A DNA stretch of 64,000 nucleotides. Origin: a phage. The position numbers and the translations under genes were made by a program. Below, piece after piece: positions 1 through 64,000 of this stretch (the first letter of the stretch is position 1; each line of letters begins with the position of its first letter). Location of the stretch: sequence record PZ452584.1; one strand, given 5' to 3'. The notes beneath the pieces are model-generated. The model saw only the letters and a list, made by a program, of their open reading frames with translations. It made no database searches and was not told the origin of the DNA.

Positions 1-2508
1 TGGATTTCCTTCACGCAATGGAAGAACCATTACTTTATTTCCATCCAAAATTGGAGCTACACCCAGACCACTAACAGCTCGACGATAAGTTAGCACACCA
101 CGAATATGGAACGGGCATTTAAATCCTGGCCAACCTTTATCATCATATTTCGCTATATCGTTCGCAGTTTTTACTTCAGCAATAACTTTATAGTCAAGTT
201 GACGATATTCTTTCTCGAAGTTCTTGTAATATTCTTGGACAGACTCTTCACCTTCCTGAAGAATACGACGAATACTTTCTTCAAGAGCTTCTTGGACCGC
301 TTTAGGCGTTGAACTCTGCTGAGTTTCCATACCCATGATTTTTAGATGCGGTTCAGCAAATCGCTTATCTTCCATATCATAAACGTTCAGAGCATAACGC
401 TTTTTCGCTTTCCAAAATCCACCAACGCCCTTTGAACCAAGTGGAGGGCAAGAAATAGCTTCACGGTCCATATGCATCAGATGCTCGCGGTTATTCATAT
501 AATCACATAACTCACGATATGCAACATCAATCATAGGTTCCATCTTTTTCTTACCGAACTGATTCATGAATTCAACTAAATCGTTCTGCTCTTTGAATCG
601 GTCAAGACCAACTTTTTCAATAACTTTATCTACACAAACATATACCGAATCAGTATCACCTGCTGCGATGAAATCTTCGCCATTAGTTCCGCATACTTTA
701 TTCAGATACTCATTAATTTTACGAGCAATCCACTGAATACCAACTTGACCAAAAATTGTGATAGCAGTAGCATTTCGCAAATCATAGTAACGGAAATGAA
801 TATTACCAAGAGCACCATAAAGACTGTTAATAAGAATTTTACGGTTCAGCTGATTTGTGTTAGCAAGTGTAGCTGCTTTTTCACATTCTTCGATCAGACT
901 ATTAAGAACAGATTCAGTATAATTCGATAGTTCATTTAAGAAATCATCACTGAACTTGACATATCGTTCAACTTCAGGTTTAGTTGAACAAGATCCTGCG
1001 CCTTTCATAATAATCTTTTTAATAGCTTCGGCATTCATTTCTTCAGCGAACATTTTCTTTTTCCAATCTTTACGCTGGAAAAATACTTTAGCGATTTCCT
1101 TTGGAATGATACCTTCTTGATGCTTATCGTACATCCATCCATTCGGAGAACAAGAATATTCATCACTCGGTTTAGGAGCTGTTCCTGCGATATATTCATG
1201 AATTGGATGAACTTTAAACTGACCACGAATAGTCTCAGGACTAATGTTAACCTGACGAATAATGCTCGGATACAGAGACGTCAAGTCAAAACTCATAATA
1301 TATCGACGAGCAATTGGTTTAGGTTCAAACACAAATGCACCCGGAAAACTCTGTTTAACATGCGAACCTTGTTGAGGAATAACTTTATGTTCACCTTTCA
1401 ATGAGTTAAAAATAATAGCATCCCAGGTTTTAATAGGACTCATTACACCAGAAAAAGGCATTTTAGCGTAATAAGACATACTTAAAACTAGATCGATAAA
1501 CCCGCGAATTTTATCAATTGCTTGAACTGATTCTACGTCAATGATGTTATAACTAATGTATCGTTGATGATTAGTCTCACGAAGTTTATTAATAGGACCG
1601 TCGTATGGTAATTTACCTTTTTTGGTTTCGTGTTGAGCAACTGATTCCAATGAGAATGATGGTAAATTAGTAAATGCAAATTTCTTGTACAAATCTAAAT
1701 AATCAAGAATAGATACGCCATCAATAGAATAAATTTCTTTGCTACCGTACATATTTTGGATAAGTTTAGATTTTACTCGACCGATTGGAGAGAAGCGTTT
1801 CATACTACGTTCACCGAGAACCATTTTAACGCGATTCATGATATATGGAACGTCAAATCCCTCAATATTCCAACCAGTAAAAATAGCAGGTCGTTTCTGT
1901 TCCCAAAGATTAATATATTCCATGAGCATATCACGCTCATTATCGAATGGCATATAAATTACTCGGTCAAGAATTTCTTGAGGAACTTCATCACCACCTT
2001 CACAGTCAAGCTTAGCAGCTAACTTTGCATCCCATTTTGATACTGAACCATACATTGAATTCAAAAGGTCGAAAACATAAAAACGATCATCAATTGAATC
2101 GTAATGAGTGATAGCATCAATTTCATATTCAGCTTTCATTGGGTCCGGAAATTTATCACCAGTAACCTCAATGTCACAGTTAGCTACACGAACAAATTTT
2201 CGGTCATAAACAATTTCTGAACCATACGTATCACTGATATAAGCGAGTTTAAAATCGTTCATACCGAGAGCTTCGAGACCGATGTCTTCCATTCGCTTCA
2301 TCCAATCTCGAGCATCTTTCATTGATGGAAATTTTTGAGGAGCGCAATTTTTACCATAGATGTCTTTGTATTTTGACTCTTCCTTACAATGCCTAAACAT
2401 AGTCGGAAGATATTCTACTTCACGAGTACGTTCCTTTCCGTTTTCATCAATATAACGTTCAACAATGTTATTTCCGACTGTTTCAATAGAGATATAAAAT
2501 TCTTTCAT
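1..2508 (-). CDS. 43: DNA polymerase gp43, N-terminal ~836 codons (3' end of gene lies beyond window start)
   Basis: Uninterrupted minus-strand frame 2508->1 (no in-window stop, hence absent from ORF track); starts MKEFYISIETVGNNIV and contains KIMGMETQQSSTPKAVQEALEES, matching T4 DNA polymerase; ATG 2506-2508 preceded by AAGGA SD. Confidence 0.95.
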   Translation of the reverse strand, partial: MKEFYISIETVGNNIVERYIDENGKERTREVEYLPTMFRHCKEESKYKDIYGKNCAPQKFPSMKDARDWMKRMEDIGLEALGMNDFKLAYISDTYGSEIVYDRKFVRVANCDIEVTGDKFPDPMKAEYEIDAITHYDSIDDRFYVFDLLNSMYGSVSKWDAKLAAKLDCEGGDEVPQEILDRVIYMPFDNERDMLMEYINLWEQKRPAIFTGWNIEGFDVPYIMNRVKMVLGERSMKRFSPIGRVKSKLIQNMYGSKEIYSIDGVSILDYLDLYKKFAFTNLPSFSLESVAQHETKKGKLPYDGPINKLRETNHQRYISYNIIDVESVQAIDKIRGFIDLVLSMSYYAKMPFSGVMSPIKTWDAIIFNSLKGEHKVIPQQGSHVKQSFPGAFVFEPKPIARRYIMSFDLTSLYPSIIRQVNISPETIRGQFKVHPIHEYIAGTAPKPSDEYSCSPNGWMYDKHQEGIIPKEIAKVFFQRKDWKKKMFAEEMNAEAIKKIIMKGAGSCSTKPEVERYVKFSDDFLNELSNYTESVLNSLIEECEKAATLANTNQLNRKILINSLYGALGNIHFRYYDLRNATAITIFGQVGIQWIARKINEYLNKVCGTNGEDFIAAGDTDSVYVCVDKVIEKVGLDRFKEQNDLVEFMNQFGKKKMEPMIDVAYRELCDYMNNREHLMHMDREAISCPPLGSKGVGGFWKAKKRYALNVYDMEDKRFAEPHLKIMGMETQQSSTPKAVQEALEESIRRILQEGEESVQEYYKNFEKEYRQLDYKVIAEVKTANDIAKYDDKGWPGFKCPFHIRGVLTYRRAVSGLGVAPILDGNKVMVLPLREGNP

Positions 2509-2511
2509 AGA

Positions 2512-2546
2512 TATTCCTTAGTTTATAGCCCGAGTTATTAGGCTCT
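2512..2546 (-). promoter_or_regulatory. gene 43 translational operator (hairpin with loop AAUAACUC adjacent to SD)
   Basis: Minus-sense RNA AGCCU-AAUAACUC-GGGCU followed by AUAAACUAAGGAAUAUCU-AUG; loop equals the T4 gp43 autoregulatory operator loop as recalled from literature. Confidence 0.6.
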
Positions 2547-2568
2547 TGATATATTATACTCCAAATAA

Positions 2569-2582
2569 GGGGCCGAAGCCCC
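2569..2582 (-). terminator. C(UUCG)G tetraloop hairpin GGGGC-UUCG-GCCCC (terminator / RNA-stability element)
   Basis: Perfect 5-bp GC stem with UUCG loop on minus-sense RNA, directly after stop of ORF 2587-2808. Confidence 0.5.
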
Positions 2583-2586
2583 TTGC

Positions 2587-2808
2587 TTAAATTAGTACTA
2601 TTTGTCGGTGAAAAATTGTCATTCCATCTGCATTAATTGACTTAACGACTGCGGTAAAGTGTTTTTGTTCTGGATGAATTAATTTTTGAAATTCTACCTG
2701 AAATTTTAGTTGGAGGTTTTCTGGTAAATCAAAAAGTGTTTCTGTTGCAGAAAGATTATATTTTTCTTTAAGAGACGCCATGTATTCTTGTGGAGTTATA
2801 GCAGTCAT
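2587..2808 (-). CDS. hypothetical small protein (73 aa) between regA and gene 43
   Basis: ATG 2806-2808 two nt after regA stop (TAAtATG); non-repetitive 73-aa translation MTAITPQEYMASLKEKYNL...; followed by UUCG hairpin; weak SD. Confidence 0.4.
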   Translation of the reverse strand: MTAITPQEYMASLKEKYNLSATETLFDLPENLQLKFQVEFQKLIHPEQKHFTAVVKSINADGMTIFHRQIVLI

Positions 2809-2809
2809 A

Positions 2810-3178
2810 TTAATTACCAATCGTATATTTAGGAACGAGTTTCCATTCATGTTTTTGTTTAAAAGAAATAACTCGGAAGTTATTAGTTAAATCTTTCATA
2901 AAAGTTCTTTGACCGGGAACGATTTCAATCAGTCCCCAATCTTCTAACAGCCATGCAATCGAATCACGACGAACTTCATCTTCTTCTGTCATTTCAACTT
3001 GACGGCCATCCATACGAAGCATTTCTTTAAAATGAACGATATAGTATAGTCCTTTTTTCTGAAGAATATGACAGGACTGATACAGAACTTTATCTTTATT
3101 ATTAGCAATTCCCATACGAGTCAAAGTTTCTTTTACTTTCAGAAAATCTTCAGGTTTTTTAAGAGTAATTTCAATCAT
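2810..3178 (-). CDS. regA: RegA translational repressor
   Basis: 122-aa ORF MIEITLKKPEDFLKVKETLTRMGIANNKDKVLYQSCHILQKKGLYYIVHF... matches T4 RegA as recalled; position upstream of gene 43. Confidence 0.93.
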   Translation of the reverse strand: MIEITLKKPEDFLKVKETLTRMGIANNKDKVLYQSCHILQKKGLYYIVHFKEMLRMDGRQVEMTEEDEVRRDSIAWLLEDWGLIEIVPGQRTFMKDLTNNFRVISFKQKHEWKLVPKYTIGN

Positions 3179-3179
3179 T

Positions 3180-3743
3180 TTACCATTCCAATGCTAGTTT
3201 TTTGAGTTGTTTCTGTTCTTTTACGTTCTTAGTCACTTCTTTCAAAAAATCATCCGTGACTAATCCTTTAAGTTCTTTTAATACTAAAGGTAGTTTTCCA
3301 TTTTTAGTAAGAATTGATTTATAGTTAATTGCATCATTTGTGTTAACTTGATACCGCTTAGCAAGTAACTTAATAATCAATACTTCGGTGGAATCTTCAA
3401 CTAGTTTTGCCCATTTACCATATCTTTTACCACGAGGAACAGCAGCCATCAGATAATTAAAATGGGCTTCATCGCTTAAGCCTGATCCAATTAAATTCAT
3501 AGCATATACAGCTGGCATGCACTCTGGAAATTGTGATAATGCATTTTCAACCATGAATTTTGAATAATCTTTTTGAGCAATAGAGCATTTAGTTTTATTA
3601 TTAATAGCTCCAATTATTTCAAAAAATTCATTTTCAGCTTTTTCTTTAAAAGAATCAGCAGCGGATTGGACAGCTGTCCAATCTTTTGAATACCAAGCAA
3701 CTTGATGCTCGTTTAATTGAATATCATCTTCAAATAAGCTCAT
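3180..3743 (-). CDS. 62: clamp-loader small subunit gp62
   Basis: 187-aa ORF, T4 gp62 length and position between 44 and regA. Confidence 0.88.
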
Positions 3744-3744
3744 A

Positions 3745-4704
3745 TCACTTCCACTGCATTTCGCATGCTAATTGAATGAAAAGATAAGCTAAATGTAATT
3801 CAGTATTAGCTGCAATACCATGATACTGATTATTTTCGCCGACAATTTCGTACATACGAATAATACTCTGTGGAGTTACACGTGAATAGATTTCTTCGGC
3901 AAGTTTACCCACGAACCACGAATAATCGGCTGCATATTTTGGTGCTAAAGCTCTGAGTTGTTTAACATCTTTATTTTTGAGAGACTCAAGAACATCATCA
4001 ATAGCACCACGATCGTTAGTAACCAGTGATAAAATACCAGCATCCAAAACACCTTTAGATGAATAACTATCGAGCTCGCCAATAGTTTTACGAAAATCAG
4101 GAAAATTCTTTTTAACCAAAGCTGCTACAACTTTCATATCAGCTATAGCAATACCTTCATGTTTACAGATTTCAGTCAATCGACGAATCATCTGCTTCAT
4201 CATTTCAATTTTATCTTCATCGGTCGGTTGACCGAACGTAATAACTCGGCAGCGTGACTGAAGTGGTTTAATAATACCATCAATATTGTTAGCAGTAATA
4301 ATAATACTACAGTTTGAACTATAAGCTTCCATAAAGGAACGAAGATGTCGCTGAGATTCTGCTAAACCTGAACGGTCAAATTCATCAATAACGATTACTT
4401 TTTGACGACCATCAAATGAAGCGGCGCTGGCAAAATTAGTCAAAGGACCACGAACGAAATCAATTTTACAGTCTGATCCATTTACAAACATCATATCAGC
4501 ATTTACATCATGACACAATGCTTTTGCTACAGTTGTTTTACCTGTTCCTGGAGAAGGAGAATGAAGAATAATATGTGGAATCTTACCTTTACTTGTAATA
4601 GATTTAAAGGTTTCTTTATCAAAGGCGGGAAGAATACATTCATCGATAGTAGATGGACGATATTTCTGTTCAAGAATGTGTTCTTTTTCATTTACGGTAA
4701 TCAT
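3745..4704 (-). CDS. 44: clamp-loader ATPase gp44
   Basis: Walker [11 protein letters not shown], Walker [12 protein letters not shown] motif; start taken at ATG 4702-4704 (MITVNEK, 319 aa, SD GAGGAA) rather than upstream TTG of ORF track. Confidence 0.92.
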
Positions 4705-4739
4705 AATTTCCTCATTCAAGTTTTAGTGTAAATTATAAA

Positions 4740-4751
4740 GGGCCGAAGCCC
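4740..4751 (-). terminator. C(UUCG)G tetraloop hairpin between genes 45 and 44
   Basis: GGGC-UUCG-GCCC on minus-sense RNA in 45-44 intercistronic gap. Confidence 0.45.
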
Positions 4752-4755
4752 TCTA

Positions 4756-5442
4756 TTAAAAATCGTGGGTAGAATCAGCTTCAAGAGCTACTACATAATT
4801 CGCATGTTCACCTTCAAATTTAGCAGCACCTTGTTTACCTTTTGCCCAGAGCAGAAGTTTATAATTTCCTGGTTGCATTTTCATATTTGCCATATTGATA
4901 ATGAAATTAAATGTATTTTCACCATCATAATCACCAAGAGTCAAAGAATATTTAACACGGGTCAGAGCAGAATCTTCTACTTTATTAAAACCGTTAATTA
5001 CGATTTTACCTTCTTTTACTGTGATAGCAATTGTATCAATTTGCAGACCACGAGATACACGCAACAGTTGTTGAAGGTCTTCAGCTTTAATTTCAGTAAC
5101 AACAGATGCTACCGGGAATGGAATTGGTTTATTAGGAGCAACTACTGTACTCGGATCGGCTGCTGGCCAAAAAATTGTTGAGCGGGCATCAGCAATTTTA
5201 ATATTTCCATCTTCTGACTGGGAAATTTCTGCATCATCATTAACTAGAGACAGAATACCGAGAAAACCGTTCAAATCGTAAATTGCTACATCAAAATCAA
5301 TAACGTCAGAAATATTCGCTTCCGCATAAGTTGTACCATTAACTGCGCGAGTCATAATAAATTGACCGGATTTAAGCATAATACCAGAGTTAATAGTAGC
5401 GAAATTTTTCAGCAGAGCAGTAGTATCTTTAGACAGTTTCAT
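4756..5442 (-). CDS. 45: sliding clamp gp45
   Basis: 228-aa ORF, T4 gp45 size and position; ATG 5440-5442. Confidence 0.92.
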   Translation of the reverse strand: MKLSKDTTALLKNFATINSGIMLKSGQFIMTRAVNGTTYAEANISDVIDFDVAIYDLNGFLGILSLVNDDAEISQSEDGNIKIADARSTIFWPAADPSTVVAPNKPIPFPVASVVTEIKAEDLQQLLRVSRGLQIDTIAITVKEGKIVINGFNKVEDSALTRVKYSLTLGDYDGENTFNFIINMANMKMQPGNYKLLLWAKGKQGAAKFEGEHANYVVALEADSTHDF

Positions 5443-5471
5443 GTAATTTCCTTCAATTCAAATGAGATTTA

Positions 5472-5497
5472 ATTTTATAACTAATTTAATAAAGCAA
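5472..5497 (-). promoter_or_regulatory. MotA-dependent middle promoter upstream of gene 45
   Basis: Minus-sense TTGCTTTA (MotA box) about 12 nt upstream of TAAAAT/TATAAA -10, 30-50 nt upstream of gene 45 ATG. Confidence 0.45.
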
Positions 5498-5887
5498 TTA
5501 ACGATTAAAATCAGCCGCAATTGTTTCCGCAACAATTTGAGCAGCAACAATTAGACGTTCATCTGCATTACCGCAATAATCATCTTCAAGGCGTTCACCA
5601 CATGAAGTCATAATAAATTTAGCACCAGCATTTAAAGATTCTGTCGTATGTTTGCGCATTAGTTCAATCCATTTATCACTCACTTCGCGATCGATAGCTT
5701 CATAATACGCATGACGAGCAGGTGCAGATTTAATTTTGTTCTGAATAACTTCCATTGCGTTATCAGAAAGAGACAAAACCCATGCTCGACGAATTTTATT
5801 TTGGTTTTGTGGATTTGATTCAGAACGCACGTGTTTTGGCTGAATATCTTTTACATCAACAGTATAATTCACAGTAATTTTAGTCAT
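5498..5887 (-). CDS. rpbA: RNA polymerase-binding protein RpbA
   Basis: 129-aa ORF at T4 rpbA position and length. Confidence 0.8.
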
Positions 5888-5896
5888 AATACACCT

Positions 5897-6085
5897 TTAG
5901 TCATAATAATCAGTAACAGTCCAAGCTTCATTTCTATTGGACATTATTTTTGTATATTCTGCTTTAAATGCATTCCTAAGCATAGATTCAGTAACTATAT
6001 GCTCTTCATTAGAAAAATTATTTCTCAGAATATATCGTTTTATTTCAGGAATAGTTAATAGATGCTGTCCAGTTGAATATTCCAT
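5897..6085 (-). CDS. small hypothetical protein (T4 45.2 position)
   Basis: 62-aa ORF between 46 and rpbA. Confidence 0.55.
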   Translation of the reverse strand: MEYSTGQHLLTIPEIKRYILRNNFSNEEHIVTESMLRNAFKAEYTKIMSNRNEAWTVTDYYD

Positions 6086-6140
6086 GTTTTTCCTCCATAG
6101 AGATTATACTCTAATAAATTAAAGCATAATCTCTTATAAA

Positions 6141-7823
6141 TTAAACCATTACAGTAAATCGACCAACTTTCTTCATTTGAAGATGCTGACCATATTCTTG
6201 CGGGTCATGGTCTTTATGCGAAATTATAAAAACATTAGTGTTTTTCATTGAATTTATAATATTAGCTACACCTTTAATACCTTCGGCATCAAATGACCCG
6301 TCAAACACTTCATCAAGAATTAATGTACTAATACTAACACCAGATACGATAGAAGCAATATCACGCCAAGTAAATAAAAGAGCAATATCAATTCGTGCCT
6401 TTTCACCTTCACTAAATGAAGCATAACTAAAATCTTCACGACCACGGGATTTAATTGTCTCATTAAATTCTTCATCTAATGTAAACACATAATCCGCTTC
6501 CATTATTTTAAGATAATGGTTAATCTGCTTATTAAATAATGGAATGTACTTTTTAATAATAGCACCTTTAATACCAGAATCTTTGAGCATATCAGTCAAA
6601 ATTCCTCGGTGGTATTTTTCCATTACTAAATTAGTTTTTGTCTTAACAATTTTATCAAGTTCTTCTTGAAGCAGTGCTATTTCATCAGCATGGTCAATAA
6701 ACTCAGAAGATGCTTTTTCTATAGCTGCTTTAACTTTTTTAGCTTTATCTACCGTCGTGATTAGAGATTGCTTTTTATTGCGAATATCATTTGCCAACGA
6801 CTGCTGGGTTTTAATATTATCTCGGTATTCATCAACAAGAACTTTTAAATTATCACGATGTGTTGAAAGCTGTTCAAACGAATGCGTACATTCAGAAACT
6901 TTATCTTTAATTTTAGAAACAACTTTATCACCGGAACTTAATTGTGACAGACAGGTTGGACATAATCCGCCTTCGTGATACATATTAATGACTTTATTAT
7001 ACGAGTCAATTTTTGATTTAATTAAAACTGCTTCTTGACCGATTTTATTAAATGCATCAGTCGGGTCTTCATCCAAAACAATATTAACTAATCTTTCATT
7101 AGCTTCTTCTATTTCCGATTTTAGCGTTCTAGCTTCTTTTGCCAAATCATCATACATATTTTGCAGACGAGTAAGATTGTCACCCGTTAATTTTTTCTGG
7201 CGTTCAACGTTATCATTATATATTTTAATTTGTTGGATAATACTATCTTTTTTAACATCAAGCACTTGGTTTTGTGAATTTAATTCACGTATTAGTGCTT
7301 TATTAAGCTTATCCATTTCAGCTAATGTTCCTACCTCAAGCAGGTCTTCCACAAGCTTTCTTCGTGCAGGGGTCGACAAACCCATGAAAGGGGTATACCC
7401 TGCTGTACCAAGGACAACAATCTGCTTGAAACTGGCATATGACATTCCGATAAGCTGTTCAAATTCTGCTTGGAAATCTTTACTGCTGGCAGATTCATTA
7501 AGACGTGTACCGTTAACGGTGATTTCGAAAACGTTTGGTTTTTGTCCTCTTTTGATATAGTACTTTTTCTCATCATATTCCATCCACAGTTCAACTAAAA
7601 GTTCTTTCTTATTTGTGCTGTTTATTAATTGACCTTTCTTTACATCACGAAATGGCTTGCCAAAAAGCCCAAATGTGATGGCTTCTAACATAGTAGACTT
7701 ACCACCGCCATTTCGTCCAGTAATAAGAGTTTTTTGAACCTTATCTAATTGAATGTCAACTCCATTTTGACCAACTGACATTATATTTTTATATTTTACT
7801 CTATTAAGTTTAAATGATTTCAT
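6141..7823 (-). CDS. 46: recombination endonuclease subunit gp46 (Rad50/SbcC-like ATPase)
   Basis: 560 aa; Walker A GRNGGGKST near N-terminus, coiled-coil middle, CPTC zinc hook, C-terminal ABC signature/Walker B region (LILDEVFDGSFD). Confidence 0.92.
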   Translation of the reverse strand: MKSFKLNRVKYKNIMSVGQNGVDIQLDKVQKTLITGRNGGGKSTMLEAITFGLFGKPFRDVKKGQLINSTNKKELLVELWMEYDEKKYYIKRGQKPNVFEITVNGTRLNESASSKDFQAEFEQLIGMSYASFKQIVVLGTAGYTPFMGLSTPARRKLVEDLLEVGTLAEMDKLNKALIRELNSQNQVLDVKKDSIIQQIKIYNDNVERQKKLTGDNLTRLQNMYDDLAKEARTLKSEIEEANERLVNIVLDEDPTDAFNKIGQEAVLIKSKIDSYNKVINMYHEGGLCPTCLSQLSSGDKVVSKIKDKVSECTHSFEQLSTHRDNLKVLVDEYRDNIKTQQSLANDIRNKKQSLITTVDKAKKVKAAIEKASSEFIDHADEIALLQEELDKIVKTKTNLVMEKYHRGILTDMLKDSGIKGAIIKKYIPLFNKQINHYLKIMEADYVFTLDEEFNETIKSRGREDFSYASFSEGEKARIDIALLFTWRDIASIVSGVSISTLILDEVFDGSFDAEGIKGVANIINSMKNTNVFIISHKDHDPQEYGQHLQMKKVGRFTVMV

Positions 7824-7838
7824 TTTGTATCCAATTGT

Positions 7839-8693
7839 TCACAATGAAGAAAATTCTTTAACTAAAGCCTGTAATGAAGCCTCTATTGGATATCCATTCT
7901 TAACTAACATTTTCCTAAACATCACATGTTTAGGACGATTATATGATATCCACAATTCATACAATTTATCTTTATTATCCCAATGATAGCCTTTTCGTCG
8001 AGATGCTATATGAGCTTTTCTAATCTCCGGATTTTTCCAACTAGCAGCTACTGAATTTGATATAGCTATTTTATATTCAGGTTTTGATAAAGCAGCACGA
8101 ACAGCCTTTTGGTGTTTAATTTTATTTTCTTCGTTATTAAACCATTCCCTTGAAGCCATTGAAATTTTTTGTTTTGTTTTAAAATTATTTAATCTTTCTT
8201 TGTTATCTTTCCTATTTTTTGCTACTGAAAAATATTTTAATGCCCTTTCTCTAGCAGCATTTCTATTTTGCGGATTTGAATAATATTGTTGAAGCCTTTT
8301 TGATATTGTGTCACTTACATCTTGTTTTATAAAACTATATTCAGCAGCTATTAAATCAACTTCGGCTAAAGATAAATTTTTATATGTTTTTCCTGACATC
8401 ATTCTATTTAAAGCATTTAGCATTTTTCCATTTTTACCTTTTGCTAATAAGAAATGTGCTTTAAAATGATTAAAATGACTTAAATTAACTAAATTCCATG
8501 TAGATTTTAAATATTCAGGAAATATTGATTTAGGAAGCACGTGATGTGCTTCCGTTTTACCTGGAGTTTTAACAGTTGAATTCATAGAAATAAAATTAAT
8601 GTAAGACTTGGCGTCTTCTTCACTCAACGCTAATTTTTCAACTAATTCCTTTATTAAAAATTCATCATTAATGTCAAGTTTAAAATTCTTCAC
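7839..8693 (-). mobile_element. free-standing HNH homing endonuclease gene (Mob-like), GTG start
   Basis: 284-aa ORF with HNH core KTEAHHVLPKSIFPEY...NLVNLSHFNHFKAH; about 47 bp near-identical DNA to the mobC-like gene (8511-8557 vs 17030-17077); inserted between 46 and the 46.1-like ORF. Confidence 0.75.
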
Positions 8694-8905
8694 AAAAGAT
8701 TCCTTTTAATGTATCTTTTAGACCATTCTATCATATCATCATAATCTAAAAAGTATTCATCAAATTCAGCCATGCAAACAACGCCTTGTGCTGCTTTTGA
8801 TGTGATATAAATTATTCCAACATATCTAGAATCTTCTTCGGTATAATCAATGTTTGCTATGAATTCATCATTGATGTCAAATGTCGAAAACTTCACAGTA
8901 TGCAT
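8690..8905 (-). CDS. hypothetical protein (46.1-like position)
   Basis: ATG 8903-8905; N-terminus MHTVKFSTFDINDEF resembles N-terminus of adjacent HNH ORF; stop overlaps HNH GTG start (GTGA). Confidence 0.45.
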   Translation of the reverse strand: MHTVKFSTFDINDEFIANIDYTEEDSRYVGIIYITSKAAQGVVCMAEFDEYFLDYDDMIEWSKRYIKRNLL

Positions 8906-9140
8906 CCTTAATACAAGATACAGCCATATCTCGTAATGATTTAGGTGTGTCATTATCTAAAATGTTGAAGTTAAAAGATACAGCCCAGTCAGTGCAGACC
9001 GTAACCTTTTTAATACAATTATCTTCAACCTCTAGCGGTTCAAACCAATATTCAATAATTTCTTTATGCCCAATATCATCTTTTACTTCGCATTCAAAAT
9101 GCTGACTCATCATAACATTTTTAAATTCATCAAAAGTCAT
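8877..9140 (-). CDS. hypothetical protein (46.2-like position)
   Basis: 87-aa ORF; ATG 9138-9140 overlaps gp47 stop (ATGA). Confidence 0.45.
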   Translation of the reverse strand: MTFDEFKNVMMSQHFECEVKDDIGHKEIIEYWFEPLEVEDNCIKKVTVCTDWAVSFNFNILDNDTPKSLRDMAVSCIKDAYCEVFDI

Positions 9141-10156
9141 TGTGTTGCCTCTACATATAACTGATTTGCATATTGAATAAGTGCTTCACGGTCAGAATCA
9201 GTGATGTCTGGAATTGCATTAATGTATTCTTCCATCAACGTCTGAAGAGATTGAACTTCAACTTCTTCACTGTCATCTGACTCGACAGAGTTATCAATCT
9301 TTGACACAACTCGTAATGAATGCACAACTTTTTCTAGTTCAGATTCGAACTTCGTCAGATTTTTGTCTACTTCAGTTACTATAACACGTACTGATAGATT
9401 TGTAAAATCTTTATAGTCAATTTTTCCTTTAAATGGATAATGAATTCTACGATGCCAGGTAGTATTGTTTGGAATAAATTCCATTCGTTCTGTTTCTGTA
9501 TCAAACATCCAGAACCCGCGAGGGTCATTCTCGTCACCTGCAGTTAGTGTCCATGGTGTCCCAATATATCTGACGTTAGCAGCCTCAGAGATAGTATGGA
9601 AGTGACCAGACCACACCTCTTTATAAGTCTTAAGGAAATCAGGTTCAAGACCATGAGATTTCATTCCTTTATAAAAATAAAATCCATTCAGTTCCCAGTG
9701 ACCAACACAAAAAGAAGCAGAAGAAGTTTTTATGTGCTCGAGAATTTCACCAGTATTTTCTTCACACATCCAAGGAATTAAATCAATTAAACATCCGTCA
9801 AAATCTACTGTAGTAGGCTTATCATATACTTTAACATTAGGATATTTAGCCAAAAGCTCAGTAGAGGCATTTGGATGCATTACATTTTTGTAGTGGAGAT
9901 CGTGATTTCCTACAATAGTATGTAATGTGATTCCAGCGTCATCAAGCATTTGAACTATTTCACGGGCAAACTCCATAGTTTTATGTGTGATTGCTTTTCG
10001 CACATCAAAAATATCACCATATTGAATCCATACAGTAATTCCATTTTTCTTAGAATATTCTATCGCTTGCTTAATTCCATCAATTTGAATACCGCGAATC
10101 CACTCATCATCAGCTTTAACGCCTAAATGCCAATCACCCGAGTTTAGTATTTTCAT
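9137..10156 (-). CDS. 47: recombination endonuclease subunit gp47 (Mre11/SbcD-like phosphoesterase)
   Basis: 339 aa, starts MKILNSGDWHLG, metallophosphatase motifs (GDIFD, GNHD). Confidence 0.92.
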   Translation of the reverse strand: MKILNSGDWHLGVKADDEWIRGIQIDGIKQAIEYSKKNGITVWIQYGDIFDVRKAITHKTMEFAREIVQMLDDAGITLHTIVGNHDLHYKNVMHPNASTELLAKYPNVKVYDKPTTVDFDGCLIDLIPWMCEENTGEILEHIKTSSASFCVGHWELNGFYFYKGMKSHGLEPDFLKTYKEVWSGHFHTISEAANVRYIGTPWTLTAGDENDPRGFWMFDTETERMEFIPNNTTWHRRIHYPFKGKIDYKDFTNLSVRVIVTEVDKNLTKFESELEKVVHSLRVVSKIDNSVESDDSEEVEVQSLQTLMEEYINAIPDITDSDREALIQYANQLYVEATQ

Positions 10157-10766
10157 GGTGTCTTTTCCATCCTAATTTAGCTGCTTTTGAAACTAGTTCT
10201 TTAATTTTTCCTTTTGTCCATTCAGGACCAGGAGGTTCATGACATAACATTTGCTTAACTCCGTTATTATACCATTTTTTACCTTTATTATGTGATGAAG
10301 CTTTAAATTTATTTGACCTTCCTTTTACATAACCTTCTGGAATATAAGGCAAAAAGGCAGATTTTCCTGTTAATGGATCATGTGAATGTATATTTCCTTT
10401 ACAATTATGAGAACCATATAATGGATGATTTTGTCCTTTATTATCTCTTCCAAATGAACCTTTTGGAGCAGCATATGACATATTAAAGAATAATGGATTT
10501 TTAACTGCATCATGCAATCGTTGATAATATAACTCGCATTTAATAGCTTCTTCACGCGTATCAAATTCAGCTAAAATGCATGAATCAAATAAGTGAGGAT
10601 TATCTGAAAGCTCTTTATTATAAATTTTCTTATACTTTTTAGATAAAACTGAACCATGATATCCAGCTAAATGCCTATCTAAAGACGTAGATCCAATATA
10701 AAAAGGAGGAAGTTTATCTCCACTATATATATTGTTAAATAAGTTATATATTTTTTCATATATCAA
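10134..10766 (-). mobile_element. putative GIY-YIG (Seg-like) homing endonuclease-like ORF
   Basis: 210 aa; N-terminus KIYNLFNNIYSGDKLPPFYIGSTSLDRH fits GIY-x10-YIG-R pattern, similar layout to SegB in this window; overlaps gp47 start by 23 nt. Confidence 0.45.
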
Positions 10767-10922
10767 GAACCGTCATTGAAATGCAAAATAAAATTATTGA
10801 AATAAACCCATCTGGTGTGCTAAAGAACCCAATCCAACATGCTTTAGTGAATAGATAAAATGCAAGAAAAAGTATCACATATCCAAGAAATATCATTATA
10901 TCAAACTCCGTATAAAGCTAAA

Positions 10923-10934
10923 GGGCCGAAGCCC
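10923..10934 (-). terminator. C(UUCG)G tetraloop hairpin after a-gt
   Basis: GGGC-UUCG-GCCC immediately 3' of a-gt stop. Confidence 0.45.
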
Positions 10935-10935
10935 T

Positions 10936-12138
10936 TTATTTTGTAATAATGTCAAACTGTTCTTTAAAGCAGAAGCTTGAATCTTGATGCTGATACAAAA
11001 ATTCATAAGCTTTTTCACGTTCACGGTCATAAAGAGCTCGGTCAGATGACAGTTCTTTAATACGTTCAAATGTTGATTCCATGTCATTTTCATCAAACCA
11101 AACGATACCGCTATCATGTGAAATTAACGGAGTATTATCAACACGGAATTTTAAATTTTCGCCAGTAGATTTCCAAAATACCGGAATTGTTCCACATGCA
11201 CCAAGCTCGAGATGAGTATATTCTAAAGAACGTTGTAGATATTTTTTATCCAACTTACTCAACTGATAACCAAAACCGGATTTACTCATACGTTCAAGCA
11301 TTTCGCTATTTACATAACGGTCAAGAATTTGCGTTGGTAAATTAGGAGCAATTTTAATTTGGTCTACTTGATGAAGACGATAATACTCGTATGGAATTCC
11401 TTTTTCTTTAATAGGAATGAACGCTGGAGAACGTTCCAGACCTTCCATAATAGTACTTAGTCCTGCAGGTTTAAGATGTTTTTCGTGAAAATCAAACATC
11501 TGATAAAAACCTTTCCATGTAGTCGTACGACCAATCCAACGGTTGATATTCATGTTAATTTCAGAAACATCTTTCCAGTAGGTTGATCGAACCTTCGCAA
11601 TATCCATAGGAGGCTGAAAGTTGTATACGGTCGGTGCTTCTTCAATGTCATCAAACAGAGAAACTGTTTCAGGATACCATTCTTTCATCAGAACTTTATT
11701 AAAATCGCCATTATCAGAATGACTAAAAATAACATCAGCTCGACGAACAGTTTCTTCTAATCCCAAATTTCGACGCAAAGAAAGAGAAGAATGGTCATGC
11801 TGATAAACTACAACACGAACCGAAGGTTTAATGTTATCAATAATTTTTTTATAGTTATTAATAGTGTCTTCTTCAACTGAAGTAGCAGGAACTGAATTGA
11901 TAATTAGAATATCACAATCATTTACCAGCTTAAGTGTTTTATCGTATTCTTTTGCCAATAAAACCGGAATTGAAAATGATTTATAATCATGTGCACAGTT
12001 ACGAGTAAATGATTTATCTTTAGCATAAACCAAAGTTACTTCATGACCATTTTTAATAAACCAATCACGTTGCTCAAGAGAAAATTTAGTTACACCACAA
12101 CCTTCAAGACCTCGAGCCATAAAAATACATACTTTCAT
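10936..12138 (-). CDS. a-gt: DNA alpha-glucosyltransferase
   Basis: 400 aa, MKVCIFMARGLEGCGVTKFSLEQRDWFIKNGHEVTLVYAKDKSF..., matches T4 AGT as recalled. Confidence 0.95.
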   Translation of the reverse strand: MKVCIFMARGLEGCGVTKFSLEQRDWFIKNGHEVTLVYAKDKSFTRNCAHDYKSFSIPVLLAKEYDKTLKLVNDCDILIINSVPATSVEEDTINNYKKIIDNIKPSVRVVVYQHDHSSLSLRRNLGLEETVRRADVIFSHSDNGDFNKVLMKEWYPETVSLFDDIEEAPTVYNFQPPMDIAKVRSTYWKDVSEINMNINRWIGRTTTWKGFYQMFDFHEKHLKPAGLSTIMEGLERSPAFIPIKEKGIPYEYYRLHQVDQIKIAPNLPTQILDRYVNSEMLERMSKSGFGYQLSKLDKKYLQRSLEYTHLELGACGTIPVFWKSTGENLKFRVDNTPLISHDSGIVWFDENDMESTFERIKELSSDRALYDREREKAYEFLYQHQDSSFCFKEQFDIITK

Positions 12139-12188
12139 TTAATATCCTCTTTGTTTTGGTTTATTTTACCAAAAATTTATAAAGCAAT

Positions 12189-12208
12189 ATAGGAGCCGAA
12201 GCTCCTAT
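12189..12208 (-). terminator. UUCG tetraloop hairpin
   Basis: AUAGGAGC-UUCG-GCUCCUAU on minus-sense RNA. Confidence 0.45.
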
Positions 12209-12396
12209 CCGCATAATACACCATACAAAGGCTCATTAGAGCTTCTAAATTTTATGCGCTTATATGTTATAGTTCCTTCTGCTTTAGCTTTATCATGAGA
12301 CTCTTTAAAGCGTCTCATCATTTCCTCTTTAGAGGAACGAATTTTATTATAATCTATTTCAGAAGTCTGGTGTTCATCTTTCACAGTTGCCACCAT
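12205..12396 (-). CDS. hypothetical protein
   Basis: 63-aa ORF in a-gt/55 intergenic cluster, same strand, tight packing. Confidence 0.35.
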   Translation of the reverse strand: MVATVKDEHQTSEIDYNKIRSSKEEMMRRFKESHDKAKAEGTITYKRIKFRSSNEPLYGVLCG

Positions 12397-12587
12397 TTTT
12401 TGACTTGATAAGAATCAACCCACACTTTCATATTAGGGTCTGCTCTTACAATAGGAGGATTAACTTCTTTAATTGAACTATCATGGTATTCTTTTTCAGA
12501 AATTTTCACACAAAGATGACCATTCAAAGATTCAGTAAATCCTGCATTAATTTTAAGACGCTTGAATTTTACGTGTGTAAGCATCAA
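12381..12587 (-). CDS. hypothetical protein
   Basis: 68-aa ORF, same strand, overlapping neighbours. Confidence 0.35.
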   Translation of the reverse strand: MMLTHVKFKRLKINAGFTESLNGHLCVKISEKEYHDSSIKEVNPPIVRADPNMKVWVDSYQVKKWWQL

Positions 12588-12870
12588 TCATATCCTCAAT
12601 TTGCGATCTAGTAGTCTTCCAAAGAATACTAATGAGTTCATCGTTATATGGCTGTTTTAGAATATCCCGACTTTTCTTGATAGCATATTCGTATTGAGCA
12701 AAATTATTATTTTCAGCTGCGATCTGAGCGTGCTTATAAAGACGATTCAGTTCGCGTTTGTTTTTAGACAATAACTTGTTTGCTTTTCTTTCTGCTTCAA
12801 GACGGTTCTTTTCTTCAATAGAAGAAATAAGCTTTTCCACTTCATCATTAATTTCGGGTTTATCAGTCAT
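12553..12870 (-). CDS. hypothetical protein
   Basis: 105-aa ORF, charged helical protein. Confidence 0.4.
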   Translation of the reverse strand: MTDKPEINDEVEKLISSIEEKNRLEAERKANKLLSKNKRELNRLYKHAQIAAENNNFAQYEYAIKKSRDILKQPYNDELISILWKTTRSQIEDMIDAYTRKIQAS

Positions 12871-12871
12871 A

Positions 12872-13090
12872 TTATTTCTCTAATATAAAATAAAAATCAT
12901 CATCTGTTAAATGATACCGATAGTTTAATTCTACACCATTAGATTTAAAAGCGGTATCATACGGATTTTCTGGATCAATATCAATGTCAAGAGCTAAAAC
13001 TTCCCTGAGATACATTTTAAGTAAATAGGGAATAGCTTCAACTTCAGGTATTTCTTCCAAGAATCCGGAGAGGTTAATCGTTAGCCTCAT
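12872..13090 (-). CDS. hypothetical protein
   Basis: 72-aa ORF immediately downstream of gene 55. Confidence 0.4.
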
Positions 13091-13631
13091 ATAAAAAATC
13101 CAAACTAGGAGAATCGTCTACAACACTTTTCTTTTCAGCCCCCGGTGTTCTATAGGTTGATTCTTCGTAATGCGTCATTTTATCGTAGATGTCTTGAATA
13201 AAAGTTTCATCTACTAACGCAACCATATCGTCGTCACGGCTGTCATAGACATTGTGAACGAAGTAACTATATTTCTTTGCAACTTCCTTACGTTCTTTTT
13301 TAATACGTTGGACGAATGCATTAAAACAAGCTTGAGTTATATACGCATGTGGGTTTTTATATTTCGTTTCATCAAAATTATGAAGCCCCTTAATAGAAGC
13401 TTCTATACCATCTGCAATCATTTCTTGTTTCCAAGACTGGGTGTATCCTGAAAAGTTGAAACGTTTAGATAAGCCTTCTGCAATAAGCATAATGGCTAAT
13501 CCAATAGTATCATTCTGACGAACTACTTTATTTGGGTCTTTATTATTTGCTAATTCTGTTTTCCAATCAATAATAGCTTGTAAAAGCTCTTTATTGTTTA
13601 CGTAATTATATTTAGGCTTAGTTTCTGACAT
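13074..13631 (-). CDS. 55: late-transcription sigma factor gp55
   Basis: [32 protein letters not shown]... matches T4 gp55; start at ATG 13629-13631 (SD GAGGTG), upstream GTG in ORF track not used. Confidence 0.95.
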
Positions 13632-13713
13632 TTTCACCTCTTAGCTCAATTCATAGATCTATTATATCATAATATTTGAAGATCTATCTTAAAGCACAGA
13701 GGATGAATCAATT

Positions 13714-13929
13714 TCAAGCATTCATCAGCTTAGCTGCTCCAAGAGCTGCATCTAGTGAATCAAATTGGTCAACATATTCAATCAATTCGCCGTAATTAGC
13801 ATATAACCACCATTGGCTAAATTCATACTCAAGGATGAATCCGTTTCCTTCAATTTGAGTTAAACCAATGCCATTTGTATTTACTTCATATCCAGCAAGA
13901 CGCAAATCGTTAATAAGAGCTTCGTTCAT
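13714..13929 (-). CDS. hypothetical protein
   Basis: 71-aa ORF upstream of 55. Confidence 0.4.
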   Translation of the reverse strand: MNEALINDLRLAGYEVNTNGIGLTQIEGNGFILEYEFSQWWLYANYGELIEYVDQFDSLDAALGAAKLMNA

Positions 13930-13931
13930 AA

Positions 13932-14258
13932 TTATACCTTAGTAATTTTCAGGTCTGCAAATTTTTTCTTGCGTTGATTTTTCATGCGACGAATAGTTTT
14001 ATCGGAAATTTCATGCTTTTGATAAGCTTTAGATTCTACACCAAAAGCTTTAACATCAAATTCTGACAAGATATATTGAACCAACAATTCACGGACAGTA
14101 TTGCGTCCAATCTTCTGATCATTCTGTTTCATCGTCTGATGAAGCTCTTTTTCCCATTTATCCAAAATTTGAGGAGTTACAATATCGCCTTTTTCTAGCA
14201 AAGAAACTACTTTATCATATGCGTAAGAATTAATGACGTTTTTAATTTGAATAGTCAT
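13932..14258 (-). CDS. hypothetical protein
   Basis: 108-aa ORF. Confidence 0.4.
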   Translation of the reverse strand: MTIQIKNVINSYAYDKVVSLLEKGDIVTPQILDKWEKELHQTMKQNDQKIGRNTVRELLVQYILSEFDVKAFGVESKAYQKHEISDKTIRRMKNQRKKKFADLKITKV

Positions 14259-14297
14259 ACATTATCCTCAATTACGTTAAAATTTTATTATCCAAAA

Positions 14298-14309
14298 GGG
14301 CCGAAGCCC
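14298..14309 (-). terminator. C(UUCG)G tetraloop hairpin
   Basis: GGGC-UUCG-GCCC. Confidence 0.45.
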
Positions 14310-14510
14310 TTAGCTAAACTTTTTGGCACCCTTCCAGCCTTCGTACATCATTGCGACTGACAATGACAAAGCTCCTTCGCATGCTGCATACTTATTATTC
14401 CAGAACCAATTTAGAAAAACTTCATCCTCAATACCATTGTGTTTCATGTTCTGGAAAAATTTGGCGCGTTCTTCAGCAATTCGCTGCGATAATTTAGATT
14501 CAGGATTCAT
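14310..14510 (-). CDS. hypothetical protein
   Basis: 66-aa ORF. Confidence 0.35.
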   Translation of the reverse strand: MNPESKLSQRIAEERAKFFQNMKHNGIEDEVFLNWFWNNKYAACEGALSLSVAMMYEGWKGAKKFS

Positions 14511-14726
14511 TTAAATTTTCCAGTTACCGTTTTCATCAATAAATTTAATCCAGTCATTTACTGACCACTTAGTTGTATCGCCTTTTGGGGCAGAATTTAA
14601 AGTGTAGAACCCTTGCTTAAAAAGCCAGCGTTTGATATTCATATTTTCCTCAGCTGTAACGATAACACTCGTTTGATTTACGTTTAGCAACTCGTTGAGA
14701 AGTATTATAATCAAAATCATCATCAA
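14511..14726 (-). CDS. hypothetical protein
   Basis: 71-aa ORF. Confidence 0.3.
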   Translation of the reverse strand: MMMILIIILLNELLNVNQTSVIVTAEENMNIKRWLFKQGFYTLNSAPKGDTTKWSVNDWIKFIDENGNWKI

Positions 14727-14988
14727 TGTAAACTGATTTTTTCAACTTTCTTACTTCACCGCGTAATTGACGATTTAACTCATCTTTAACTTCTGAATCA
14801 ATACCTTTCATTCTACGCCATTTATCTGAGCGAAAAATGTTTTTAACCATATCTTTATGACTTACACCATCAGGAGCTTTACGCTTTCCGAAATAGTCAT
14901 AATCACGCACTTTTAAGTCTTTACGACGATACGTTTTACCCATGGAGTTTAATTTCCTTAGCAACTGAACTAAATACAGCACGGTCAC
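14650..14988 (-). CDS. hypothetical basic protein
   Basis: 112-aa ORF, Lys/Arg-rich; true start may be internal. Confidence 0.3.
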   Translation of the reverse strand: MTVLYLVQLLRKLNSMGKTYRRKDLKVRDYDYFGKRKAPDGVSHKDMVKNIFRSDKWRRMKGIDSEVKDELNRQLRGEVRKLKKSVYIDDDFDYNTSQRVAKRKSNECYRYS

Positions 14989-15118
14989 AAATCATCTGTT
15001 TATGTAACTTAAGTATAAGATAATAAACTTCAAAACCGTTTACATAAGTAACACGAACAACATTACCATTAATAAAATAATATTGTCCCTTTTTAATTTC
15101 TTTATCAACCACAACCAT
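14936..15118 (-). CDS. hypothetical protein
   Basis: 60-aa ORF downstream of early promoter 15149-15178. Confidence 0.3.
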   Translation of the reverse strand: MVVVDKEIKKGQYYFINGNVVRVTYVNGFEVYYLILKLHKQMICDRAVFSSVAKEIKLHG

Positions 15119-15148
15119 ATCAAATCCTCAAAGGCAATTCATGTGTTA

Positions 15149-15178
15149 ATAATACCACAGTTTGAACTTCTTGTAAAC
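15149..15178 (-). promoter_or_regulatory. sigma70-type early promoter
   Basis: minus-sense GTTTAC-N18-TATTAT with A/T-rich upstream. Confidence 0.5.
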
Positions 15179-15259
15179 AACTTTGTGAAAATTATTTTAG
15201 GGAATGATAAGAAGGGAACGATAGCTTAGAATGGTAATATACAGAATGCGAGAAAGAAA

Positions 15260-15273
15260 GGCCCAGAGGGCCC
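15260..15273 (-). terminator. GC hairpin after nrdH
   Basis: GGCCC-aga-GGGCC inverted repeat 3' of nrdH stop. Confidence 0.4.
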
Positions 15274-15276
15274 GTC

Positions 15277-15585
15277 TTAATCTTCTATGATATCTCTATC
15301 ATATCCAAGTGAAATGAGAGTTTCTTTGAAGTGTTTAATGTTCTTTTGTCTAGAATCATTAATGAAAATGACCGGATAACGAATGTTAAGAGATGTGAAT
15401 CCAGCGCGTTTAGCAAGAGATACAATCAGCGGACGATCATACTCAATCTTACCGTTATTTGTAAGAACTTTATAGAAAGTAAAAGGAGCATTGAGCTCCT
15501 TTAGAAGTTTTGTAACTGATTGACATCCAGGACAACGACCTACTTCATCTGGAATTCCATAGACTTCAATCTTATTTTGTTTCAC
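15277..15585 (-). CDS. nrdH: glutaredoxin-like NrdH redoxin
   Basis: 102 aa, CPGC redox motif near N-terminus, position next to nrdG. Confidence 0.6.
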   Translation of the reverse strand: MKQNKIEVYGIPDEVGRCPGCQSVTKLLKELNAPFTFYKVLTNNGKIEYDRPLIVSLAKRAGFTSLNIRYPVIFINDSRQKNIKHFKETLISLGYDRDIIED

Positions 15586-15587
15586 AA

Positions 15588-15800
15588 CTATTCCTTACTA
15601 AGAGCAGCATTCAGCTTGTTAGTAATTTTATCCAGACGCTCATTGAACTCACTAGAAGATAAGCCCTTTTCTGGAGAAATCAAACTAATTACGAAAAATA
15701 TAACAATAAAAGGAATAAGGAAAATAGCTCCAACTGCCATGAACAAAAAGAATGTTACAGTTGTAAGAAAATCAGCTAAACCTTTACGAAATTTATACAT
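15588..15800 (-). CDS. small membrane protein
   Basis: 70 aa, one strong hydrophobic helix (FFLFMAVGAIFLIPFIVIFFVISL). Confidence 0.4.
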   Translation of the reverse strand: MYKFRKGLADFLTTVTFFLFMAVGAIFLIPFIVIFFVISLISPEKGLSSSEFNERLDKITNKLNAALSKE

Positions 15801-15915
15801 ATTTTACCCTTAATTGATTAACCAAGCATTGATAAGCACTAAACTATATTGCGAATAAAATTCTGGACCAAAATGAAAAATCATATCATTTATAGTATCC
15901 ATAATGTAATTCAAT

Positions 15916-16386
15916 TTAATCATGTTTCCACACCCCATCGGTATTTGACCAAAGTCGCTGATTATCTGATCCTCGCCACAGCTTTTTGGTCGGAAGATTT
16001 TTCTCATACTTCCCATCAATAATAACATCAACATATTTAAGCATTTCTAGTTGTTTAATATCTTCAAACTTATATCCTGTCCACAACCAAATGCTTTTAT
16101 TGGGATAAAGATTTTTTACTGTTTGAACAATGCAATGAATAACATCTCGATTGTCAGGATAAAGAGGGTCACCTCCGGTTATAGTTAATCCTTCTATATA
16201 ATCATTATTCAAACATTCAATTAATTGTTCTAGTGTTTCACCAGTGAATGGAATACCATTTCTAGCATTCCATGTTGATTTATTATAACACCCTTCGCAT
16301 TTATGCAAACAACCTGTAACGAAAAGAACTGTCCTGCATCCAGGACCATTAACAAAGCAGCACGGGTATATTCTGTCATAATTCAT
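15916..16386 (-). CDS. nrdG: anaerobic ribonucleotide reductase activase NrdG (radical SAM)
   Basis: 156 aa; CLHKCEGC radical-SAM cysteine motif; follows nrdD. Confidence 0.9.
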   Translation of the reverse strand: MNYDRIYPCCFVNGPGCRTVLFVTGCLHKCEGCYNKSTWNARNGIPFTGETLEQLIECLNNDYIEGLTITGGDPLYPDNRDVIHCIVQTVKNLYPNKSIWLWTGYKFEDIKQLEMLKYVDVIIDGKYEKNLPTKKLWRGSDNQRLWSNTDGVWKHD

Positions 16387-17215
16387 TTATATATTTCCAA
16401 TTATAGCCTTCAACACTTTTACGTTCGCCATTTAAACATTTTAAAATATTTCCTTTGCTAGAAATATTAAAATATTTTGCTGCGTCTGGTATATAATTAA
16501 ATGTTTTTAAAAGAACACCATCTTTATATGCGCCAAATAAATTAAGAGTATATTTTTCTCGAAGACGCTGATGTTTCCTTTTCATAACCTCAGGATTTGC
16601 ATACGCCAACTTCAATGAATTTCTGTGTTTTTCTTTTACTTCAGGTTTTTGCATTGCTAACTTAGTTAGCCTGGAAATTTTATTTCTAACTTCGTCAGTT
16701 TTCATTGCATTTGACAAATTTAATAAAGTTTTATTTCTAACTTCAGGTTTTTGCATTGCTAACTTAGTTAGTTCTCTATGTCTTTTTCTAAAATCGTCAT
16801 CCTTCCATATATTTTTCGATAATTTTGACATAGAGCGGTGAAATAATTCCTTTTCACTGGAATACAATTTAAAAATTTCATCCAATTCATCCGCATTAAA
16901 TCTATCGGTATTCGAGTTTATCATTCTATGAAAGGCATAACACATTTTACTATTGCTTGTTTTAGCTAAATAGTAATGAGCTAACGCATGGTCATAATAT
17001 GACAAATTAACAATATTCCATTTATCTGTTTTATATTCAGGAAATATAGATTTGGGAAGCACGTGATGTGCTTCCGTTTTTCCTTTTATTTTAGGATTAT
17101 TATAATTTTTTGTTATCAAATCAACATATGACAATAGTAAATCATTATTTTCTTCAAATATTAAAGCTAATTTATCATTCACAAAATCGCAAGGATAAAA
17201 TCTATCATAATTCAT
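16376..17215 (-). mobile_element. mobC: HNH homing endonuclease (MobC-like) inserted between nrdD and nrdG
   Basis: 279 aa with KTEAHHVLPKSIFPEY...NLSYYDHALAH HNH core; first 14 codons MNYDRFYPCDFVND copy the nrdG N-terminus; start overlaps nrdD stop (ATGA), stop overlaps nrdG start. Confidence 0.8.
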
Positions 17216-19029
17216 TGGTGTTTAACCCTATGCATGATTTCTTTATTTTTACCGAGATTAAATCCGCGTTCGTTCGGGTTTCCAAGATATCCGCATGTTC
17301 TTCTTATTGTATTCATCTTTTTAGGATCAGTTTCTCCACAAATAGAACAAACAAATCCGTTTTCAGTAGGAGTCATTTCATGGGTACTTCCACATGTAAA
17401 ACATTTATCTACTGGCATATTAACACCAAAATAATCTAAATGTTGTGCAGCATAATCCCATACGGCCTCAAGGCCTTTTAGGTTATTTTTCATATCAGGA
17501 AGTTCAACATAAGAAATGTGACCACCTGTCGCAATGAAATGATATGGTGCTTCACGAGAAATTTTTTCAAACGGAGTAATATTTTCTTCTACTGAAACGT
17601 GGAAACTGTTAGTGTACCATCCTTTATCAGTAACATCCTTTACACTTCCATATTTTTCGGTATCGAGTTTACAGAAGCGATAACAAAGGTTTTCAGCAGG
17701 AGTAGAATACAAACTAAAAGCAAATCCGGTTCTTTCAGTCCACTGTTTAAGATGGGCATTCATTTTAGTTAAAATTTCTTGTCCAATATCACGACCGGCA
17801 AGAATATTCAATTCGTGAATACCAATGTATCCTAGAGACACTGAACTTCTACCGTTTTTAAATAACTCAATTATGTCGTCATCAGGTTTAAGACGAACCC
17901 CGAATGCACCTTCTTGGTAAAGAATAGGAGCAACAGTAGCTTTAACTCCTTTTAAGGAACTAATTCTACACATCAAGGCTTCAAAACATAAATCCATTCG
18001 TTCATTGAACAATTCGATAAATTTCTGTTCATTGAACTGTGTTCCAATATAAGAATCTAACGCAATACGAGGAAGATTCAGTGTTACAACACCGAGATTA
18101 TTACGTCCATCAAGAATTTCATTGCCAGTCGAATCTTTCCATACGCTCAAGAAACTACGACAACCCATTGGAGAAACAGGAATAGATGAGCCGGTGATAG
18201 CTTTATTGTTCTTAGCTGAAATAATATCAGGATACATTCTTTTGCTTGCGCACTCTAGAGCAAGCTGTTTAATATCATAGTTCGGATCGTCTTTATAAAG
18301 ATTAACACCTTCTTCAACGAACATAACAAGCTTAGGGAAAATAGGAGTTATCCCATCACGACCGAGACCTTTAATACGATTTTTCAGAATTGCTTTCTGA
18401 ATCATTCGTTCAGTCCAGTCAGTTCCTGTACCAAATGTAATTGTTACAAAAGGTGTTTGTCCGTTTGAACTAAAGAGAGTATTTACTTCATATTCATAAG
18501 CTTGGAATGCATCGTATACGTCTTTTTCTGTTTTAGATTGGGCATAATTCAGTGCATCGGCGATTTGCCATTTTTCTGCGTCCTCGATATGTTTTGCATA
18601 GGTGCGTTTAACATAAGGAGAAAGTACTTTATCTACATTCGCAAAAGTCGTTCCGCCGTATTGGTGAGAAGCAACCTGTGCGGTAATTTGTGCCATAATT
18701 GCAGTAGCAACGCCAATTGATTTAGGAGTTTCAATCTGCGCATTACCAAGCTTAAATCCGTTCTCAAGCATTCCTTTTAAATCTACTAAACAGCAATTAG
18801 TAAATGGAAGAGCAGGGGAATAATCAATATCATGAAAATGAATAATTCCGCTTTCATGCGCTTTCATAATAAAAGACGGGACCATATTTTTGGCAATGTG
18901 TTTAGACACAATACCAGCCATAAGGTCCCGTTGAGTTGGAAAAACACGAGAATCTTTGTTAGCATTCTCGTTTAAAAGGTCTTTATTAGTTTTATGAATC
19001 AATCCTTCAATTTCTTTTTCAATTGTCAT
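17212..19029 (-). CDS. nrdD: anaerobic ribonucleotide reductase NrdD (glycyl radical enzyme), uninterrupted
   Basis: 605-aa continuous ORF ending with glycyl-radical motif RRTCGYLG and C-terminal Cys cluster; no intron in this phage. Confidence 0.95.
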   Translation of the reverse strand: MTIEKEIEGLIHKTNKDLLNENANKDSRVFPTQRDLMAGIVSKHIAKNMVPSFIMKAHESGIIHFHDIDYSPALPFTNCCLVDLKGMLENGFKLGNAQIETPKSIGVATAIMAQITAQVASHQYGGTTFANVDKVLSPYVKRTYAKHIEDAEKWQIADALNYAQSKTEKDVYDAFQAYEYEVNTLFSSNGQTPFVTITFGTGTDWTERMIQKAILKNRIKGLGRDGITPIFPKLVMFVEEGVNLYKDDPNYDIKQLALECASKRMYPDIISAKNNKAITGSSIPVSPMGCRSFLSVWKDSTGNEILDGRNNLGVVTLNLPRIALDSYIGTQFNEQKFIELFNERMDLCFEALMCRISSLKGVKATVAPILYQEGAFGVRLKPDDDIIELFKNGRSSVSLGYIGIHELNILAGRDIGQEILTKMNAHLKQWTERTGFAFSLYSTPAENLCYRFCKLDTEKYGSVKDVTDKGWYTNSFHVSVEENITPFEKISREAPYHFIATGGHISYVELPDMKNNLKGLEAVWDYAAQHLDYFGVNMPVDKCFTCGSTHEMTPTENGFVCSICGETDPKKMNTIRRTCGYLGNPNERGFNLGKNKEIMHRVKHQ

Positions 19030-19499
19030 TTTAAACTCTTTCTAAGCTGCTTCTTAAATGAAGCTATTAATTGTGTTTTGGTGTCAGATTCATTATATTC
19101 AAATCCTCTTTGAAGCATCTCGGCCATCATTTCCTCTTTTCCTAAACGAGAAAATTCCTTTGATTTATCTCCAACAAAGTTAGGGTGAATATTATTTTGG
19201 GTGTAATCGGATTTTAAATAAGTAAGTAAATTTTCTAACCATTCAAGATAATCAACACCTTGTCCCTTTAAGCCAGAACGATTAAATTTATGCTTCATTT
19301 GACCTTCTGCGGCATTGCAGAGATTACAAAGCAATCCACGCACCTTTCCTGCTTTTGGTCCATTTAATTCATGGTCATGGTCGAGGTGATTAGCTTGAAC
19401 GTCAGGATTTAGTTCTCGTTGGCAAATTAAGCATTTACCGTTTTGTGCATCATAAAATTTCTGTTTTTCTTCTTTATATAATTTGCCAGTCAATAACAT
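19026..19499 (-). CDS. 49: endonuclease VII (Holliday junction resolvase) gp49
   Basis: 157 aa, CxxC...H-N-H-like zinc site (CLICQRELNPDVQANHLDHDHELNG), matches T4 endo VII. Confidence 0.9.
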   Translation of the reverse strand: MLLTGKLYKEEKQKFYDAQNGKCLICQRELNPDVQANHLDHDHELNGPKAGKVRGLLCNLCNAAEGQMKHKFNRSGLKGQGVDYLEWLENLLTYLKSDYTQNNIHPNFVGDKSKEFSRLGKEEMMAEMLQRGFEYNESDTKTQLIASFKKQLRKSLK

Positions 19500-19540
19500 A
19501 ATAAACCCTTACCTTAAATAGATAAGGGTATTTATTATTT

Positions 19541-20026
19541 TCAAGTATTGTAAAACATTTGATTCAATCGCTTATATTGCCGAATCTTTTGGTCAGAAAA
19601 AGAAATTTGAGTTTCAAGCCATTCAATATATTCTGCCGCAGCTTGCATCAAATTTCCTTCATAACCATCGTTATTTTCTTGTGCAGCTAATTTAGCTAAT
19701 GCATATGAAATACGTTCACCTTGAAAATCGGCTTTAGGCTTCTGAACAACTTGATTAGTTCGCTCTACAACTTCTTCAATTTCGCCATTTTCGACTGATT
19801 CAGTATTCCACAAGCACCAATACGTAATTGGCTTATCGTAGATGTTAATAATCTTTCCATCAGAAAGTTCAATTTCAATAATTCCAGTATCAGGCTCTAT
19901 ATCATCTTCACATTCTTTTGCAAGTTCACGAACTTTAAAGACAGTACCTGCACTAAGTTCCGGCCAGTAATTACATAGCCCTGTATCAGCACGATTAATT
20001 CTAAACCACTTATCTACTGTAATCAT
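19541..20026 (-). CDS. hypothetical protein at T4 pin position (161 aa from ATG 20024-20026)
   Basis: ORF with SD GGAG before internal ATG; upstream TTG of ORF track not used; assignment to Pin is by position/length only. Confidence 0.45.
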   Translation of the reverse strand: MITVDKWFRINRADTGLCNYWPELSAGTVFKVRELAKECEDDIEPDTGIIEIELSDGKIINIYDKPITYWCLWNTESVENGEIEEVVERTNQVVQKPKADFQGERISYALAKLAAQENNDGYEGNLMQAAAEYIEWLETQISFSDQKIRQYKRLNQMFYNT

Positions 20027-20148
20027 GTCCCATCTCCATATCAATTAAGTCATTTATCGTTGGTTCATTATATACTGTTTCTTCATCAGTGTAAACCGGT
20101 TCTTCCGGCTCTGGCTCTACAGTTTCCCATCTAACCGCCCACCAGGGT

Positions 20149-20343
20149 TTAACCCCGAAGCTTATTAAGTTCTTCATAATCAATCCAGGATTCTAATCCT
20201 GATGGCAAATCAGATTCAATTTCCCAAAGAAGTTCTTCAATTTTCTGAAGACGATCTAATTCTTCAGCTGGAATAGTAACCATTGATGGAGTTCTTGATA
20301 CACTAATATCGTAAATCATATTTACCCCAGCTTGACCATGCAA
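20149..20343 (-). CDS. hypothetical protein
   Basis: 64-aa ORF. Confidence 0.35.
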   Translation of the reverse strand: MHGQAGVNMIYDISVSRTPSMVTIPAEELDRLQKIEELLWEIESDLPSGLESWIDYEELNKLRG

Positions 20344-20537
20344 TCACCGTATTTCCACTTAGAAATAGACTTTTCGCCATTAGAATAATAAACTTCAAGT
20401 TTAGCACGGTTATTTTTAATTTGAATAACCTTGGCTGTCATCAAAGTTCCATACCCATAGTAAACTGCAACTTCATCACCTACATATACCGCGCTTCCGC
20501 GGTAATCGTGAATATAGTCAGTTCCTTCGAGCATCAT
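20322..20537 (-). CDS. hypothetical protein
   Basis: 71-aa ORF upstream-adjacent to nrdC. Confidence 0.35.
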   Translation of the reverse strand: MMLEGTDYIHDYRGSAVYVGDEVAVYYGYGTLMTAKVIQIKNNRAKLEVYYSNGEKSISKWKYGDCMVKLG

Positions 20538-20797
20538 TTAAAATATTCCCGCAATTGGTCAAAGCCGCCAATATGACTTCCATCAGGAGCAAATACCTGA
20601 GGCATTGTCAAGCCGATTTGAGTATCACGACCTAGTTTAGTCAGAAGCTCAGCGATTTTCTCATCATCAAAAACACCTTTTTCCGGCATAATGTTGATAA
20701 ATTCAAACGGCTGTTTCTTCACGGTCAAAAGACGTTTTGCATTATCGCAATACACACATTTATGGATGTTGCTATCATAACCATATACTTTAAACAT
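20534..20797 (-). CDS. nrdC: thioredoxin/glutaredoxin NrdC
   Basis: 87 aa MFKVYGYDSNIHKCVYCDNAKRLL... with CVYC redox motif, matches T4 NrdC. Confidence 0.92.
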   Translation of the reverse strand: MFKVYGYDSNIHKCVYCDNAKRLLTVKKQPFEFINIMPEKGVFDDEKIAELLTKLGRDTQIGLTMPQVFAPDGSHIGGFDQLREYFK

Positions 20798-20798
20798 A

Positions 20799-21056
20799 TT
20801 ATTCCTTAATTCCTAGTACTTGTTTAAAAGTCTCGTCGTAATCAAGACTTTGGCCCGTTTGTTCTTTATGTTTGTATATAATATCACTTACTTCTGATAG
20901 CATATTTTTATATGAACGAGTTAAAGCAGATTTAAGCACGCTGTATCTATCAGGAAATTTACCGTGTTCATTATAATAAGCTATTGCTAATTCACGGACT
21001 GCCTTTTCGGCAGTCTCCATATATTCTTTACGCTTTGTCATTTTCTTCTCGGTCAA
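20799..21056 (-). CDS. hypothetical protein
   Basis: 85-aa ORF. Confidence 0.4.
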
Positions 21057-21345
21057 ATCGGTGTTTACAATGGCGACATTTATAACGAAGATTATTAGTC
21101 TGCCAATGGACTAATTGCACCTGTTCAGTTCCACATTCAGGGCAATTAGGAACGTTTTTAGAAGCTCTTTCACGTCGCTCAACCATAACCATAATAGCGT
21201 CCCAGGCTGGCGGTTTAAAATCTAAATCGTCACAACCATGAATCTTTCCACGCATTTCCAAATCGTCTTCTTCACCAGCCATAATAATTTTAATTAGACT
21301 AGAATTACTTGAAGCTGCAATATCTTCTAATAAACGCTTTTTCAT
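21028..21345 (-). CDS. hypothetical zinc-ribbon protein
   Basis: 105 aa with CPECG...CRHC cysteine pairs. Confidence 0.4.
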
Positions 21346-22268
21346 TTCAATACCTCAATAGCATTACGTAAACCATTTGCTTTGGCGGTTAAAGTCTTAA
21401 GAACTTTAGTATGCTCTTCAATCTGTTTTTCAACTTCAATCAAACGGGCACTGAGATATTCGCGTTCTTCTTTCATATTATCATTCCCATGATTGGGCTT
21501 TGGCGTAGGTTTAAATTTATTAGGGTCCTTTAACTTAATAACAACTTTAGTTTCAAACAGTGAAAGACCATAATTCGTATTATCATCAAAGGATTCAACT
21601 ACGTCCATTTTAGACAATAACGTATGAAGATTATAAGTCAAAGAACGAATCGTTTTATTATGTTTATTAGCTTCACATGGTTTCATATATGGAAGATTTT
21701 TATATATTTCATGCGGAGCACAAACAATAATTGACAATTCAAATGGTCCATTCTGTGATGATGGAATGAATTTAGCCGTAACCCAATCTTTTACATTTAC
21801 ATTAATAGTACGATCATCGCCATGACAAAACAGTCTACGAGAATGCTTAAAAAGCATATTCACATTATTATTAAATTCGTGTGAAAACTCACTGGCAAAT
21901 TTTTCTTTACTATTTTTAGAAAACCATTCTTCTAAATAAGTTCTTTTCACGTCATTAATAATATTAAATGTAACAACATTATCATTTGATACATTAGTCT
22001 CAATGTAGCTTGGATACATAAATTTTTTAACATTATTAACAGCTATCACAGAAGATAGTAATCGGGAACGTTTGAACCACTCGAGCAAAGAACCAAGAGA
22101 ATGTGAATACGCATTTTGTGTATCTTTACAAATATGGTTTTCCCATCCAATATAGTCTAAAAAATCACGAAGAATATTATTGATTACTGCTCTGTGTCCT
22201 ATCTGATAATTACGATGTTTAGTAATAAGACTGTCAAAATAATCAATATAATGTTTACGAGTTTTCAT
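21342..22268 (-). CDS. hypothetical protein, member A of coiled-coil-tailed paralog set
   Basis: 308 aa; globular N-part, Pro/Lys linker (KPTPKPN), C-terminal ~40-aa heptad helix. Confidence 0.5.
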   Translation of the reverse strand: MKTRKHYIDYFDSLITKHRNYQIGHRAVINNILRDFLDYIGWENHICKDTQNAYSHSLGSLLEWFKRSRLLSSVIAVNNVKKFMYPSYIETNVSNDNVVTFNIINDVKRTYLEEWFSKNSKEKFASEFSHEFNNNVNMLFKHSRRLFCHGDDRTINVNVKDWVTAKFIPSSQNGPFELSIIVCAPHEIYKNLPYMKPCEANKHNKTIRSLTYNLHTLLSKMDVVESFDDNTNYGLSLFETKVVIKLKDPNKFKPTPKPNHGNDNMKEEREYLSARLIEVEKQIEEHTKVLKTLTAKANGLRNAIEVLK

Positions 22269-22320
22269 GTTCTTCTCACTTGGTTAATGATTTATACTCC
22301 GAGCCATCCTTGGCTTTAAA

Positions 22321-23322
22321 TTACTTAATTAACTGTAAAGCTTGTTCCAAACTATCAAGACGATTAACAGATTCTTCCCAAATCCTTTTAGCCTGCTCAT
22401 ATTCTTTCTGCGCTTTATTAGAAATTTCTAGAGCTTCTTTATAAGCTTTTTCTAATGCAATAACTTCTGGACGAATTTCTACCGGTTCAGGTGAATCATC
22501 AAGATTATCCATTAGTTCCTCAAGGGTAGTTTCTTCTTTAGGAGTATTCACAATTTCATCACATTTTTGTTGGTAAATTTCTTTATCAGTAGGTGAGTAC
22601 GCGCACTTTACTTCACGAAGACTAATTACAATTTTATATCCTTCCCAGCCGCATATATTCTTAAAAGGATATGTATGAATATTTTCTACTGTTTCCATAC
22701 AAAGTAATGCGGTCTCTAATTGACGAGTTATAGTGCTAGCAATTGAGAAAAATTTATTAATGTTCTTTTGGTTAGTTTCTGGTGTAAAAAATCCATAATT
22801 CACAAAAATAGATACTTTATTTTTATCAAGTTCATATTCTTTTATGATAATCATATCAGAAGCCAAAGGATGAATTTGACGATAATCGCCATAACATAAT
22901 TTAGAAGCTGATTTTAGAATCTGTCCTTTGAAAAGTCTGAAATTACTAATCCAACGACGAGTAAAAATATTCTCAGGGTCTTCTTTATTATTAAGATGAT
23001 AAGAATTAACATCACCGAACCAATTATATCCTACTACATCTTTGGTTCGTTTAATTTCTTTCCCAAAATTACCAAGAATATCCCGATTAACCAAATATGA
23101 AAGAAGACGAGACTCTTTAAAGGTTTTCTTGATAACATCTTTATCTACACGGCTAGAAATTTTACGAATTTCATGAATAAATTTAGTAGAAGAAACAATA
23201 CTTGCATCAACACTATTGAGCCATTGATTGATAATAGAAAGAACGATATTTTGACCAAACATCGGTATAGCTTTATCATCAATAACGCTATTGAATGATT
23301 TGATATATTCGTTACGAGTCAT
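22321..23322 (-). CDS. hypothetical protein, member B of coiled-coil-tailed paralog set
   Basis: 333 aa from ATG 23320-23322 (SD GAGGAG); Pro-rich linker then C-terminal amphipathic helix; shares RLLS motif patch with member A. Confidence 0.5.
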   Translation of the reverse strand: MTRNEYIKSFNSVIDDKAIPMFGQNIVLSIINQWLNSVDASIVSSTKFIHEIRKISSRVDKDVIKKTFKESRLLSYLVNRDILGNFGKEIKRTKDVVGYNWFGDVNSYHLNNKEDPENIFTRRWISNFRLFKGQILKSASKLCYGDYRQIHPLASDMIIIKEYELDKNKVSIFVNYGFFTPETNQKNINKFFSIASTITRQLETALLCMETVENIHTYPFKNICGWEGYKIVISLREVKCAYSPTDKEIYQQKCDEIVNTPKEETTLEELMDNLDDSPEPVEIRPEVIALEKAYKEALEISNKAQKEYEQAKRIWEESVNRLDSLEQALQLIK

Positions 23323-23350
23323 ATTAATCTCCTCAGTAGAAAGTAAGAAC

Positions 23351-23380
23351 ATTATACCACATCCTTGTGGCAAAGTAAAC
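23351..23380 (-). promoter_or_regulatory. sigma70-type early promoter
   Basis: minus-sense GTTTAC-N18-TATAAT upstream of 22321-23322. Confidence 0.5.
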
Positions 23381-24399
23381 TAGTTCAGTGCATTTAGTGC
23401 ATTGTTCAGTTTAGAACGTTGCTTTGTCAGATTTTGAACCCTTGACTGAGCTTGTTCTAACACCTTTTCAGCTTCTAGCACTTCATTGGTCGCTTTAACG
23501 AGTTCATCATCTACTGCCTTAAGAGACTTCTCAATCGCGTCAGCGTGCCATTTTTCTACAGGTTTAAAATTTGAATTTTCAGTAGGAAGAAAACTCACTT
23601 TATTAAGTTTACATGCATCTATATTGCTTGAGCTATACATCCAAAATTTAGGATCGTTTGATAAGTAATTGGATAAATTTAAGTTATCTTGCACTTCCTG
23701 CTTTTTCTCTTGCGGGACTTCGTCCTTTCTCAAAAAATCGTATTTAAATGAAACGATCATATCAAGTTCATATGATGTTGTATCTAACTTAAATCGTTCA
23801 AAACGAGGTAAAATCTTAGATTGAACAGCAGCAACAACATCCATATACTTAAATGCTTCTGTCAATTGTGATTTAAGGCATTCACAAATTGAAAGAGAAT
23901 TTTTTGTATTAGGTTTAAAGCTAATTCGTGCAGTTCTATTATTTTCTTTTAACGGTCTTACTTCCATCTGAAGAGTATAACCATCAAATTTCAGGTTCTT
24001 TAAGTTAATATCAGAGCCTTTTAATCGACTAGCAGTAGACAAAATTTGCTTTAATTGTCTACGGAACAGAGCAATAAATCTCCATTCAATACGATAATGA
24101 TTTGGATTGAAAAATCCAGATGATAAATCGACCTTACTTTGACCAACGCCTTGAACAAATAGAGGATTTTTATAATCAATAGTTTTACAGAAATCGGTGA
24201 GCTGCTCACGAGCAGTTATTTGTGTAATATACCCCGCTTTACTAAAATGACGTAACCATTCACTGTTGTTCATATATTTAAAGTGAATATCACGATTAAC
24301 TTTATCAGGGTCTAAATTATTTTGGCACAAAAATGTCATAACATCACGAGTATAGCTGGCATTACGAACCATATCTTCAATTTGAGAACGAGTTTTCAT
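23380..24399 (-). CDS. hypothetical protein, member C of coiled-coil-tailed paralog set
   Basis: 339 aa; starts MKTR like member A; linker then C-terminal helix LEAEKVLEQAQSRVQNLTKQRSKLNNALNALN. Confidence 0.5.
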   Translation of the reverse strand: MKTRSQIEDMVRNASYTRDVMTFLCQNNLDPDKVNRDIHFKYMNNSEWLRHFSKAGYITQITAREQLTDFCKTIDYKNPLFVQGVGQSKVDLSSGFFNPNHYRIEWRFIALFRRQLKQILSTASRLKGSDINLKNLKFDGYTLQMEVRPLKENNRTARISFKPNTKNSLSICECLKSQLTEAFKYMDVVAAVQSKILPRFERFKLDTTSYELDMIVSFKYDFLRKDEVPQEKKQEVQDNLNLSNYLSNDPKFWMYSSSNIDACKLNKVSFLPTENSNFKPVEKWHADAIEKSLKAVDDELVKATNEVLEAEKVLEQAQSRVQNLTKQRSKLNNALNALN

Positions 24400-24407
24400 G
24401 GTGTTCC

Positions 24408-25322
24408 TTAAGATTTAAGTAAATCAACAATTTTAATTAACTTTTCACGCTCAGATTTAGCTTTACTACTCAATCCAGATAGTCTGAAAATTTCATCATC
24501 ATATTGTTGAATAGAAATATTCAGCTCTTCAATTTGCTTATTAAAATAATCAATTTGTTCAGAATGTTTTTCGTTACTACGAACTGGTACAGGTTTTGTA
24601 GGCAATTTAGTTGAACTGAATTCATCCGGGTGATAAATTAAAATACAACTTGAACCAATAGGGCATTTTGCACCAGATGAATATTCTAATGTTCCGGCTT
24701 CTTTTAAAACTTCAAAAGCTAAACAGAGATGATGCCCCATATTAACATAATCTGTAGAGTGAGCTCTGACGTAATAATCATCTCCACGAGTGCTAAATTT
24801 AAAGCATTTAAGGTCTTCTGTATTATTAGTTTTAAAAATCATTTGTTTATCTAGACCTTTAGCCAATCGAGCACCTAATGCTAATAATCGTCGTTGATTT
24901 TCCCACAAATCCGCAATCATTTGATCGAATGATAATTTTGGCATTAGTCGACCATAAAGGTCATATCCTTTATTATAATTACGAAGGATTTCACTCGCGT
25001 TAATACGAGACAATGCTCCAATTTTATTAAGGGCTTTCATAATGCGATTAGATAAACTCATTCCAGATCCGTTTGTTCGCTGTAAATGTTTTTCTAATCC
25101 AAATCCAATATCAACTTTAAACTTATCTAAAATTTCGGCGTGAACATCTCTGTCAATAACATTCAAATCCAAAGTTGTGTTAAATCTATGAAAAAATTTA
25201 TCTGGCTCTCCACGACGAAATACAGTCCATTCATTCATCATTTTTTTATTAACTAAAGATTTAATTACTGCATTGACATTATTAATTACTACTGACATAT
25301 TTTCCTCACTCAATTTTACCAA
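24408..25322 (-). CDS. hypothetical protein, member D of coiled-coil-tailed paralog set
   Basis: 304 aa; PTKPVPV linker then C-terminal helix. Confidence 0.5.
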   Translation of the reverse strand: MVKLSEENMSVVINNVNAVIKSLVNKKMMNEWTVFRRGEPDKFFHRFNTTLDLNVIDRDVHAEILDKFKVDIGFGLEKHLQRTNGSGMSLSNRIMKALNKIGALSRINASEILRNYNKGYDLYGRLMPKLSFDQMIADLWENQRRLLALGARLAKGLDKQMIFKTNNTEDLKCFKFSTRGDDYYVRAHSTDYVNMGHHLCLAFEVLKEAGTLEYSSGAKCPIGSSCILIYHPDEFSSTKLPTKPVPVRSNEKHSEQIDYFNKQIEELNISIQQYDDEIFRLSGLSSKAKSEREKLIKIVDLLKS

Positions 25323-25707
25323 TTACGCGGAATAAGATTGAACAGACTATATAAGTACCACATATAGATTGAACTAATGCCATTCCAAAGAACCAAACAA
25401 TATTATCAAACCATGTCTGTTTTACGTCGAAAGGACGTAAACTTACAGTAATATTATCACCTTTTTCTATTGAAGAATACATCTCTGGGGAAATATATTC
25501 ACTAAATCTATAACCGTCTTTGAGTTCATATACAGCAATAAACGATAAACTAGACCCCTTTCCTTGAGTTCCTGTAAGGGTATTAACTACAGTAACATCA
25601 TAATCTTTATAATGCATATAATCATTAATTGCGTAATAACCATATGCAATTACTATACATAAACAACATATCAATAAATTCAATCTTTTAATTATCAACT
25701 GTTTCAT
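25306..25707 (-). CDS. membrane protein (two TM helices)
   Basis: 133 aa, hydrophobic N- and C-terminal segments. Confidence 0.45.
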   Translation of the reverse strand: MKQLIIKRLNLLICCLCIVIAYGYYAINDYMHYKDYDVTVVNTLTGTQGKGSSLSFIAVYELKDGYRFSEYISPEMYSSIEKGDNITVSLRPFDVKQTWFDNIVWFFGMALVQSICGTYIVCSILFRVIGKIE

Positions 25708-25762
25708 AATAATCTCAATTAAAAGGGCTTAGAACCATTATACCATCCTTGGTATAAAGCGG

Positions 25763-26290
25763 TTATGCGAGTACCGTCTTTAACCGTTCTTCAAACTTCC
25801 GAAGAGTGTTCTGGCGTTCAGCTCTTTGCTTTTTGTAAGTTTCAATACGCTCTGAAATGAGAGTGTATCGTTCATTTACTGATTCTTTCATAAAATCAGG
25901 AATTTCACGAGAAGCTTTAATCTCGTCAAATTTATCAATAACAGCTTGCTCTTCAGCAATTAAGTTATCATACATCAAAATATCTTTCTTGATGAACTCA
26001 ATATCTTCTTGAGTTACACGAGATAATTTAGATGCTTTATCCTTTTTGTACTGTTCGTTAGTATCACGAGACCAGTGTAATGTACGATTTTTATTCGTAT
26101 TTTTGTAAATTTCTACAATACCAATCTCATCGATAATAACGATCCAATTCCAACGGGATTTATAAATTTGTCCTCCATCAACCGTGATTTCACCTCCGAT
26201 TGAGATGTCATTAAAGAACTTGCTTTGTGCTTCAGATTTAAATTTACCATCGTTGTAATTTACCAGGTTGAAAATATCTTTAGCATTCAT
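25763..26290 (-). CDS. hypothetical protein with C-terminal coiled coil
   Basis: start at ATG 26288-26290 (MNAKDIF, SD GGAGG); upstream extension in ORF track is read-through of promoter block. Confidence 0.45.
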   Translation of the reverse strand: MNAKDIFNLVNYNDGKFKSEAQSKFFNDISIGGEITVDGGQIYKSRWNWIVIIDEIGIVEIYKNTNKNRTLHWSRDTNEQYKKDKASKLSRVTQEDIEFIKKDILMYDNLIAEEQAVIDKFDEIKASREIPDFMKESVNERYTLISERIETYKKQRAERQNTLRKFEERLKTVLA

Positions 26291-26318
26291 TTTCTGTTCC
26301 TCCGTAGTTGATAGTTGT

Positions 26319-26348
26319 ATAGTACCACAGAGGAACGGTCTTGTAAAC
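26319..26348 (-). promoter_or_regulatory. sigma70-type early promoter with conserved leader block
   Basis: GTTTAC-N18-TACTAT followed by ACAACTATCAAC; same block recurs at 27759, 32395, 43834. Confidence 0.5.
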
Positions 26349-26350
26349 AA

Positions 26351-26665
26351 CTAAAAGAAACTTCTTTCACAATTTTTTCCACTGAACCAAGCGCTCACTG
26401 CTTTCTTAGTCTCAGGAGCAGTATTATCCATAAACCATTCAAAGGCAGCCTTTTTATGATTCTGGAGGGCTTCTCGGGCTTTAATCTGCTCACGGTCTAT
26501 TAACACTAACATATGAGCCTTTCTTGTCACCAGGGGCTTCTTATGATTTTTTGAATATTCCCAATCATTTGTCCATCGCATCGTTGTTGCGAATTGAAGT
26601 ACAGCTTCTTTAATCTTAGTTTCGTAAATTTCACGAGCCTTTGAGTATAACATCATTACCTCCAT
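26351..26665 (-). CDS. hypothetical protein
   Basis: 104-aa ORF. Confidence 0.4.
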   Translation of the reverse strand: MEVMMLYSKAREIYETKIKEAVLQFATTMRWTNDWEYSKNHKKPLVTRKAHMLVLIDREQIKAREALQNHKKAAFEWFMDNTAPETKKAVSAWFSGKNCERSFF

Positions 26666-26755
26666 TTACCAGTTTAATTCTAGTCATCTTTTTAATGGCA
26701 GTCCATATAATCTATTTCTGAACTGCCTTTTTGTCTTAGAAGTCCTCTTATGAAT

Positions 26756-27724
26756 TTATTTCAGAAGAGTAACCTCAGCGATTTCTTCCCAGCCGTTTTT
26801 GTCGGTCATAATAAAGTCAGCAAGATAAAGAGCAGTACGCAGTGAAACATTGCGTAAACGATTAACATTGACTTTCATCCATGATAATGCTTTATAAGTT
26901 TCTTCATCAGAAAGACCACGCTTTTGCATCATGTCGGTTGAAAGAATAACATCTTCAACCCTGACCATAATTTCTTCATTAGTGTGAACACCCAAATCCA
27001 AATAAACTGAGCGGGACACTAATGCTTGTAAATGTGGAGCAAGTTTAGTACCACGGTCTAATTCGCGGTCAATGTCAACGTTTGTGATAAAAACAATCGT
27101 TCCTTTAAATTCAAACTCACGCTCAATGCCTTTTTCTTCTAAGTAAGAAGATGCAGTGCTCCAGCAGACTTTACGGGTCTCTCCAGTGTCCAGAGCGGCT
27201 TTTAGAAGATTAAGAATATCCATATCAGAGAAAACATCCACATCATCAATCAAAAGGACAGAATTCTCTTCACGATTATTCCAAAGCTGCTCATAAAGAC
27301 CGATACCGGAGATTTTACCGTTAATGCTTTTATATTCAATGTATCCATTATCATTTGCTTTATTTAAAGCTTTATCTAAAGAATACGTTTTACCAATACC
27401 CGCCGCACCAGAGATAATTAATGAACGAATGTTTCCGTTAATAATACCATTCGTCATCATTCCCATAACATTAAATCTTTTATTAATGCGGGTTTTCATA
27501 TCTTCATATGATTCTTTAACTTCTTCAACTTTTACACCATCATATGAAATGTCTGATTTGTAAACCCAAACACCGCGACGTTTACCGTCAATTTCAACAA
27601 AAACTTTACCATCTCCTTGTGCATCTACCGGAGCATTATCTGGGAACCATTCACCTAAGAGCTCAAAAGTTCCAGAGATTTCTTTACCAAAGTAGATACC
27701 CTTATTGATAGTTACAGTTTTCAT
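26756..27724 (-). CDS. AAA+/P-loop ATPase of unknown function
   Basis: Walker A GAAGIGKT, Walker B LLIDDVD, sensor-like LRNVSLRTALYLAD; start at ATG 27722-27724 (SD GGAG). Confidence 0.55.
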   Translation of the reverse strand: MKTVTINKGIYFGKEISGTFELLGEWFPDNAPVDAQGDGKVFVEIDGKRRGVWVYKSDISYDGVKVEEVKESYEDMKTRINKRFNVMGMMTNGIINGNIRSLIISGAAGIGKTYSLDKALNKANDNGYIEYKSINGKISGIGLYEQLWNNREENSVLLIDDVDVFSDMDILNLLKAALDTGETRKVCWSTASSYLEEKGIEREFEFKGTIVFITNVDIDRELDRGTKLAPHLQALVSRSVYLDLGVHTNEEIMVRVEDVILSTDMMQKRGLSDEETYKALSWMKVNVNRLRNVSLRTALYLADFIMTDKNGWEEIAEVTLLK

Positions 27725-27758
27725 TTTATTCTCCAAATCCGTATCAGTTGATAGTTGT

Positions 27759-27788
27759 ATAGTACCATAAAGCTTTATGCTTGTAAAC
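27759..27788 (-). promoter_or_regulatory. sigma70-type early promoter with conserved leader block
   Basis: GTTTAC-N18-TACTAT-ACAACTATCAAC. Confidence 0.5.
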
Positions 27789-27818
27789 AGTTTTGTGAAA
27801 AAATTTTTGAAATAAAAA

Positions 27819-27838
27819 GGGGGACCTCTAGGGCCCCC
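27819..27838 (-). terminator. GC-rich hairpin
   Basis: GGGGGCCC-uaga-GGUCCCCC with flanking A/U runs. Confidence 0.45.
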
Positions 27839-27847
27839 TTTATGCTT

Positions 27848-28333
27848 TTATTCCATTTCTATTATATGCATGTTCTTTTTGCTATCAAAATATATGTTTT
27901 TAACTGTTAACTCCGAATTAATTGGCAATAAAAACTCTCTTTCATAATCTACCATACAAAGGTTATCATAAAGCTTGTTAAGCTTATCATCGTCAGTTTG
28001 GCCAGATTCTTCAATTGCGATTAAATTTTCTAAAATGTCAATCATAGCAGTCGAATAGTCAAAAACGTTTGCATTTTTTAACACTACTAAAACATTAGTC
28101 ATATAGCGTTCTGCAGCAAACGTTTCAGCTATATGAGACTCACTGCTAAAGGAAGTTATTCTTTTAAATTTGATTCTCCTATTAACTTCAAACTTATAAG
28201 ATAGTACTTCCTCTATTGTAAGTCCTCTAAAAAGCACGTCTTTAATCTCAAGTTTGTCTTTAATGTAATCATTAACACGCTTATGATTAAAATCATTAAT
28301 TTTGTTGCCAAGGCATTTCATTAAAATATGCAT
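27848..28333 (-). CDS. hypothetical protein
   Basis: ORF; start taken at ATG 28331-28333. Confidence 0.4.
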   Translation of the reverse strand: MHILMKCLGNKINDFNHKRVNDYIKDKLEIKDVLFRGLTIEEVLSYKFEVNRRIKFKRITSFSSESHIAETFAAERYMTNVLVVLKNANVFDYSTAMIDILENLIAIEESGQTDDDKLNKLYDNLCMVDYEREFLLPINSELTVKNIYFDSKKNMHIIEME

Positions 28334-28381
28334 TGTGTTTCTCTTCAATTTTTTAAAGAACAATTAATTAACTACAAATAT

Positions 28382-28411
28382 ATTATAATATGCTTTATGA
28401 TAGAAGTAAAC
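28382..28411 (-). promoter_or_regulatory. sigma70-type early promoter
   Basis: GTTTAC-N18-TATAAT. Confidence 0.5.
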
Positions 28412-28440
28412 AACTTTGTGAAAAATTTTTGAAATAAAAA

Positions 28441-28458
28441 GGGAGCCCGAAGGCTCCC
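28441..28458 (-). terminator. C(UUCG)G tetraloop hairpin after nucleotidyltransferase gene
   Basis: GGGAGCC-UUCG-GGCUCCC. Confidence 0.5.
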
Positions 28459-28460
28459 TA

Positions 28461-29474
28461 TCATTTATAATAACTTCGGTGGTTTTCAAGATACACCTTC
28501 TCAAGGAAGTCATCCCAGAAACCCATGTCTACTTTTTGCTGCATACCGTTCTTAGAAGCTTCAGTAGATGCTGCTTCTACTTGATCGACCACATCTTCCA
28601 AAAACTCTTGAACTGTTTTAAATGGATGCTTACCCAACTTCACGTCGAGAATAAATGGAGCATCTTGGAGTGGATAAACCAAGTCACCAGTTTTGTAAAT
28701 TTCCAATAGTTGGAGTCCACCACGACAAGCATGACTCAGAGCTTTCCAGTCAATACCTTCATTGGCTTCGGCCTTACGAGCACGTTCACCGTATTCAGCA
28801 TCAAGTTTATTCAAAGACTGCTTAAGCTCAATAAGAGAAAGCGTTGTCTGATATTTACGACCCAACACAGTGTAGAACGTTTGTGGGCCTGTTTTCTCAT
28901 GATTATGGAACACCCATTCACAGAATTCGTTTTCTGGAAGACGATGCTTAATATCTTCAACTTTAGTACGACGCTGCTTAATGGAACCGTCTTCTTGGTA
29001 ATCAACCCATTGCTCAGGGATTTGATTAACTACTTTCAATACATCGCGTAATGCAGCCAAACGAGAACCCTTGACACCGTATTTAGAAGCTTGCTTGCGA
29101 ACATATCCTAAATAAGATTTCATGTTAGTCGTATAAAAACGAGAACGGTTGTCTTGAATAAACTTCCACACATCAGGCAAATCAGATTTAACCACTAATT
29201 CAGGTGGAGTGTGAAGCATATCCAATGCTACAGTTTCACCATCTGCTGCTAATTTAAAGAAATACTTAAGACTATACAATTCGTGGTCAATATCATCTTT
29301 AGTGTTTTTAGATGATGTGTTGTTGGTGTTTTTACTCATGTGCTCTTTGACATTTCCGATAAGAATATCGCGAGCAGGAGGAACAAAAATTTCTTTAAAA
29401 TCTACATCAGATTCTGGGGTAGAAGTTCCATAAAGATGACTACCAAAATAGCTTTTCATTACTGTTTTCATCAT
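28461..29474 (-). CDS. Pol-beta-fold nucleotidyltransferase-domain protein
   Basis: N-terminal motif YFGSHLYGTSTPESDVDFKEIFVPP (hG[GS]...SDxD) typical of NTP_transf_2-type nucleotidyltransferases; 337 aa with about 250-aa C-terminal extension. Confidence 0.6.
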   Translation of the reverse strand: MMKTVMKSYFGSHLYGTSTPESDVDFKEIFVPPARDILIGNVKEHMSKNTNNTSSKNTKDDIDHELYSLKYFFKLAADGETVALDMLHTPPELVVKSDLPDVWKFIQDNRSRFYTTNMKSYLGYVRKQASKYGVKGSRLAALRDVLKVVNQIPEQWVDYQEDGSIKQRRTKVEDIKHRLPENEFCEWVFHNHEKTGPQTFYTVLGRKYQTTLSLIELKQSLNKLDAEYGERARKAEANEGIDWKALSHACRGGLQLLEIYKTGDLVYPLQDAPFILDVKLGKHPFKTVQEFLEDVVDQVEAASTEASKNGMQQKVDMGFWDDFLEKVYLENHRSYYK

Positions 29475-29620
29475 TCAGCCTTATATTCAATAACAGGACA
29501 TACTTTAGCTTTACGGGCTTTTAAAAATTCGACGATAATAGATTTCTTGGGTTGAATAGGAGGTAAACCTTTATACGCCCTATCAATATTTTCTACATGT
29601 AAAGCATAATCCTTTTCCAT
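29471..29620 (-). CDS. small protein (49 aa) translationally coupled to nucleotidyltransferase
   Basis: ATG 29618-29620; stop TGA overlaps NTase ATG (GAATGATG); not in ORF track (<60 aa). Confidence 0.35.
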   Translation of the reverse strand: MEKDYALHVENIDRAYKGLPPIQPKKSIIVEFLKARKAKVCPVIEYKAE

Positions 29621-29931
29621 TTATAATCTTTATATTTTTCATGCAGTTGTGCAGGAATAACAAATGAACCGATAATAAGTAAAACAAGCAAAATGGCAAG
29701 TATAAATGCTGATGGAATAAGAGTCCATAAACTACCAAAAATAAGCCATTTCTGTATGATTTCTGCACAGATGATAGTTAGCCCTACGAGTATAGCACAT
29801 CCGAAAAAAGAAACGAAAAATGTAGGAATAACAATAGACCAAAAATATGCACATAGTGTCTTAGGTCGTTGCCATTCATCGTTAAACAATTTGAATAATT
29901 TATAGTGCCAAGAGTTTTCATTAATAATCAT
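29593..29931 (-). CDS. membrane protein (multi-TM)
   Basis: 112 aa with 3 hydrophobic helices. Confidence 0.45.
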   Translation of the reverse strand: MIINENSWHYKLFKLFNDEWQRPKTLCAYFWSIVIPTFFVSFFGCAILVGLTIICAEIIQKWLIFGSLWTLIPSAFILAILLVLLIIGSFVIPAQLHEKYKDYKWKRIMLYM

Positions 29932-29933
29932 AA

Positions 29934-30455
29934 TTATCCTTTCATTGAAGGCGTAACGGTTGTTAAATATTTAATCATAGCTTCAGCTTCTGATTTTGAT
30001 AATGAAATTTCTCCATTGTTTTGACGAATAGAAATAAAATCCGGATGACGGTCACCACCAGCTTTTAAAACACACATATAAGTATCAACTTCGCCTTCAA
30101 TATTTGAAATGATTGAAGCAGTTCCACATGAATGCGGTTTTTGATAAATCAACACAGCTTTTCTTCCGCCATTTGACTGCTCATAGGCTTTTAATACATC
30201 AAGCAAATCAGTTCTTTTATCAATAGCTAAAATGTTATTTTCATCTTCAATGTTAAATCCTTCGGATACTTCATAAAGCGTTACCCATAAATCACCAATG
30301 TCAATAACAGCATTTACTTTTCCACGGCTTTCAAGAGTATGACAAATTTTCTTGATTTCGTCATAACTCATTTTAATAATATCATCTCCTTGACTAAGAA
30401 AGATGTCATTTTTAAATTCAACACGAATTAAACCGCTTCCACTTGAAATAAACAT
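29934..30455 (-). CDS. hypothetical protein, tandem paralog 1
   Basis: 173 aa; C-terminus SKSEAEAMIKYLTTVTPSM and internal GFNIEDEN resemble downstream-adjacent ORF. Confidence 0.45.
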   Translation of the reverse strand: MFISSGSGLIRVEFKNDIFLSQGDDIIKMSYDEIKKICHTLESRGKVNAVIDIGDLWVTLYEVSEGFNIEDENNILAIDKRTDLLDVLKAYEQSNGGRKAVLIYQKPHSCGTASIISNIEGEVDTYMCVLKAGGDRHPDFISIRQNNGEISLSKSEAEAMIKYLTTVTPSMKG

Positions 30456-30461
30456 ATTTCC

Positions 30462-31016
30462 TCACTTTGAAATCATAGTTGGAATAACAGAATCAAGATA
30501 AGTCTTTAGTGCAATAGCTTCGTCTTTGGTAAATGTGACAATATGTGCTCGAAAATCATCAATTTGACGAATAGTTAAGACATCTCCATCTTCATAACAT
30601 TTTGATACGTTTAAAACAGTTTCATCATTCTGATTGCAAGCGTTAGTAATAATAGCATTGCAATTTTTAAACCATTTTAAACTATGTTTTCTTTCATTAG
30701 AATAATAAAAATATTTAATCTTATCTATAAAACTGTCCCAATGGATAACTGATAAGCATATTGACTCGCTTTCAATATTAAATCCTGGGCATGAAGAATA
30801 AAAATGAATTTTATGCTCATCATTAATGCTTACAATTTTATCAGTATAAGGATATTCAATTTGGGTTAAATGAATAATTTCACTAGGTGTAAAATACAGC
30901 ATATCGTCTTCTTGCGTCAAACGATACATATTATTTACTTTTTCTATAGCCAATTCGCCAAAAAGCGGACTAACTTCTAATACTAATCGTTTCATATTAA
31001 TCCTTTTTAATGGCAT
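30462..31016 (-). CDS. hypothetical protein, tandem paralog 2
   Basis: 184 aa; C-terminus TKDEAIALKTYLDSVIPTM and GFNIESES match paralog 1. Confidence 0.45.
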   Translation of the reverse strand: MPLKRINMKRLVLEVSPLFGELAIEKVNNMYRLTQEDDMLYFTPSEIIHLTQIEYPYTDKIVSINDEHKIHFYSSCPGFNIESESICLSVIHWDSFIDKIKYFYYSNERKHSLKWFKNCNAIITNACNQNDETVLNVSKCYEDGDVLTIRQIDDFRAHIVTFTKDEAIALKTYLDSVIPTMISK

Positions 31017-31275
31017 GAATTTGTTCTAAAATTTTAGAGTATTCCTTTATATCAGATTTACGTACAATCGATACACTATAAGGCATACTATCGGTGTCTT
31101 TTATAAAGCGTTCCAAATGACACTCTAACAAAATTTCTGGATTATAAATCGTGTACATCAAATTACCTGTTGCTCCACGATATTGACAGATTTCTACTGA
31201 TTGAGCATCATTCCACAATTTTGTTAAGACTAAATCACCTACTTCTAATTTAGGAAAGCCCATGTTATTCACCAA
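30997..31275 (-). CDS. hypothetical protein
   Basis: 92-aa ORF. Confidence 0.4.
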   Translation of the reverse strand: MVNNMGFPKLEVGDLVLTKLWNDAQSVEICQYRGATGNLMYTIYNPEILLECHLERFIKDTDSMPYSVSIVRKSDIKEYSKILEQIHAIKKD

Positions 31276-31450
31276 TTAAAGTTTCAATATAAGAATCAAG
31301 ATTTACTTTAGCTTCTTCCATAAGAGTTTTGTATTTAATCTTGTTAGCATGTCCGGAGAAAGCTGATTCATCAATAACTGTTGCTGTATGAACAGCTTTG
31401 CTATATGTTTCAATTAATTCTCTTAATTTAAAAGCCTGCTCACTTGTCAT
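31265..31450 (-). CDS. hypothetical protein
   Basis: 61-aa ORF with SD GAGGAG. Confidence 0.4.
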   Translation of the reverse strand: MTSEQAFKLRELIETYSKAVHTATVIDESAFSGHANKIKYKTLMEEAKVNLDSYIETLIGE

Positions 31451-31554
31451 TACATACTCCTCTGAATCATATCAATAATATTGTTCACCAGATTATAAGT
31501 AAACATTGGGTAATTATATTGAATCATCACATACACAACAAACAAAACTTTCAT
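31450..31554 (-). CDS. small hydrophobic peptide (34 aa)
   Basis: ATG 31552-31554 with SD AAGGAG at 8 nt; MKVLFVVYVMIQ...; stop overlaps next ATG. Confidence 0.3.
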   Translation of the reverse strand: MKVLFVVYVMIQYNYPMFTYNLVNNIIDMIQRSM

Positions 31555-31582
31555 TCTCTTCTCCTTGGCAGTTGACAAGATT

Positions 31583-31612
31583 ACTATACCATAACCTTGC
31601 CAACTTGTAAAC
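31583..31612 (-). promoter_or_regulatory. sigma70-type early promoter
   Basis: GTTTAC-N18-TATAGT. Confidence 0.45.
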
Positions 31613-31614
31613 CA

Positions 31615-31788
31615 TTAAATGACGTTTTCAATAAAATTCTGGAGTTTTGTGTGAGCATCAACCATGATTTTCATTTCTTCCTTTGCGAAAGCTATGCCTC
31701 TTTCCCGAGAAGAACACTCATAGTCAGAAACTGCATTAGCATATTCTTCAATTAGCTTCATTAAAAACATCTGCTTTTCAGTTTTCAT
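31615..31788 (-). CDS. small protein (57 aa)
   Basis: ATG 31786-31788 overlapping upstream stop (ATGAAAACTGA); not in ORF track. Confidence 0.3.
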   Translation of the reverse strand: MKTEKQMFLMKLIEEYANAVSDYECSSRERGIAFAKEEMKIMVDAHTKLQNFIENVI

Positions 31789-31972
31789 TATTCCACCTAA
31801 TCATTTCAAGATATTGAACTAACTTAGCTTTGGATTTATCCAAATCCTTTTTAGCTGCTTCTATACCGTCGTATGAATATCCTTCACAATGCTCAACTGC
31901 TAATTGATATGAATCTATTTCAATATCACGTGCTAATTTAATGATTTTTTCAAACTGTTCGCGTGTTAGCAT
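31778..31972 (-). CDS. hypothetical protein
   Basis: 64-aa ORF. Confidence 0.4.
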   Translation of the reverse strand: MLTREQFEKIIKLARDIEIDSYQLAVEHCEGYSYDGIEAAKKDLDKSKAKLVQYLEMIRWNNEN

Positions 31973-31974
31973 AC

Positions 31975-32214
31975 TTAAACTCTCGTATTATGATCGATAA
32001 TTTCATCAAGAAACATATCTAACGCTTCTAAAGCATTATCAACTTTAGCTTCAAATTCATCAATGCCTTTATTTGCAATGCCTGACGAAAACCAAGCAAA
32101 GTCACTAAGTTCCTCGTCTGCTTTACGAATTAAAGCTACTAATTCCTTAATTTTATCCGCTTGTTCGATACTAATCATTATTCCACCACATATGAAAGAG
32201 AGAATATTGCACAC
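31975..32214 (-). CDS. hypothetical protein
   Basis: 79-aa ORF. Confidence 0.4.
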
Positions 32215-32366
32215 GCCATGTGAGTTGCAGCTTCATCACACATATTATAACGTTTCTTAAGAAGTTCTACAAGTTCTTCACTAGTAACTTCATCCATGTC
32301 GACGAAAAAATCACCATTAATGATGACGTAGATATTTCCTTCTTGATTGAGTGCTTCAATTTTCAT
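32178..32366 (-). CDS. hypothetical protein
   Basis: start at ATG 32364-32366 ([16 protein letters not shown]); upstream part of track ORF is promoter read-through. Confidence 0.4.
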
Positions 32367-32394
32367 GATGTTCTCCTCTTTATCCGATAGTTGT

Positions 32395-32424
32395 ATAGTA
32401 CCACAGCTCAAACGGAAAGTAAAC
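32395..32424 (-). promoter_or_regulatory. sigma70-type early promoter with conserved leader block
   Basis: GTTTAC-N18-TACTAT-ACAACTATC. Confidence 0.5.
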
Positions 32425-32440
32425 CGGTAAAATGAAAAAA

Positions 32441-32456
32441 GTCTCCCGAAGGAGAC
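32441..32456 (-). terminator. C(UUCG)G tetraloop hairpin
   Basis: GUCUCC-UUCG-GGAGAC after rI.-1-like ORF. Confidence 0.45.
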
Positions 32457-32461
32457 TAATG

Positions 32462-32848
32462 TTATTCGAGGGAAAGAAGATACTTACTCTGGTAAAACAT
32501 TCCAGTAATATCATCTATCGTGCTTTGAATGGCTGGAGGCATTTCTTTATAAATGCTGTTAGATTGGTCTAGTATGCGATCAATCATTTTAATTGTGTCG
32601 GTAGGAAGTTTACTGGCATCTGGAATTGAAGGTGTGTATTTTCTACCAGAATACCCCAAATATTGCTCACCAAATTTATCAATCAAATCTGGCAACTCGG
32701 AGAAAATAAAATCGTATGCTTTGTGTCTAGCATAACTTTTAGTTTCAAAATGCGCAGAATGAAAATAAGCTTGTGCAGCCATTAATAAACCTAAGTATTC
32801 ATCTGCCTTTGAAGGTTTTCCACTTTGTGAAAAGTCGCTGAATTTCAT
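32462..32848 (-). CDS. hypothetical protein (T4 rI.-1 position)
   Basis: 128-aa ORF downstream of rI. Confidence 0.5.
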
Positions 32849-33138
32849 TCAGTCTCCAATTTAATGTTCATAATTCTAGCGTATGATTGTGCCATCTCCG
32901 CGCCTCGTTCTATACATTCAAAATCAGAAGAGCACGGGTCATTTTTATAGGTCGTTCTCATAAAACTATAGAATTGTTCAGACGATTCTACGCTTTTATT
33001 TTCAAAAAGTGTATAAACGTGCCTAATACCAGATTCCATAAATTTATCAAAATGAGGATCGACATTCGCTTCAATCGATGGAGATAAAACAAATGACAAT
33101 CCTAGCATGGCAAAAAGTGCCGTTGCTTTTAAGGCCAT
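32845..33138 (-). CDS. rI: lysis-inhibition regulator RI (membrane/periplasmic)
   Basis: 97 aa MALKATALFAMLGLSFVLSPSIEANVDPHF... matches T4 RI as recalled; N-terminal signal-anchor. Confidence 0.85.
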   Translation of the reverse strand: MALKATALFAMLGLSFVLSPSIEANVDPHFDKFMESGIRHVYTLFENKSVESSEQFYSFMRTTYKNDPCSSDFECIERGAEMAQSYARIMNIKLETE

Positions 33139-33150
33139 AAAGGCCTCCTA

Positions 33151-33363
33151 TCATTTTTGTCCTGTATTTACTTTATGCCGGTGCACGGCCTTAACTTTAT
33201 CAAGGTATTTTTCAAAATTTCGCAATCTAGTATAGTCTGCCGGAGATTGGTTGAGCGATACTTCTCGACGCAAAGCTGAAATGATATTTCCAACTTCCCT
33301 ACGAATTTCATCTAATTGAAGCACAGTAAGATTGCGAAGTTGCTTTTCAGTTAATTGTAGCAT
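33151..33363 (-). CDS. hypothetical protein (T4 rI.1 position)
   Basis: 70-aa ORF between tk and rI. Confidence 0.5.
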
Positions 33364-33405
33364 ATATACCCCTTTAGTTAGATAAACCTATTTATAACTT
33401 TTGCA

Positions 33406-33987
33406 CTAACCGAGTTTTTTAGTTAATTCATTCCAATGTTTTCTACACAAAGAAACATAAATTTCATCACCAATACAGATTTGATTACCTTCTTTAACTG
33501 GTGTTCCATCTTCCATTAATCGAGCTGTCATAATCGCTTTTTTACCGCAATGACAAACTGCCTTTAGTTCAATAAGTTTATCTGCAATCGCCAAAAGTTC
33601 TTTAGAACCTTCAAACAATTTTCCAGCGAAATCAGTCCTTAATCCATAAGCCATAACAGGAACATTATATGTATCAACAATTCGGCTCAATTGATGCACT
33701 TGTTCAGTTTTTAAAAACTGAGCTTCATCTACAAATACGCAATGAATATCTTTTTGTGCTTCAGCCCATTTATAGAACTCGAAAATATCCATATCATCTG
33801 TAATAATATTCGCTTCCTGTTTAATTCCAATGCGAGAAACAACTTCACAGACAGAATCGCGAGTATCAATAGCAGGCTTAAGAACTAATACACTCATTCC
33901 ACGTTCTTTATAATTATGTGCAGCAGTCAAAAGAGAAGCAGATTTTCCAGCATTCATTGCTGCATAAGTAAAAATTAAACTCGCCAT
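33406..33987 (-). CDS. tk: thymidine kinase
   Basis: 193 aa; P-loop AAMNAGKS, VDEAQF, C-terminal zinc ribbon CHCGKKA...CRKHW. Confidence 0.95.
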   Translation of the reverse strand: MASLIFTYAAMNAGKSASLLTAAHNYKERGMSVLVLKPAIDTRDSVCEVVSRIGIKQEANIITDDMDIFEFYKWAEAQKDIHCVFVDEAQFLKTEQVHQLSRIVDTYNVPVMAYGLRTDFAGKLFEGSKELLAIADKLIELKAVCHCGKKAIMTARLMEDGTPVKEGNQICIGDEIYVSLCRKHWNELTKKLG

Positions 33988-33996
33988 ATCACCTTC

Positions 33997-34203
33997 TTAA
34001 AGCGTATTCACATAAGCTATTAATTCATTTTCTTTCTTATCAAACCGATCAGCAAATTCTTCCTGCTGTTCGGGAGATAGCGGGCCGTATTCATCATAAA
34101 AGGTGTTTGCTTCTGTATGCTCATCTAGAAGTTCATGGATAAGCTCAAACAATTTATCTTTTTGTTCTTTACTCAGACTCATAACCATGTCACCTTTAAG
34201 CAA
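33997..34203 (-). CDS. hypothetical protein
   Basis: 68-aa acidic ORF. Confidence 0.4.
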   Translation of the reverse strand: MLKGDMVMSLSKEQKDKLFELIHELLDEHTEANTFYDEYGPLSPEQQEEFADRFDKKENELIAYVNTL

Positions 34204-34391
34204 TATTCTTCTACATGTTGTTTACGACCTTTCTTATCAATAAAGGTATATTCAACGAATGTTCCAATGTAGTCTTTATCTACATCATGTGGACTATTAA
34301 TTGGACATTTAGTACGGCAAATGCGTTCCCATTGACGAATAATTACTGCTTTGTTTTTAGGATCAAACGGATGTGGGTAATGTACTTTCAT
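34179..34391 (-). CDS. hypothetical protein
   Basis: 70-aa ORF. Confidence 0.4.
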   Translation of the reverse strand: MKVHYPHPFDPKNKAVIIRQWERICRTKCPINSPHDVDKDYIGTFVEYTFIDKKGRKQHVEEYCLKVTWL

Positions 34392-34842
34392 AATCCACCA
34401 CTATTAAATCAATATCAGGAGTAAACATGTCGATTAATTTAGAAACCTTATCCCAATCACCGCCAGCAATACCACAACCTATGCGTGGAATGTAAATTAC
34501 CGGTTTAAACAAAAGGGTTTCTGCCTGTAGATTTAATTCTATCATGCAGTTTACTAAAGCACCATAATCAAGATTAGGACCTGGTTCGTATTGCGTATAC
34601 AGGTTATAGCATATACCAAATCCCGTAGGACTATGTTTAAAAACAATAGACATATCACCTAATTTATCACGAGAACCGTACTCGGTAGTGGTTTTATCTA
34701 TTTCTAAAATTTTGGGATAGGCTCTTGCTAATTGACCCGCTACACCTGAACCCATAGTATGAAAACAATTGCACCCATGCGCAATAATATTACCTTGAAG
34801 AAATAGGGCGACAATATCGCCCTTGATATATTTTACAATCAT
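34363..34842 (-). CDS. macro-domain (ADP-ribose-binding/processing) protein
   Basis: 159 aa; GDIVALF...IAHGCNCFHTMGSGVAGQL and IGCGIAGGDW fit macro-domain signature motifs. Confidence 0.55.
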   Translation of the reverse strand: MIVKYIKGDIVALFLQGNIIAHGCNCFHTMGSGVAGQLARAYPKILEIDKTTTEYGSRDKLGDMSIVFKHSPTGFGICYNLYTQYEPGPNLDYGALVNCMIELNLQAETLLFKPVIYIPRIGCGIAGGDWDKVSKLIDMFTPDIDLIVVDYESTLPTSV

Positions 34843-35186
34843 CTAGTACTCAATCCTCGATTATAAGAATCTACCAAACGGTCAACCATTGAATGACAAG
34901 CGGCTTTATCTTTCTCCTCCGCAACTGAACATTCTAAGGTATTCCACTTTTTAGCATATCGTTTTAACAATGTATCGTTTTTGTATCTGCTTGATTTATC
35001 TCTTTCTCCGTCTTTATATGCATATATTAATTTCTGTGCAAATTCAGCTTGGCATGCTTTATTTTTCCCGCAATAATCTGCCGCAGTGCGGTTTACATAT
35101 TCTCTAATTTCAGTATATGATGTATCTGCTGACGCAGAAGCAGAAAATGAAATTAATCCTATACATAAAACCAAAATTTTAGTCAT
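34839..35186 (-). CDS. secreted/periplasmic small protein (115 aa)
   Basis: N-terminal signal peptide MTKILVLCIGLISFSASASA; 4 Cys; position/length of T4 vs, not verified. Confidence 0.45.
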   Translation of the reverse strand: MTKILVLCIGLISFSASASADTSYTEIREYVNRTAADYCGKNKACQAEFAQKLIYAYKDGERDKSSRYKNDTLLKRYAKKWNTLECSVAEEKDKAACHSMVDRLVDSYNRGLSTR

Positions 35187-35724
35187 TTACTATTTCCAAA
35201 AGTTTATTATTTTTAAGGTAATTAGCCTTTTCTAGGACTTCAGAAGCATATTTAGAACCAGCTTTAACATTCCATCCCGAATTATAAGAGGATATTGCTT
35301 TTCTTATATCGCCCTTATGTATATTTAACCAATAAGAAAGTTCAATGTACGCCCAGGAAGCTGAATTGGACCGTTTATTCAACATTCTTTTTATTTCAGC
35401 ATCGGTCATATTATAACCAAGTTCCTTAACTCTTGCTCGCATAGTAGGCAAATAATTTTGGAACATTCCATAAGCGTGATGCTTTGGTTTAGATTTTAAA
35501 TTAACTCCGCCAGAGCTTTCTTGCCATAAAATAGCAGCCATTATATGACCTAATCCGCTCTTGTGGATATTTTTGTGTGTTTTATATTTTCCATCCTTAG
35601 AAAACTGTTCCCCGAATTGATACGCGTAACGCATGTTATCGAGTTGGACATTACTGAAAGTATGCTCGGAGCTATGTGCCATCATTGAAATGGCCAATAG
35701 ACCAGCGAGTAGTGCTTTTCTCAT
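35179..35724 (-). CDS. secreted lytic transglycosylase (SLT-domain) protein
   Basis: signal peptide MRKALLAGLLAISMMAHS; SLT motifs ILWQESSGG (E-S), AYGMFQN, SSYNSGWN. Confidence 0.6.
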   Translation of the reverse strand: MRKALLAGLLAISMMAHSSEHTFSNVQLDNMRYAYQFGEQFSKDGKYKTHKNIHKSGLGHIMAAILWQESSGGVNLKSKPKHHAYGMFQNYLPTMRARVKELGYNMTDAEIKRMLNKRSNSASWAYIELSYWLNIHKGDIRKAISSYNSGWNVKAGSKYASEVLEKANYLKNNKLLEIVND

Positions 35725-35731
35725 GCTTACC

Positions 35732-36193
35732 TCATTGAGTTTTAATTACTGCTTTAGAAGCCTTTCCTGGTAAACGACGACTATTGATAATTGCCATCCT
35801 GCACTGAAGTGACGGGTTTTTGAACTTCGCATTAGGTTTACAAACTGTAAATCCAAGCCAAAGATTTCCATCTGTGATTTCTAAACGTCCAGGACGATAT
35901 TCAACCCCATCAATAAAATCCTCGTCAATGTCAGGACGCGGAGGCATACTCAGGAATTCATTAACTTCTAAAACATGGTCTTTTATTTTATGGAATAATT
36001 CAAAAACATATGTCTCGTCAATCTCCCGTTGAATTGCACGATCAAGAAGATGCTGAGAATATTTTAGATGAAACGATGAGACCCCTGCTGCTTTTGATGC
36101 CTCACGAATCTCATTGTTAATTTGACGAAACTCCGACTCAAAGTGACGACGGAGCTTATTTCGACGGATAAAAACTTCTGTGTTGATAGTCAT
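35732..36193 (-). CDS. regB: RegB endoribonuclease
   Basis: 153 aa MTINTEVFIRRNKLRRHFESEFRQINNEIREASKAAG..., T4 RegB size and position. Confidence 0.88.
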   Translation of the reverse strand: MTINTEVFIRRNKLRRHFESEFRQINNEIREASKAAGVSSFHLKYSQHLLDRAIQREIDETYVFELFHKIKDHVLEVNEFLSMPPRPDIDEDFIDGVEYRPGRLEITDGNLWLGFTVCKPNAKFKNPSLQCRMAIINSRRLPGKASKAVIKTQ

Positions 36194-36220
36194 GTTATTC
36201 TCCTCTTAACTGATAGAAAA

Positions 36221-36250
36221 ATTATACCACAGTCAAGAGGAAAAGTAAAC
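36221..36250 (-). promoter_or_regulatory. sigma70-type early promoter (regB)
   Basis: GTTTAC-N18-TATAAT 28 nt upstream of regB ATG. Confidence 0.55.
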
Positions 36251-36252
36251 AG

Positions 36253-36531
36253 TTATTCTTTAAATCTGATCAATTTATTCATAGACTTTGAAACTTCTGC
36301 ACGAACCTCATGTAGATTTTTGAGCTGTTCAAGACGCTGCGCATAGTAAGCAATTTCATCTTCTTCGAGACAGTCCTGCGAATCTTCTTTAAGATAGCGT
36401 GCATAATCCTGGAAAGCATTACGAATTACTTCTTGGAAGTCATCAAGACTTTGAATTTTCTTAGGAGCGGCAGATACACGACGAGGTGCAGTATAATACT
36501 CATAACCAAACCCTGCGCTTAATTGAGCCAT
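36253..36531 (-). CDS. hypothetical protein
   Basis: 92 aa from ATG 36529-36531; TAATG overlap with upstream gene. Confidence 0.4.
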
Positions 36532-36797
36532 TAGTATTTTTCCTCTGGTTGGAACACAGCACGGCAAGCCCACATACTTGCTTCTTTGAGTTTCGTTTTA
36601 GCAATAGTTAACTGATCGAGGCTTTCGGCGTAATTCTTCGCGAGTTCATCATCTTCACAGCTATCAAATGCTTCCCAAAATTCATTGTATAAAGCATCAA
36701 AGATAAGTCCTAAACGAACTTCAGCGTCTTTAATAGCATTTACTTTACCGATTTTTTCGTCGGTATGTGGCTTATAACCTTTAATATCTTCAATCAT
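36531..36797 (-). CDS. hypothetical protein
   Basis: 88 aa from ATG 36795-36797 (SD GAGGAA). Confidence 0.4.
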
Positions 36798-37011
36798 ATT
36801 TGACTTCCTCACCAGTACATAAATCGTATTCAACTAAACGAATAGGTTCATGAATGCCATATCCCTGAACAGAAATTTCTGTAGTAGGATAAATTCCATT
36901 AATATCACCCATGTTCCATGCTTCGTTAAATTGCTGTTCGCCTGAATTACTAAACCATTCGGCAAAAGCATTTAGCACATCTTCAGAACCTTCAATAATT
37001 ATCTTTGCCAT
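36790..37011 (-). CDS. hypothetical protein
   Basis: 73 aa; ATG overlaps stop of GrcA-like C-terminal frame (TAATG). Confidence 0.4.
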   Translation of the reverse strand: MAKIIIEGSEDVLNAFAEWFSNSGEQQFNEAWNMGDINGIYPTTEISVQGYGIHEPIRLVEYDLCTGEEVKYD

Positions 37012-37372
37012 TACAAACTTTCAGTAAAGGTACGAGCGATAACGTCGCGCTGCTGTTCCGGAGTCAGAGAGTTAAAGCGAACTGCATAACCGGATACACG
37101 GATGGTCAGCTGCGGATATTTTTCCGGATGCTTAACTGCATCTTCCAGAGTTTCACGACGCAGAACGTTAACGTTCAGGTGTTGACCACCTTCAATTTTA
37201 ACTGTAGGCTGTGGCTCAATTTCAATTTCACGGGCATGCAAACCATAGAAAATTTCCGGGTCTACAAAAGAGTCCTCTTTAAAGGTTTAGAAACGATAAT
37301 TCGTGCTTGAATACCATCTTCAAAATAAATAGTACCTTTATGTGTGCCTTCAAGAATTTGATATGCTTTCAT
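37011..37372 (-). pseudogene. GrcA/YfiD-like glycyl-radical cofactor gene interrupted by an apparent 1-nt frameshift
   Basis: C-terminal frame (37286-37011) encodes ...[72 protein letters not shown], near-identical to E. coli GrcA C-terminus; N-terminal frame (ATG 37370-37372, [30 protein letters not shown]...) stops at TAG 37262-37264; frames join if one base is added in TTTAAA run at 37278-37283. Confidence 0.7.
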
Positions 37373-37379
37373 ATAAACC

Positions 37380-37760
37380 TCAATTAGAAAATAAATTTAT
37401 CCAAGATTGTTCTTTAATTAAAAATGGCTCAGAATCATATGCCATTAAACTTTGCGTAATTAATCCTTTAAAAGGTCCATCAATAAATTCCATGGTAAAA
37501 TATGGAATTTTATTCATTAGCCGTGCATTAGGAGCAGTGCACAAAACTCTGCATCCTTTGAATACGCCTTTTTGTAATTTGTATTGCTTGGGATAAAATT
37601 CGCTTAAAATGTTGTTATTTGCCAAAATTTCAAAATGATTCACCAATTTATTTTTAATAGTTTTTGGCGAAAAATAAAGATATTCGAAAAGCTGAGTGTC
37701 TGTCATCATTGCATTCCGATTACGAAAAACTGTGGACGAGTAATACCACCAATGCAACAT
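37380..37760 (-). CDS. hypothetical protein
   Basis: 126-aa ORF; overlaps upstream ORF by 55 nt in different frame. Confidence 0.35.
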
Positions 37761-38182
37761 TTAATATTACAGCAGCAGTGTACTGTGTCAATATGGACAC
37801 TATAAATCTTATCCATATCAGGAGATTTGACAGGCTCATCAATTATATATAAAATTCGCGAAAGCGATAAACCTCTGAACTTGCTTCCTTTATTACCGAT
37901 AAAACTGCGCACAGAATCAGTAAATAAACGAAAACGTATATCATCATTAGAATAACGCGAAAATTCCTTTTTGATGCTATTTGCAGAAATTTTAGCGTAA
38001 GCTGAAGTATTAGAAAGAACAATAACTGTTCCACCATCTATACGAAGTGTGCAATACTGCTTAAGTAAGTCTTCAAATGGTGGGATATAATCGTTTTTAC
38101 AAATTTCTTCTACTCTAGCATCAGAATGGTGTGTAAAAGCATTCATCAGGGATAGATAAGGACCAGTTAAAAATGTTCTCAT
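37706..38182 (-). CDS. hypothetical Cys-rich protein
   Basis: 158-aa ORF, C-terminal HCCCNIKCC. Confidence 0.35.
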   Translation of the reverse strand: MRTFLTGPYLSLMNAFTHHSDARVEEICKNDYIPPFEDLLKQYCTLRIDGGTVIVLSNTSAYAKISANSIKKEFSRYSNDDIRFRLFTDSVRSFIGNKGSKFRGLSLSRILYIIDEPVKSPDMDKIYSVHIDTVHCCCNIKCCIGGITRPQFFVIGMQ

Positions 38183-38326
38183 TTCTTCTCTCTAAATTTG
38201 GGCCATTCCGTGGCGCATGAATTGTCCATTTCTGTATTTACCCATTACCGCGCTTGGGCTCGACCTTATTACAGGTTGGCGGGAATCCCTCATATAATCA
38301 TGAGGTCCAGGTTGTTCCCATGTTAT

Positions 38327-38743
38327 TTAAATGTAAATATTTTTGCCGTAATACTTATACCAGTGCGGCTTCATTAAAATTTTTTCATCGAGTCGTTGTT
38401 GACTCAACCTAATAGCTGATTTGCATGGATTATAATCATTTTTCCATTCTACTGGAATATCACTGATGTCAGGAACTTCAGTATCTTTTATACTAAACCT
38501 GCGTTTTAAGCATTCCGTTATAATGTCTGATTGACGCTTTCGCAAAAATTCTAACTTATCGTAAAAGAACGTAACATGACCAGAACCTAAAATAAACTCG
38601 GAAGATATTTTAAAATCTTTAACCCGTTTACCATTTTCCACGTGTTTACGAATTATACCAAAAACACGTGGCAATTCACGGTATTCCGCGATTAAATGTT
38701 GATCAGCAAGTTCAGATACTAAAGTCAAATTAATACGAGTCAT
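38327..38743 (-). CDS. denV: endonuclease V (pyrimidine-dimer DNA glycosylase) DenV
   Basis: 138 aa [28 protein letters not shown]...; clearly homologous to but divergent from T4 DenV as recalled. Confidence 0.88.
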
Positions 38744-38768
38744 TTTACCCCTCCAAGTAATTATGAAT

Positions 38769-38798
38769 ATACTATCACAATTCTAGGAGAAAGTAAAC
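38769..38798 (-). promoter_or_regulatory. sigma70-type early promoter (denV)
   Basis: GTTTAC-N18-TAGTAT. Confidence 0.5.
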
Positions 38799-38800
38799 TG

Positions 38801-39103
38801 TTATTTACCTTTAATTACTTTAGCTGCTTCGATAGCCGCTTGCTGAAGGTCATCCATAGACATACCGAATTTAGAAGCAAAGTTATCAATTTTCTTTTCG
38901 ACAGCATTCAAAGGCTTGGCCTGTTTACCTTCATTAGCGCCAGGAAGAGCGAGAATACGCTCTTTGTCAATATAAAGGCTTACAAGTTTCTTACGGTCTT
39001 TATCGGACAAATCATGAAATGAATGGGCCTTTTTATTTATAGCGGCTTCTAATTTACCTGCACTCACTCGCGCTTCAGTAATAAATTCTTGATATGTTTT
39101 CAT
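38801..39103 (-). CDS. ipII: internal protein IPII-like (capsid-targeted)
   Basis: 100 aa, N-terminal capsid-targeting sequence MKTYQEFITEA. Confidence 0.75.
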   Translation of the reverse strand: MKTYQEFITEARVSAGKLEAAINKKAHSFHDLSDKDRKKLVSLYIDKERILALPGANEGKQAKPLNAVEKKIDNFASKFGMSMDDLQQAAIEAAKVIKGK

Positions 39104-39144
39104 ATGTTTCCTTTAAATGTAAATAGGTCTGAGTATTAGCTTTA

Positions 39145-39741
39145 TTAGGAATTACGGGCTGCATTAGCAACGGCGTAAGCGTACTGAACATTAGCGTCTT
39201 TAAACTTACCTTTAGAGGTATCTATTTCTGCCTTAAAGCCACCTTTAGTCATAACATCGGCAAATTCTTTACGGAAAGCCATTGCATCAAGACCTTTCCA
39301 TGATGATTTATGCTTGGCAAATTCAAGACCTGCGAAGTTGACAGCTTTAGCCAATTTATTATCAATGACCCATTTACCGGCTTTAGGCACAAACTTCGGG
39401 CCTTTCTGTTTAGAGAACAGTTTTAAATTCCAGCGGCGAAGGTCACTGTCGGCTTTAACAAAAGCTGCGTCTAAGTTACTAGCAACAACATCTTCAATAT
39501 GAGCAAATTTAAGTCCGTCAACTTCAATATTTAAATCGGTACGCCAGCGAAGTCCTTCCCAAGCGAAGGCTTTAAAGTCGGAAGCCTTTGTAGCTAAGTA
39601 CCGTTCAATAGGAGCTGTTTTAGGGTCAAAGCCGTTTCCTGGGCGGTCAACACCATTTCCTCGGTAGGTCCACTCATCTTTGTTAATGCCTTTGGCCTTT
39701 ACTACAGAAGCTTCGGCAATAAATTCTTGATATGTTTTCAT
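39145..39741 (-). CDS. ipIII: internal protein IPIII-like (capsid-targeted)
   Basis: 198 aa, N-terminal MKTYQEFIAEA capsid-targeting sequence. Confidence 0.75.
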   Translation of the reverse strand: MKTYQEFIAEASVVKAKGINKDEWTYRGNGVDRPGNGFDPKTAPIERYLATKASDFKAFAWEGLRWRTDLNIEVDGLKFAHIEDVVASNLDAAFVKADSDLRRWNLKLFSKQKGPKFVPKAGKWVIDNKLAKAVNFAGLEFAKHKSSWKGLDAMAFRKEFADVMTKGGFKAEIDTSKGKFKDANVQYAYAVANAARNS

Positions 39742-39800
39742 ATGTTTCCTTTAAATGTAAATATTTTAATTAGTAATTGTCTATTCAAGTAATTGTGAAT

Positions 39801-39830
39801 ATACTATCACAGTTCCAAGAGAAAGTAAAC
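39801..39830 (-). promoter_or_regulatory. sigma70-type early promoter
   Basis: GTTTAC-N18-TAGTAT upstream of ipIII. Confidence 0.45.
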
Positions 39831-39834
39831 AACT

Positions 39835-40803
<969 letters not shown>

Positions 40804-40822
<19 letters not shown>

Positions 40823-41292
40823 TCAGTGATAAAGTTATTTAAATTTTGAGCATATTTCTTTTCATCAAAAATCTTTTGCTGTCTGCGTAAACGCCATGGC
40901 ATTTCAATGAACATACGCCATATTCCTGATAATACTGCTGCTGTAAAAATATTAACAAGTATAGTTAAAAGAATCCAATCGCCTATTCTGTCCATTGGAT
41001 TTTTTATAAAAAAGTAAAATACGAATGATGATATAGGAAGACTAATGATATACCACAGAAGAACCTTCTTATCTGTGAACCAATCAGCATTTGTTAACTT
41101 AGCGCGACCATTTTGAATACACACGAATTTATCATCTGTTACAGTAAATGGCTTAGCTGCTTGATATCCCATTCTAAACTCCCTAATTAATCGTTTCTTT
41201 GTATCTTCGGAACAACCATTCCAGTCAACTCTATCAACTGAAATGCCATCATCCCCATCATCTAAATCATACCAGCGAGTTTTTAAAATCAT
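40804..41292 (-). CDS. small membrane protein, tandem-array member 4
   Basis: 162 aa, 2 TM helices, C-terminal FITECRKLK; ATGA start/stop overlaps. Confidence 0.5.
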
Positions 41293-41651
41293 TTAATTTT
41301 CCTACAATCACTCACAAACTCTTTCATTGCTTCATTTTCAATATAAGACATGTAGCTATTATATTCTTTTAATTGTATTTTGTAATCTTTTTTTCTTTGC
41401 CAATTTATTTTAAAATTATCATAATGAAAATATAAAATGATACCAAAGAATGAAAATAATGAAATAATTTTAGTATAGTGAAGTTCACTCCAAACTTCTA
41501 TTATATCTACTGTACCACTGATTTTTAAAATAAAACAGTCAATTAATAGTCCAATAAGACTACCCGTAAGAGCTGCAGCCAACGCCACAGCAAAAATCAA
41601 AAATGACTCAGGAAGCGAATATTTGACTTTATTTAGTTTTGGCTTTTGCAT
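41289..41651 (-). CDS. small membrane protein, tandem-array member 3
   Basis: 120 aa, 2 TM helices, C-terminal FVSDCRKIK. Confidence 0.5.
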   Translation of the reverse strand: MQKPKLNKVKYSLPESFLIFAVALAAALTGSLIGLLIDCFILKISGTVDIIEVWSELHYTKIISLFSFFGIILYFHYDNFKINWQRKKDYKIQLKEYNSYMSYIENEAMKEFVSDCRKIK

Positions 41652-42025
41652 CGTGATTCCTTAACAAATTTCATAATTTCATCAAATTCATATGCAGCAA
41701 GTTTAAGCTGGTGTTCCTTTTTAATCTTTTTACACTGTGCTTTCCAATCACGTACGCGTTTACGATAATGCCTTCCTTGATACCAGTATCCTACCCAATT
41801 TACAGGTACTAATAAAAATGGAACTATTAATGGAAGAATTAGCATTAATACAAGTATTTCGCCAGAATCAATATCAGTCATAACATCTAAAACACCTCCA
41901 ATAATCAATAGAATTACAAATGATATGAGTATAACAGGACCTATTAATACATCAGTAGAAATTATCTGACGCTTTAATTCATACTTTAAGGGTTTACTTG
42001 GAAGATACATTGATGGCTTTGACAT
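41633..42025 (-). CDS. small membrane protein, tandem-array member 2
   Basis: 130 aa, 2 TM helices, C-terminal FVKESRCKSQN. Confidence 0.5.
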   Translation of the reverse strand: MSKPSMYLPSKPLKYELKRQIISTDVLIGPVILISFVILLIIGGVLDVMTDIDSGEILVLMLILPLIVPFLLVPVNWVGYWYQGRHYRKRVRDWKAQCKKIKKEHQLKLAAYEFDEIMKFVKESRCKSQN

Positions 42026-42602
42026 ATTCTCTGCATTCCTTCACAAATTTTTCTAGTAATAAATCGCTTTCAAAATTGGGATTTTCCACGAATTTATCAA
42101 AAAGATCATCAACAATAGTTAAGATATTCTTTTTACTAAGAATACGTTTATTTTCATGCTTCGTTTCAGAATCAACTATAAGAGTAAAGAAATATTTCTT
42201 TCCCTGAAATTTTACCGTAGTATCAATATAAAATAAATTTGACTTTTGTAAATTACGTTTAAACCATGCGTCACTTAAACTATAAACGCCAAGATAATCA
42301 TAATCGTCGTTTAAATAACAAACTGTCCATTCAGGAGAAATGAAATCAGTAAATTCAACATCAAAATCACATGTCAATGAATAAATTGATTCAATACTGT
42401 TAATAAGTATTCCAGGACGTATTAAAGACTTTTTACCTCTGGAAAATCTTCCAGAAAGGCTTTCATCAGTTTCATATGAAGAACCCCAATAATAATTACG
42501 TCCTTCTGCCATACGTTTAAGAGCATTTAGTAATTGGTCTGGAACATCAACCTGTCTTTGGAACTCTTCAAACATTGAATTGAAATCACTTTGCATTTTC
42601 AC
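41994..42602 (-). CDS. hypothetical protein, tandem-array member 1
   Basis: 202 aa, C-terminal FVKECREYV motif shared with downstream genes. Confidence 0.5.
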   Translation of the reverse strand: MKMQSDFNSMFEEFQRQVDVPDQLLNALKRMAEGRNYYWGSSYETDESLSGRFSRGKKSLIRPGILINSIESIYSLTCDFDVEFTDFISPEWTVCYLNDDYDYLGVYSLSDAWFKRNLQKSNLFYIDTTVKFQGKKYFFTLIVDSETKHENKRILSKKNILTIVDDLFDKFVENPNFESDLLLEKFVKECREYVKAINVSSK

Positions 42603-42623
42603 TCCTATTTACTCCAAGTAATA

Positions 42624-42637
42624 GGGGCCGAAGCCCC
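42624..42637 (-). terminator. C(UUCG)G tetraloop hairpin
   Basis: GGGGC-UUCG-GCCCC. Confidence 0.45.
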
Positions 42638-42643
42638 TTATCA

Positions 42644-43237
42644 TTATTTCAGAGAATTAATATATTCCTGAACATCGGCAGAGGTAGTTTCAACCCCAGA
42701 AATATTACCATTAAAGGTTTCAACTCGAGCAAGGGTATCTTCAATATCAACCTTAGTCAGTGCTGCAATTTCAACTACATCATCAGCAGTACTAATTCCA
42801 AGGGCATTTGCTGCACGAGTTTCACGGATATATTCCAATTTAACTGCAAGTTCTTGGCGAGCATCATCTAACTCAACTACTTTCTTGGCGATTTCAATTC
42901 GCATTTCAGCATAACCATCAGCTTTAGTAGTCAGCTGTTCAGCTGTTCGACGATATAGCAAACCGAGTTTAGCATGCATTGTTACATCTTGACCTTCGGA
43001 AAGAAGTTTACGAATTTCACGCTCTTTTGATTCGGCCTGTCGATTCTTTTCGGCAATAAGTTCACGAATACGTTTTTCTTCATTAATAGATTTAACAGAA
43101 GCAGTTTTTAGGTCTTTAATTTTATCAAGTAGTTTTGCTGCTGCGGCAGTATACTGTTCTTCAACAGATAGATTTTTGGCCATAGCAGAACCAAGTTTAG
43201 TGCGAATAAACTCAACAATTTTCTTCAGTGTGTTCAT
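42644..43237 (-). CDS. coiled-coil protein (PspA/IM30-like composition)
   Basis: 197 aa, long heptad-rich helices; ATG with SD AAGGAA. Confidence 0.4.
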
Positions 43238-43280
43238 AGTATTTCCTTAGGTTAATTAAGATTTAAAATCCATGAGAGTA

Positions 43281-43457
43281 TTATACTCCGGATAGTTTGT
43301 AAACTATTTCAACATCGTCTTTTGCTGCTTTATAACCTTCAGCCCAAGATACAACCGAGTTTTTATCTGAAGATTCAAATTCTGGCATTGGGCTTTCGCC
43401 AATGTTCACGCAGTGTGTTTCTTCATTTTCGTCAAACCAAATAATTAAAGTAGTCAT
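43281..43457 (-). CDS. small acidic protein (58 aa)
   Basis: ATG 43455-43457 with SD GGAGAAATAA; not in ORF track. Confidence 0.35.
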   Translation of the reverse strand: MTTLIIWFDENEETHCVNIGESPMPEFESSDKNSVVSWAEGYKAAKDDVEIVYKLSGV

Positions 43458-43526
43458 TTATTTCTCCGTTTTCTGTATTTGTTTTGATAAGTCTATAATA
43501 ACACCGTCCTTGGTGTTTGTACACAA

Positions 43527-43790
43527 TTATTTCATATTATTGAAATATTCTTCTGCGATTTCATCGTTATCATGGTAAACTTTAGAAGACAGTTTAACAT
43601 AACCTTCAGCAGTGAACATGTTAATCACAACCTTTACAGTATACCACTGACCGTCTTCATTACCCATTACTGCGTAAGTTTCAAACATCGGATGATCAGG
43701 ACCGATAACTTTAATATCATTCACTGTACGACCAAAATCTTCTGAAACACATTTCATAAAGAAGTTGAACAGTTCGCCGTAATTATCCAT
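43527..43790 (-). CDS. hypothetical protein
   Basis: 87 aa from ATG 43788-43790 (SD GGAG). Confidence 0.4.
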   Translation of the reverse strand: MDNYGELFNFFMKCVSEDFGRTVNDIKVIGPDHPMFETYAVMGNEDGQWYTVKVVINMFTAEGYVKLSSKVYHDNDEIAEEYFNNMK

Positions 43791-43833
43791 TTCATTCTCC
43801 AAGTTGTTTTCTGTATCAGTAGTTGATAGTTGT

Positions 43834-43863
43834 ATAGTACCATGGAAGAACAGGGATGTAAAC
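43834..43863 (-). promoter_or_regulatory. sigma70-type early promoter with conserved leader block
   Basis: GTTTAC-N18-TACTAT-ACAACTATCAAC with 11-nt A-tract upstream. Confidence 0.5.
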
Positions 43864-43897
43864 AGTTTTGTGAAAAAAAAAAATTTTTAAAGGTTTT

Positions 43898-43921
43898 GGG
43901 GAATTCTAGGGCAGGGAGGGG
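43898..43921 (+). other. G-quadruplex-type motif G4-N7-G3-N2-G3-N1-G4
   Basis: ggggaattctagggcagggagggg on plus strand in an otherwise AT-rich genome. Confidence 0.4.
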
Positions 43922-44000
43922 AAATCAAAGGATAGGATAATATATTATAAAGGATAGAAACTAAATGATGCCTAGAGAGGCCTGGAAAGGCCTAGATACC

Positions 44001-44029
44001 AAAAAATCCCTATCATTTAGATAGGGATT
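44001..44029 (-). terminator. intrinsic terminator after IP-like gene
   Basis: hairpin AAUCCCUAUC/GAUAGGGAUU followed by U6 on minus-sense RNA. Confidence 0.55.
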
Positions 44030-44034
44030 TAAAA

Positions 44035-44598
44035 TTATTTACCCAGTTTAGTTATTATAGCTTCGGCAGCAGCTTTTAGCTTAGATGCAGTGTTAATACG
44101 ATTTTTAATTTCAGTATACGCATCGCCAAGAACATCAAGGCTGTCAGAATAAACACTTACACTATTGCGTTCGCTATTTGAAATAGAACCTTTAGTTTTA
44201 CGATCAAAATCGGTGTACACGTCTTGAAGATCGCGGGCTGCCTTCTTTGCATCATCCAATGCATCAAGAGCTTTATTCAAAGCATTGACATATTTTTTAG
44301 TGTCAAACATATTCTTAGAAATTTTAACAGGTGCACGTTCAGGAGTAGCTAAGGCAGATTTAGGAACCTGAGCGCCTGATGCTAATTTCTTAGAAATTTT
44401 GAAAAATGCTTTATTGAATTTATTTTCTTGACTCATCGTAAAAGAACTATTATCAATGTTATACATTTCAATAGCTTTAGCTTTCCACTTAAGAAAATCG
44501 CCCCGGTCTTTTGGGTCCAAGTGGAAGAATACTTTAGTAAGATCTGTTTCAGATGGTAATTTTGCTGCTTCGGTTAAAAATTCGGCATAGGTTTTCAT
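44035..44598 (-). CDS. internal-protein-like capsid-targeted protein (187 aa)
   Basis: N-terminal MKTYAEFLTEA resembles IP capsid-targeting sequence; lies upstream of a terminator. Confidence 0.6.
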   Translation of the reverse strand: MKTYAEFLTEAAKLPSETDLTKVFFHLDPKDRGDFLKWKAKAIEMYNIDNSSFTMSQENKFNKAFFKISKKLASGAQVPKSALATPERAPVKISKNMFDTKKYVNALNKALDALDDAKKAARDLQDVYTDFDRKTKGSISNSERNSVSVYSDSLDVLGDAYTEIKNRINTASKLKAAAEAIITKLGK

Positions 44599-44685
44599 TT
44601 AAAATCCTTGAAATAATCTATCGGTTGGTTATTAATTATTTATTACTTTGTTATTATCCGTAACAGCATTCTCTGAGTGATTCAA

Positions 44686-44715
44686 ACTAAAAAGCCCCAA
44701 CCTTTCGGTCGGGGC
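44686..44715 (-). terminator. intrinsic terminator downstream of tRNA/stable-RNA cluster
   Basis: GCCCCGACC-GAAA-GGUUGGGGC followed by UUUUU. Confidence 0.65.
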
Positions 44716-45032
44716 TAAGCCTTGCGGCAACCTTGTCGGGGTTCCACCTGCTAAGGCAAGTGTTTGTACGAAACGCCGGGATTTGAACCCGGTTATTAAG
44801 TAGTTGACGCTACTCAATATTTTTAAAAGGCCATATCTCAACCATATCCGAACGTTCCGTCAAAAACGCTACTCGGCTTACGGCAAAGATATTTCCTCGA
44901 ATCGATAATTCGGTGCGCCGTTTCTGCTGTGATATAAGGGGGCATTAATAAAACATAAAGATTTATTAATGCCAGTCCTTAAACAGGGAGCATCAGTCCG
45001 ACGACTTACCGGTAGCGACCCGGTTTCTTGTT
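44716..45032 (-). ncRNA. putative small stable RNA region (tRNA-like element, no complete tRNA)
   Basis: contains T-arm-like CCGGGTTCAAATCCCGG and several stem-loops between tRNA-Arg and terminator; acceptor stem cannot be completed. Confidence 0.3.
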
Positions 45033-45109
<77 letters not shown>

Positions 45110-45112
45110 TAA

Positions 45113-45778
45113 TTAAAATTTCATTTTTCGACCTTTAAACCATCCTTCTGGAATTGGGTCAGTTTTCTTAATACGTTTAGAAACTTTTTCATCTAATGAA
45201 TGAATCCACATCATACCAAATTGGGAATTCTTTTCACCTTGTTGGTGTTTATTTCTGGCGTGAGATTCTTTCATTTTATTAATAGTTTCAGGAGTATGGG
45301 TCTTACCCAAGAAAGATTTAGTATTTAAAAATTTCTCTCTATACTTAGGATTATCCCAAAGCTGTTTAAACCTTTCTGAACCCATTTTACGATATTTTTC
45401 TTTAAGGTCTAGGTCGTTCTCAAATCTGGTTTTAAAAGCAGCAGCCCCTTTTAAGGAAGCTTCTTTCTTTTTATCCAAATATTCTTTAGTGTTTAAATGG
45501 TCCCAACCACCTTCACCACCTAATTTCAAATTATAAACATCAGGGCGCTTTAAAAACTCTTCAGTCACAATATTCTTTTCTGACTCAAACATAGAGGTTT
45601 TATCGTCAAAGAACTCTAATATTTCTTTAGAGAAATTTTCTATACCATACTTGTCTTGGGCTCTTTTTAATAATTTACCAGAACCCATATATCCATCATC
45701 TAAATTTTCGGTAGAATGAGCGCCTATATAGATTTTATTATTAATTTTATTTGTTATTTTATAAGTGTAATGGAACAT
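45113..45778 (-). mobile_element. segB: GIY-YIG homing endonuclease SegB
   Basis: 221 aa, N-terminal YTYKITNKINNKIYIGAHS GIY-YIG motif; embedded in tRNA cluster as in T4. Confidence 0.85.
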
Positions 45779-45819
45779 AAATATCTCCTATTTCTAAGAG
45801 TATTTATGTTCCCAAAATA

Positions 45820-45891
45820 TGGCCCTGGGTGGAATTGAACCACCATCTGGCGATTATGAGTCGCTTGCTTGAACCTTCCAGCTACAGGGCC
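45820..45891 (-). tRNA. tRNA-Ile (anticodon CAU; Met by anticodon alone)
   Basis: manual fold: acceptor GGCCCUG/CAGGGCC, anticodon loop CUCAUAA, T arm GGUGG-UUCAAUU-CCACC. Confidence 0.75.
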
Positions 45892-45897
45892 TTGATA

Positions 45898-45970
45898 TGC
45901 TGATTGACGGAATCGAACCGCCGACATCCTCATTACAAGTGAGGTGCTCTACCTACTGAGCTAAATCAGC
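45898..45970 (-). tRNA. tRNA-Thr (anticodon UGU)
   Basis: acceptor GCUGAUU/AAUCAGC, anticodon loop CUUGUAA, T loop GGUUCGAUUCC. Confidence 0.8.
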
Positions 45971-45977
45971 GAAATTA

Positions 45978-46064
45978 CGGAGGCGATAGGATTTGAACCT
46001 ATGAGTCGCCGGAGCGACTGCCGGTTTTCAAGACCGGTGCATTAAACCACTCTGCCACGCCTCC
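45978..46064 (-). tRNA. tRNA-Ser (anticodon UGA), long variable arm
   Basis: acceptor GGAGGCG/CGCCUCC, anticodon loop CUUGAAA, T loop GGUUCAAAUCC. Confidence 0.8.
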
Positions 46065-46066
46065 AG

Positions 46067-46140
46067 TCTCCGCGGCAGGATTTGAACCTGCGACATTCTG
46101 CTCCCAAAGCAGACGCTCTACCAAACTGAGCTACACGGAG
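46067..46140 (-). tRNA. tRNA-Pro (anticodon UGG)
   Basis: acceptor CUCCGUG/CGCGGAG, anticodon loop UUUGGGA, T arm GCAGG-UUCAAAU-CCUGC. Confidence 0.8.
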
Positions 46141-46152
46141 TAAATTAAATTT

Positions 46153-46224
<72 letters not shown>

Positions 46225-46230
46225 AAACTT

Positions 46231-46317
46231 TGGTACGAGAAGTGGGACTCGAACCCACAAGGAAATCATTCCGCAGCATTTTAAGTGCTGTGCCTTTACC
46301 AATTTGACCATTCTCGC
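46231..46317 (-). tRNA. tRNA-Leu (anticodon UAA), CCA encoded
   Basis: acceptor GCGAGAA/UUCUCGU, anticodon loop CUUAAAA, long variable arm, T loop GGGUUCGAGUCCC, 3' ACCA. Confidence 0.8.
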
Positions 46318-46318
46318 G

Positions 46319-46391
46319 CTGGGAATAAAGGACTCGAACCTTTGCATCTAGCAGTCAAAGTGCTATGCCTTACCAACTTGGCTAATTCCCA
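46319..46391 (-). tRNA. tRNA-Gln (anticodon UUG)
   Basis: acceptor UGGGAAU/AUUCCCA, anticodon loop CUUUGAC, T loop GGUUCGAGUCC; abuts tRNA-Leu. Confidence 0.8.
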
Positions 46392-46477
46392 ATTATTAAC
46401 AAAGGCTCTCTAACAAGAACCCTTGATGATAGAGGGTATTAATCAGTGCGGTATGAGTTAATAATAACAAATAATTC

Positions 46478-46993
46478 TTAAAGCAAATTAAACATTTTAA
46501 CTGCAGGTATTACAATTTCTTTTTCTATATAAGAGCATTTAACACTCTCAACTACACGCAAAAAATCATAATCATAATACTCAGAAGCATTACCTAAAAT
46601 ATTAATAAGTCCTTCAAGCACTTTATTACCATTCACAAAGAATAAGTCAAATACACGTTCTTCGTCTTCTTCGGATTCATTACCAAAGTCAACTTCTATA
46701 TCAAAGACCTTTTTAATGAATTCTGGATAAAGCTGGTCTGAGAACAGTCCTTCAACCAAGTATTCATAAATAAAAAGCGATTGCTCACTGAACAAGCCAT
46801 TACCACAATAACGTTCAACTTTAGTATTAGAATGTCGGCTTTTAAACTTCTTTAAAAGATATTGGAACTGTAAGATTTCATGTTCTTTAATTCCAAATAT
46901 TGATTTAGTTTTATAATTATCACCATCATTTTCCCATGTAGTGACATCAATTACATAACCCTTAGGAATTGTACAGCCTAAACGAATATTCAT
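46478..46993 (-). CDS. hypothetical protein
   Basis: 171-aa ORF upstream of tRNA cluster. Confidence 0.45.
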   Translation of the reverse strand: MNIRLGCTIPKGYVIDVTTWENDGDNYKTKSIFGIKEHEILQFQYLLKKFKSRHSNTKVERYCGNGLFSEQSLFIYEYLVEGLFSDQLYPEFIKKVFDIEVDFGNESEEDEERVFDLFFVNGNKVLEGLINILGNASEYYDYDFLRVVESVKCSYIEKEIVIPAVKMFNLL

Positions 46994-47283
46994 TTGCTCA
47001 CCATATTAATGTAAGTATATTTAATACATTCAAGACCCAAAGGATTCTTGAAAATATCATATTCAAGAGGACCTTTTTCTGTTTCAATAAAGAAATCAAA
47101 ATTTACTGTATTAAATTTACGGTCTTCCTTCAATAATTTAACCTGAGAAGATGAACGGTCAACATAAACCTTTTCAACTTCAAAACATGTTAAAACGCCA
47201 TAATCATCAATCAAGGCTTTAGCCGCGTCTTGATCATATTTATATCCATTTTCAATGGACGATACTTTAGCATAAAGAATCAT
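46990..47283 (-). CDS. hypothetical protein
   Basis: 97-aa ORF. Confidence 0.45.
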   Translation of the reverse strand: MILYAKVSSIENGYKYDQDAAKALIDDYGVLTCFEVEKVYVDRSSSQVKLLKEDRKFNTVNFDFFIETEKGPLEYDIFKNPLGLECIKYTYINMVSK

Positions 47284-47286
47284 TAT

Positions 47287-47667
47287 TTACCCTTCATCAA
47301 CAATAGTATGAGTGTGGGCATTTACAATTTGCCACCAATCAAAGCGATTAGAACCATACATTGGTTTGTTCTCATTTTCTTTGATAATGTTACGGAGTTC
47401 ATCTTCGGTAGCGGCTTTCGCGATTAAATCAGCATATCCACCGCGAGGATAATAATTATCACCTGCAAAAAGTAAAAAGTTCGGTTTAATATTATTGAAC
47501 TCTTCAAGAGTAATAACTTTTCCTGTCGGTTGAACAATCTCTACATATTTATATCCTAATTTTTGAGCAGCATCTACTGCTTCAAGCAAAGTATCATGAG
47601 CCCATCCAATTTGACAACCTGGCTTTTCAGATGGATTAGCCTGATAATCCGCGTACACTTTATACAT
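47287..47667 (-). CDS. hypothetical protein
   Basis: 126 aa from ATG 47665-47667 (SD AGGTGA). Confidence 0.45.
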   Translation of the reverse strand: MYKVYADYQANPSEKPGCQIGWAHDTLLEAVDAAQKLGYKYVEIVQPTGKVITLEEFNNIKPNFLLFAGDNYYPRGGYADLIAKAATEDELRNIIKENENKPMYGSNRFDWWQIVNAHTHTIVDEG

Positions 47668-47668
47668 T

Positions 47669-47854
47669 CTATTCACCTTTAGAAATTTTATCCATAACGA
47701 TAGCAATTAAACCAATTAAAAATGCTACTACAAGTGAAAACACATTTTCTGCTGTAGTCAATAATCCGCATATAAATCCAACAAACATTGAAAAACTAAA
47801 AGCAGAAGCAGAAATTGCAATAGCAACATTTCGAATTAATTCACAACGTTTCAT
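47669..47854 (-). CDS. small membrane protein
   Basis: 61 aa, two hydrophobic helices; ATG with SD GAGGAG. Confidence 0.45.
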   Translation of the reverse strand: MKRCELIRNVAIAISASAFSFSMFVGFICGLLTTAENVFSLVVAFLIGLIAIVMDKISKGE

Positions 47855-47882
47855 TTTATTCTCCTCAGTAGTTGATAGGGTA

Positions 47883-47912
47883 ATAGTATCACTACTAAAA
47901 CCCTATGTAAAC
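47883..47912 (-). promoter_or_regulatory. sigma70-type early promoter with -10 inside inverted repeat
   Basis: GTTTAC-N18-TACTAT; ATAGGG/CCCTAT arms flank the -10. Confidence 0.5.
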
Positions 47913-47924
47913 AACTTTGTGAAA

Positions 47925-48182
47925 TTATTTTAAATCTTCTAATCGTTTCTTCATCTTAGAACCATTTTTAGCGATTTCTCCTGCATCGGAGCATAATGCT
48001 AAAAGAGCTTTAACTTTAGTTTGGTCTCCTTTAAAAGATGAAGGATCGACTGCAGCAGCAAGTTCTTTAATACGAGAAAAAAGACGCTCAGCTTCAGCTA
48101 AAGCCATTCCAAGTTTTACTTCCATACCGTGGGAAGATTCAGTGATAGTAGTTTTTGTAGCAAACTCTTTGAAAGTTTTCAT
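47925..48182 (-). CDS. internal-protein-like capsid-targeted protein at ipI locus (85 aa)
   Basis: N-terminal MKTFKEFATK resembles IP capsid-targeting sequence; immediately upstream of 57B. Confidence 0.55.
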   Translation of the reverse strand: MKTFKEFATKTTITESSHGMEVKLGMALAEAERLFSRIKELAAAVDPSSFKGDQTKVKALLALCSDAGEIAKNGSKMKKRLEDLK

Positions 48183-48212
48183 TTTATTTTCCTAATTAAT
48201 TTTGATGAGGTA

Positions 48213-48242
48213 ATAGTATCACTACCTCATCAGCATGTAAAC
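48213..48242 (-). promoter_or_regulatory. sigma70-type early promoter with -10 inside 10-bp inverted repeat
   Basis: GTTTAC-N18-TACTAT; arms TGATGAGGTA (48203-48212) / TACCTCATCA (48223-48232). Confidence 0.5.
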
Positions 48243-48254
48243 AACTTTGTGAAA

Positions 48255-48951
<697 letters not shown>

Positions 48952-48952
<1 letters not shown>

Positions 48953-49677
48953 TATAGTACCTTTAGTGTATTTTTAATTTTAGAAAAAAGTTCTTCAAGA
49001 GAACCATCGTTTGTAATTACTAAATCGCCATCACGAATTGGCAATCCAGCTTCTGTAATATGTATATCATTGGATTTTTGACCAGGACGAACTACATGAA
49101 TTACTGTAGCACCCATCGCCCTAGCCGCATCCATTTCATGATCTTGACGGGTATCAGGAACGATATAATAATCATAACCTGAGTTAAATTTATCAAGATA
49201 ATCTAAAGCAAATAATTTTACCCAGTACATGCGGTCGAAGTTATTAACAATCAAATCCGTACCTAGGGCTTGCATCAGACGACGGACTGACCATTGATCT
49301 TCAATATTATTTATAACGTCAGTAATCTTATTAAATGCTACGAAATTAACTGATTCTTTTCCTTCGTCATCAAAAACAAACACACCTTTGATTGGGCTTT
49401 TACCATTAAGATAGCAAAATGCTTGTTCCATAATCGTGATTACTTCTAATTTAGTCAGATTTAAATTAGTCTCACGATCATAGTCAATTCCTTCAAACTC
49501 TTTACGAGTTAAGCAAGGATAGTCAGTGTTTGCTGCAAATACTCCCCATGCATAAGCTAATGCATCCTTAATAGGACCAGCAAGTTGGTATTTAACTGCA
49601 GAATAATTGCTCATGATAAAATCAGCAGTAGTATCTTTTCCACTACGCTTTACACCGCTTAAAAAGATTAGTTTCAT
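48952..49677 (-). CDS. 1: dNMP kinase gp1
   Basis: 241 aa from ATG 49675-49677 (SD GAGGAG); P-loop GVKRSGKD. Confidence 0.9.
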
Positions 49678-49726
49678 GTGTTTCTCCTCAAATTTAATTA
49701 AGATTATAACACACAAAACTGAAGCA

Positions 49727-50257
49727 TTAAACTTCTGCTATAATTTTTCCATCTTTTTCTACTTGAAAATAGGTGTAAGGAATCGTTGCTGTACATACTA
49801 AAGCCGGGTCTGAATCTTCCGTGTAGCTAAATTCTACTTCAGATAGGTCAGAAACCCAAGGCTTATAAAAATTTATTGACATCACGATTTCAGTTTTGCT
49901 ATTATCTAAAATGTAAAGCGTAATGTACTCAGGACCTGTTTTTTGGGCAGTATTTTCACCTGTAAGATAGTTGCTAGTTCCTAGCATCCATTCATACATT
50001 CCTATCCATGACTTAAGTTCTTCATCAACTATAAATCTCACAATGAGTGGGTCATACTCGAATGTAACACCAGGTCGTTGTGCTCGGCCCAGTCCAAACG
50101 GCCCAGTCACGGTATCAGTAACAGGTATTCTAATTCCTGGAATAGGAACTGACTGAGCATTTAAAGTAAAAGCAGATGTAGTATTACTATGTGGTATTGA
50201 TACTACAAAGTTAGTTGTATTTGCTTGGTTAAAAATTTGTTGCAGAGCTTGCGACAT
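49727..50257 (-). CDS. 3: tail sheath stabiliser / tail completion gp3
   Basis: 176 aa from ATG 50255-50257 (MSQALQQIFNQANTTNFVVSIPHSN; SD GAGGAA). Confidence 0.85.
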   Translation of the reverse strand: MSQALQQIFNQANTTNFVVSIPHSNTTSAFTLNAQSVPIPGIRIPVTDTVTGPFGLGRAQRPGVTFEYDPLIVRFIVDEELKSWIGMYEWMLGTSNYLTGENTAQKTGPEYITLYILDNSKTEIVMSINFYKPWVSDLSEVEFSYTEDSDPALVCTATIPYTYFQVEKDGKIIAEV

Positions 50258-50363
50258 ATATTCCTCATAATGCTTTATAACTGTTGGTGGTATAATGGGT
50301 CTAAGTCCCTTCCATTCAATTCCATTTAGAACAAACAACAGAAAAGAATGGAAGATAATAGAA

Positions 50364-51188
50364 TTAGATATTTGACCAGACTTTGTTTGCAGAGAAACGT
50401 TTTCCTTTTGAAACGAACTGCTGAAGTGGCATCAACACAACGTTCGCCCAGTCTTTCGGGGCGATTTCAACAAGGCTACCCATAATATTACCAGGTATAT
50501 ATGCCTTAATCATTTGGTCTGCACCCCTAAATCCTTTCACTTGACTCCAATCAATTTTTAATTTCGTTTTATTAGTAATAGTAGGTGTATTTGCATATTG
50601 CTTTAAAAGCTCTTCTAGGAATTGCTGACGAGCTTTAGGTGGAATATAGTGCAAGTTTAATCCGTACATTAAATTATGCTTACCTAAACCAAGGTAAATT
50701 ATCAAAGGAAATTTATCCCAGTAAGGAAGAGTTTCCTTGTGTTTAGCATCATAAGCAAAAGCATATATTCGTCCCGGCTGCGGGCGAACAACTTTATGTC
50801 CTTTTACTTGCTTAATAGTTTCAGCAAACCACTTTCTGGTTTTATTATTAATTGCTGCGCCTTCATTGCGAATTTTATCACGCAATGTTTGTCTGAATGA
50901 ATTTATCATAAGCAGTTGTCTTTCTTGCTTATTGAGTTTATTCATTGGTTTTGATTCAAGCTTTTGAATCTTTTCGGCTGTTTTAATTCCTGAAGCATAT
51001 TTTGACATTGCCGAAGTAAACGTAGAGTATTTGATTCCTCTTTCTTCAGCAAATTGCTTTCCTGTCATTCCTTTTGCTTTGGCCTTTTTGTATTCAAGAC
51101 CTATTTGAATCCATTTCTTTTCGTTTAATGATTGCTTAACCTTTGGAACTTGGGGAGTGCTTTCATTAATTATTTGAAAAATAGCCAT
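50364..51188 (-). CDS. 2: DNA end-protector protein gp2
   Basis: 274 aa, T4 gp2 size and position. Confidence 0.85.
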
Positions 51189-51640
51189 TATGCCCCCTTA
51201 AAGCCAAGAGCTCGTAATCCATCTTCTGTTAAAATTCTAAATTTTATTCCACGCTTTTCAGCTAAAGATTGTGCTGCTTTCCATTTGTCAGTGTTCACAG
51301 ACCAGGTATAAATTTCATTCATAAATCTTTTCTTCGCTGCGGTCGTTAGATGTGCTGGTTTAACTGGTGGTTGTGTTTCTTTTTTAGGTTTTATTTCAAT
51401 AAAAAATTCTTGTCCAGAAGAATCTTTCATCCAAATATCCATGAAGTATCTACGTTTTTTCCCTTCTGCATTACAAAAATAAGGAATTACTGCTGTTTCA
51501 CTACCCCATGCAATAATTTCTGGATTTTTATCTAACCATTCAAAAAAGAATTTTTCCCAATTTGATCTATACGTAATTTTTTTAGGGTCACCTCTATACT
51601 TTGATATATTTTTAGGAACCCATTTTCCAGAATATGCCAT
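51188..51640 (-). CDS. 4: head completion protein gp4
   Basis: 150 aa, T4 gp4 size and position. Confidence 0.85.
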
Positions 51641-51651
51641 TGGATTCTCCT

Positions 51652-51659
51652 TATAAATA
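51652..51659 (+). promoter_or_regulatory. late promoter TATAAATA for gene 53
   Basis: exact TATAAATA 29 nt upstream of gene 53 ATG. Confidence 0.65.
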
Positions 51660-51666
51660 GATAATA

Positions 51667-51674
51667 TATTTATA
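51667..51674 (-). promoter_or_regulatory. late promoter TATAAATA for gene 4 (divergent)
   Basis: plus TATTTATA = minus TATAAATA, 27 nt upstream of gene 4 ATG. Confidence 0.6.
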
Positions 51675-51687
51675 AACAGGAGGGCCC

Positions 51688-52278
51688 ATGCTCTTTACAT
51701 TTTTTGATCCGATTGAATATGCGGCCAAAACGGTGAATAAAAACGCGCCGACTATTCCTATGACAGATATTTTTAGAAACTATAAAGACTATTTTAAACG
51801 CGCTCTTGCGGGATACCGCTTACGTACTTATTATATTAAAGGTTCACCACGCCCGGAAGAATTAGCAAATGCTATATATGGAAATCCACAGTTGTATTGG
51901 GTTTTATTGATGTGTAATGATAATTACGATCCGTATTATGGATGGATTACTTCGCAGGAAGCTGCTTATCAAGCATCTATACAAAAATACAAAAACGTAG
52001 GTGGAGACCAAATAGTATATCATGTGAATGAGAATGGTGAAAAATTTTATAATTTAATATCATACGATGATAATCCATATGTTTGGTATGATAAAGGTGA
52101 TAAAGCTAGAAAATATCCTCAATATGAAGGAGCACTTGCTGCGGTCGATACGTATGAAGCTGCTGTTCTTGAAAATGAAAAACTTCGTCAAATAAAAATA
52201 ATAGCAAAATCAGACATCAATTCATTTATGAACGACCTTATACGTATAATGGAGAAATCTTATGGAAATGATAAGTAA
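51688..52278 (+). CDS. 53: baseplate wedge protein gp53
   Basis: 196 aa, T4 gp53 size/position. Confidence 0.9.
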   Translation: MLFTFFDPIEYAAKTVNKNAPTIPMTDIFRNYKDYFKRALAGYRLRTYYIKGSPRPEELANAIYGNPQLYWVLLMCNDNYDPYYGWITSQEAAYQASIQKYKNVGGDQIVYHVNENGEKFYNLISYDDNPYVWYDKGDKARKYPQYEGALAAVDTYEAAVLENEKLRQIKIIAKSDINSFMNDLIRIMEKSYGNDK

Positions 52279-53989
52279 TAGCCTTAATTGGTTTGTTGGT
52301 GTTGTTGAAGATAGAATGGACCCATTAAAATTAGGTCGTGTTCGTGTTCGTGTGGTTGGTCTGCATCCACCCCAAAGAGCACAAGGCGATGTAATGGGTA
52401 TTCCAACTGATAAATTGCCATGGATGTCAGTTATTCAACCGATAACTTCTGCAGCAATGTCTGGAATTGGAGGTTCTGTTACAGGGCCAGTAGAAGGAAC
52501 TAGAGTATATGGTCATTTTTTAGACAAATGGAAAACTAACGGAATTGTCCTTGGCACTTATGGCGGAATAGTTCGCGAAAAACCTAATAGACTTGAAGGA
52601 TTTTCTGACCCAACTGGACAGTATCCTAGACGTCTAGGAAATGATACTAACGTATTAAACCAAGGCGGAGAAGTAGGATATGATTCGTCTTCTAATATTA
52701 TCCAAGATAGCAATCTAGACACTGCGATAAATCCCGATGATAGACCGCTATCAGAGATTCCAACTGATGATAATCCAAATATGTCAATGGCTGAAATGCT
52801 TCGCCGTGATGAAGGATTAAGACTAAAAGTTTATTGGGATACCGAAGGATATCCGACAATTGGTATTGGTCATCTTATCATGAAGCAGCCAGTTCGTGAT
52901 ATGACCCAAATTAATAAAGTTTTATCAAAACAAGTTGGTCGTGAAATTACTGGAAACCCAGGTTCTATTACAATGGAAGAGGCGACAGCTTTATTTGAGC
53001 GTGATTTGGCTGATATGCAACGGGACATTAAATCACATTCTAAAGTAGGACCAGTCTGGCAAGCTGTCAACCGTTCTCGTCAAATGGCATTAGAAAATAT
53101 GGCATTTCAGATGGGTGTTGGTGGTGTTGCTAAATTTAACACAATGTTAACTGCTATGTTAGCCGGAGATTGGGAAAAAGCATATAAAGCCGGTCGTGAT
53201 TCATTGTGGTATCAACAAACAAAAGGCCGTGCATCCCGTGTTACCATGATTATTCTTACGGGAAATTTAGAATCATATGGTGTTGAAGTGAAAACCCCAG
53301 CTAGGTCTCTATCAGCAATGGCTGCTACTGTAGCTAAATCTTCTGACCCTGCTGACCCTCCTATTCCAAATGACTCGAGAATTTTATTCAAAGAACCAGT
53401 TTCTTCATATAAAGGTGAATATCCTTATGTGCATACAATGGAAACTGAAAGCGGACATATTCAGGAATTTGATGATACCCCTGGGCAAGAACGATACAGA
53501 TTAGTTCATCCAACTGGAACTTATGAAGAAGTATCACCGTCAGGAAGAAGAACAAGAAAAACTGTTGATAATTTGTATGATATAACCAACGCTGATGGTA
53601 ATTTTTTGGTAGCCGGTGATAAAAAGACTAACGTCGGTGGATCAGAAATTTATTACAACATGGATAATCGTCTTCACCAGATAGATGGAAGCAATACAAT
53701 ATTTGTACGTGGCGACGAAACGAAAACTGTTGAAGGTAATGGAACTATCCTAGTCAAAGGTAATGTTACTATTGTAGTTGAAGGTAATGCTGATATTACA
53801 GTTAAAGGAGATGCTACCACTTTAGTTGAAGGAAATCAAACTAATACAGTAAATGGAAATCTTTCTTGGAAAGTTGCTGGGACAGTTGATTGGGACGTTG
53901 GTGGTGATTGGACAGAAAAAATGGCATCTATGAGTTCTATTTCATCTGGTCAATACACAATTGATGGATCGAGGATTGACATTGGCTAA
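52262..53989 (+). CDS. 5: baseplate hub / tail-associated lysozyme gp5
   Basis: 575 aa; central T4-lysozyme-like domain (MAEMLRRDEGLRLKVYWDTEGYPTIGIGHL) and C-terminal VxGxxxxx beta-helix repeats. Confidence 0.95.
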   Translation: MEMISNSLNWFVGVVEDRMDPLKLGRVRVRVVGLHPPQRAQGDVMGIPTDKLPWMSVIQPITSAAMSGIGGSVTGPVEGTRVYGHFLDKWKTNGIVLGTYGGIVREKPNRLEGFSDPTGQYPRRLGNDTNVLNQGGEVGYDSSSNIIQDSNLDTAINPDDRPLSEIPTDDNPNMSMAEMLRRDEGLRLKVYWDTEGYPTIGIGHLIMKQPVRDMTQINKVLSKQVGREITGNPGSITMEEATALFERDLADMQRDIKSHSKVGPVWQAVNRSRQMALENMAFQMGVGGVAKFNTMLTAMLAGDWEKAYKAGRDSLWYQQTKGRASRVTMIILTGNLESYGVEVKTPARSLSAMAATVAKSSDPADPPIPNDSRILFKEPVSSYKGEYPYVHTMETESGHIQEFDDTPGQERYRLVHPTGTYEEVSPSGRRTRKTVDNLYDITNADGNFLVAGDKKTNVGGSEIYYNMDNRLHQIDGSNTIFVRGDETKTVEGNGTILVKGNVTIVVEGNADITVKGDATTLVEGNQTNTVNGNLSWKVAGTVDWDVGGDWTEKMASMSSISSGQYTIDGSRIDIG

Positions 53990-54518
53990 TATACTTCCAA
54001 TGAGCGCTGATTTAGGAGAATCCATGGAAGGTTCTTCTATCGACGTCACCTTTACCGCTCAATTAGAAACGGGTGAAACGTTAGTATCTATAAATATAAC
54101 TAGTTACGAAGAAACTCCTGGGGTTTTAGTAGAAGAAAATCGCTTATATGGAACATATGAATCTGTGTTTGGATTTGGAGATGACGCGTTGAAATATCGT
54201 TTAGGCAATGAATTTAAAACTGCTGCTTCATGGGAAGAACTTCCAACTGATTCTAATACTCAGTTGTATTTGTGGAAAGCTCCTCAAAACCTCCAGAAGA
54301 CATTCACTTACGAAGTAACATTAATATATGACTACCAAGAACAAAGTGAATCTGGAGGTTCTGGCAGTAATTCTAGGTCATCTTCTGATACTACTGAACC
54401 GACAGTTCCCCCTGCTCCAGTAAGAAAAACTCTCGTTAAAAATTATACTAAAACTATAGTTGGAAATTGGAGTCGTTGGGCTAATAAACTGAGAAGCTAT
54501 GTATATGAGAGGCCATAA
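53961..54518 (+). CDS. hypothetical protein 5.1
   Basis: 185-aa ORF between 5 and 5.4. Confidence 0.6.
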
Positions 54519-54812
54519 ATGTCAGGATTAAGTTATGATAAGTGTGTTACTGCTGGCCATGAAGCGTGGCCTCCAACAGTTGTGAATGCTACACAAAGCA
54601 AAGTATTCACTGGAGGAATTGCTGTTCTCGTAGCAGGCGATCCAATTACAGAACATACAGAAATTAAAAAGCCGTATGAAACACATGGCGGAGTGACACA
54701 ACCTAGAACTTCTAAGGTATATGTCACTGGAAAGAAAGCTGTTCAAATGGCTGATCCAATATCATGCGGTGATACCGTGGCTCAGGCATCATCTAAAGTA
54801 TTCATTAAATAG
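54519..54812 (+). CDS. 5.4: PAAR-repeat spike tip protein gp5.4
   Basis: 97 aa, Gly/Cys-containing PAAR-like repeats ([13 protein letters not shown]...GDTVAQ). Confidence 0.8.
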
Positions 54813-54820
54813 GATTTAAA

Positions 54821-56803
54821 ATGGCAAATACCCCTGTAAATTATCAATTAACAAGAACAGCAAATGCTATTCCCGAGATATTCGTCGGGGGTACGTTTGC
54901 TGAAATAAAACAAAACCTCATTGAATGGCTTAATGGCCAAAATGAATTTTTGGATTATGATTTTGAAGGCTCAAGATTAAACGTTCTGTGTGACCTTTTG
55001 GCTTATAATACGCTGTACATTCAGCAGTTTGGTAATGCTGCCGTGTATGAAAGCTTTATGCGTACTGCTAACTTACGAAGTTCAGTAGTTCAAGCGGCAC
55101 AAGATAATGGATATTTACCTACTTCAAAATCAGCTGCTCAAACTGAAATTATGCTAACTTGTACAGACGCATTGAATAGAAATTACATTACTATTCCTCG
55201 TGGTACTCGCTTTTTAGCATATGCAAAGGATACTTCTGTTAATCCTTATAACTTTGTCTCTACCGAAGATGTTATTGCTATTCGTGATAAAAATAACCAG
55301 TATTTTCCACGTTTAAAATTGGCCCAAGGACGTATAGTAAGAACTGAAATCATTTATGATAAATTAACACCTATTATCATTTATGACAAAAATATAGATA
55401 GAAACCAAGTTAAACTGTACGTTGATGGAGCAGAATGGATTAACTGGACAAGAAAGTCAATGGTTCATGCTGGTTCTACATCAACAATTTACTACATGCG
55501 TGAAACTATTGATGGAAATACTGAATTTTATTTTGGTGAAGGTGAGATTTCTGTTAACGCGGCAGAAGGAGCATTGACCGCTAATTATATTGGAGGTCTT
55601 AAACCTACCCAGAACTCTACGATTGTTATTGAGTACATCAGTACTAATGGTGCAGATGCGAATGGTGCAGTCGGATTTTCATACGCTGATACATTAACAA
55701 ATATAACTGTCATCAATATTAATGAAAACCCAAACGATGACCCAGATTTTGTTGGTGCTGATGGTGGTGGTGATCCAGAAGATATTGAACGTATTCGTGA
55801 ATTGGGTACTATTAAACGTGAAACCCAACAACGCTGCGTAACTGCGACAGATTATGATACATTTGTCTCAGAAAGATTTGGTTCTATTATTCAAGCCGTT
55901 CAGACTTTCACTGATTCTACTAAACCTGGTTATGCATTTATTGCTGCTAAACCTAAATCAGGATTGTATTTAACTACTGTGCAGCGTGAAGATATTAAAA
56001 ATTATCTCAAAGATTATAATTTAGCACCTATTACACCATCAATTATTTCTCCTAATTATCTTTTCATTAAGACTAATTTAAAAGTCACATATGCTTTAAA
56101 TAAGCTGCAAGAATCTGAACAGTGGCTTGAAGGTCAAATAATTGATAAAATTGACCGCTATTATACTGAAGATGTAGAAATTTTTAACTCATCTTTCGCT
56201 AAGTCTAAGATGTTAACTTATGTAGATGATGCAGATCATTCTATCATTGGTTCATCAGCGACTATTCAAATGGTTCGTGAAGTACAAAACTTCTATAAAA
56301 CGCCTGAAGCTGGTATTAAATACAATAATCAAATAAAAGACCGTTCTATGGAATCTAATACGTTTTCATTTAATTCTGGACGAAAAGTTGTAAATCCTGA
56401 TACTGGTTTAGAAGAAGATGTATTATATGACGTTCGTATAGTATCAACAGACCGAGATTCTAAAGGAATTGGTAAAGTTATTATCGGTCCATTTGCTTCT
56501 GGCGATGTTACAGAAAATGAAAATATTCAGCCATACACAGGAAATGATTTTAACAAATTAGCAAATTCTGATGGACGCGACAAATACTATGTTATCGGTG
56601 AAATAAATTATCCAGCTGATGTGATTTATTGGAATATCGCTAAAATTAATTTAACATCTGAAAAATTTGAAGTTCAAACTATTGAATTATATTCTGACCC
56701 AACCGATGATGTTATCTTTACTCGCGATGGTTCACTGATTGTATTTGAAAATGACTTACGTCCACAATACTTAACTATCGATTTGGAGCCTATATCACAA
56801 TGA
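54821..56803 (+). CDS. 6: baseplate wedge protein gp6
   Basis: 660 aa, T4 gp6 size/position. Confidence 0.9.
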   Translation: MANTPVNYQLTRTANAIPEIFVGGTFAEIKQNLIEWLNGQNEFLDYDFEGSRLNVLCDLLAYNTLYIQQFGNAAVYESFMRTANLRSSVVQAAQDNGYLPTSKSAAQTEIMLTCTDALNRNYITIPRGTRFLAYAKDTSVNPYNFVSTEDVIAIRDKNNQYFPRLKLAQGRIVRTEIIYDKLTPIIIYDKNIDRNQVKLYVDGAEWINWTRKSMVHAGSTSTIYYMRETIDGNTEFYFGEGEISVNAAEGALTANYIGGLKPTQNSTIVIEYISTNGADANGAVGFSYADTLTNITVININENPNDDPDFVGADGGGDPEDIERIRELGTIKRETQQRCVTATDYDTFVSERFGSIIQAVQTFTDSTKPGYAFIAAKPKSGLYLTTVQREDIKNYLKDYNLAPITPSIISPNYLFIKTNLKVTYALNKLQESEQWLEGQIIDKIDRYYTEDVEIFNSSFAKSKMLTYVDDADHSIIGSSATIQMVREVQNFYKTPEAGIKYNNQIKDRSMESNTFSFNSGRKVVNPDTGLEEDVLYDVRIVSTDRDSKGIGKVIIGPFASGDVTENENIQPYTGNDFNKLANSDGRDKYYVIGEINYPADVIYWNIAKINLTSEKFEVQTIELYSDPTDDVIFTRDGSLIVFENDLRPQYLTIDLEPISQ

Positions 56804-59800
56804 CAGTAAAAGCACCTTCAGTCACTAGTCTCAGAATTTCCAAGTTATCCGCAAATCAGGTGCAAGTACGCTGGGATGACGTTGGTGCTAATTTCTACTA
56901 TTTTGTAGAAATCGCTGAGACAAAAACAGACTCGGGGGAAAATCTCCCGAGTGATCAATATCGTTGGATTAATTTAGGGTATACAGCAAATAATAGTTTC
57001 TTTTTTGATGATGCTGATCCACTGACATCATATGTTATTAGAGTAGCTACGGCGGCTCAAGATTTTGAGCAGTCTGACTGGATTTATACCGAAGAGTTTG
57101 AAACTTTTGCTACGAATGCTTACACATTTCAAAATATGATTGAAATGCAATTAGCTAATAAATTCATTCAGGAAAAGTTCACTCTTAATAATTCTGATTA
57201 TGTTAATTTTAATAATGACACCATAATGGCTGCATTGATGAATGAATCATTTCAATTCAGCCCATCGTATGTTGATGTTTCATCAATAAGTAATTTTATT
57301 ATTGGTGAAAATGAGTATCATGAAATACAAGGTTCTATTCAACAAGTATGTAAGGATATTAACCGAGTTTATTTGATGGAATCAGAAGGGATTCTATATC
57401 TTTTTGAGCGTTATCAACCTGTAGTTAAAGTATCCAATGATAAAGGACAAACTTGGAAAGCTGTAAAGCTCTTCAATGACCGCGTAGGATATCCTTTATC
57501 TAAGACTGTATATTACCAATCTGCAAACACAACATACGTTCTAGGATACGACAAGATTTTCTATGGCCGTAAATCGACTGACGTTAGATGGTCAGCTGAT
57601 GATGTCAGATTTAGTTCACAGGATATAACATTCGCTAAACTTGGTGACCAATTGCATCTAGGATTTGATGTAGAAATTTTTGCCACTTATGCGACTTTAC
57701 CAGCGAATGTATACCGCATTGCAGAAGCTATTACTTGCACCGATGATTACATTTACGTTGTCGCCAGAGACAAAGTTAGATACATAAAAACTAGTAATGC
57801 ACCTATAGATTCTGATCCATTATCTCCAACATATTCGGAAAGACTTTTTGAACCTGATACAATGACTATAACTGGAAATCCTAAAGCAGTATGCTATAAA
57901 ATGGATTCTATCGGTGATAAAGTTTTTGCTCTTATTATTGGTGAAGTTGAAACATTAAATGCTAATCCTAGAACATCAAAAATAATTGATTCCGCTGATA
58001 AAGGAATATATGTTTTAAATCATGACGAAAAAACATGGAAAAGAGTTTTTGGTAATACCGAAGAAGAAAGAAGACGTATTCAACCCGGATATGCGAATAT
58101 GTCAACTGATGGTAAATTAGTTTCTCTGTCTTCGAGTAATTTTAAATTTTTAAGTGATAACGTTGTTAATGACCCTGAAACTGCTGTAAAATACCAGTTA
58201 ATCGGTGCTGTTAAATATGAATTTCCTCGTGAATGGTTAGCTGATAAACATTATCATATGATGGCGTTTATAGCGGATGAAAAATCTGATTGGGAAACTT
58301 TTACACCTCAGCCAATGAAATACTACGCAGAACCGTTCTTTAACTGGTCTAAAAAATCTAACACACGTTGTTGGATAAACAACTCTGACAGAGCTGTAGT
58401 AGTTTATGCTGATTTAAAATACACTAAAGTTATAGAAAATATTCCGGAAACATCACCAGATAGATTAGTTCATGAATACTGGGATGATGGTGATTGCACT
58501 ATAGTAATGCCAAATGTCAAATTCACTGGATTTAAAAAATACGCATCAGGAATGCTTTTTTATAAGTCTTCTGGTGAAATAATTTCTTACTATGATTTTA
58601 ACTATCGAGTGAGAGACACGGTTGAAATAATTTGGAAGCCAACTGGAATATTTTTAAAAGCATTTTTACAAAACCAAGAGCGTGAAACTCCTTGGTCCCC
58701 GGAAGAAGAGCATGGATTAGCTGATCCTGATTTAAGACCATTGATTGGCACAATGATGCCTGATTCTTATTTGCTACAGGATTCTAATTTTGAGGCATTC
58801 TGCGAAGCATATATTCAGTATCTTTCCGATGGATATGGAACTCAGTATAACAATTTACGAAATTTAATTCGTAACCAATATCCGCGAGAAGAGCACGCGT
58901 GGGAATATTTGTGGTCAGAGATATATAAAAGAAACATTTATTTAAATGCTGATAAACGTGATGCTGTTGCAAGATTTTTTGAATCACGTAGCTATGATTT
59001 TTATTCTACTAAAGGAATTGAAGCATCATACAAATTTCTTTTTAAAGTTCTTTATAATGAAGAAGTTGAAATTGAAATTGAATCTGGGGCTGGTACTGAA
59101 TATGATATAATCGTTCAATCTGATTCTTTGACCGAAGACTTAGTAGGACAAACGATTTATACAGCTACAGGAAGATGTAATGTTACTTATATAGAAAGAA
59201 GCTATTCTAATGGTAAATTGCAATGGACCGTAACTATTCATAATCTTTTGGGAAGATTAATTGCTGGTCAAGAAGTTAAAGCAGAAAGACTCCCTAGTTT
59301 CGAAGGCGAAATTATTCGCGGGGTTAAAGGAAAGGATTTGCTTCAAAATAATATAGACTATATTAATAGAAGTAGATCATATTATGTAATGAAAATTAAA
59401 TCCAATTTACCTTCTTCCCGCTGGAAATCTGACGTTATTCGTTTTGTTCATCCAGTAGGATTTGGATTTATAGCAATTACCCTTTTAACAATGTTTATTA
59501 ATGTTGGTTTAACTCTTAAACATACAGAGACTATAATTAATAAATACAAAAACTATAAATGGGATTCTGGATTACCTACTGAATATGCTGATAGAGTAGC
59601 TAAATTAACTCCAACCGGTGAAATTGAGCATGATTTAGTAACAGGCGAAGCAATTTATGAACCTGGCCCAATGGCTGGTGTAAAATATCCTCTTCCTGAT
59701 GACTATAATGCTGAAAATAATAATTCAATATTTCAAGGTCAATTGCCATCTGAACGACGTAAATTAATGAGTCCTCTATTTGATGCATCTGGAACAACAT

Positions 59801-59898
59801 TTGCACAATTTAGGGATTTAGTTAATAAACGTCTAAAAGATAATATAGGAAATCCAAGAGACCCTGAAAATCCAACACAGGTTAAAATAGATGAATGA
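56800..59898 (+). CDS. 7: baseplate wedge protein gp7
   Basis: 1032 aa, T4 gp7 size/position. Confidence 0.9.
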   Translation: MTVKAPSVTSLRISKLSANQVQVRWDDVGANFYYFVEIAETKTDSGENLPSDQYRWINLGYTANNSFFFDDADPLTSYVIRVATAAQDFEQSDWIYTEEFETFATNAYTFQNMIEMQLANKFIQEKFTLNNSDYVNFNNDTIMAALMNESFQFSPSYVDVSSISNFIIGENEYHEIQGSIQQVCKDINRVYLMESEGILYLFERYQPVVKVSNDKGQTWKAVKLFNDRVGYPLSKTVYYQSANTTYVLGYDKIFYGRKSTDVRWSADDVRFSSQDITFAKLGDQLHLGFDVEIFATYATLPANVYRIAEAITCTDDYIYVVARDKVRYIKTSNAPIDSDPLSPTYSERLFEPDTMTITGNPKAVCYKMDSIGDKVFALIIGEVETLNANPRTSKIIDSADKGIYVLNHDEKTWKRVFGNTEEERRRIQPGYANMSTDGKLVSLSSSNFKFLSDNVVNDPETAVKYQLIGAVKYEFPREWLADKHYHMMAFIADEKSDWETFTPQPMKYYAEPFFNWSKKSNTRCWINNSDRAVVVYADLKYTKVIENIPETSPDRLVHEYWDDGDCTIVMPNVKFTGFKKYASGMLFYKSSGEIISYYDFNYRVRDTVEIIWKPTGIFLKAFLQNQERETPWSPEEEHGLADPDLRPLIGTMMPDSYLLQDSNFEAFCEAYIQYLSDGYGTQYNNLRNLIRNQYPREEHAWEYLWSEIYKRNIYLNADKRDAVARFFESRSYDFYSTKGIEASYKFLFKVLYNEEVEIEIESGAGTEYDIIVQSDSLTEDLVGQTIYTATGRCNVTYIERSYSNGKLQWTVTIHNLLGRLIAGQEVKAERLPSFEGEIIRGVKGKDLLQNNIDYINRSRSYYVMKIKSNLPSSRWKSDVIRFVHPVGFGFIAITLLTMFINVGLTLKHTETIINKYKNYKWDSGLPTEYADRVAKLTPTGEIEHDLVTGEAIYEPGPMAGVKYPLPDDYNAENNNSIFQGQLPSERRKLMSPLFDASGTTFAQFRDLVNKRLKDNIGNPRDPENPTQVKIDE

Positions 59899-60895
59899 TT
59901 CAAGTGTTATCTATCGTGCGATAGTTACTTCAAAATTTAGAACAGAAAAAATGTTGAATTTTTATAATTCAATTGGAAGTGGTCCGGATAAAAACACTAT
60001 CTTTATCACATTTGGAAGATCAGAACCGTGGTCATCAAATGAAAATGAGGTGGGCTTTGCCCCACCTTATCCAACCGATTCCGTATTAGGCGTAACTGAC
60101 ATGTGGACGCATATGATGGGAACAGTAAAAGTTCTTCCATCAATGCTTGATGCTGTTATTCCTCGCAGAGATTGGGGAGATACTAGATATCCGGATCCAT
60201 ACACATTTAGAATTAATGATATTGTAGTGTGTAACTCAGCTCCTTACAACGCTACTGAATCAGGCGCAGGCTGGTTAGTATATCGTTGTTTAGATGTTCC
60301 TGATACCGGAATGTGCTCAATAGCATCTTTAACTGATAAGGATGAATGTCTTAAATTAGGCGGAAAATGGACACCTTCTGTTAGGTCAATGACTCCTCCT
60401 GAAGGTCGAGGAGATGCTGAAGGAACAATTGAACCTGGGGATGGGTATGTATGGGAATATCTTTTTGAGATTCCGCCTGATGTATCTATAAATAGATGCA
60501 CGAATGAATATATCGTGGTTCCTTGGCCTGAGGAATTAAAAGAAGACCCGACTAGATGGGGATATGAAGATAATCTCACTTGGCAACAAGATGATTTTGG
60601 ATTAATTTACCGTGTTAAGGCAAATACTATCCGTTTTAAAGCATATTTAGATTCAGTTTATTTTCCTGAAGCTGCATTGCCAGGAAATAAAGGATTTAGA
60701 CAAATATCAATAATCACGAATCCTCTTGAAGCTAAAGTTCATCCAAATGACCCAAACGTTAAAGCTGAAAAGGATTATTATGACCCAGAAGATTTAATGA
60801 GGCATTCGGGCGAAATGATTTATATGGAAAATAGGCCACCTATTATTATGGCAATGGATCAAACAGAAGAAATCAATATTCTGTTTACATTTTAA
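59891..60895 (+). CDS. 8: baseplate wedge protein gp8
   Basis: 334 aa, T4 gp8 size/position. Confidence 0.9.
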   Translation: MNDSSVIYRAIVTSKFRTEKMLNFYNSIGSGPDKNTIFITFGRSEPWSSNENEVGFAPPYPTDSVLGVTDMWTHMMGTVKVLPSMLDAVIPRRDWGDTRYPDPYTFRINDIVVCNSAPYNATESGAGWLVYRCLDVPDTGMCSIASLTDKDECLKLGGKWTPSVRSMTPPEGRGDAEGTIEPGDGYVWEYLFEIPPDVSINRCTNEYIVVPWPEELKEDPTRWGYEDNLTWQQDDFGLIYRVKANTIRFKAYLDSVYFPEAALPGNKGFRQISIITNPLEAKVHPNDPNVKAEKDYYDPEDLMRHSGEMIYMENRPPIIMAMDQTEEINILFTF

Positions 60896-60900
60896 ATTAA

Positions 60901-60924
60901 GGGAGCCCATGGGCTCCCTTTTTT
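60901..60924 (+). terminator. intrinsic terminator after gene 8
   Basis: GGGAGCCC-aug-GGGCUCCC followed by UUUUUU. Confidence 0.7.
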
Positions 60925-60927
60925 CTT

Positions 60928-60935
60928 TATAAATA
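60928..60935 (+). promoter_or_regulatory. late promoter TATAAATA for gene 9
   Basis: exact TATAAATA 25 nt upstream of gene 9 ATG. Confidence 0.65.
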
Positions 60936-60959
60936 TTATAAACTCATAAGGAAACCGCT

Positions 60960-61826
60960 ATGTTCATTCAAGAACCAAAGAAATTGATTGATACCGGCGA
61001 AATTGGTAACGCTTCTACTGGTGATATCTTATTCGACGGTGGTAATAAAATTAATAGTGATTTTAACGCAATTTATAATGCGTTTGGCGATCAGCGTAAA
61101 ATGGCAGTAGCAAATGGCACCGGAGCTGATGGTCAAATTATCCATGCTACTGGATATTATCAAAAACACTCTATTGCTGAGTATGCAACTCCAGTAAAAG
61201 TTGGCACTAGACATGATATTGATACCTCTACTGTAGGTGTTAAAGTTATCATTGAAAGAGGAGAACTTGGCGATTGTGTTGAATTCATTAACTCTAATGG
61301 ATCAATATCAGTTACTAATCCTTTAACGATTCAGGCTATTGATTCAATTAAAGGTGTTTCGGGTAATTTGGTAGTAACTAGCCCATATAGTAAAGTAACT
61401 TTGCGCTGTATTTCATCTGATAATTCTACGTCAGTTTGGAATTATTCTATTGAAAGTATGTTTGGCCAAAAGGAATCACCGGCCGAAGGTACATGGAATA
61501 TTTCTACATCTGGATCAGTTGATATTCCACTATTTCATCGTACTGAATACAATATGGCTAAATTGCTAGTTACTTGTCAATCGGTAGATGGAAGAAAAAT
61601 TAAAACAGCAGAAATAAATATTCTTGTAGATACTGTTAATTCAACGGTCATTTCTTCTGAATATGCTGTCATGCGGGTTGGGAATGAAACTGAAGAAGAC
61701 GAAATCGCTAATATTGCATTTAGTATTAAAGAAAATTATGTAACGGCGACTATAAGTTCTTCAACTGTCGGTATGAGAGCAGCAGTTAAAGTTATCGCTA
61801 CGCAGAAAATCGGGGTGGCTCAATAA
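60960..61826 (+). CDS. 9: baseplate protein gp9 (long tail fibre socket)
   Basis: 288 aa, T4 gp9 size/position. Confidence 0.9.
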   Translation: MFIQEPKKLIDTGEIGNASTGDILFDGGNKINSDFNAIYNAFGDQRKMAVANGTGADGQIIHATGYYQKHSIAEYATPVKVGTRHDIDTSTVGVKVIIERGELGDCVEFINSNGSISVTNPLTIQAIDSIKGVSGNLVVTSPYSKVTLRCISSDNSTSVWNYSIESMFGQKESPAEGTWNISTSGSVDIPLFHRTEYNMAKLLVTCQSVDGRKIKTAEINILVDTVNSTVISSEYAVMRVGNETEEDEIANIAFSIKENYVTATISSSTVGMRAAVKVIATQKIGVAQ

Positions 61827-63631
61827 TGAAACAAAATATTAATATCGGTAATGTTGTTGATGATGGTACCGGTGACTACCTGCGTAAAGGTGGTATAAAA
61901 ATAAATGAAAACTTTGATGAGCTTTATTACGAGCTTGGTGACGGTGATGTTCCATATTCAGCTGGTGCCTGGAAAACTTATAATGCTTCATCAGGACAAA
62001 CATTAACAGCAGAATGGGGAAAATCATATGCCATTAACACTTCATCTGGAAGAGTAACTCTACAACTTCCTAAAGGAACCGTTAATGATTATAATAAAGT
62101 AATTAAAGCTAGGGATGTATTTGCAACATGGAATGTTAATCCAGTTACTCTAGTAGCCGCTTCTGGTGATACTATTAAAGGATCATCGTCATCAGTTGAA
62201 ATTAATGTTCAATTTAGCGATTTAGAATTAGTTTATTGTGCTCCAGGACGTTGGGAATATGTCAAAAACAAACAAATTGACAAAATTATTAGTTCAGATA
62301 TTAGTAATGTAGCACGTAAAGAATTTTTAGTCGAAGTTCAAGGACAAACAGACTTTTTAGATGTTTTCCGTGGAACTAGCTATAATGTTAATAACATCCG
62401 AGTAAAACACCGCGGTAATGAATTATATTATGGCGATGTATTTAGTGAAAACAGTGACTTTGGCTCTCCTGGGGAAAATGAAGGAGAATTGATTCCTCTT
62501 GATGGATTTAATATTAGGTTAAGACAGCCTTGTAATATTGGTGACACTGTTCAAATTGAAACATTTATGGATGGTGTATCACAATGGAGAAGTTCATATA
62601 CAAGACGCCAAATAAAGGTATTAGATTCAAAATTAACGTCAAAAACTTCTTTAGAAGGAAGTATTTACGTTACTGATTTATCAACAATGAAATCAATTCC
62701 ATTCTCTGCATTTGGATTAATTCCTGGAGAACCTATTAATCCTAATTCTCTTGAAGTTCGTTTTAATGGAATTTTACAACAACAAGCTGGAACAGCCGGA
62801 TATCCTCTGTTTTTGTGTGAAGGTGCTAATTCAGATACGCAAGCAGGATGTATATCTCTTGGTGGTGAATGGAAAGAATCGAATACAGATTATTCTATAG
62901 AATATGAAGATGGAAAACCTGTCAGTCTTTTATTTGATAGAAAATTTGAATCCGGCGATATAATCGTTATAACATGGTTCAATAATGATTTAGGAACTCT
63001 TTTAGAAAAAGATGACATTATTGAATTAACTGATGACCGTTATGTTAGTAAAGGATCATCTACTGAAGTTACTGGTGATGTAGCCTTAACAGATTTTGAT
63101 AAAATCGGTTGGCCAAATGTTGAAAAAGTTGATTCTTATACTAGAACGTATAATTCAATATCATCTATTTTCGACAGCATTTATCCTGTTGGTTCAATTT
63201 ATGAAAATGCTATAAACCCAAATAATCCGGTGACTTATATGGGATTTGGTTCATGGAAATTATTTGGTAAAGGACAAGTTTTAGTAGGATGGAATGATGA
63301 TGTTACAGATCCAAACTTTGCATTAAACAATAATGATTTAGATTCTAGCGGAAATCCTTCACATACCGCCGGTGGAACAGTTGGTACAACATCAGTAACG
63401 CTTGAAAACGCAAATCTTCCTGCGACTAAAACTGATGAAAGAGTTTTAATTGAAGATGAAAATGGATCGGTTATTATTGGAGGTTGCCAATATGACCCAG
63501 ATGAAACTGGTCCTATATATACAAAATATCGTGAAGACTACGCAACAACAAACTCTTCACATACTCCTCCTGCTAATATTAGTAATATTCAACCGTCTAT
63601 TACTGTATACCGTTGGATAAGGATTGCATAA
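61826..63631 (+). CDS. 10: baseplate protein gp10
   Basis: 601 aa, T4 gp10 size/position. Confidence 0.9.
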
Positions 63632-64000
63632 TGAGTTTACTTAATAATAAAGCGGGAGTTATTTCCCGCTTAGCAGATTTTCTTGGTTTTAGAACTAAGA
63701 AAAATGATATTTCGGTTATGAATAATCAGCCAGTAGGTGCTGTAACAATTTCACAAATAGCAAAAGGTTTTTATGACCCAAATGTAGAATCTGCTATTAA
63801 TGATGTTAGAAATATGGCAGAGCAACAGGTTGGAGCTGTATTAGTTAATATAAGCGGCGTATCTCCTACTGGAGTGCAACAAACAGACTACTGGTCATTT
63901 GAAGGAACTGTCAATGATACTTCAGCCAAACCAGGTGACACAGTTATTGTTAACATGTTTGGTATTCCAGTTAAAGCTACTAATGGAATGACTTCAATCG
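63631..64000 (+). CDS. 11: baseplate protein gp11, N-terminal part (continues beyond window)
   Basis: ATG overlaps gene 10 stop (TAATG); starts [20 protein letters not shown] as T4 gp11. Confidence 0.85.

Follow-up and report, generated by a model that had tools for sequence, protein, structure and literature searches.

How does a homing endonuclease gene (HEG) enter a packed operon without harm to the genes that it joins, and from which of them does it take its start? The question is raised by a stretch of 64,000 bp from a T4-like (Tequatrovirus) phage genome (PZ452584.1), called the window below, in which the genes of interest are read on the minus strand. The original prediction described an intact HNH endonuclease gene whose 5′ end repeated the start of the small ORF upstream, and saw in it a mobile gene that had entered at a gene start and duplicated the local initiation region. 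This sequence observation was confirmed; the interpretation was partly supported and proved broadly right, with corrections given below.

An HNH endonuclease gene between genes 46.1 and 46

The genes of the locus were the following:

9137–10156, minus strand: gene 47
8877–9140, minus strand: gene 46.2
8690–8896, minus strand: gene 46.1 (DUF5487; Pfam E = 2e-49, and T4 annotation)
7839–8693, minus strand: Mob-type HNH HEG, intact ORF of 284 aa with a GTG start (from the ORF and its sequence)
6141–7823, minus strand: gene 46, Rad50/SbcC-like recombination nuclease subunit, intact and now starting at a replacement ATG (annotation of matching records)

The endonuclease ORF stood up to examination. 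Its product matched PHROG 655 “homing endonuclease” (E = 8e-45) and PHROG 12434 “HNH endonuclease” (E = 4e-15), and residues H50, H51, N67, H76 and H80 of the HH...N...H...H motif were invariant across seven Mob-like relatives in an alignment with the MobC, MobD, F2, Melville and KM16 HEGs. The protein was about 30% identical to T4 MobD over 83% of its length (residues 47–281), the two having in common the C-terminal module W..LY.LWI..N.PK...GYP, and 44% identical to the “MobD-like” HEGs of phage F2 and Salmonella phage Melville. Profile scans gave no Pfam or NCBIfam family at E ≤ 0.01, the Pfam HNH models being without a match. The gene is already annotated “homing endonuclease” in many phage records. 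A beta-beta-alpha arrangement is predicted at residues 49–84, with strands at 49–51 and 69–71 and a helix at 73–84, by an AF2 model built on a 6-sequence alignment and poor overall (pLDDT 56); the pLDDT was 58–87 over the N-terminal 110 residues or so, and 74 and 61 in the blocks with the two strands. A Foldseek comparison of this model with the PDB returned no match with E below 0.8, and a PDB sequence search with the protein returned noise only.

The HEG ends at a stop codon of its own, the start of gene 46 follows 15 nt later and the flanking genes are complete, which is not the organization of an intron- or intein-borne gene. An Rfam search of positions 6000–11,000 found no group I intron or other family at E ≤ 1, indicating that the HEG is free-standing. 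Together these features are those of a T4 Mob-type free-standing homing endonuclease, with an N-terminal HNH part and a putative DNA-binding C-terminal region homologous to that of the Mob proteins. A sigma-70 promoter scan showed no excess over the shuffled expectation. The GTG start of the HEG and the TGA stop of 46.1 overlap as GTGA, as had been noticed from the sequence, and this overlap positions the HEG for translational coupling. The start of 46.1 itself had been misplaced to an ATG at 8905 (or 8953); the one annotated in T4 is the GTG at 8896.

Origin of the two gene 46 starts and of the 46.1-like codons

Comparison with the empty site of T4 delimited the following elements:

7806–8675, minus strand: 870 bp insertion relative to the T4 empty site (alignment with T4, AF158101)
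8676–8693, minus strand: gene 46 native start in captured form, GTGAAGAATTTTAAACTT (MKNFKL), preceded by its ribosome-binding region and overlapping the 46.1 stop as GTGA; it now initiates the HEG
7806–7838, minus strand: replacement initiation region of gene 46, made of the spacer ACAATTGGATACAAA and of ATGAAATCATTTAAACTT (MKSFKL), carried by the cassette
8659–8677, minus strand: 46.1-like 19-mer TTGACATTAATGATGAATT, nt 17–35 of the HEG (codons 6–12, ..DINDEF)

In the T4 empty-site alignment the HEG cassette falls between codons 6 and 7 of gene 46. An insert of 868–870 bp was present at the same site in RB68, T2, T6 and BEU50, and the junctions were identical in the five loci. Gene 46 of T4, whose GTG start is annotated in M10160, begins with GTGAAGAATTTTAAACTT followed by AATAGAG. 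In the window, GTGAAGAATTTTAAACTT is followed directly by the HEG sequence GACATTAATG..., and gene 46 picks up after the cassette at ...ACAATTGGATACAAA ATGAAATCATTTAAACTT followed by AATAGAG. The first 18 nt of the HEG coincided at every position with the native start of T4 gene 46 (18/18), and the identity at the junction extended to 26 of 26 nt when the upstream sequence was included. As judged from these identities, the initiation region of the HEG (ribosome-binding region, GTG and six codons) is shown to be the native one of the downstream gene 46.

Both the HEG and gene 46 stay intact because gene 46 receives from the 3′ end of the cassette a new ribosome-binding region, an ATG and a recoded version of codons 1–6. 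The recoded start (7823–7806) and the native start form an imperfect 18 bp direct repeat (13/18) with a perfect 9 bp core, and the insertion boundary is ambiguous within the 9 bp direct repeat TTTAAACTT, found at 8684–8676 and 7814–7806. The replacement start ATGAAATCATTTAAA was identical to the gene 46 start of RB69 (Mosigvirus), so that the right end of the cassette looks derived from another lineage and not from a simple target-site duplication. The replacement start ATGAAATCATTTAAACTTAATAG gave no match when IMG/VR was scanned for the exact pattern. Entry at a gene start and duplication of the local initiation region, both proposed originally, are thus borne out, but the region is that of gene 46 (duplicate at 7823–7806) and not that of 46.1.

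A trace of 46.1 was nevertheless visible just inside the captured start. The 19-mer TTGACATTAATGATGAATT (8677–8659) matched nt 17–35 of 46.1 (8880–8862, the source-like copy) at 18 of 19 positions, and the match rose to 19/19 in T6 and 20/20 in RB68. The chance expectation for such a 19-mer with up to three mismatches is about 0.09 matches per window. When all adjacent gene starts on the same strand were compared across the window, the 46.1/HEG pair reached 23/30, a score attained by 2.6e-5 of all start pairs; only ipIII/ipII, which have a known capsid-targeting leader, scored higher (27/30), and the second HNH gene of the window with nrdG came next (22/30). Chance was rejected as the source of the match on both figures, and the N-terminal resemblance seen in the original prediction is far above it. 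In the family alignment the native N-termini of the relatives fall at about residue 10–12 of the HEG protein; residues 1–12 therefore look added, with codons 1–6 coming from gene 46 and codons 7–12 (DINDEF) from 46.1. DINDEF aligns with EIHRHEF of RB69 46.1 and is therefore native to 46.1. Furthermore, the HEG of F2 stands in place of 46.1, and its first 22 nt (7 codons, MTKTDYE) are those of the RB69-type 46.1 start, which documents the capture of a 46.1 start by this HEG lineage. Codons 7–12 most likely record an earlier event of this kind.

The simplest history of this layer would be a capture followed by a crossover. At an earlier, F2-like stage the HEG would have been fused to codons 1–12 of 46.1. 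The start regions of 46.1 and 46 are similar (AAGGA-N7/8-GTGAAG-N10-TT), and an unequal crossover in register between them would then have placed the HEG behind an intact 46.1. The intermediate predicted by this scheme, 46.1(1–12)::HEG, was defined as 46.2 followed by MKFSTFDINDEF fused to LIKELVEKL. None was found in the phage collection, where all 72 full-length matches were of the two-piece type, and a large protein search returned five relatives, none with an N-terminus fused to 46.1(1–12). As no extant intermediate was found, this two-step history is offered as a hypothesis.

Two other explanations of the HEG 5′ end were weighed. It is very improbable that the whole of it was copied from the 46.1 start and duplicated on entry, as first thought. 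The similarity of the two starts, second in rank among the adjacent pairs of the window, is in register after GTGAAG and speaks for such a copy; but only nt 17–35 are 46.1-like, the first 18 nt with their whole upstream context are those of the native gene 46 start, and the insertion maps in gene 46 and not in 46.1. The T4 empty-site alignment refuted this copy as the main explanation, and it survives only as the inner layer. It is possible, if rather unlikely, that this inner layer is itself a short gene-conversion patch between neighbouring starts, here from 46.1, or native HEG sequence, and not the fossil of a capture. The 46.1 and 46 start regions, 203 bp apart, both have AAGGA-N7/8-GTGAAG, the KM16 relative starts with MDIN.., and the intermediate of the two-step history was not encountered. 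However, the DIN of KM16 is out of register, the native N-termini being located near residue 10–12, and both the alignment of DINDEF with RB69 46.1 and the F2 case, in which a 46.1 start was captured, argue for the capture.

Distribution, transfer and candidate target of the HEG

A megablast search with positions 7500–9400 returned 519 phage records; because GenBank/RefSeq duplicates are included, these are counts of records and not of independent genomes. The insert was carried by 72 records, in which the whole query was covered at 90–99% identity, and in about 447 records without the HEG the query was matched in two pieces (55% covered). The empty sites expected in related phages were thus found, in T4 as in these records. 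The site was occupied or empty in genomes otherwise 97–99% identical, a presence/absence polymorphism at one fixed position among close relatives. Two segments of the window were of particular interest in this respect:

7741–8999, minus strand: cross-genus patch, running from within 46.2 (3′ part) through 46.1 and the HEG to about codon 27 of gene 46, found in Mosigvirus BEU50 and NRG-P0074
7757–7762, minus strand: GGAGTT, gene 46 codons 21–22 (Gly-Val), HEG-linked dinucleotide variant and candidate immunity change

The patch, of about 1.26 kb, was 97–100% identical to the window in BEU50 and NRG-P0074, inside flanks of 65–85% identity; in BEU50 these values of 65–85% apply to genes 47 and 46 outside the patch. 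Some 300 bp on the left and 65–80 bp on the right moved with the HEG into Mosigvirus. Such a patch is the trace expected of a homing-type gene conversion with co-converted flanks. Together with the presence/absence pattern, it supports the mobility of the HEG, as had been suggested from the sequence. The HEG copies of T2, RB51 and RB68 were frameshifted (868 and 869 bp inserts, with split ORFs in RB68 and T2), and those of T6 and of the window were intact: the HEG decays by frameshift in some lineages.

The dinucleotide variant lies 45 bp downstream of the insert. GGAGTT was present in all five HEG-bearing loci examined, and GGGATT in the three T4-type HEG-less loci (T4, PYPS2T and ESh25); the other lineages examined all had Ile at this position. 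A 41-mer bearing GGAGTT was found in 75 records, as compared to 72 HEG-bearing records (duplicates included), so the linkage may not be perfect. The T4-type 41-mer was found in only 67 of the approximately 447 HEG-less records, which implies that the remaining ones differ from T4 there. In HY01, the one other HEG-less Tequatrovirus examined, gene 46 was sharply diverged and RB69-like in a patch that covered codons 6–22 only, and HY01-type alleles of gene 46 may be resistant. Linkage in a small set of loci and record counts that include duplicates point to the start-proximal part of gene 46 as the probable target. The identity of the replacement start with the RB69-type start would complicate the recognition of Mosigvirus recipients if the start region were the whole target.

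We consider it likely that the locus contains a free-standing Mob-type HNH HEG, carried in Tequatrovirus by an 870 bp cassette between codons 6 and 7 of gene 46, with a putative homing activity, an associated immunity and a 46.1 fossil. We propose that during co-infection the enzyme would cut HEG-less T4-type genomes in or near the first 23 or so codons of gene 46. Copying of the cassette with its flanks would follow by recombination repair, in the manner of intronless homing. HEG-bearing genomes would owe their protection to the insertion, by which the site is split and recoded, and to the linked change from GGGATT to GGAGTT (Ile to Val).

The occupied and empty sites could also have been produced by loss. 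The HEG arrangement would then be ancestral and the T4-type empty sites would be precise deletions between the TTTAAACTT repeats, the HEG homing no longer or never having done so. A deletion between these perfect 9 bp repeats flanking the insert would indeed regenerate the exact T4 sequence, and frameshifted copies do exist. We regard this scenario as most improbable, as gene 46 natively begins with MK.FKLNR in RB69, Melville and F2, which belong to distant genera and have no HEG fused to this start, the BEU50 patch represents a gain and not a loss, and the replacement start is one of the RB69 type and hence foreign. Alternatively the HEG might be the passive cargo of ordinary phage recombination, or a domesticated nuclease directed against the host or competitors, without site-specific homing. 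T4-like phages recombine at high rates, which was counted for the passive cargo. A review, which describes mob endonucleases as little known, lists the activity of mobA–D in its table as not determined (PMC2988022). These possibilities appear unlikely in view of the sharp, short conversion tract centred on the HEG within the 65–85% identical background, of the tight linkage with the nearby 2 nt variant, and of the divergence of HY01 beside the insertion site. The three observations fit a conversion driven by the HEG.

Homing by the HEG would have consequences for classical phages, as T6 has an intact and T2 a frameshifted copy of it at the recombination nuclease genes 46/47. With an active HEG, a localised marker exclusion around genes 46–47 is predicted in crosses of T6 with T4, and three alleles would be defined: the sensitive T4 type, the immune HEG-bearing type and the possibly resistant HY01 type.

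Comparable insertions and known systems

A captured start followed by a replacement start was found in three cases in the window, at gene 46, nrdG and gene 47. The elements concerned, and a block common to the two HNH genes, were the following:

16376–17215, minus strand: second HNH HEG, at the mobC/segH site; its first 39 nt (17215–17177) are the captured native nrdG start
15916–16386, minus strand: nrdG, beginning with a recoded 39 nt copy (16386–16348)
10134–10766, minus strand: GIY-YIG (Seg-like) HEG (Pfam GIY-YIG below the curated cutoff), on a 603 bp insert directly after ATGAAAA of gene 47 (10759–10753)
8511–8558, minus strand: 48 nt HNH-motif block shared with the second HNH gene, encoding GKTEAHHVLPKSIFPEY

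The start of the second HNH gene was identical at 39 of 39 nt to the nrdG start of PE37, a phage with an empty site. A relative on metagenome contig L019 had the same layout, its N-terminus retaining 13 diverged nrdG-like codons. The new start of gene 47 is at 10156, and its codons 3–6 are recoded as compared to the empty sites of T6 and T2 and to phage NBG2, and 66 of 517 records carried the GIY-YIG insert. The captured ATG serves as the start of the GIY-YIG ORF in NBG2; it is out of frame in the window, where a (TA)n run is longer by one TA.

The proteins of the two HNH HEGs were 36% identical. The near-identity of their HNH-motif region, noted in the original prediction, was found again at 46 of 48 nt (8558–8511 versus 17080–17033), as compared to about 67% in the rest of the alignable stretch. 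Given the low overall protein identity, a short gene-conversion patch between the paralogues is plausible, and the block suggests a sequence exchange between the two copies; its synonymous identity showed only a moderate excess once conditioned on identical amino acids. A perfect 8 bp hairpin, GGAAGCAC-ATCAC-GTGCTTCC, is located at 8553–8533 and is present in both HNH genes of the window. It was rejected as a conserved feature of the family, being absent from the Melville, F2, KM16, MobC and MobD genes.

A wider proposal, which we advance tentatively and at slightly less than even chances, is that HEGs of T4-like phages, HNH and GIY-YIG alike, recurrently enter essential operons a few codons or nucleotides past the start of the target gene, seize its native initiation region and bring a recoded replacement start. 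Successive moves would leave nested fossil codons, here 46 codons 1–6 and 46.1 codons 7–12, forming an itinerary, and the recoded start with the linked substitutions would mark the cleavage/immunity site. This start-capture layout would explain how a selfish gene lacking a promoter and a ribosome-binding site enters a packed, translationally coupled operon and leaves the essential gene unharmed. It also provides a signature for HEG insertions and their target genes, namely an ORF that begins with codons matching the start of the gene after it. The context is needed in applying it, since the capsid-targeting leader shared by ipIII and ipII mimics this signature.

The free-standing seg and mob HEGs of T4, intronless homing, co-conversion and marker exclusion are well described (Belle 2002; Liu 2003; Wilson & Edgell 2009, PMC2790892; review PMC2988022), and the review reports overlaps of HEGs with upstream genes and promoters embedded in HEGs. 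The element is therefore of a known kind, and its integration layout is apparently undescribed: in the literature that could be searched, no start duplication or capture by free-standing HEGs and no HEG at the 46.1/46 junction was found described, and an earlier mention, notably for the mobC site, is possible. T4 MobD resembles the HEG product by its HH..N..H..H motif and C-terminal module, and its gene by being a promoter-less cassette oriented like its neighbours, but it occupies another locus (nrdC.11/mobD.1), has its own start and has no codons in common with the downstream gene. The closest distinct relatives, the F2 and Melville HEGs, are at the same locus directly upstream of gene 46; they differ in that the gene 46 start is not duplicated but overlapped, over 14 nt, by their 3′ ends. 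The Melville HEG directly follows gene 47 and has its own start. The mobC/segH HEG site between nrdD and nrdG was reported by Sandegren et al. 2005, as presented in the review (PMC2988022). T4 MobC has its first 7 codons in common with nrdG, and the second HNH gene of the window is found at this same nrdD–nrdG site; MobC is only distantly related to it, whereas the window gene carries 13 nrdG codons, identical (39/39) to the empty-site allele.

SegF, SegG and MobE, which perform intronless homing, are likewise free-standing and encoded beside conserved DNA-metabolism genes, and their flanks are co-converted. They reportedly cut at a distance from the intergenic insertion. By analogy, the HEG-bearing genome would be protected through nucleotide differences close to the site. 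The gene 46 cassette differs from these in lying inside the coding start of its target, where it is compensated by the replacement start. The splitting of nrdA by mobE in Aeromonas phage Aeh1 is said to have been the subject of an earlier paper by Friedrich et al. The insertion of mobE in Aeh1 nrdA (“genes in pieces”, PMC3045599) provides another likeness, an HNH HEG inside a coding sequence with the host function kept. The nrdA protein of Aeh1 is split into two polypeptides that reassemble, whereas the gene 46 protein stays whole because its first codons are duplicated.

Gene starts at the nrdG and gene 47 insertions

Two further homing endonuclease genes (HEGs) of the window were associated with altered starts of the neighbouring gene:

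16348-17215 (-), second HNH HEG and recoded nrdG start, at the mobC/segH site
10134-10766 (-), GIY-YIG (Seg-like) HEG, with junctions at 10753 and 10156

The native nrdG start, as present at the empty site of phage PE37, was identical to the first 39 nt of the second HNH HEG, and nrdG (15916-16386) opened with a recoded 39-nt copy. The same nrdG start layout was observed in a metagenome contig carrying a relative of the second HNH HEG (L019, positions 2501-3337). The 603-bp insert with the GIY-YIG HEG was located immediately 3' of the gene 47 sequence ATGAAAA, and gene 47 restarted after it with codons 3-6 recoded (L6S). A (TA)n run contained one TA more in the window than in phage NBG2, which places the captured ATG out of frame, so that a TTG start is needed for the long GIY-YIG ORF. 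It is possible that the copy in the window is disabled.

Identical adjacent gene starts are also known to arise from the capsid-targeting leader, which has no relation to HEGs. ORFs 39145-39741 and 38801-39103 (-), starting at 39741 and 39103, had 27 of 30 nt in common after the ATG (MKTYQEFI.EA); this shared start is the leader of the internal proteins IPIII and IPII.

Hairpins in and near the HNH genes

8533-8553 and 17055-17075, perfect 8-bp GC-rich hairpin GGAAGCAC-ATCAC-GTGCTTCC, inside the codons for the HNH motif in each of the two HNH genes

This hairpin had a terminator-like score on the antisense (+) strand and was not found in the five related HEG genes compared. Another terminator-like hairpin, at 8979-9003 (-) in the 3' part of 46.2, coincided with the left end (approximately 8999) of the patch transferred to the Mosigvirus BEU50.

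Alleles and relatives at the gene 46 site

The copies of the first HEG, the Mob-type HNH gene inserted in gene 46, were 1-2 nt shorter in RB51, RB68 (L003) and T2 (L011) and annotated as two ORFs, and are thus decaying by frameshift. An intact copy was present in T6 (L017). The HEG-less phage HY01 (L016) showed a sharply diverged, RB69-like patch with approximately 14 substitutions in 50 nt:

7806-7757 (window equivalent), gene 46 codons 6-22

The patch covered only start-proximal gene 46, the flanks being otherwise about 97% identical, and may represent a cleavage-resistant allele. The T4-type sequence at this site was matched by only 67 HEG-less records, so that further HEG-less genomes are also unlike T4 there.

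A distinct HEG lineage (44% identity) occupied the first-HEG locus in two phages:

F2 (L007) 1444-2304
Melville (L006) 1489-2331

In both, 14 nt at the 3' end of the HEG overlapped the start of gene 46. The F2 gene stands in place of 46.1, and its first seven codons are those of 46.1 of the type found in the Mosigvirus RB69.

Follow-up and report, generated by a model that had tools for sequence, protein, structure and literature searches.

The anaerobic ribonucleotide reductase locus of this phage carries an open reading frame (ORF) for an HNH homing endonuclease between nrdD and nrdG, and the beginning of nrdG occurs there twice. This raises the question of how the endonuclease gene came to lie inside the 5′ end of nrdG, which of the two starts is the resident one, and how both proteins can be translated. 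We addressed it in a 64,000-nt stretch of phage DNA (sequence record PZ452584.1), hereafter called the window. In the reading that we favor, with a probability of roughly 0.7, a free-standing HNH homing-endonuclease cassette is lodged in the 5′ end of nrdG as a start-less 829-bp unit that includes a replacement for nrdG nt 1-40. This replacement is of a type, denoted B-type as opposed to the A-type of empty sites, that would be immune to the enzyme. The features of the locus are listed in Table 1.

Table 1. Features of the nrdD-nrdG region, in window coordinates
Feature	Position	Strand	Remarks
nrdG, radical-SAM activase of NrdD	15916-16386	minus	156 aa, starts MNYDRIYPCCFVNG
Downstream "B-type" copy of nrdG nt 1-40	16347-16386	minus	working nrdG start, MNYDRIYPCCFVN
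829-bp insert	16347-17175	minus	HNH body from codon 14 on, plus replacement nrdG nt 1-40
HNH homing-endonuclease ORF	16376-17215	minus	279 aa, starts MNYDRFYPCDFVND; annotated "mobC" in phage PST
C-terminal NUMOD/I-HmuI-like DNA-binding module (predicted)	16400-16507	minus	aa 237-272, ends GYNWKY
Internal direct repeat, central part of the endonuclease	16628-16771	minus	encodes the repeated LTKLAMQKPEV module
HNH catalytic motif region	16976-17074	minus	aa 48-80, EAHHVLPKS...NIVNLSYYDHALAH
Upstream copy of nrdG nt 1-40	17176-17215	minus	HNH ORF codons 1-13 and first base of codon 14
nrdD, anaerobic ribonucleotide reductase large subunit	17212-19029	minus	continuous 605-codon ORF, intron-less allele
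Empty group I intron insertion site in nrdD	18470-18495	minus	after nrdD nt ~538

The gene order and overlaps described in an earlier note on this DNA hold, on the minus strand. The ATG of the HNH ORF overlaps the stop codon of nrdD (CACCAATGA, with the overlap ATGA), and its own stop codon is the TGA formed by nrdG nt 9-11, giving an overlap of 11 nt between the HNH ORF and nrdG. NrdG has the Pfam domains Fer4_12 (4.6e-48) and Radical_SAM, and from nt 46 onward its gene is 93-100% identical to nrdG of phage RB32. A scan of the gene strand for T4 late (TATAAATA) and MotA-type promoters found none upstream of the endonuclease gene or of nrdG; a single MotA-like match on this strand lies inside nrdG, at 16045.

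The proposal in the earlier note that the nrdG start is present twice was borne out by a repeat search, which returned a direct repeat of 41 nt (16347-16387 and 17176-17216) with 78% identity and a spacing of 829 nt. Both copies are headed by a start codon. The ungapped +1/-1 score of the repeat was 23 and thus above all 60 dinucleotide shuffles of the 3.3-kb region, for which the maximum over all offsets reached 20 (mean 15.6, sd 1.6). The spacing equals the size of the indel that separates the window from endonuclease-less relatives, among them RB32: exactly 829 bp are missing from this phage, its nrdG start aligns to the upstream copy, and the alignment gap opens directly after that copy. 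The endonuclease gene is therefore placed just inside the 5′ end of nrdG, as had been suggested, and the insertion point is after nt 40. The boundaries of the indel are identical across 7 occupied and 10 empty Tequatrovirus loci, which makes it a presence/absence polymorphism. Records with the same arrangement number 22 for Tequatrovirus (≥95% identity) and 10 for Klebsiella phages (~85%); mis-assembly across the repeat, which the earlier note had asked to be checked, was rejected because these independent genomes, more than 30 in number, all share it.

The copy fused to the HNH ORF had been taken for the diverged one, and comparison with empty sites reversed this assignment. The upstream copy is identical at 40/40 positions to the nrdG starts of the endonuclease-less loci L012, L013 and L019, and it has polymorphisms in common with empty-site alleles. 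It is the working start of nrdG, downstream, that has diverged, with 31/40 positions identical to empty-site alleles and 9 differences in 40 nt. Among these changes is D10C, at a residue that is Asp in 27/27 surveyed empty-site alleles from several genera. We also scanned the 17 Tequatrovirus loci (7 occupied, 10 empty) for sites fully associated with the endonuclease gene; such sites were confined to nt 11-29 in the downstream copy and nt 40 in the upstream one. Within these 17 loci, no co-conversion haplotype is visible outside the 40-nt B-type copy, as would fit tracts that are very short or insertions that are old and have since recombined.

The same cassette is present in the Klebsiella phages SmallBear and Mexia, at 85% nucleotide identity. 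In both, the upstream copy is 100% identical to the local empty allele L029, and the downstream copy specifies the B-type peptide of the window, from whose DNA it differs by 6 synonymous changes and no non-synonymous one. Between SmallBear and the window, nrdD and the rest of nrdG are 67-73% identical and the 40-nt upstream copy 77.5%, whereas the insert reaches 85%, and within it the downstream copy and the endonuclease body have diverged in step (85% each). The upstream copy matches the local allele in every case. According to this Klebsiella-phage comparison the downstream copy belongs to the mobile cassette; the suggestion that the target was duplicated at insertion did not stand.

Longer traces of transfer are seen with the T4-type mobC gene, of which T4 and Klebsiella phage Wolf have 100% identical copies. 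Wolf nrdG is identical to that of T4 through nt 113, and T4 nrdG is Klebsiella-phage-like over nt 1-315 and Tequatrovirus-like from there on. The differences of Wolf and SmallBear from L029 are clustered out to nrdG nt ~136 and sparse beyond. As far as these alleles tell, co-conversion is rightward only, and its tracts are visible only in inter-genus cases. Separately, the annotated start of nrdG is wrongly placed at an internal ATG in both RefSeq Ozark and phage Mexia, an instance of how the overlap between the HNH ORF and nrdG misleads annotation pipelines.

We propose that the mobile unit consists of an endonuclease body without a start codon of its own, followed by B-type nrdG nt 1-40, and that it would insert after nt 40 of a resident nrdG. 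The endonuclease would then be read in frame from the resident nrdG ATG; as this codon overlaps the nrdD stop, the endonuclease gene would take over the translational coupling of nrdG to nrdD, and nrdG would be rebuilt downstream from the cassette-borne 5′ end. The endonuclease ORF continues for 8 nt past the ATG of the rebuilt gene, and nrdG is therefore probably translated by re-initiation after the endonuclease. The enzyme would cut A-type nrdG DNA near the junction, and repair from an occupied genome would copy the 829 bp and variable nrdG sequence to the right of it. In an occupied genome, the upstream copy would be immune through loss of the right half of the target and the downstream copy through rewriting of the left half (nt 12-36). 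Recombination between the repeats, easiest within a stretch of 11 identical nt (ATGAATTATGA), would delete the cassette and leave a B-type footprint; B-type starts without a cassette are found in U5 and ESh24. This scheme predicts that the enzyme recognizes empty-site nrdG at nt ~12-45 and that B-type and T4-type starts would be resistant.

The assignment of the ORF to HNH endonucleases is based on PHROGs, motif conservation and a family profile. The ORF matched PHROG 655 ("homing endonuclease," 7e-37) and phrog_12434 ("HNH endonuclease," 7e-15). A beta-beta-alpha-metal HNH motif (EAHHVLPKS...NIVNL...HALAH) is present, in which H50, H51, P54, S56, N67, L71, H76 and H80 are the same in all 7 family members compared, and the family profile weakly matches the HNH motifs of McrA (best E 0.003), pyocin AP41 and colicin E9 in the PDB. 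The window protein itself gave no match to a Pfam HNH domain at E ≤0.01 and no NCBIfam HNH call, and a phmmer search of the PDB returned chance matches only. At the C terminus, PF22083 (2.4e-4, 21.1 bits against a cut-off of 27) and NUMOD1 (5.7e-3, 17.3 bits against 22.8) matched below their curated cut-offs, and both are found in the precomputed Pfam annotation of the relative P0007. The internal repeat comprises two 42-nt copies that are 102 nt apart and 90% identical, and the natural variant P0002, of 242 aa, lacks one LTKLAMQKPEV unit. Paralogues at other loci have unrelated N termini; the window protein is closer (36-40%) to one such paralogue, at another locus in T2, T6 and RB68 (P0005 and P0006), than to T4 MobC. 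No copy of the HNH endonuclease gene was found in IMG/VR, which holds empty sites only.

B-type starts were found in 81 phage records and, among the matches listed, nearly all of them lie behind an endonuclease gene, be it segH, a window-type HNH endonuclease gene or T4-type mobC; the only B-type starts at empty sites among the matches listed are those of U5 and ESh24. The A-type start is found in ~560 records in which nrdD abuts nrdG directly. The B-type changes are clustered at nt 12-36, with all three bases of codon 10 replaced (GAT to TGC). Codon 8 is CCR in all occupied alleles, both B-type and T4-type, and CCT in every empty allele. We infer that the B-type start may be a cleavage-immune allele. 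The B-type allele is not specific to the HNH cassette, as segH and some copies of T4-type mobC are followed by it too, and the enzyme that made it, or for which it was made, may have been another one. Work by Sandegren and colleagues from 2005 is said to have found that SegH and Hef also cut their own genomes; if so, immunity would not be required.

Other explanations of this arrangement were considered. Copies of nrdG nt 1-40 flank the insert on both sides and T4 mobC past codon 7 looks unlike nrdG, as might be expected if ~40 nt of target had been duplicated at insertion, in the style of a transposon, and the fused copy, no longer encoding NrdG, had then drifted. We find this hardly credible. 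The fused copy is the unchanged one in Tequatrovirus and in Klebsiella phages alike, the downstream copy moves between genera with the cassette and is 85% identical like the endonuclease body, and a fresh event would yield two local-type copies, whereas only the upstream one is of the recipient type. As for T4, its residues YSNLVNS fall, when aligned, on the conserved Y..L(I/V) helix of this endonuclease family; MobC residues 8-13 were thus rejected as decayed nrdG, also because the Wolf sequence switches from local to T4 type between nt 9 and nt 21. It is very unlikely, too, that the endonuclease starts internally, at one of the in-frame TTG codons 28 and 33 of the window, and that the upstream piece of nrdG is an untranslated relic. 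Annotation pipelines often shift starts at this locus, as for nrdG of Ozark and Mexia, but these TTG codons are missing from SmallBear and Mexia, in which ATG1 and GTG12 are the only start-type codons before the HNH motif, and the MobC genes of T4 and Wolf offer only ATG1. Moreover, the reading frame across the fusion is preserved in each of three different sequence contexts, and the ATG of the fusion is the working nrdG start in empty genomes.

It may be asked whether the HNH gene is instead a decaying or domesticated remnant that does not home, its patchy distribution resulting from deletions in other phages. The activity of mobC is given as "ND" and its target as "unknown" in the review PMC2988022, and degenerate occupants exist, namely, the segH gene of PD112, which is internally deleted at the nrdD-nrdG site, and the short variant P0002. 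We nevertheless consider a remnant rather improbable. The dN/dS ratio is 0.08 over 265 codons relative to the Klebsiella-phage copy and, by this sequence measure, the ORF is under purifying selection. The cassette is also more similar between E. coli and Klebsiella phages than are nrdD and nrdG, T4 and Wolf share an identical T4-type mobC, right-hand co-conversion tracts are visible, and the upstream copy is always of local type. A further explanation retains the architecture but denies the B-type differences any function: they would represent an old donor allele frozen by linkage, or they would be kept because divergence of the repeats prevents loss of the cassette. Linkage alone would explain a 40-nt copy that stays different beside flanks homogenized with the local population, the distance of the B-type to E. 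coli-phage and to Klebsiella-phage alleles is much the same (9-10 of 42 nt), and the two empty genomes U5 and ESh24 carry it. Against this, no B-like allele was found in an empty-site lineage among 27 IMG/VR loci, a degenerate B-type pattern gave 0 matches in IMG/VR, the change of codon 10 at all three bases affects an otherwise invariant Asp, and the codon 8 difference separates all occupied from all empty alleles. Since the B-type is likewise found behind segH, a gene that lacks an upstream repeat, and the changes of the T4 cassette (codons 8, 11, 12 and 13) lie outside its 20-nt repeat, avoidance of repeat recombination is insufficient by itself. A functionless B-type is the less probable account in our estimation, although one to be taken seriously.

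The neighboring nrdD gene had been described as an intron-minus allele, and this is what we found. Pfam NRDD spans residues 21-604 of NrdD (2e-171), and 602/605 residues are identical to those of the spliced PST NrdD. An Rfam search of window positions 15000-20000 gave no group I intron, whereas the PST control matched RF00028 with 105 bits. In T4, PST and U5, nrdD is split by an intron carrying I-TevII; that of PST is 1033 nt long and follows nrdD nt ~538 (window ~18492). The codons flanking this site differ from those of the intron-plus PST at 7 synonymous sites, at which the window has the intron-less version. RB32 and five endonuclease-bearing relatives share the window sequence there, and the intron-less nrdD is the common state among the records compared. 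The absence of the intron has no visible link to the endonuclease gene, because PST carries both the nrdD intron and the HNH cassette.

The closest known system is T4 MobC (NP_049689, 210 aa), which occupies the same locus in the same orientation, its ATG lying over the nrdD stop and its stop being formed by nrdG nt 9-11. Its N terminus likewise comes from nrdG (MNYDRIY), its HNH core is accompanied by a GY.WKY module at the C terminus, and it brings along a variant 5′ end of nrdG of its own. T4-type MobC is also found in Klebsiella phages, in which its first 9 nt are of local type. However, BLASTP aligned only the HNH core (38% over 60 aa, E 1e-7), and T4 MobC is 69 aa shorter and is fused at nrdG codon 7 rather than 13/14. 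Its downstream nrdG copy keeps Asp10, with synonymous changes at codons 8 and 11-13. The term "MobC-like" used in the earlier note is thus appropriate with respect to position and family, but it does not extend to full-length orthology. A duplication of nrdG is not mentioned in the review PMC2988022 or in the other papers on mobC that were compared.

SegH has been reported to replace mobC in T6, RB3 and their relatives (Sandegren et al. 2005, as cited in PMC2988022). It lies at the nrdD-nrdG site as well, the nrdG start behind it is likewise of the B-type (54/54 nt identical in T6), and its stop overlaps the nrdG ATG. It differs in being a GIY-YIG enzyme of an unrelated nuclease family (TIGR01453, 3e-13), in having no upstream nrdG copy and in that the last ~20 nrdD codons are rewritten; its long ORF begins ATGCATAGG, which matches the codons for Met-His-Arg in the standard nrdD allele. 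Endonuclease ORFs of fungal mitochondria (Allomyces atp6; Glomus atp6, atp9, cox2 and nad3) bring a replacement gene end with them (PMC3630166). As at nrdG, they are inserted in frame in a conserved gene with a foreign, diverged copy of the displaced end, and the native end persists as a duplicate matching close relatives. In the fungal cases, it is the 3′ end that is replaced and the native copy is a downstream relic, whereas in the window cassette, the replacement concerns the 5′ end, and the endonuclease takes its translation start from the native copy. The nrdG cassette would thus be the 5′ mirror image of the mitochondrial C-terminal replacements. With mobE of Aeromonas phage Aeh1, which splits nrdA, and T4 mobA with the gene 60 bypass, it shares the location of a Mob-family HNH gene inside a nucleotide-metabolism or replication gene and a compensating feature that keeps the host gene working. 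There, however, this is achieved by two protein chains or by ribosomal bypass, while nrdG stays in one piece.

The nrdG cassette is a new form of an already known sort of mobile endonuclease gene. Under the proposed mechanism, a selfish gene would reside inside a gene of an essential pathway without an intron or intein by giving up its own start and borrowing that of its host, and the price of insertion would be a rewritten spare 5′ end that keeps nrdG intact. The comparison of alleles narrows where to look for the cut sites of MobC-type enzymes. The T4 reference nrdG is a hybrid of two phage genera, which matters for phylogenies that use T4 NrdG. More tentatively, the first ~45 nt of nrdG might be a contested landing site of at least three endonuclease genes (HNH, T4-type MobC and GIY-YIG SegH), each expressed via captured host codons and trading the B-type start as an "immunity arm." We regard this as possible but doubtful. 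If it were true, the shared arm would force the NrdG activase to exchange Asp for Cys at a residue that is otherwise invariant, endonuclease immunity would directly drive the protein evolution of a radical-SAM enzyme, and the T4 nrdG mosaic would be a fossil record of successive inter-genus homing events.

The window comes from a T4-like phage (Tequatrovirus), and the genes of the region all lie on the minus strand, with a 279-codon HNH ORF between nrdG and nrdD (see table). The ATG of this ORF lies within CACCAATGA and overlaps the nrdD stop, and its TGA stop corresponds to nt 9-11 of nrdG; both overlaps had been described in the earlier note. A repeat search detected both nrdG starts as members of one 41-nt direct repeat (16347-16387 and 17176-17216; 78% identity, spacing 829 nt) with an ungapped score of 23, compared with a maximum of 20 at any offset in 60 dinucleotide shuffles, which bears out the observation that the ORF begins with a second copy of the nrdG N terminus. 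By megablast, the full 3.3 kb of 15800-19100 was matched at 96-98% in about 30 phage records, e.g., AndreasVesalius, Paracelsus and Ozark, and relatives such as RB32, RB14 and RB33 contained the same region minus 829 bp. Mis-assembly across the repeat, a possible source of the arrangement, was ruled out by its recurrence in more than 30 independent genomes. GenBank records already list the HNH gene, under the name 'mobC' in PST and otherwise as a 'putative homing endonuclease', and the nrdD-nrdG site is known to host endonuclease genes, mobC or segH (PMC2988022).

Features of the nrdD-nrdG region and nrdG annotations in related phages
Feature	Record	Coordinates	Strand
gp55	window	13074-13637	minus
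nrdH	window	15277-15585	minus
nrdG	window	15916-16386	minus
HNH ORF	window	16376-17215	minus
nrdD	window	17212-19029	minus
gp49 (endonuclease VII)	window	19026-19499	minus
nrdG	T4 (L003, NC_000866)	42446-42916	
mis-started nrdG	Ozark (L047, NC_054927)	3293-3685	
mis-started nrdG	Mexia (L041)	3365-3757	
mis-started nrdG	SHFML-11 (L050)	2228-2554	

The alignment with RB32, empty-site alleles from IMG/VR and the sites associated with occupancy across 17 loci together show that the upstream copy, i.e., nrdG nt 1-40 at the head of the HNH ORF, represents the start of the resident gene and that the downstream copy is part of the insert. In the RB32 alignment, the empty-site nrdG reads ATGAATTATGATAGATTTTATCCTTGCGATTTT(A/G)T(T/G)AATGG, which is the copy fused to the ORF; the window's working nrdG start reads ATGAATTATGACAGAATATACCCGTGCTGCTTTGTTAATGG instead. 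The 829 bp missing from RB32, equal in length to the repeat spacing, start at nt 41 of the HNH ORF and extend through nt 40 of the downstream nrdG (17175 down to 16347). The upstream copy was identical at 40/40 positions to three endonuclease-less IMG/VR loci (L012, L013 and L019). The downstream copy differed from the empty-site start at 9/40 nt and encoded Ile6 and Cys10; Asp10 was invariant in 27/27 empty alleles surveyed, including those of phages just 55-70% identical in NrdG. Across the variable sites of 7 occupied and 10 empty Tequatrovirus loci, full association with occupancy was confined to nt 11-29 in the downstream copy and, at the junction itself, nt 40 in the upstream one, and the polymorphisms of the upstream copy were shared with empty-site nrdG starts. 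The earlier note had proposed that the endonuclease gene inserted inside nrdG and duplicated its target. Insertion inside nrdG stands, but the duplication was assigned the wrong polarity and the wrong origin, the fused copy being resident and the other insert-borne.

Ten Klebsiella-phage records, among them Mexia, SmallBear and Roth19/77/78, contain the endonuclease body at about 85% nt identity, and in these it likewise precedes nrdG with the 11-nt overlap kept. Identity to the local empty allele (L029) was 100% for the upstream copy there, ATGAATTTCGACAGAATCTACCCTTCTGACTTTGTGAATG (MNFDRIYPSDFVN), and 98% for the preceding 600 nt. The downstream copy encoded MNYDRIYPCCFVNGPG, the window's peptide for this variant 5' end (hereafter B-type), with six synonymous and no non-synonymous differences from the window. 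Identity between the window and SmallBear was 73% in nrdD, 77.5% in the upstream copy, 84.8% in the endonuclease body, 85% in the B-type copy and 66.8% in the rest of nrdG. These segment identities and the local upstream copies indicate that body and B-type copy moved as one unit between phage lineages, with the upstream copy coming from each recipient. Klebsiella-phage relatives (L041/L042/L049, ~2256-2496; also L029/L038) also carry an extra ORF of ~77 codons between nrdD and nrdG that overlaps both and is absent from Tequatrovirus.

Tracts of donor sequence extended rightward only. In SmallBear and Wolf, differences from L029 clustered out to nrdG nt ~136 and were sparse beyond, and the first leftward difference was 49 nt upstream of the ATG in SmallBear and 94 nt upstream of it in Wolf; Wolf had T4 sequence through nrdG nt 113. 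Double-strand-break repair gives obligatory co-conversion on one side if the break was made to that side of the insertion point. Because co-conversion was one-sided, to the right, the cut is predicted to lie in the 5' third of nrdG.

The endonuclease gene has no start of its own. In empty genomes, nrdG itself is translated through the ATGA overlap with the nrdD stop, and this initiation site has therefore been taken over by the endonuclease gene. In the Klebsiella-phage copies, ATG, GTG or TTG codons preceded the HNH motif at codons 1 and 12 only, both nrdG derived, and in T4-type MobC codon 1 was the sole start-type codon ahead of the motif. Relatives at other loci (P0004-P0008) had unrelated N termini, their alignment beginning at about residue 15 of the window protein. 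Judged by its motif, the protein is a genuine HNH enzyme: H50, H51, N67, H76 and H80 were invariant, two PHROG families matched (7e-37 and 7e-15), and weak matches of the family profile were to HNH motifs in McrA, pyocin and colicin E9. Pfam called no HNH domain in it, and its NUMOD matches were below threshold. A dN/dS of 0.08 relative to the Klebsiella-phage copy denotes purifying selection. Within the ORF (16628-16771, minus strand), two 42-nt copies, 102 nt apart and 90% identical, encode the module LTKLAMQKPEV; a natural variant (P0002, 242 aa) lacks one unit, and the central region therefore expands and contracts by repeat recombination. The closest paralogue (36-40% aa identity; 75% nt over the HNH core) occupies another locus in many T-even phages, at ~33-35 kb of the genome in T2, T6, RB68 and others, and is frameshift-truncated in RB68 (P0006, 208 aa, versus P0005, 284 aa).

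T4 mobC (633 nt) occupies the same place, begins with nrdG codons (MNYDRIY) and ends at nrdG nt 9-11, but its fusion point is nrdG codon 7 rather than 13/14. The relationship is distant: the BLASTP alignment covered 60 aa within the HNH core (38% identity), and MAFFT revealed a common GY.WKY C-terminal module; Tyr7 of T4 MobC aligns with the family-conserved Tyr30. The nrdG copy of the T4 cassette keeps Asp10 and has synonymous changes at codons 8, 11, 12 and 13 (CCA, TTC, GTT, AAC) that were present in no empty allele. Thus, two distantly related Mob-family genes share one architecture but differ in their junctions, and the description 'MobC-like' holds by position and family but not by orthology, given the short alignment and the other fusion codon. 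The mobC body of Klebsiella phage Wolf_ER13 was 100% identical to that of T4, the switch from local to T4-type sequence falling between nt 9 and nt 21. In comparisons with L001, L029 and L049, nt 1-315 of T4 nrdG were 87-98% identical to Klebsiella-phage nrdG and 42-87% to other Tequatrovirus alleles, whereas nt 316-471 were 98-100% identical to Tequatrovirus alleles. Given this change of affinity within T4 nrdG, a donor resembling the Klebsiella phages seems to have supplied T4 with mobC plus ~315 nt of nrdG, and the mosaic looks like a fossil co-conversion tract of the inter-genus homing that brought mobC.

A 54-nt B-type query matched 81 phage records, and an endonuclease gene overlapped the nrdG start in nearly all of the 60 matches listed. 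The occupants were the window HNH gene, T4-type mobC (SHFML-11 and a few others) or the GIY-YIG gene segH (T6, RB3, RB6, RB7, RB9, F2 and others); the T6 B-type start was 54/54 identical to that of the window. Codon 8 was CCR in every occupied allele and CCT in every empty one. It might be thought that the B-type differences merely prevent recombination between the repeats. This was rejected, as B-type also follows segH, where there is no nrdG repeat upstream, and the changes of the T4 cassette fall outside its 20-nt repeat. The simplest reading is that the putative target spans the junction. The upstream copy would be immune, the right half of the target being replaced by the endonuclease body, and a cassette that duplicates the nrdG start to keep the gene whole would recreate the full target at its downstream end unless the left half of that target were rewritten. 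SegH reportedly can cut its own genome too, according to an abstract by Sandegren.

With a synthetic query joining the standard nrdD end to B-type nrdG, nrdD directly abutted nrdG in ~560 records, and among the top-ranked of these only U5 and ESh24 had B-type without an endonuclease gene. In both, a standard nrdD end leads into nrdG sequence that is B-type from nt 12 onward. Because this junction is the exact product of recombination in the repeats' 11-nt identical ATGAATTATGA, they are plausibly footprints of cassette loss, although they could be rare source alleles instead. In segH phages (RB3, L051 1230-1300 and 2089-2113; PD112, L052), the last ~20 nrdD codons are rewritten (…GTPSVVPWNLGKMKEMVKRVKHA, then stop), and a long GIY-YIG ORF begins at ATGCATAGG, a match to Met-His-Arg codons in the standard nrdD end; 'codon capture' may thus have a mirror image on the opposite flank. 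PD112 holds an internally deleted segH remnant (1283-1525), with ~235 bp between nrdD and nrdG and a B-type start still following, representing a stage of decay in the life cycle of endonuclease genes at the site. SHFML-11 (1400-2150) displays, in order, a segH-type rewritten nrdD 3' end, standard GGTTAAACACCA, T4-type mobC, a B-type nrdG start and a T4-type nrdG tract, a patchwork indicating recombination among three cassettes.

The intron-less nrdD is ordinary. As previously noted, it is a single 605-codon ORF, and it matched Pfam NRDD end to end; Rfam detected no group I intron in the window, with control phage PST yielding RF00028 at 105 bits. The T4 intron mentioned in the earlier note is real, the I-TevII intron being present in nrdD of T4, PST and U5. 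In PST it is 1033 nt long and follows nrdD nt ~538 (window ~18492). Seven synonymous differences within ~20 nt of the empty site (18472-18493, minus strand) split the intron-plus PST exons from all compared intron-less alleles (window, RB32 and five others), and NrdD of an intron-plus and an intron-less allele were identical at 602/605 residues. A rewritten target of this kind also occurs at nrdG.

Where an endonuclease gene overlaps the true nrdG start, public annotations begin nrdG at an internal ATG instead and make it 393 or 327 nt long rather than 471 nt, thereby truncating the conserved N terminus of the activase. The RB3 segH annotation also begins at an internal ATG, and its GIY motif would be cut off. 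In the literature searched, the most relevant paper aside, no mention was found of start-codon capture or a portable nrdG 5' end. The closest described architecture is in fungal mitochondria, where endonuclease ORFs in atp6, atp9, cox2 or nad3 bring a foreign replacement C terminus and the native one is kept as a duplicate that matches close relatives (PMC3630166). The window is its 5' mirror image, except that the native piece is reused as the endonuclease start. These observations do not overturn the general understanding of homing endonucleases. Nevertheless, they show the reference T4 nrdG to be a hybrid gene, and the neat anatomy of the locus provides a concrete, inexpensive test of the MobC target site.

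What the first reader, a model, noticed from the sequence alone, without database searches (positions are those of the whole stretch)
28461..29931. Stand-alone nucleotidyltransferase cassette with coupled small ORF and membrane protein
ORF 28461-29474 begins with YFGSHLYGTSTPESDVDFKEIFVPP, the hG[GS]...SDxD signature of Pol-beta-fold nucleotidyltransferases (minimal NTase, AbiEii-like and CD-NTase relatives share this fold), followed by a ~250-aa extension of unknown function. Its ATG overlaps the stop of a 49-aa ORF (29471-29620), and a 3-TM membrane protein (29593-29931) lies just upstream. A UUCG hairpin (28441-28458) closes the unit. Nucleotidyltransferases in phage accessory regions can modify nucleic acids or nucleotide second messengers, or act as toxin-like modules.
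Basis: partly seen in the sequence, partly recalled or inferred. Interest (0 to 1): 0.55.

Follow-up and report, generated by a model that had tools for sequence, protein, structure and literature searches.

The report
T-even phage NrdC.11 RNA nucleotidyltransferase
This is the well-conserved T4-type phage gene nrdC.11, a member of the RlaP family of enzymes that add one or two nucleotides to broken RNA ends. The "small coupled ORF" and "membrane protein" next to it are two halves of one neighbouring gene split by a single-base deletion, so the finding is real but ordinary.

Summary
The 337-aa ORF (28461-29474, minus strand) is real. It is the T-even phage gene nrdC.11, 98% identical to T4 NrdC.11. 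It passes the Pfam PF10127 (RlaP) threshold. A high-confidence AlphaFold model (pLDDT 93.9) has a Pol-beta nucleotidyltransferase core followed by helical domains. Homologues occur in 1518 phage records. A 2025 preprint places T4 NrdC.11 in RlaP and shows that bacterial RlaPs add 1-2 NMPs to RNA 3'-OH ends, preferring broken tRNA. I found relatives 33-47% identical next to RNA-repair genes: Rnl1-type ligase plus an HD/kinase protein in phages, and Pnkp/Hen1 or RtcB/Ro60 in bacteria. The most likely role is RNA (tRNA) end repair, working with the phage's kinase and ligases.

The "cassette" reading fails. The 49-aa ORF and the 112-aa membrane ORF are one conserved 153-aa membrane-protein gene, broken here by a 1-nt deletion in an A5 run. 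It is intact in 862 of 864 phage records. T4 has the mobD endonuclease gene in its place, and other genera have it separated from nrdC.11. The UUCG hairpin is a genuine intrinsic terminator that ends a multi-gene early unit.

Verdict: already known, low interest. The in vivo role of NrdC.11 remains untested.

The parts
28461..29474 (-). nrdC.11 coding sequence. It is 337 aa from the first ATG. The start annotated in T2, T4 and ACG-C40 is the second ATG at 29471, giving 336 aa. It encodes an RlaP-family (PF10127) Pol-beta-fold nucleotidyltransferase.
   Evidence: ORF list and sequence. 98% identical to T4 NrdC.11. Pfam RlaP E = 2.5e-11. phrog_388 E = 8e-137. 1518 phage records carry a homologue.
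29136..29474 (-). N-terminal NTase catalytic core, residues 1-113. G11-S12 lie at 29444-29439, D23 and D25 at 29408-29400, and D61/D63 at 29294-29286. D85 is nearly invariant.
   Evidence: Invariant columns in a 61-sequence alignment at 34-55% identity and in an alignment with RNA-ligase-linked relatives. The AF2 secondary structure reads strand, helix starting at GS, strand starting at DxD, then strand 62-68. Which Asp is the third metal ligand was not measured on the model.
29022..29120 (-). Two long helices, residues 119-151. They carry the invariant K131 and Y132 and the motif KYG.KGSR.
   Evidence: AF2 model. Conservation.
28848..29012 (-). Small beta-rich subdomain, residues 155-209. It is the most variable segment. 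The T-even proteins carry an extra ~14 residues here (QWVDYQEDGSIKQR) relative to other clade members.
   Evidence: AF2 strands 155-159, 165-169, 185-192, 196-203 and 206-209, with pLDDT 95-98. Alignment gaps.
28467..28835 (-). C-terminal helical bundle, residues 214-336. It carries the invariant DWKA.SHA.R motif (W243, K244, H248, R251) and K279. The fold is HEPN-like or KNTase-C-like.
28431..28459 (-). Intrinsic terminator: an 8-bp GC-rich stem with a UUCG loop (28459-28440), then a U-tract. It ends the transcription unit 1 nt after the nrdC.11 stop codon.
   Evidence: Terminator scan. Fold dG -18.4 kcal/mol, z -4.15.
29479..29482 (-). AAGG Shine-Dalgarno-like element. It lies 7 nt before the annotated ATG (29471) and 4 nt before the first ATG (29474).
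   Evidence: Read directly from the sequence. Its function is inferred.
29471..29931 (-). Neighbouring gene, not part of the enzyme: a conserved 153-aa membrane protein (phrog_944). Here it is split into a 112-aa ORF (29593-29931) and a 49-aa ORF (29471-29620).
   Evidence: Window versus T2 alignment. The reconstructed protein is intact in 862 of 864 phage records. ACG-C40 gp178 is 153 aa. phrog_944 E = 1.7e-50. Cross-genus alignment.
29613..29616 (-). Site of the frameshift: a run of 4 A where relatives have 5 A.
   Evidence: Run lengths are window 4, and L007, L035, T2 and ACG-C40 5. The exact A4 context occurs 0 times in IMG/VR and the A5 context in 3 contigs.

Best explanation
The ORF is nrdC.11 of a T2/ACG-C40-like Tequatrovirus. 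Its product is an RlaP-family (PF10127) Pol-beta-fold nucleotidyltransferase.

Shown here: family membership, the intact GS / DxD / D catalytic signature, a confident NTase-plus-helical-domain fold, and the fact that close full-length relatives sit inside RNA-repair gene clusters.

Taken from the literature: bacterial RlaPs use Mn2+ and any NTP to add one or two NMPs, without a template, to the 3'-OH of RNA. They do not act on DNA or protein, and they prefer the 5' half of an anticodon-loop-cleaved tRNA.

Inferred:
- NrdC.11 is made early in infection as the last gene of a multi-gene early transcript that stops at the UUCG terminator.
- It acts on RNA 3'-OH ends produced after the phage Pnk removes the 2',3'-cyclic phosphate.
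- It refills nucleotides that host anticodon nucleases of the RloC type trim away, so that the phage's 5'-phosphate-dependent ligases (Rnl1, Rnl2) can reseal a full-length anticodon loop.
- It is an accessory counter-defence enzyme and is not essential in laboratory hosts.

The adjacent membrane-protein gene, broken here by a frameshift, is a syntenic neighbour and not a partner.
For: Identity:
- 98% identical to T4 NrdC.11.
- Pfam RlaP at 44.2 bits against a cutoff of 23. All 61 diverse relatives tested hit RlaP.
- G11, S12, D23, D25 and D63 are invariant.

Fold:
- pLDDT 93.9.
- The best PDB matches are NTases. BFVD matches are all phage nucleotidyltransferases.

Family biochemistry and explicit placement of T4 NrdC.11 in RlaP SSN cluster 5: PMC12776372.

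Context of relatives, tested here:
- Of 48 IMG/VR loci at 55% identity or less, 8 have an Rnl1-type RNA ligase (PF09511). In 6 of these the ligase lies 15-492 nt upstream on the same strand, preceded by an HD + P-loop-kinase protein.
- 2 further loci have RtcB, and 5 have an HD-domain gene overlapping or abutting the 3' end of the NTase gene.
- Of 71 bacterial or archaeal loci, 6 have Pnkp (4 abutting, 4 with Hen1 also present), 5 have RtcB and 4 have Ro60.
- These ligase-linked proteins share 49 invariant positions with the window protein over its full length.

Phage repertoire:
- T4 Pnk homologues occur in essentially the same number of records per host genus as NrdC.11: Klebsiella 286/286, Shigella 83/83, Enterobacter 56/56, Acinetobacter 70/69, Aeromonas 77/75.
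- The preprint notes that RlaP's 3'-OH products suit 5'-P ligases of the T4 type.

The same repair role was predicted for phage RlaPs in PMC7824862. RloC's nucleotide excision was proposed to defeat T4 repair in PMC2610378.

Dispensability: a nrdC.11-mobD.3 deletion is viable in T4 (PMC9825161).
Against: - No experiment has been done on NrdC.11 itself. The preprint calls it 'RlaP of unknown function'.
- It sits in a different sequence cluster from the assayed Pseudomonas enzymes. The Pfam match covers only residues 7-135.
- The clade has a beta subdomain that the preprint does not describe for PfRlaP.
- In T-even genomes nrdC.11 is not next to pnk or the ligase genes. None lies within this 64-kb window.
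- The RNA-repair neighbourhoods cover only about 20% of the relatives examined. Several of the phage loci are near-duplicates, amounting to roughly 2-3 independent lineages.
- Co-occurrence with Pnk could simply reflect shared descent within Straboviridae.
- Untemplated addition restores the correct nucleotide only some of the time. In vitro, RlaP also labels intact tRNA and rRNA.
Confidence: 0.55

Rival explanations
1. NrdC.11 is an RNA 3'-end nucleotidyltransferase, but its role is not anticodon-loop repair. Candidate roles are repairing or extending tRNA 3'-CCA ends, tailing host or phage RNAs to change their stability, or blocking host tRNAs as part of host shut-off in the manner of MenT.
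For: Bacterial RlaPs label full-length tRNA and rRNA as well as fragments, and show little NTP specificity. A distant phage homologue lies two genes from a CCA-adding enzyme. HD-domain genes, which can be 3'-end-healing phosphoesterases, overlap the NTase gene in 5 phage loci. The phage carries its own tRNA cluster at 45033-46391.
Against: The recurrent neighbours are ligases and end-healing enzymes, not decay factors. Addition stops after 1-2 nt, and broken tRNA is preferred over the acceptor end in the annealed mimic. From memory and not tested here: T4 suppressor tRNAs depend on the host CCA enzyme, which argues against a phage CCA activity.
Confidence: 0.2
2. NrdC.11 nucleotidylylates a small molecule or a protein, as aminoglycoside or lincosamide NTases and the AMPylators GlnE and DrrA do, rather than RNA.
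Against: These matches reflect the shared NTase-plus-helical-domain fold at 8-13% identity. The family-level profile match is to RlaP. For RlaP, protein and DNA were tested and excluded as substrates. The genomic context of relatives is RNA repair.
Confidence: 0.07
3. NrdC.11 synthesises a free oligonucleotide or nucleotide signal, or mimics one (HalB-like oligo-dA or a CD-NTase-like product), in order to manipulate a host immune pathway.
Against: There is no sequence-family match to CD-NTase or HalB-type models. RlaP products are RNA extended by 1-2 nt, not free oligomers. The neighbours of relatives are repair enzymes, not effectors or sensors.
Confidence: 0.05
4. This is the first reader's cassette idea: the NTase, the 49-aa ORF and the membrane protein form a toxin-like or three-part functional module.
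For: The stop and start codons overlap (ATGA) between the upstream reading frame and nrdC.11. The membrane gene lies immediately upstream of nrdC.11 in many Tequatrovirus and Mosigvirus records.
Against: The 49-aa ORF is the C-terminal tail of the membrane protein, separated by a 1-nt deletion unique to this window. T4 has mobD instead of the membrane gene. T2 has it disrupted by a different 2-bp deletion. Klebsiella phage Mineola has three ORFs between the two genes. Aeromonas phage AS-yj has no nrdC.11 annotated within 2.5 kb of it. There are no AbiEii or antitoxin hits.
Confidence: 0.03

Closest known systems
Bacteriophage T4 NrdC.11 (NP_049709, 'nucleotidyltransferase')
   Same: It is the orthologue: 98% identical over the full length. 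It sits in the same position, upstream of nrdC.10 in the nrdC-mobD early region.
   Different: In T4 the upstream neighbour is the mobD homing endonuclease, where this phage has the 153-aa membrane-protein gene plus a second y05I-like gene. T4 also lacks the 171-aa ART-like ORF that lies between nrdC.11 and nrdC.10 here.
RlaP (PF10127) enzymes PfRlaP and PaRlaP of Pseudomonas (PMC12776372)
   Same: Same Pfam family. Same GS/DxD/D catalytic signature. Same overall plan of an N-terminal NTase domain plus a C-terminal helical domain ending in a long helix. Relatives of the window protein are linked to RtcB, Pnkp and Rnl1 just as RlaP is.
   Different: It belongs to a different SSN cluster (5 versus 1a). 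The Pfam alignment covers only the N-terminal 135 residues. The NrdC.11 clade has a beta subdomain at residues 155-209 that the preprint does not mention. It is not in an rtcBA operon. Its activity has not been assayed.
Kanamycin nucleotidyltransferase ANT(4') and other two-domain NTases (3c18, LinB, AadA)
   Same: A Pol-beta NTase domain followed by a helical (HEPN-like) domain. These are the best Foldseek hits.
   Different: Only 7-10% identity, TM about 0.3 and large rmsd. Their substrates are antibiotics. There is no family-level sequence match.
Hailong HalB oligodeoxyadenylate synthase
   Different: 16% identity. HalB is 217 aa and lacks the beta subdomain and the extended helical bundle. 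It is a host defence component that makes free oligo-dA, not an RNA end-modifying enzyme.
   Same: They share the Pol-beta fold and the hG[GS]...[DE]x[DE] motif.
   Different: AbiEii and CD-NTase models give no hit. PF01909 is below threshold (E = 0.091 at 13.6 bits against a cutoff of 21). There is no cognate antitoxin or effector gene. The presumed small partner ORF is a gene fragment.

Membership tests
RlaP / PF10127 nucleotidyltransferases | Sequence match to the family profile above the curated threshold | tested here: met
   PF10127 E = 2.5e-11, 44.2 bits against a cutoff of 23, covering residues 7-135. All 61 aligned relatives match PF10127. The precomputed Pfam label is PF10127 on all 120 close homologues.
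RlaP / PF10127 nucleotidyltransferases | Pol-beta catalytic signature: G-S plus three acidic residues | tested here: met
   G11, S12, D23, D25 and D63 are invariant. D61 and D85 are invariant or nearly so. Which Asp is the third metal ligand was not measured on the model.
RlaP / PF10127 nucleotidyltransferases | N-terminal NTase domain plus C-terminal helical domain, with the last helix packing back on the NTase domain (PfRlaP crystal structure) | tested here: inconclusive
   The AF2 model (pLDDT 93.9) has an NTase core, a helical bundle and a long terminal helix at 317-336. The PfRlaP coordinates and sequence are not in the PDB copy, so no direct superposition was possible. An extra beta subdomain is present.
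RlaP / PF10127 nucleotidyltransferases | Gene neighbourhood with RNA ligase or RNA-repair genes | tested here: not met
   Not met in this window: there is no ligase or Pnk within 64 kb, and the neighbours are unrelated. It is met for a minority of 33-47%-identical relatives, with Rnl1, RtcB, Pnkp/Hen1 or Ro60 nearby. By established knowledge, T-even phages encode Pnk, Rnl1 and Rnl2 elsewhere. Pnk was confirmed in the same phage groups.
RlaP / PF10127 nucleotidyltransferases | Mn2+-dependent addition of 1-2 NMP to RNA 3'-OH | not testable with these tools
   Shown only for PfRlaP and PaRlaP (PMC12776372).
AbiEii / MenT toxin NTases (type IV/VII TA) | Family profile match and an adjacent cognate antitoxin gene | tested here: not met
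   No AbiEii/MenT-type hit at E <= 0.1. The candidate partner ORF is a frameshift fragment of a membrane-protein gene.
CD-NTase / cGAS-like signalling enzymes | Family profile or structural match, and a linked effector gene | tested here: not met
Intrinsic (Rho-independent) terminator | GC-rich stem-loop followed immediately by a U-tract, downstream of a stop codon | tested here: met
   An 8-bp stem with 6 GC pairs, a UUCG loop and a UUUUUAUUU tail, starting 1 nt after the stop codon. z = -4.15.

The most novel reading that the evidence does not exclude
NrdC.11 could be the missing third enzyme of the T-even tRNA repair pathway (Pnk, then NrdC.11, then Rnl1 or Rnl2). That would let these phages undo nucleotide-excising anticodon nucleases such as RloC, a lesion proposed in 2008 to 'defy' phage repair.

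A more exotic possibility is a HalB-like oligonucleotide synthase that feeds a decoy signal to a host defence system.

The clade-specific beta subdomain (residues 155-209) would then be the element that reads the broken tRNA, or holds the product. Neither possibility is excluded by the evidence. The first has already been proposed in print for the family. The second is purely structural speculation.
Probability: 0.3. Interest if true: 0.5.

Novelty: already known. Interest (0 to 1): 0.2.

Why it matters
NrdC.11 is one of the most widely conserved accessory genes of T4-like phages whose role in infection is still untested, with homologues in about 1500 sequenced genomes. If it refills nucleotides removed by RloC-type anticodon nucleases, it would complete the classic T4 Pnk/Rnl1 tRNA-repair story. 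It would also answer an open question from 2008: whether nucleotide-excising nucleases really escape phage repair. That hypothesis is already published for the RlaP family, and the bacterial enzymes have been characterised. This window therefore adds no new kind of element. Its practical value is a corrected annotation: there is no small coupled ORF, only a frameshifted membrane-protein gene. The many database records that name NrdC.11 'thioredoxin' are also mislabelled.

Tried and rejected
- Sequence search of the 337-aa protein, and of a 61-sequence profile, against PDB chains found no meaningful hit. The only match was a spurious E = 0.083. The PfRlaP crystal structure could therefore not be compared directly.
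- The afdb50 fold library was unavailable.
- NCBIfam gave nothing for NrdC.11.
- I considered programmed recoding at the A-run. I rejected it because the run is only 4 A, the A5 in-frame version is the norm in 862 of 864 records, and other records show independent indels in the same gene: T2's 2-bp deletion, and two-piece matches in UFV-AREG1 and AV114.
- I considered the membrane protein as a conserved partner of NrdC.11. I rejected it because T4, Mineola and AS-yj break the adjacency.
- I looked for Pnk, Rnl1, RtcB or Pnkp in the window and found none. The best hit was Pnk-like at E = 0.008, at 62.5-63.0 kb, probably an unrelated P-loop kinase.
- Plus-strand ORFs antisense to nrdC.11 (up to 113 aa) were disregarded, because the minus-strand protein is conserved across families.
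- No phage record is identical to this window at the locus. The best is 97.4%. I could therefore not decide whether the frameshift is a true mutation or a sequencing error.
Full report
**What is in the sequence.** The minus strand of 28461-29474 carries a 337-aa ORF containing YFGSHLYGTSTPESDVDFKEIFVPP at residues 9-33. Megablast of 28300-30100 finds 673 phage records, almost all Tequatrovirus. The best are ACG-C40 at 97.4% and T2 at 95.8%, and in both the gene is annotated nrdC.11 / nucleotidyltransferase. The protein is 98% identical to T4 NrdC.11. tblastn finds homologues in 1518 phage records across Straboviridae and beyond, 1444 of them near full length. An exhaustive HMMER scan finds 3424 50%-identity cluster representatives, 829 at E <= 1e-30, and nearly all of the 150 listed cover most of the protein's length. 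RefSeq records start the gene at the second ATG (29471, 336 aa), 7 nt after an AAGG. The first ATG (29474) forms ATGA with the upstream stop codon.

**The hairpin.** AGGGAGCC-UUCG-GGCUCCCU at 28459-28440, followed by UUUUUAUUU, begins 1 nt after the stop codon. It folds at -18.4 kcal/mol, against -8.1 +/- 2.5 for shuffles, z -4.15. It is a standard intrinsic terminator. A good early-promoter-like site (TTTACT-17-TATAAT, 28410-28382) follows it and serves the next gene. Upstream, the genes are packed with gaps of a few nucleotides and no terminator. nrdC.11 is therefore the last gene of a longer early unit, not a stand-alone cassette.

**The '49-aa ORF' and the 'membrane protein' are one gene.** Aligning the window with T2 shows a single-base difference in an A-run: the window has TGGAAAAGG and T2 has TGGAAAAAGG.
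- With five A's, the 112-aa frame runs straight into the 49-aa frame, giving a 153-aa protein.
- tblastn of that reconstructed protein finds it covered at 80% or more in 862 of 864 phage records, almost always as one piece.
- ACG-C40 annotates it as a 153-aa CDS whose stop codon shares a base with the nrdC.11 start codon. It matches phrog_944 'membrane protein' at E = 1.7e-50.
- The run length is 4 only in the window. It is 5 in T2, ACG-C40 and two IMG/VR contigs, one of which encodes a 100%-identical NrdC.11. The exact A4 context occurs nowhere in IMG/VR, and the A5 context occurs in three contigs.

Whether the deletion is a real mutation or a homopolymer sequencing error cannot be decided here. 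The gene does appear expendable. T2 carries an independent 2-bp deletion in it. T4 has the mobD homing endonuclease in its place. Hydropathy shows two long hydrophobic stretches at roughly residues 27-56 and 62-95, fitting 2-3 TM helices.

**The membrane gene is not a partner of the enzyme.** Adjacency holds in Tequatrovirus and Mosigvirus records. It breaks in three places: T4 has mobD there, Klebsiella phage Mineola has three ORFs between the two genes, and Aeromonas phage AS-yj has no nrdC.11 annotated within 2.5 kb of its copy. The pairing is therefore synteny by descent. The cassette or toxin-module reading is not supported.

**What the enzyme is.**
- Pfam gives RlaP (PF10127, 'RNA repair pathway DNA polymerase beta family') at E = 2.5e-11 and 44.2 bits against a cutoff of 23, over residues 7-135. 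The generic NTP_transf_2 model is sub-threshold, and no AbiEii or CD-NTase model matches.
- PHROG 388 (nucleotidyltransferase) matches the full length at E = 8e-137. All 61 diverse relatives tested (34-55% identity) hit RlaP.
- In that alignment G11, S12, G16, S22, D23, D25, N57, D63, Y132, K244, H248, R251, P268 and K279 are invariant.
- An AlphaFold2 model built on the alignment has mean pLDDT 93.9 and pTM 0.80. It shows an alpha/beta NTase core (about 1-113), two long helices (119-151), a small beta subdomain (155-209) and a helical bundle (214-336).
- Foldseek against the PDB returns only weak hits, with best E about 3e-3 and TM about 0.3. The highest-ranked are NTases at probability 0.98-1.0: kanamycin NTase, 3c18 and HalB.
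- BFVD matches are phage nucleotidyltransferases.

**What is already known.**
- nrdC.11 orthologues were assigned to COG3541 nucleotidyltransferases in 2006 (PMC1524935).
- According to later papers, Burroughs and Aravind named the PF10127 family RlaP because of its linkage to RNA ligases. They predicted that it restores nucleotides lost from cleaved RNA before ligation. I did not read the original paper.
- A December 2025 preprint (PMC12776372) shows that two Pseudomonas RlaPs add one or two NMPs to RNA 3'-OH ends. They do not act on DNA or protein, prefer Mn2+, accept any NTP and also dATP, and favour the 5' half of an anticodon-loop-cleaved tRNA mimic. They partly rescue aminoacylation of a tRNA missing one nucleotide.
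- The preprint's crystal structure is an NTase domain plus a helical domain with a terminal helix packing back on the NTase domain.
- The preprint places T4 NrdC.11 in SSN cluster 5 and calls it an RlaP of unknown function.
- A T4 deletion spanning nrdC.11-mobD.3 is viable (PMC9825161).

**Independent context test done here.** I collected loci encoding relatives of the window protein and clustered their neighbours.

Among 48 IMG/VR loci at 55% identity or less:
- 8 carry an Rnl1-type RNA ligase (PF09511).
- In 6 of these the ligase ends 15-492 nt upstream of the NTase on the same strand, preceded by an HD + P-loop-kinase (Pnk-like) gene.
- 2 carry RtcB.
- 5 have an HD-domain gene overlapping or abutting the 3' end of the NTase gene.
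- Several of these loci are near-duplicates, so they represent about 2-3 independent lineages per pattern.

Among 71 bacterial or archaeal loci at 32-54% identity:
- 6 have Pnkp (PF16542). In 4 it abuts the NTase gene, and 4 also carry Hen1.
- 5 have RtcB and 4 have Ro60/TROVE.

The ligase-linked proteins align with the window protein over its whole length. They share 49 invariant positions, including the catalytic residues and the DWKA.SHA.R helix. The RNA-repair association therefore holds for the NrdC.11 clade itself, though only in about a fifth of loci.

In T-even genomes the gene is unlinked from repair genes, and none lies in this 64-kb window. Pnk homologues do occur in the same phage groups in almost identical numbers: Klebsiella 286/286, Shigella 83/83, Enterobacter 56/56, Acinetobacter 70/69. 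That is compatible with a shared pathway but equally with shared ancestry.

**Most likely mechanism.**

Shown:
- It is an RlaP-family NTase with an intact active site and a confident fold.
- It is expressed from an early-region operon that ends at a strong terminator.

From the literature on relatives:
- It performs untemplated addition of 1-2 NMP to RNA 3'-OH.

Inferred:
- After a host anticodon nuclease cuts and trims a tRNA, as RloC does, Pnk heals the ends.
- NrdC.11 then refills the gap.
- Rnl1 or Rnl2, which need exactly the 3'-OH/5'-P ends this would produce, reseal the loop.

RloC's excision of the wobble nucleotide was proposed to defeat T4 repair (PMC2610378), and NrdC.11 would be the counter-move.

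My confidence falls at each step. It is about 0.95 for family membership, about 0.65 for RNA 3'-end addition as the chemistry, and about 0.4 for this specific biological role. The rivals are other RNA-end functions, small-molecule or protein nucleotidylylation, signalling-oligonucleotide synthesis and a toxin cassette. They are listed separately with their evidence.

**Differences from the characterised RlaPs.**
- The Pfam match stops at residue 135.
- The clade has a beta subdomain at 155-209 that the preprint does not describe. In T-even phages this subdomain is about 14 residues longer.
- The PfRlaP coordinates are not in the PDB copy, so the architecture comparison rests on the preprint's description.

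**Verdict.** The cassette with a coupled small ORF is an artefact of a frameshift in a neighbouring gene. The element is a known gene of a known and now biochemically characterised family. The only open question is its in vivo role, which is already hypothesised in print.

Noticed in passing
window 27848-28363 (-): A 171-aa ORF lies immediately downstream of the nrdC.11 terminator. It has its own early-promoter-like site (28410-28382) and terminator (27838-27820). It matches phrog_832 'RNA polymerase ADP-ribosylase' at E = 3e-24, but has no Pfam, NCBIfam or PDB hit. By eye it has R / S.S / E.E-like motifs (LFRG, TSFSS, YEREF). It is present in T2 and ACG-C40, where it is annotated ModB-like, and absent at this position in T4. 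It may be an extra Mod-type ADP-ribosyltransferase.
   Followed up: partly
window 29934-30455 and 30462-31016 (-): Two tandem paralogues of the T4 y05I/MobD.1 family (PF24449 + PF24448, phrog_1502) lie directly upstream of the membrane-protein gene. T4 keeps only one copy (mobD.1), next to mobD.
   Followed up: partly
L001 (T2, NC_054931) 5172-5631; L004 (T4) 8430-9209: The same membrane-protein gene is independently damaged in T2 by a 2-bp deletion, giving ORFs of 65 and 149 aa. In T4 it is replaced by the mobD HNH homing endonuclease. The gene is repeatedly lost or broken in laboratory T-even phages.
   Followed up: yes
database records for NrdC.11 homologues: Many GenBank and UniRef entries name this protein 'thioredoxin', apparently propagated from the gene name nrdC. 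One names it 'HNH homing endonuclease' and others 'DNA polymerase beta superfamily protein'. These are annotation errors or over-generalisations.
   Followed up: no
L003 (Rheinheimera phage Barba31A) 3250-5900: A 27-30%-identical RlaP homologue lies two genes downstream of a CCA-adding tRNA nucleotidyltransferase (PF01743). This is another RNA-end-repair-type neighbourhood, in a phage that is not T4-like.
   Followed up: no
L072-L076, L081 (IMG/VR contigs), about 3.9-8.0 kb of each locus: There is a compact putative phage RNA-repair cassette. In order it has an HD + P-loop kinase (Pnk-like, 377-406 aa), a 103-112-aa ORF, an Rnl1-type ligase (373-374 aa) and an NrdC.11-like NTase (309-310 aa). 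A conserved 337-338-aa ORF without a Pfam hit lies on the opposite strand just downstream.
   Followed up: partly
L004 (T4 NC_000866) within 7436-8446: The T4 RefSeq nrdC.11 translation contains an X near residue 103 (DLPDXWKF). This implies an ambiguous base in the reference sequence.
   Followed up: no
window 45033-46391 (-): This is the T-even tRNA gene cluster. It holds 8 tRNAs: Gln, Leu, Gly, Pro, Ser, Thr, a CAT-anticodon tRNA and Arg.
   Followed up: no
window 26756-27736 (-): nrdC.10 (326 aa) shows weak, sub-threshold matches to AAA/STAND NTPase models (nSTAND3, AAA_16, AAA_22) and matches phrog_1250 of unknown function. It is a conserved P-loop ATPase of unknown role, two genes downstream of nrdC.11.
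   Followed up: no

Follow-up and report, generated by a model that had tools for sequence, protein, structure and literature searches.

What a small stand-alone macrodomain protein does for a T4-like phage, and whether it acts against a host defence, is the question raised by an open reading frame (ORF) in the phage sequence record PZ452584.1, of which a stretch of 64,000 nt was analysed (the window). The phage is a Tequatrovirus, with the surrounding DNA 98% identical to many T4-like genomes. According to the ORF list of the window, the frame runs from ATG to stop at 34363..34842 on the minus strand and encodes a protein of 159 aa consisting of one macrodomain. The original prediction had given exactly these coordinates and had read the ORF as a macro-domain protein because of two motifs, GDIVALF...IAHGCNCFHTMGSGVAGQL and IGCGIAGGDW, both of which are found in the translation. 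It had also placed the gene next to tk (33406..33987); tk is not the immediate neighbour, as two small ORFs lie in between.

The ORF is the known tk.4/adfM gene of T-even phages, and both the gene and its role have already been described for T4. BLASTP aligned the window protein over its full length with T4 Tk.4 (NP_049723; 58% identity over 155 aa, E=1e-70), and the position of the gene between vs and tk.3, downstream of regB, matches that in T4, JS98 and Mosigvirus. Both proteins have the same single-macrodomain architecture at nearly equal length, the window protein being 4 residues longer, and both contain the family-invariant residues H22, N25, Q84, G122, G124 and W130; the glycine-rich loop reads IGCGIAGGDW in the window protein vs IGAGIGKGNW in T4 Tk.4. 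The T4 annotation of tk.4 is “phosphatase; contains A1pp phosphatase motif”. Of 50,697 phage records, 2,789 contain a homolog of Tk.4; T4-like, Felixounavirus, Pseudomonas, Vibrio, Acinetobacter and Bacillus phages are among the carriers.

A function for T4 tk.4 was reported in a preprint of November 2025, in which a T4 transposon library was screened on E. coli expressing DarTG2 and only tk.4 came out as significantly depleted on the DarTG2 host (10.1101/2025.11.20.689424). A clean knock-out of tk.4 rendered T4 DarTG2-sensitive, and the gene was renamed adfM, its product AdfM being an anti-DarT factor with a macrodomain; the published support for T4 Tk.4 is genetic, and the enzymatic removal of ADP-ribose from DNA was inferred by the authors (10.1101/2025.11.20.689424). 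The name AdfM was given independently to PhiKZ gp104 in a 2026 Cell Reports article, where this protein removed DarT2-placed ADP-ribose from ssDNA in vitro and the N23A exchange reduced its activity (PMC13309987). DarTG2 resistance is retained by T2 and T4 when the NADAR protein AdfN is missing (PMC11825919). The suggestion in the original prediction that the protein reverses ADP-ribose modifications gains support from the DarTG2 sensitivity of the T4 knock-out and from the conservation of the residue set of SCO6735 described below. Moreover, the deletion mutant on a DarTG host that the prediction had proposed as a test is what led to the assignment of T4 tk.4 in 2025. Because the gene is the tk.4/adfM of T-even phages, the finding is correct yet already known, and it illustrates that a real counter-defence gene can be recovered from reading the sequence alone.

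Pfam, PHROG and PDB matches together with a structure model identify the window protein as a stand-alone macrodomain of the TARG1/DarG/SCO6735 (ALC1-like) class. The predicted macro domain was borne out by Pfam Macro (PF01661), which matched over profile positions 2-117 of 118 (E=1.3e-7, 32 bits vs a gathering cut-off of 22 bits), and PHROG 335, labeled “phosphatase”, matched with E=9.7e-72. Among PDB sequences, matches were obtained to BT1257 (3.8e-10), yeast Poa1p (1.6e-9) and, as a distant relative, Streptomyces coelicolor SCO6735 (PDB 5E3B; 8.5e-8), and more weakly to M. tuberculosis DarG (5e-5) and human TARG1 (0.01); with BT1257 as its top match, this PDB sequence search returned no solved structure of the Tk.4 family. 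Poa1p (PDB 6LFQ) is an ADP-ribose-1''-phosphate phosphatase, and strong similarity to it is confined to the N-terminal half, whereas BT1257 from Bacteroides thetaiotaomicron (PDB 2AFC, 2FG1) is itself without assigned function. AlphaFold2, run on an alignment of 80 sequences, gave a confident model (pLDDT 94.2, pTM 0.89) with the three-layer alpha/beta macro fold, the nearest structural neighbors of which are TARG1, DarG, SCO6735/BT1257 and Poa1p, not the MacroD, PARG or viral Mac1 types.

Of these relatives, SCO6735 is the most informative for the active site. Like the window protein it stands alone, with no DarT partner; without a lysine, it removes the ADP-ribose linked to thymidines of DNA, and it can rescue cells exposed to DarT (PMC9411070). 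Mutant Q85A is inactive, N27S almost inactive and G128E reduced in activity, and the proposed mechanism employs a positioned water, while Gln85 keeps the distal ribose in place and is itself held by Asn27 (PMC9411070). In the window protein, the position of the catalytic lysine (K84 in TARG1, K80 in Thermus DarG, FPTK in PhiKZ AdfM) is occupied by Q84 within N80-L81-Y82-T83-Q84 (LYTQ; codons 34591..34605, minus strand). This Gln-for-Lys replacement was seen alike when the family profile was aligned with TARG1, when a hybrid query was aligned with SCO6735 and in a ten-sequence MAFFT alignment; BT1257 carries it as well. In the MAFFT alignment, the second catalytic residue of TARG1, D125, corresponds to Ala in the window protein and to Gly in T4 Tk.4. 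The N-terminal active-site motif H22-G23-C24-N25-C26 (codons 34765..34779, minus strand), defined from the family alignment and SCO6735, aligns with H24-V25-C26-N27 of the latter, with Gly in the window protein where SCO6735 has Val25. The glycine-rich phosphate-binding loop P119-RIGCGIAGGD-W130 (codons 34453..34488, minus strand), recognized by its likeness to SCO6735 and BT1257, is nearly identical in all three (PRIGCGIAGGDW in the window protein, PRIGCGLAGGTW in SCO6735, PRIGCGLAGGKW in BT1257) and has the form PRIGCG(I/L)AGGxW in SCO6735 and the window protein.

Residues H22, N25, Q84, G122 and G124, which align with H24, N27, Q85, G126 and G128 of SCO6735, are invariant in the 80-sequence family alignment, as are G23 and C26. 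Among 121 family sequences, Q84 is found in every one and H22, N25, C26, G122 and G124 are found in 119, the other 2 having gaps. The window protein therefore has the set characteristic of SCO6735: Gln at the catalytic-Lys site, the positioning Asn, and the His and Gly-loop residues. By analogy, the enzyme most likely uses SCO6735-type chemistry. The missing lysine is no obstacle to an anti-DarT2 role, since SCO6735 works with Gln; lacking this lysine, the T-even enzyme probably works like SCO6735, a point that was not raised in the preprint that named it. The two proteins differ outside the catalytic set. In SCO6735, a mobile loop bearing Lys89 and Lys94 exceeds that of DarG/TARG1 by five residues and has an apparent role in DNA binding (PMC9411070). 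This extension is absent from the window protein, where the loop QYEPGPNLDY (vs QHGMKTGSKGAPVRY in SCO6735) has the length seen in DarG/TARG1, and the net charge is -5 (acidic) in the window protein vs +5 (basic) in SCO6735. Because it has no long Lys-bearing loop and is net acidic, the window protein may bind DNA differently from SCO6735.

The window protein is not DarG-type. With the SCO6735 residue set including Gln, it scored only about 28 bits on DarG models (27.7 bits on NCBIfam NF048014, 27.5 bits on the PADLOC model) vs a cut-off of 250 bits, and Gln84 stands where DarG has its catalytic lysine (Thermus K80, FPTK). The architecture differs too: DarG (PDB 5M3I, 5M31, 7OMU) comprises a toxin-binding domain at its C-terminus and is encoded next to darT, and DarG models span 329-338 positions, whereas the window protein is a bare macrodomain of 159 aa with vs and tk.3 as neighbors. 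Membership in DarG was therefore rejected on score, catalytic residue and architecture. T4 Tk.4 scored similarly low on the NCBIfam and PADLOC DarG models (30 and 36 bits), whereas PhiKZ gp104 reached 137.8 bits (NCBIfam) and 132.9 bits (PADLOC) on their macrodomain part. Judged by sequence, the two proteins called AdfM, T4-type Tk.4 and PhiKZ gp104, fall in different macrodomain subclades, because they differ in the catalytic position (Gln in LYTQ vs Lys in FPTK) and in DarG-model score (27-36 vs 133-138 bits). PhiKZ gp104 is closely related to DarG and has the catalytic Lys; T4 Tk.4 and the window protein are related to it only distantly and have Gln. The shared name thus probably conceals a difference in mechanism.

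Bacterial relatives, examined at 80 loci, are mostly stand-alone ORFs of 146-190 aa and are 33-44% identical over the best-matching segment. Within 6 kb of these 80 loci, tblastn with a single query, P. aeruginosa DarT2, found no DarT2 (best E=0.97), and a Pfam census of 102 flanking ORFs, considering the 25 commonest families, showed no recurrent neighbor family; the relative in Pelagimonas sits among housekeeping genes. An origin as the antitoxin of a DarTG operon was rejected on this basis, with no DarT2 nearby (one DarT2 query) and no recurring partner. As none of the three neighborhood checks shows a toxin partner, the family does not appear to be a DarTG antitoxin recently captured by phages; rather, it resembles the orphan, “protective” status proposed for SCO6735.

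Some neighborhoods of the family point elsewhere. In the Vibrio phages Rocket24 (OQ079156.1) and VF16 (LC811684.1), the Tk.4 homolog adjoins an annotated ribose-phosphate pyrophosphokinase gene, and Pribosyl_synth neighbors occur with two bacterial relatives as well; part of the family may thus be connected with ADP-ribose/NAD salvage instead of DNA repair. A Microbacterium phage record contains a homolog of T4 Tk.4 (30% identity) within a feature annotated “ADP-ribosyltransferase”, where macrodomain and transferase of this actinophage could be either fused or side by side.

Taken together with the published phenotypes, we consider it probable that the tk.4/adfM macrodomain removes DarT2-placed ADP-ribose from thymidines of phage ssDNA and so counters DarTG2. 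DarT2 would attach ADP-ribose to thymidines in single-stranded phage DNA and the macrodomain would take off the adduct, so that replication would be restored and the phage could grow on DarTG2-carrying hosts. Cleavage would proceed without a lysine, by the mechanism put forward for SCO6735: Gln84, kept in place by Asn25, would position the distal ribose, the glycine-rich loop G122-G128 would hold the diphosphate and a water molecule would perform the chemistry. This proposal draws on the macrodomain fold, the structural class, the gene position shared with T4 tk.4 and the conservation of the SCO6735-type residues found here, and on the T4 tk.4 knock-out phenotype and SCO6735 enzymology from the literature. 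Against it speak the net charge of -5, unlike an expected DNA-binding surface, the missing catalytic Lys of DarG/TARG1, the lack of the longer Lys-bearing loop of SCO6735 and the low DarG-model scores (27.5 and 27.7 bits).

A gene that might act further along this route lies 5.5 kb upstream of tk.4 on the same strand: a homolog of the Nudix hydrolase gene nudE (e.1; 40367..40822, minus strand; 151 aa with a Nudix box), adjoining the lysozyme gene e (39835..40329). T4 NudE has been reported to hydrolyse ADP-ribose. The homolog could dispose of ADP-ribose freed by the macrodomain.

The tk.4 allele of the window differs from that of T4. Amino acid identity of Tk.4 is 94% to Dhakavirus JS98 and 58% to T4, whereas for vs, vs.1, regB, tk and rI the values are 99-100% to T4 and only 27-70% to JS98. 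Sliding-window comparison located a divergent patch at 34340..34700 (minus strand), covering the C-terminal two-thirds of tk.4, in which nucleotide identity to T4 drops to about 45-70%; over the initial ~140 nt of tk.4 it amounts to 80-90%, and it is 97-100% through vs, vs.1, regB and most of tk.3. Accordingly, the 65 of 155 aligned positions that differ from T4 Tk.4 lie mostly in the C-terminal two-thirds. By these sequence comparisons, the allele is a swapped patch of Dhakavirus type. The nearby tk.2 behaves in the same way (90% aa identity to JS98, 54% to T4), and tk.3, which lies between them, is T4-like (96%); since tk.2 and tk.4 are Dhakavirus-type and the intervening tk.3 is not, two separate swapped patches lie within 900 nt. 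In addition, tk.1, a T4 gene of 189 nt, is missing from the window (region 33988..34203).

Phage records with at least 90% aa identity to the window protein numbered 319; the window-type core, defined separately by at least 90% nt identity over 34363-34700, was found in ~300 records. BASEL phage Paracelsus is one natural carrier of this allele. The T4-type allele (at least 90% aa identity to T4 Tk.4) was present in 224 records and a Mosigvirus-type allele (80-90% aa identity to T4 Tk.4) in 159. Among sequenced T-even phages, the window type is hence the most common form of tk.4, rather than the T4 type. In T2 and T6 the allele is of the T4 type (99-100% identical to T4), and their DarTG2 resistance was therefore rejected as cover for the window type; since T2, T4 and T6 all have this type, the published DarTG2 phenotypes apply to the T4-type allele. 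All catalytic residues are identical between the two alleles in the MAFFT alignment, and because of this identity we infer the same function, that is, the same substrate and the same phenotype, for the 58%-identical window allele. The difference is relevant when the ability of T4-like phages, therapeutic or environmental, to escape DarTG2 is to be predicted.

A more far-reaching reading, which we regard as rather unlikely, is that the Tk.4 family forms a distinct, lysine-independent (Gln-type) lineage of phage enzymes for DNA de-ADP-ribosylation, with a recruitment separate from that of the DarG-like PhiKZ AdfM, and that the exchange of alleles between T-even genera reflects an arms race. If so, each allele would act against its own DarT2 variants or against other ADP-ribosyltransferases of nucleic acids, perhaps partly through direct toxin binding.

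Several other functions have to be weighed against removal of the DarT2 adduct. The protein could be a broader eraser, acting on uracil-linked ADP-ribose on RNA or Glu/Asp-linked ADP-ribose on proteins that stems from defence or competitor toxins other than DarT2, with DNA thymidine a minor target or one among several. This is conceivable because SCO6735, with the same Gln-type site, also hydrolyses protein ADP-ribosylation (PMC9411070) and removes uracil-linked ADP-ribose on RNA (PMC13036486); bacterial relatives standing alone without a DarT partner fit it too, and 58%-identical alleles within 99-100% identical flanks are compatible with diversifying pressure, so that divergent alleles might differ in the substrate handled. 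We nevertheless find such breadth doubtful, given that the depletion of T4 tk.4 was specific to the DarTG2 host (10.1101/2025.11.20.689424), that the catalytic residues are all identical between alleles and that the mRNA ADP-ribosyltransferase system CmdTAC restricts T-even phages despite tk.4 (PMC11618068). The database label “phosphatase / A1pp motif” implies a hydrolase of small molecules instead, acting like Poa1p on ADP-ribose-1''-phosphate or on O-acetyl-ADP-ribose in nucleotide metabolism rather than in counter-defence. Yet this label is a homology transfer, and activity on ADP-ribose-1''-phosphate is a common in vitro side reaction of macrodomains. Moreover, T4-type phages are not known to encode a Tpt1/KptA pathway making this compound. 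Considering also that the sole known phenotype of the T4 orthologue is DarTG2-specific (10.1101/2025.11.20.689424), we judge a role in nucleotide metabolism improbable.

Neutralisation of DarT2 mainly by binding the toxin, not by hydrolysing the adduct, would accord with the absence of the canonical catalytic Lys, with the fast divergence of non-catalytic residues (65/155 positions), as in co-evolution with a partner, and with the finding that catalytically dead SCO6735, DarG and TARG1 inhibit DarT in vitro, SCO6735 most strongly (PMC9411070). However, the residues needed for SCO6735 catalysis are invariant throughout the family down to ~38% identity, which argues for selection on catalysis and disfavors inhibition by binding only, and the C-terminal domain by which DarG binds DarT is missing from the 159-aa protein; this mode of action appears quite improbable. 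Least of all do we expect the protein to degrade or sequester the Thoeris signals gcADPR or His-ADPR, or to reverse ADP-ribosylation by the phage enzymes Alt, ModA and ModB, ideas that found no support and that we hold to be very improbable. Removal of DarT2-placed ADP-ribose from ssDNA is thus the function we favor.

As to its expression, tk.4 lies in the minus-strand gene order regB, vs.1, vs, tk.4, tk.3, tk.2, tk, rI.1 and rI, which is that of T4. The stop codon of vs and the start codon of tk.4 overlap in ATGA (34839..34842, minus strand, read directly from the sequence), an arrangement that suggests translational coupling, and a Shine-Dalgarno-like GAGGA/GAG stands directly upstream of the start. 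At the other end, the ORF coordinates give an overlap of 29 nt between the 3' end of tk.4 and the start of tk.3 (34363..34391, minus strand); by the annotations, this overlap is also 29 nt in JS98 vs 4 nt in T4. From the gene order and the overlaps, tk.4 is probably co-transcribed with its minus-strand neighbors regB, vs.1, vs, tk.3, tk.2 and tk. Two small ORFs overlapping the gene, 34554..34658 (minus strand) and 34215..34424 (plus strand), were taken as chance ORFs.

A scan of 33000-38500 for promoters and terminators yielded nothing specific to tk.4 except a plausible site upstream of regB, and the number of promoter-like sites was at chance level (19 found vs 21.2 expected). The site in question, the best minus-strand promoter-like sequence near tk.4 (TTTACT-17-TATAAT with an upstream TG; 36221..36249, minus strand), lies directly upstream of regB (35732..36193) and is consistent with co-transcription of tk.4 with regB, vs.1 and vs. 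Terminator-like sites were somewhat enriched in this 5.5-kb region (8 found vs 2.5 expected). One terminator-like score went to AGGGCGATATTGTCGCCCT (34805..34823, both strands), a GC-rich hairpin with a T-rich stretch behind it. This element falls within the initial 40 nt of the coding sequence of tk.4 and could either be due to chance or modulate translation or transcription.

Additionally, we noted a change in vs.6 (37011..37372, minus strand), the T4 version of which is a GrcA-like autonomous glycyl-radical cofactor of 120 aa. Compared with T4, the window has a 1-nt deletion in an A-run near 37285-37289, which splits vs.6 into two ORFs, one of 36 aa (37262..37372) and a C-terminal one of 76 aa that begins with TTG (37011..37241); the split gene is either a frameshifted pseudogene or the product of a homopolymer sequencing error.
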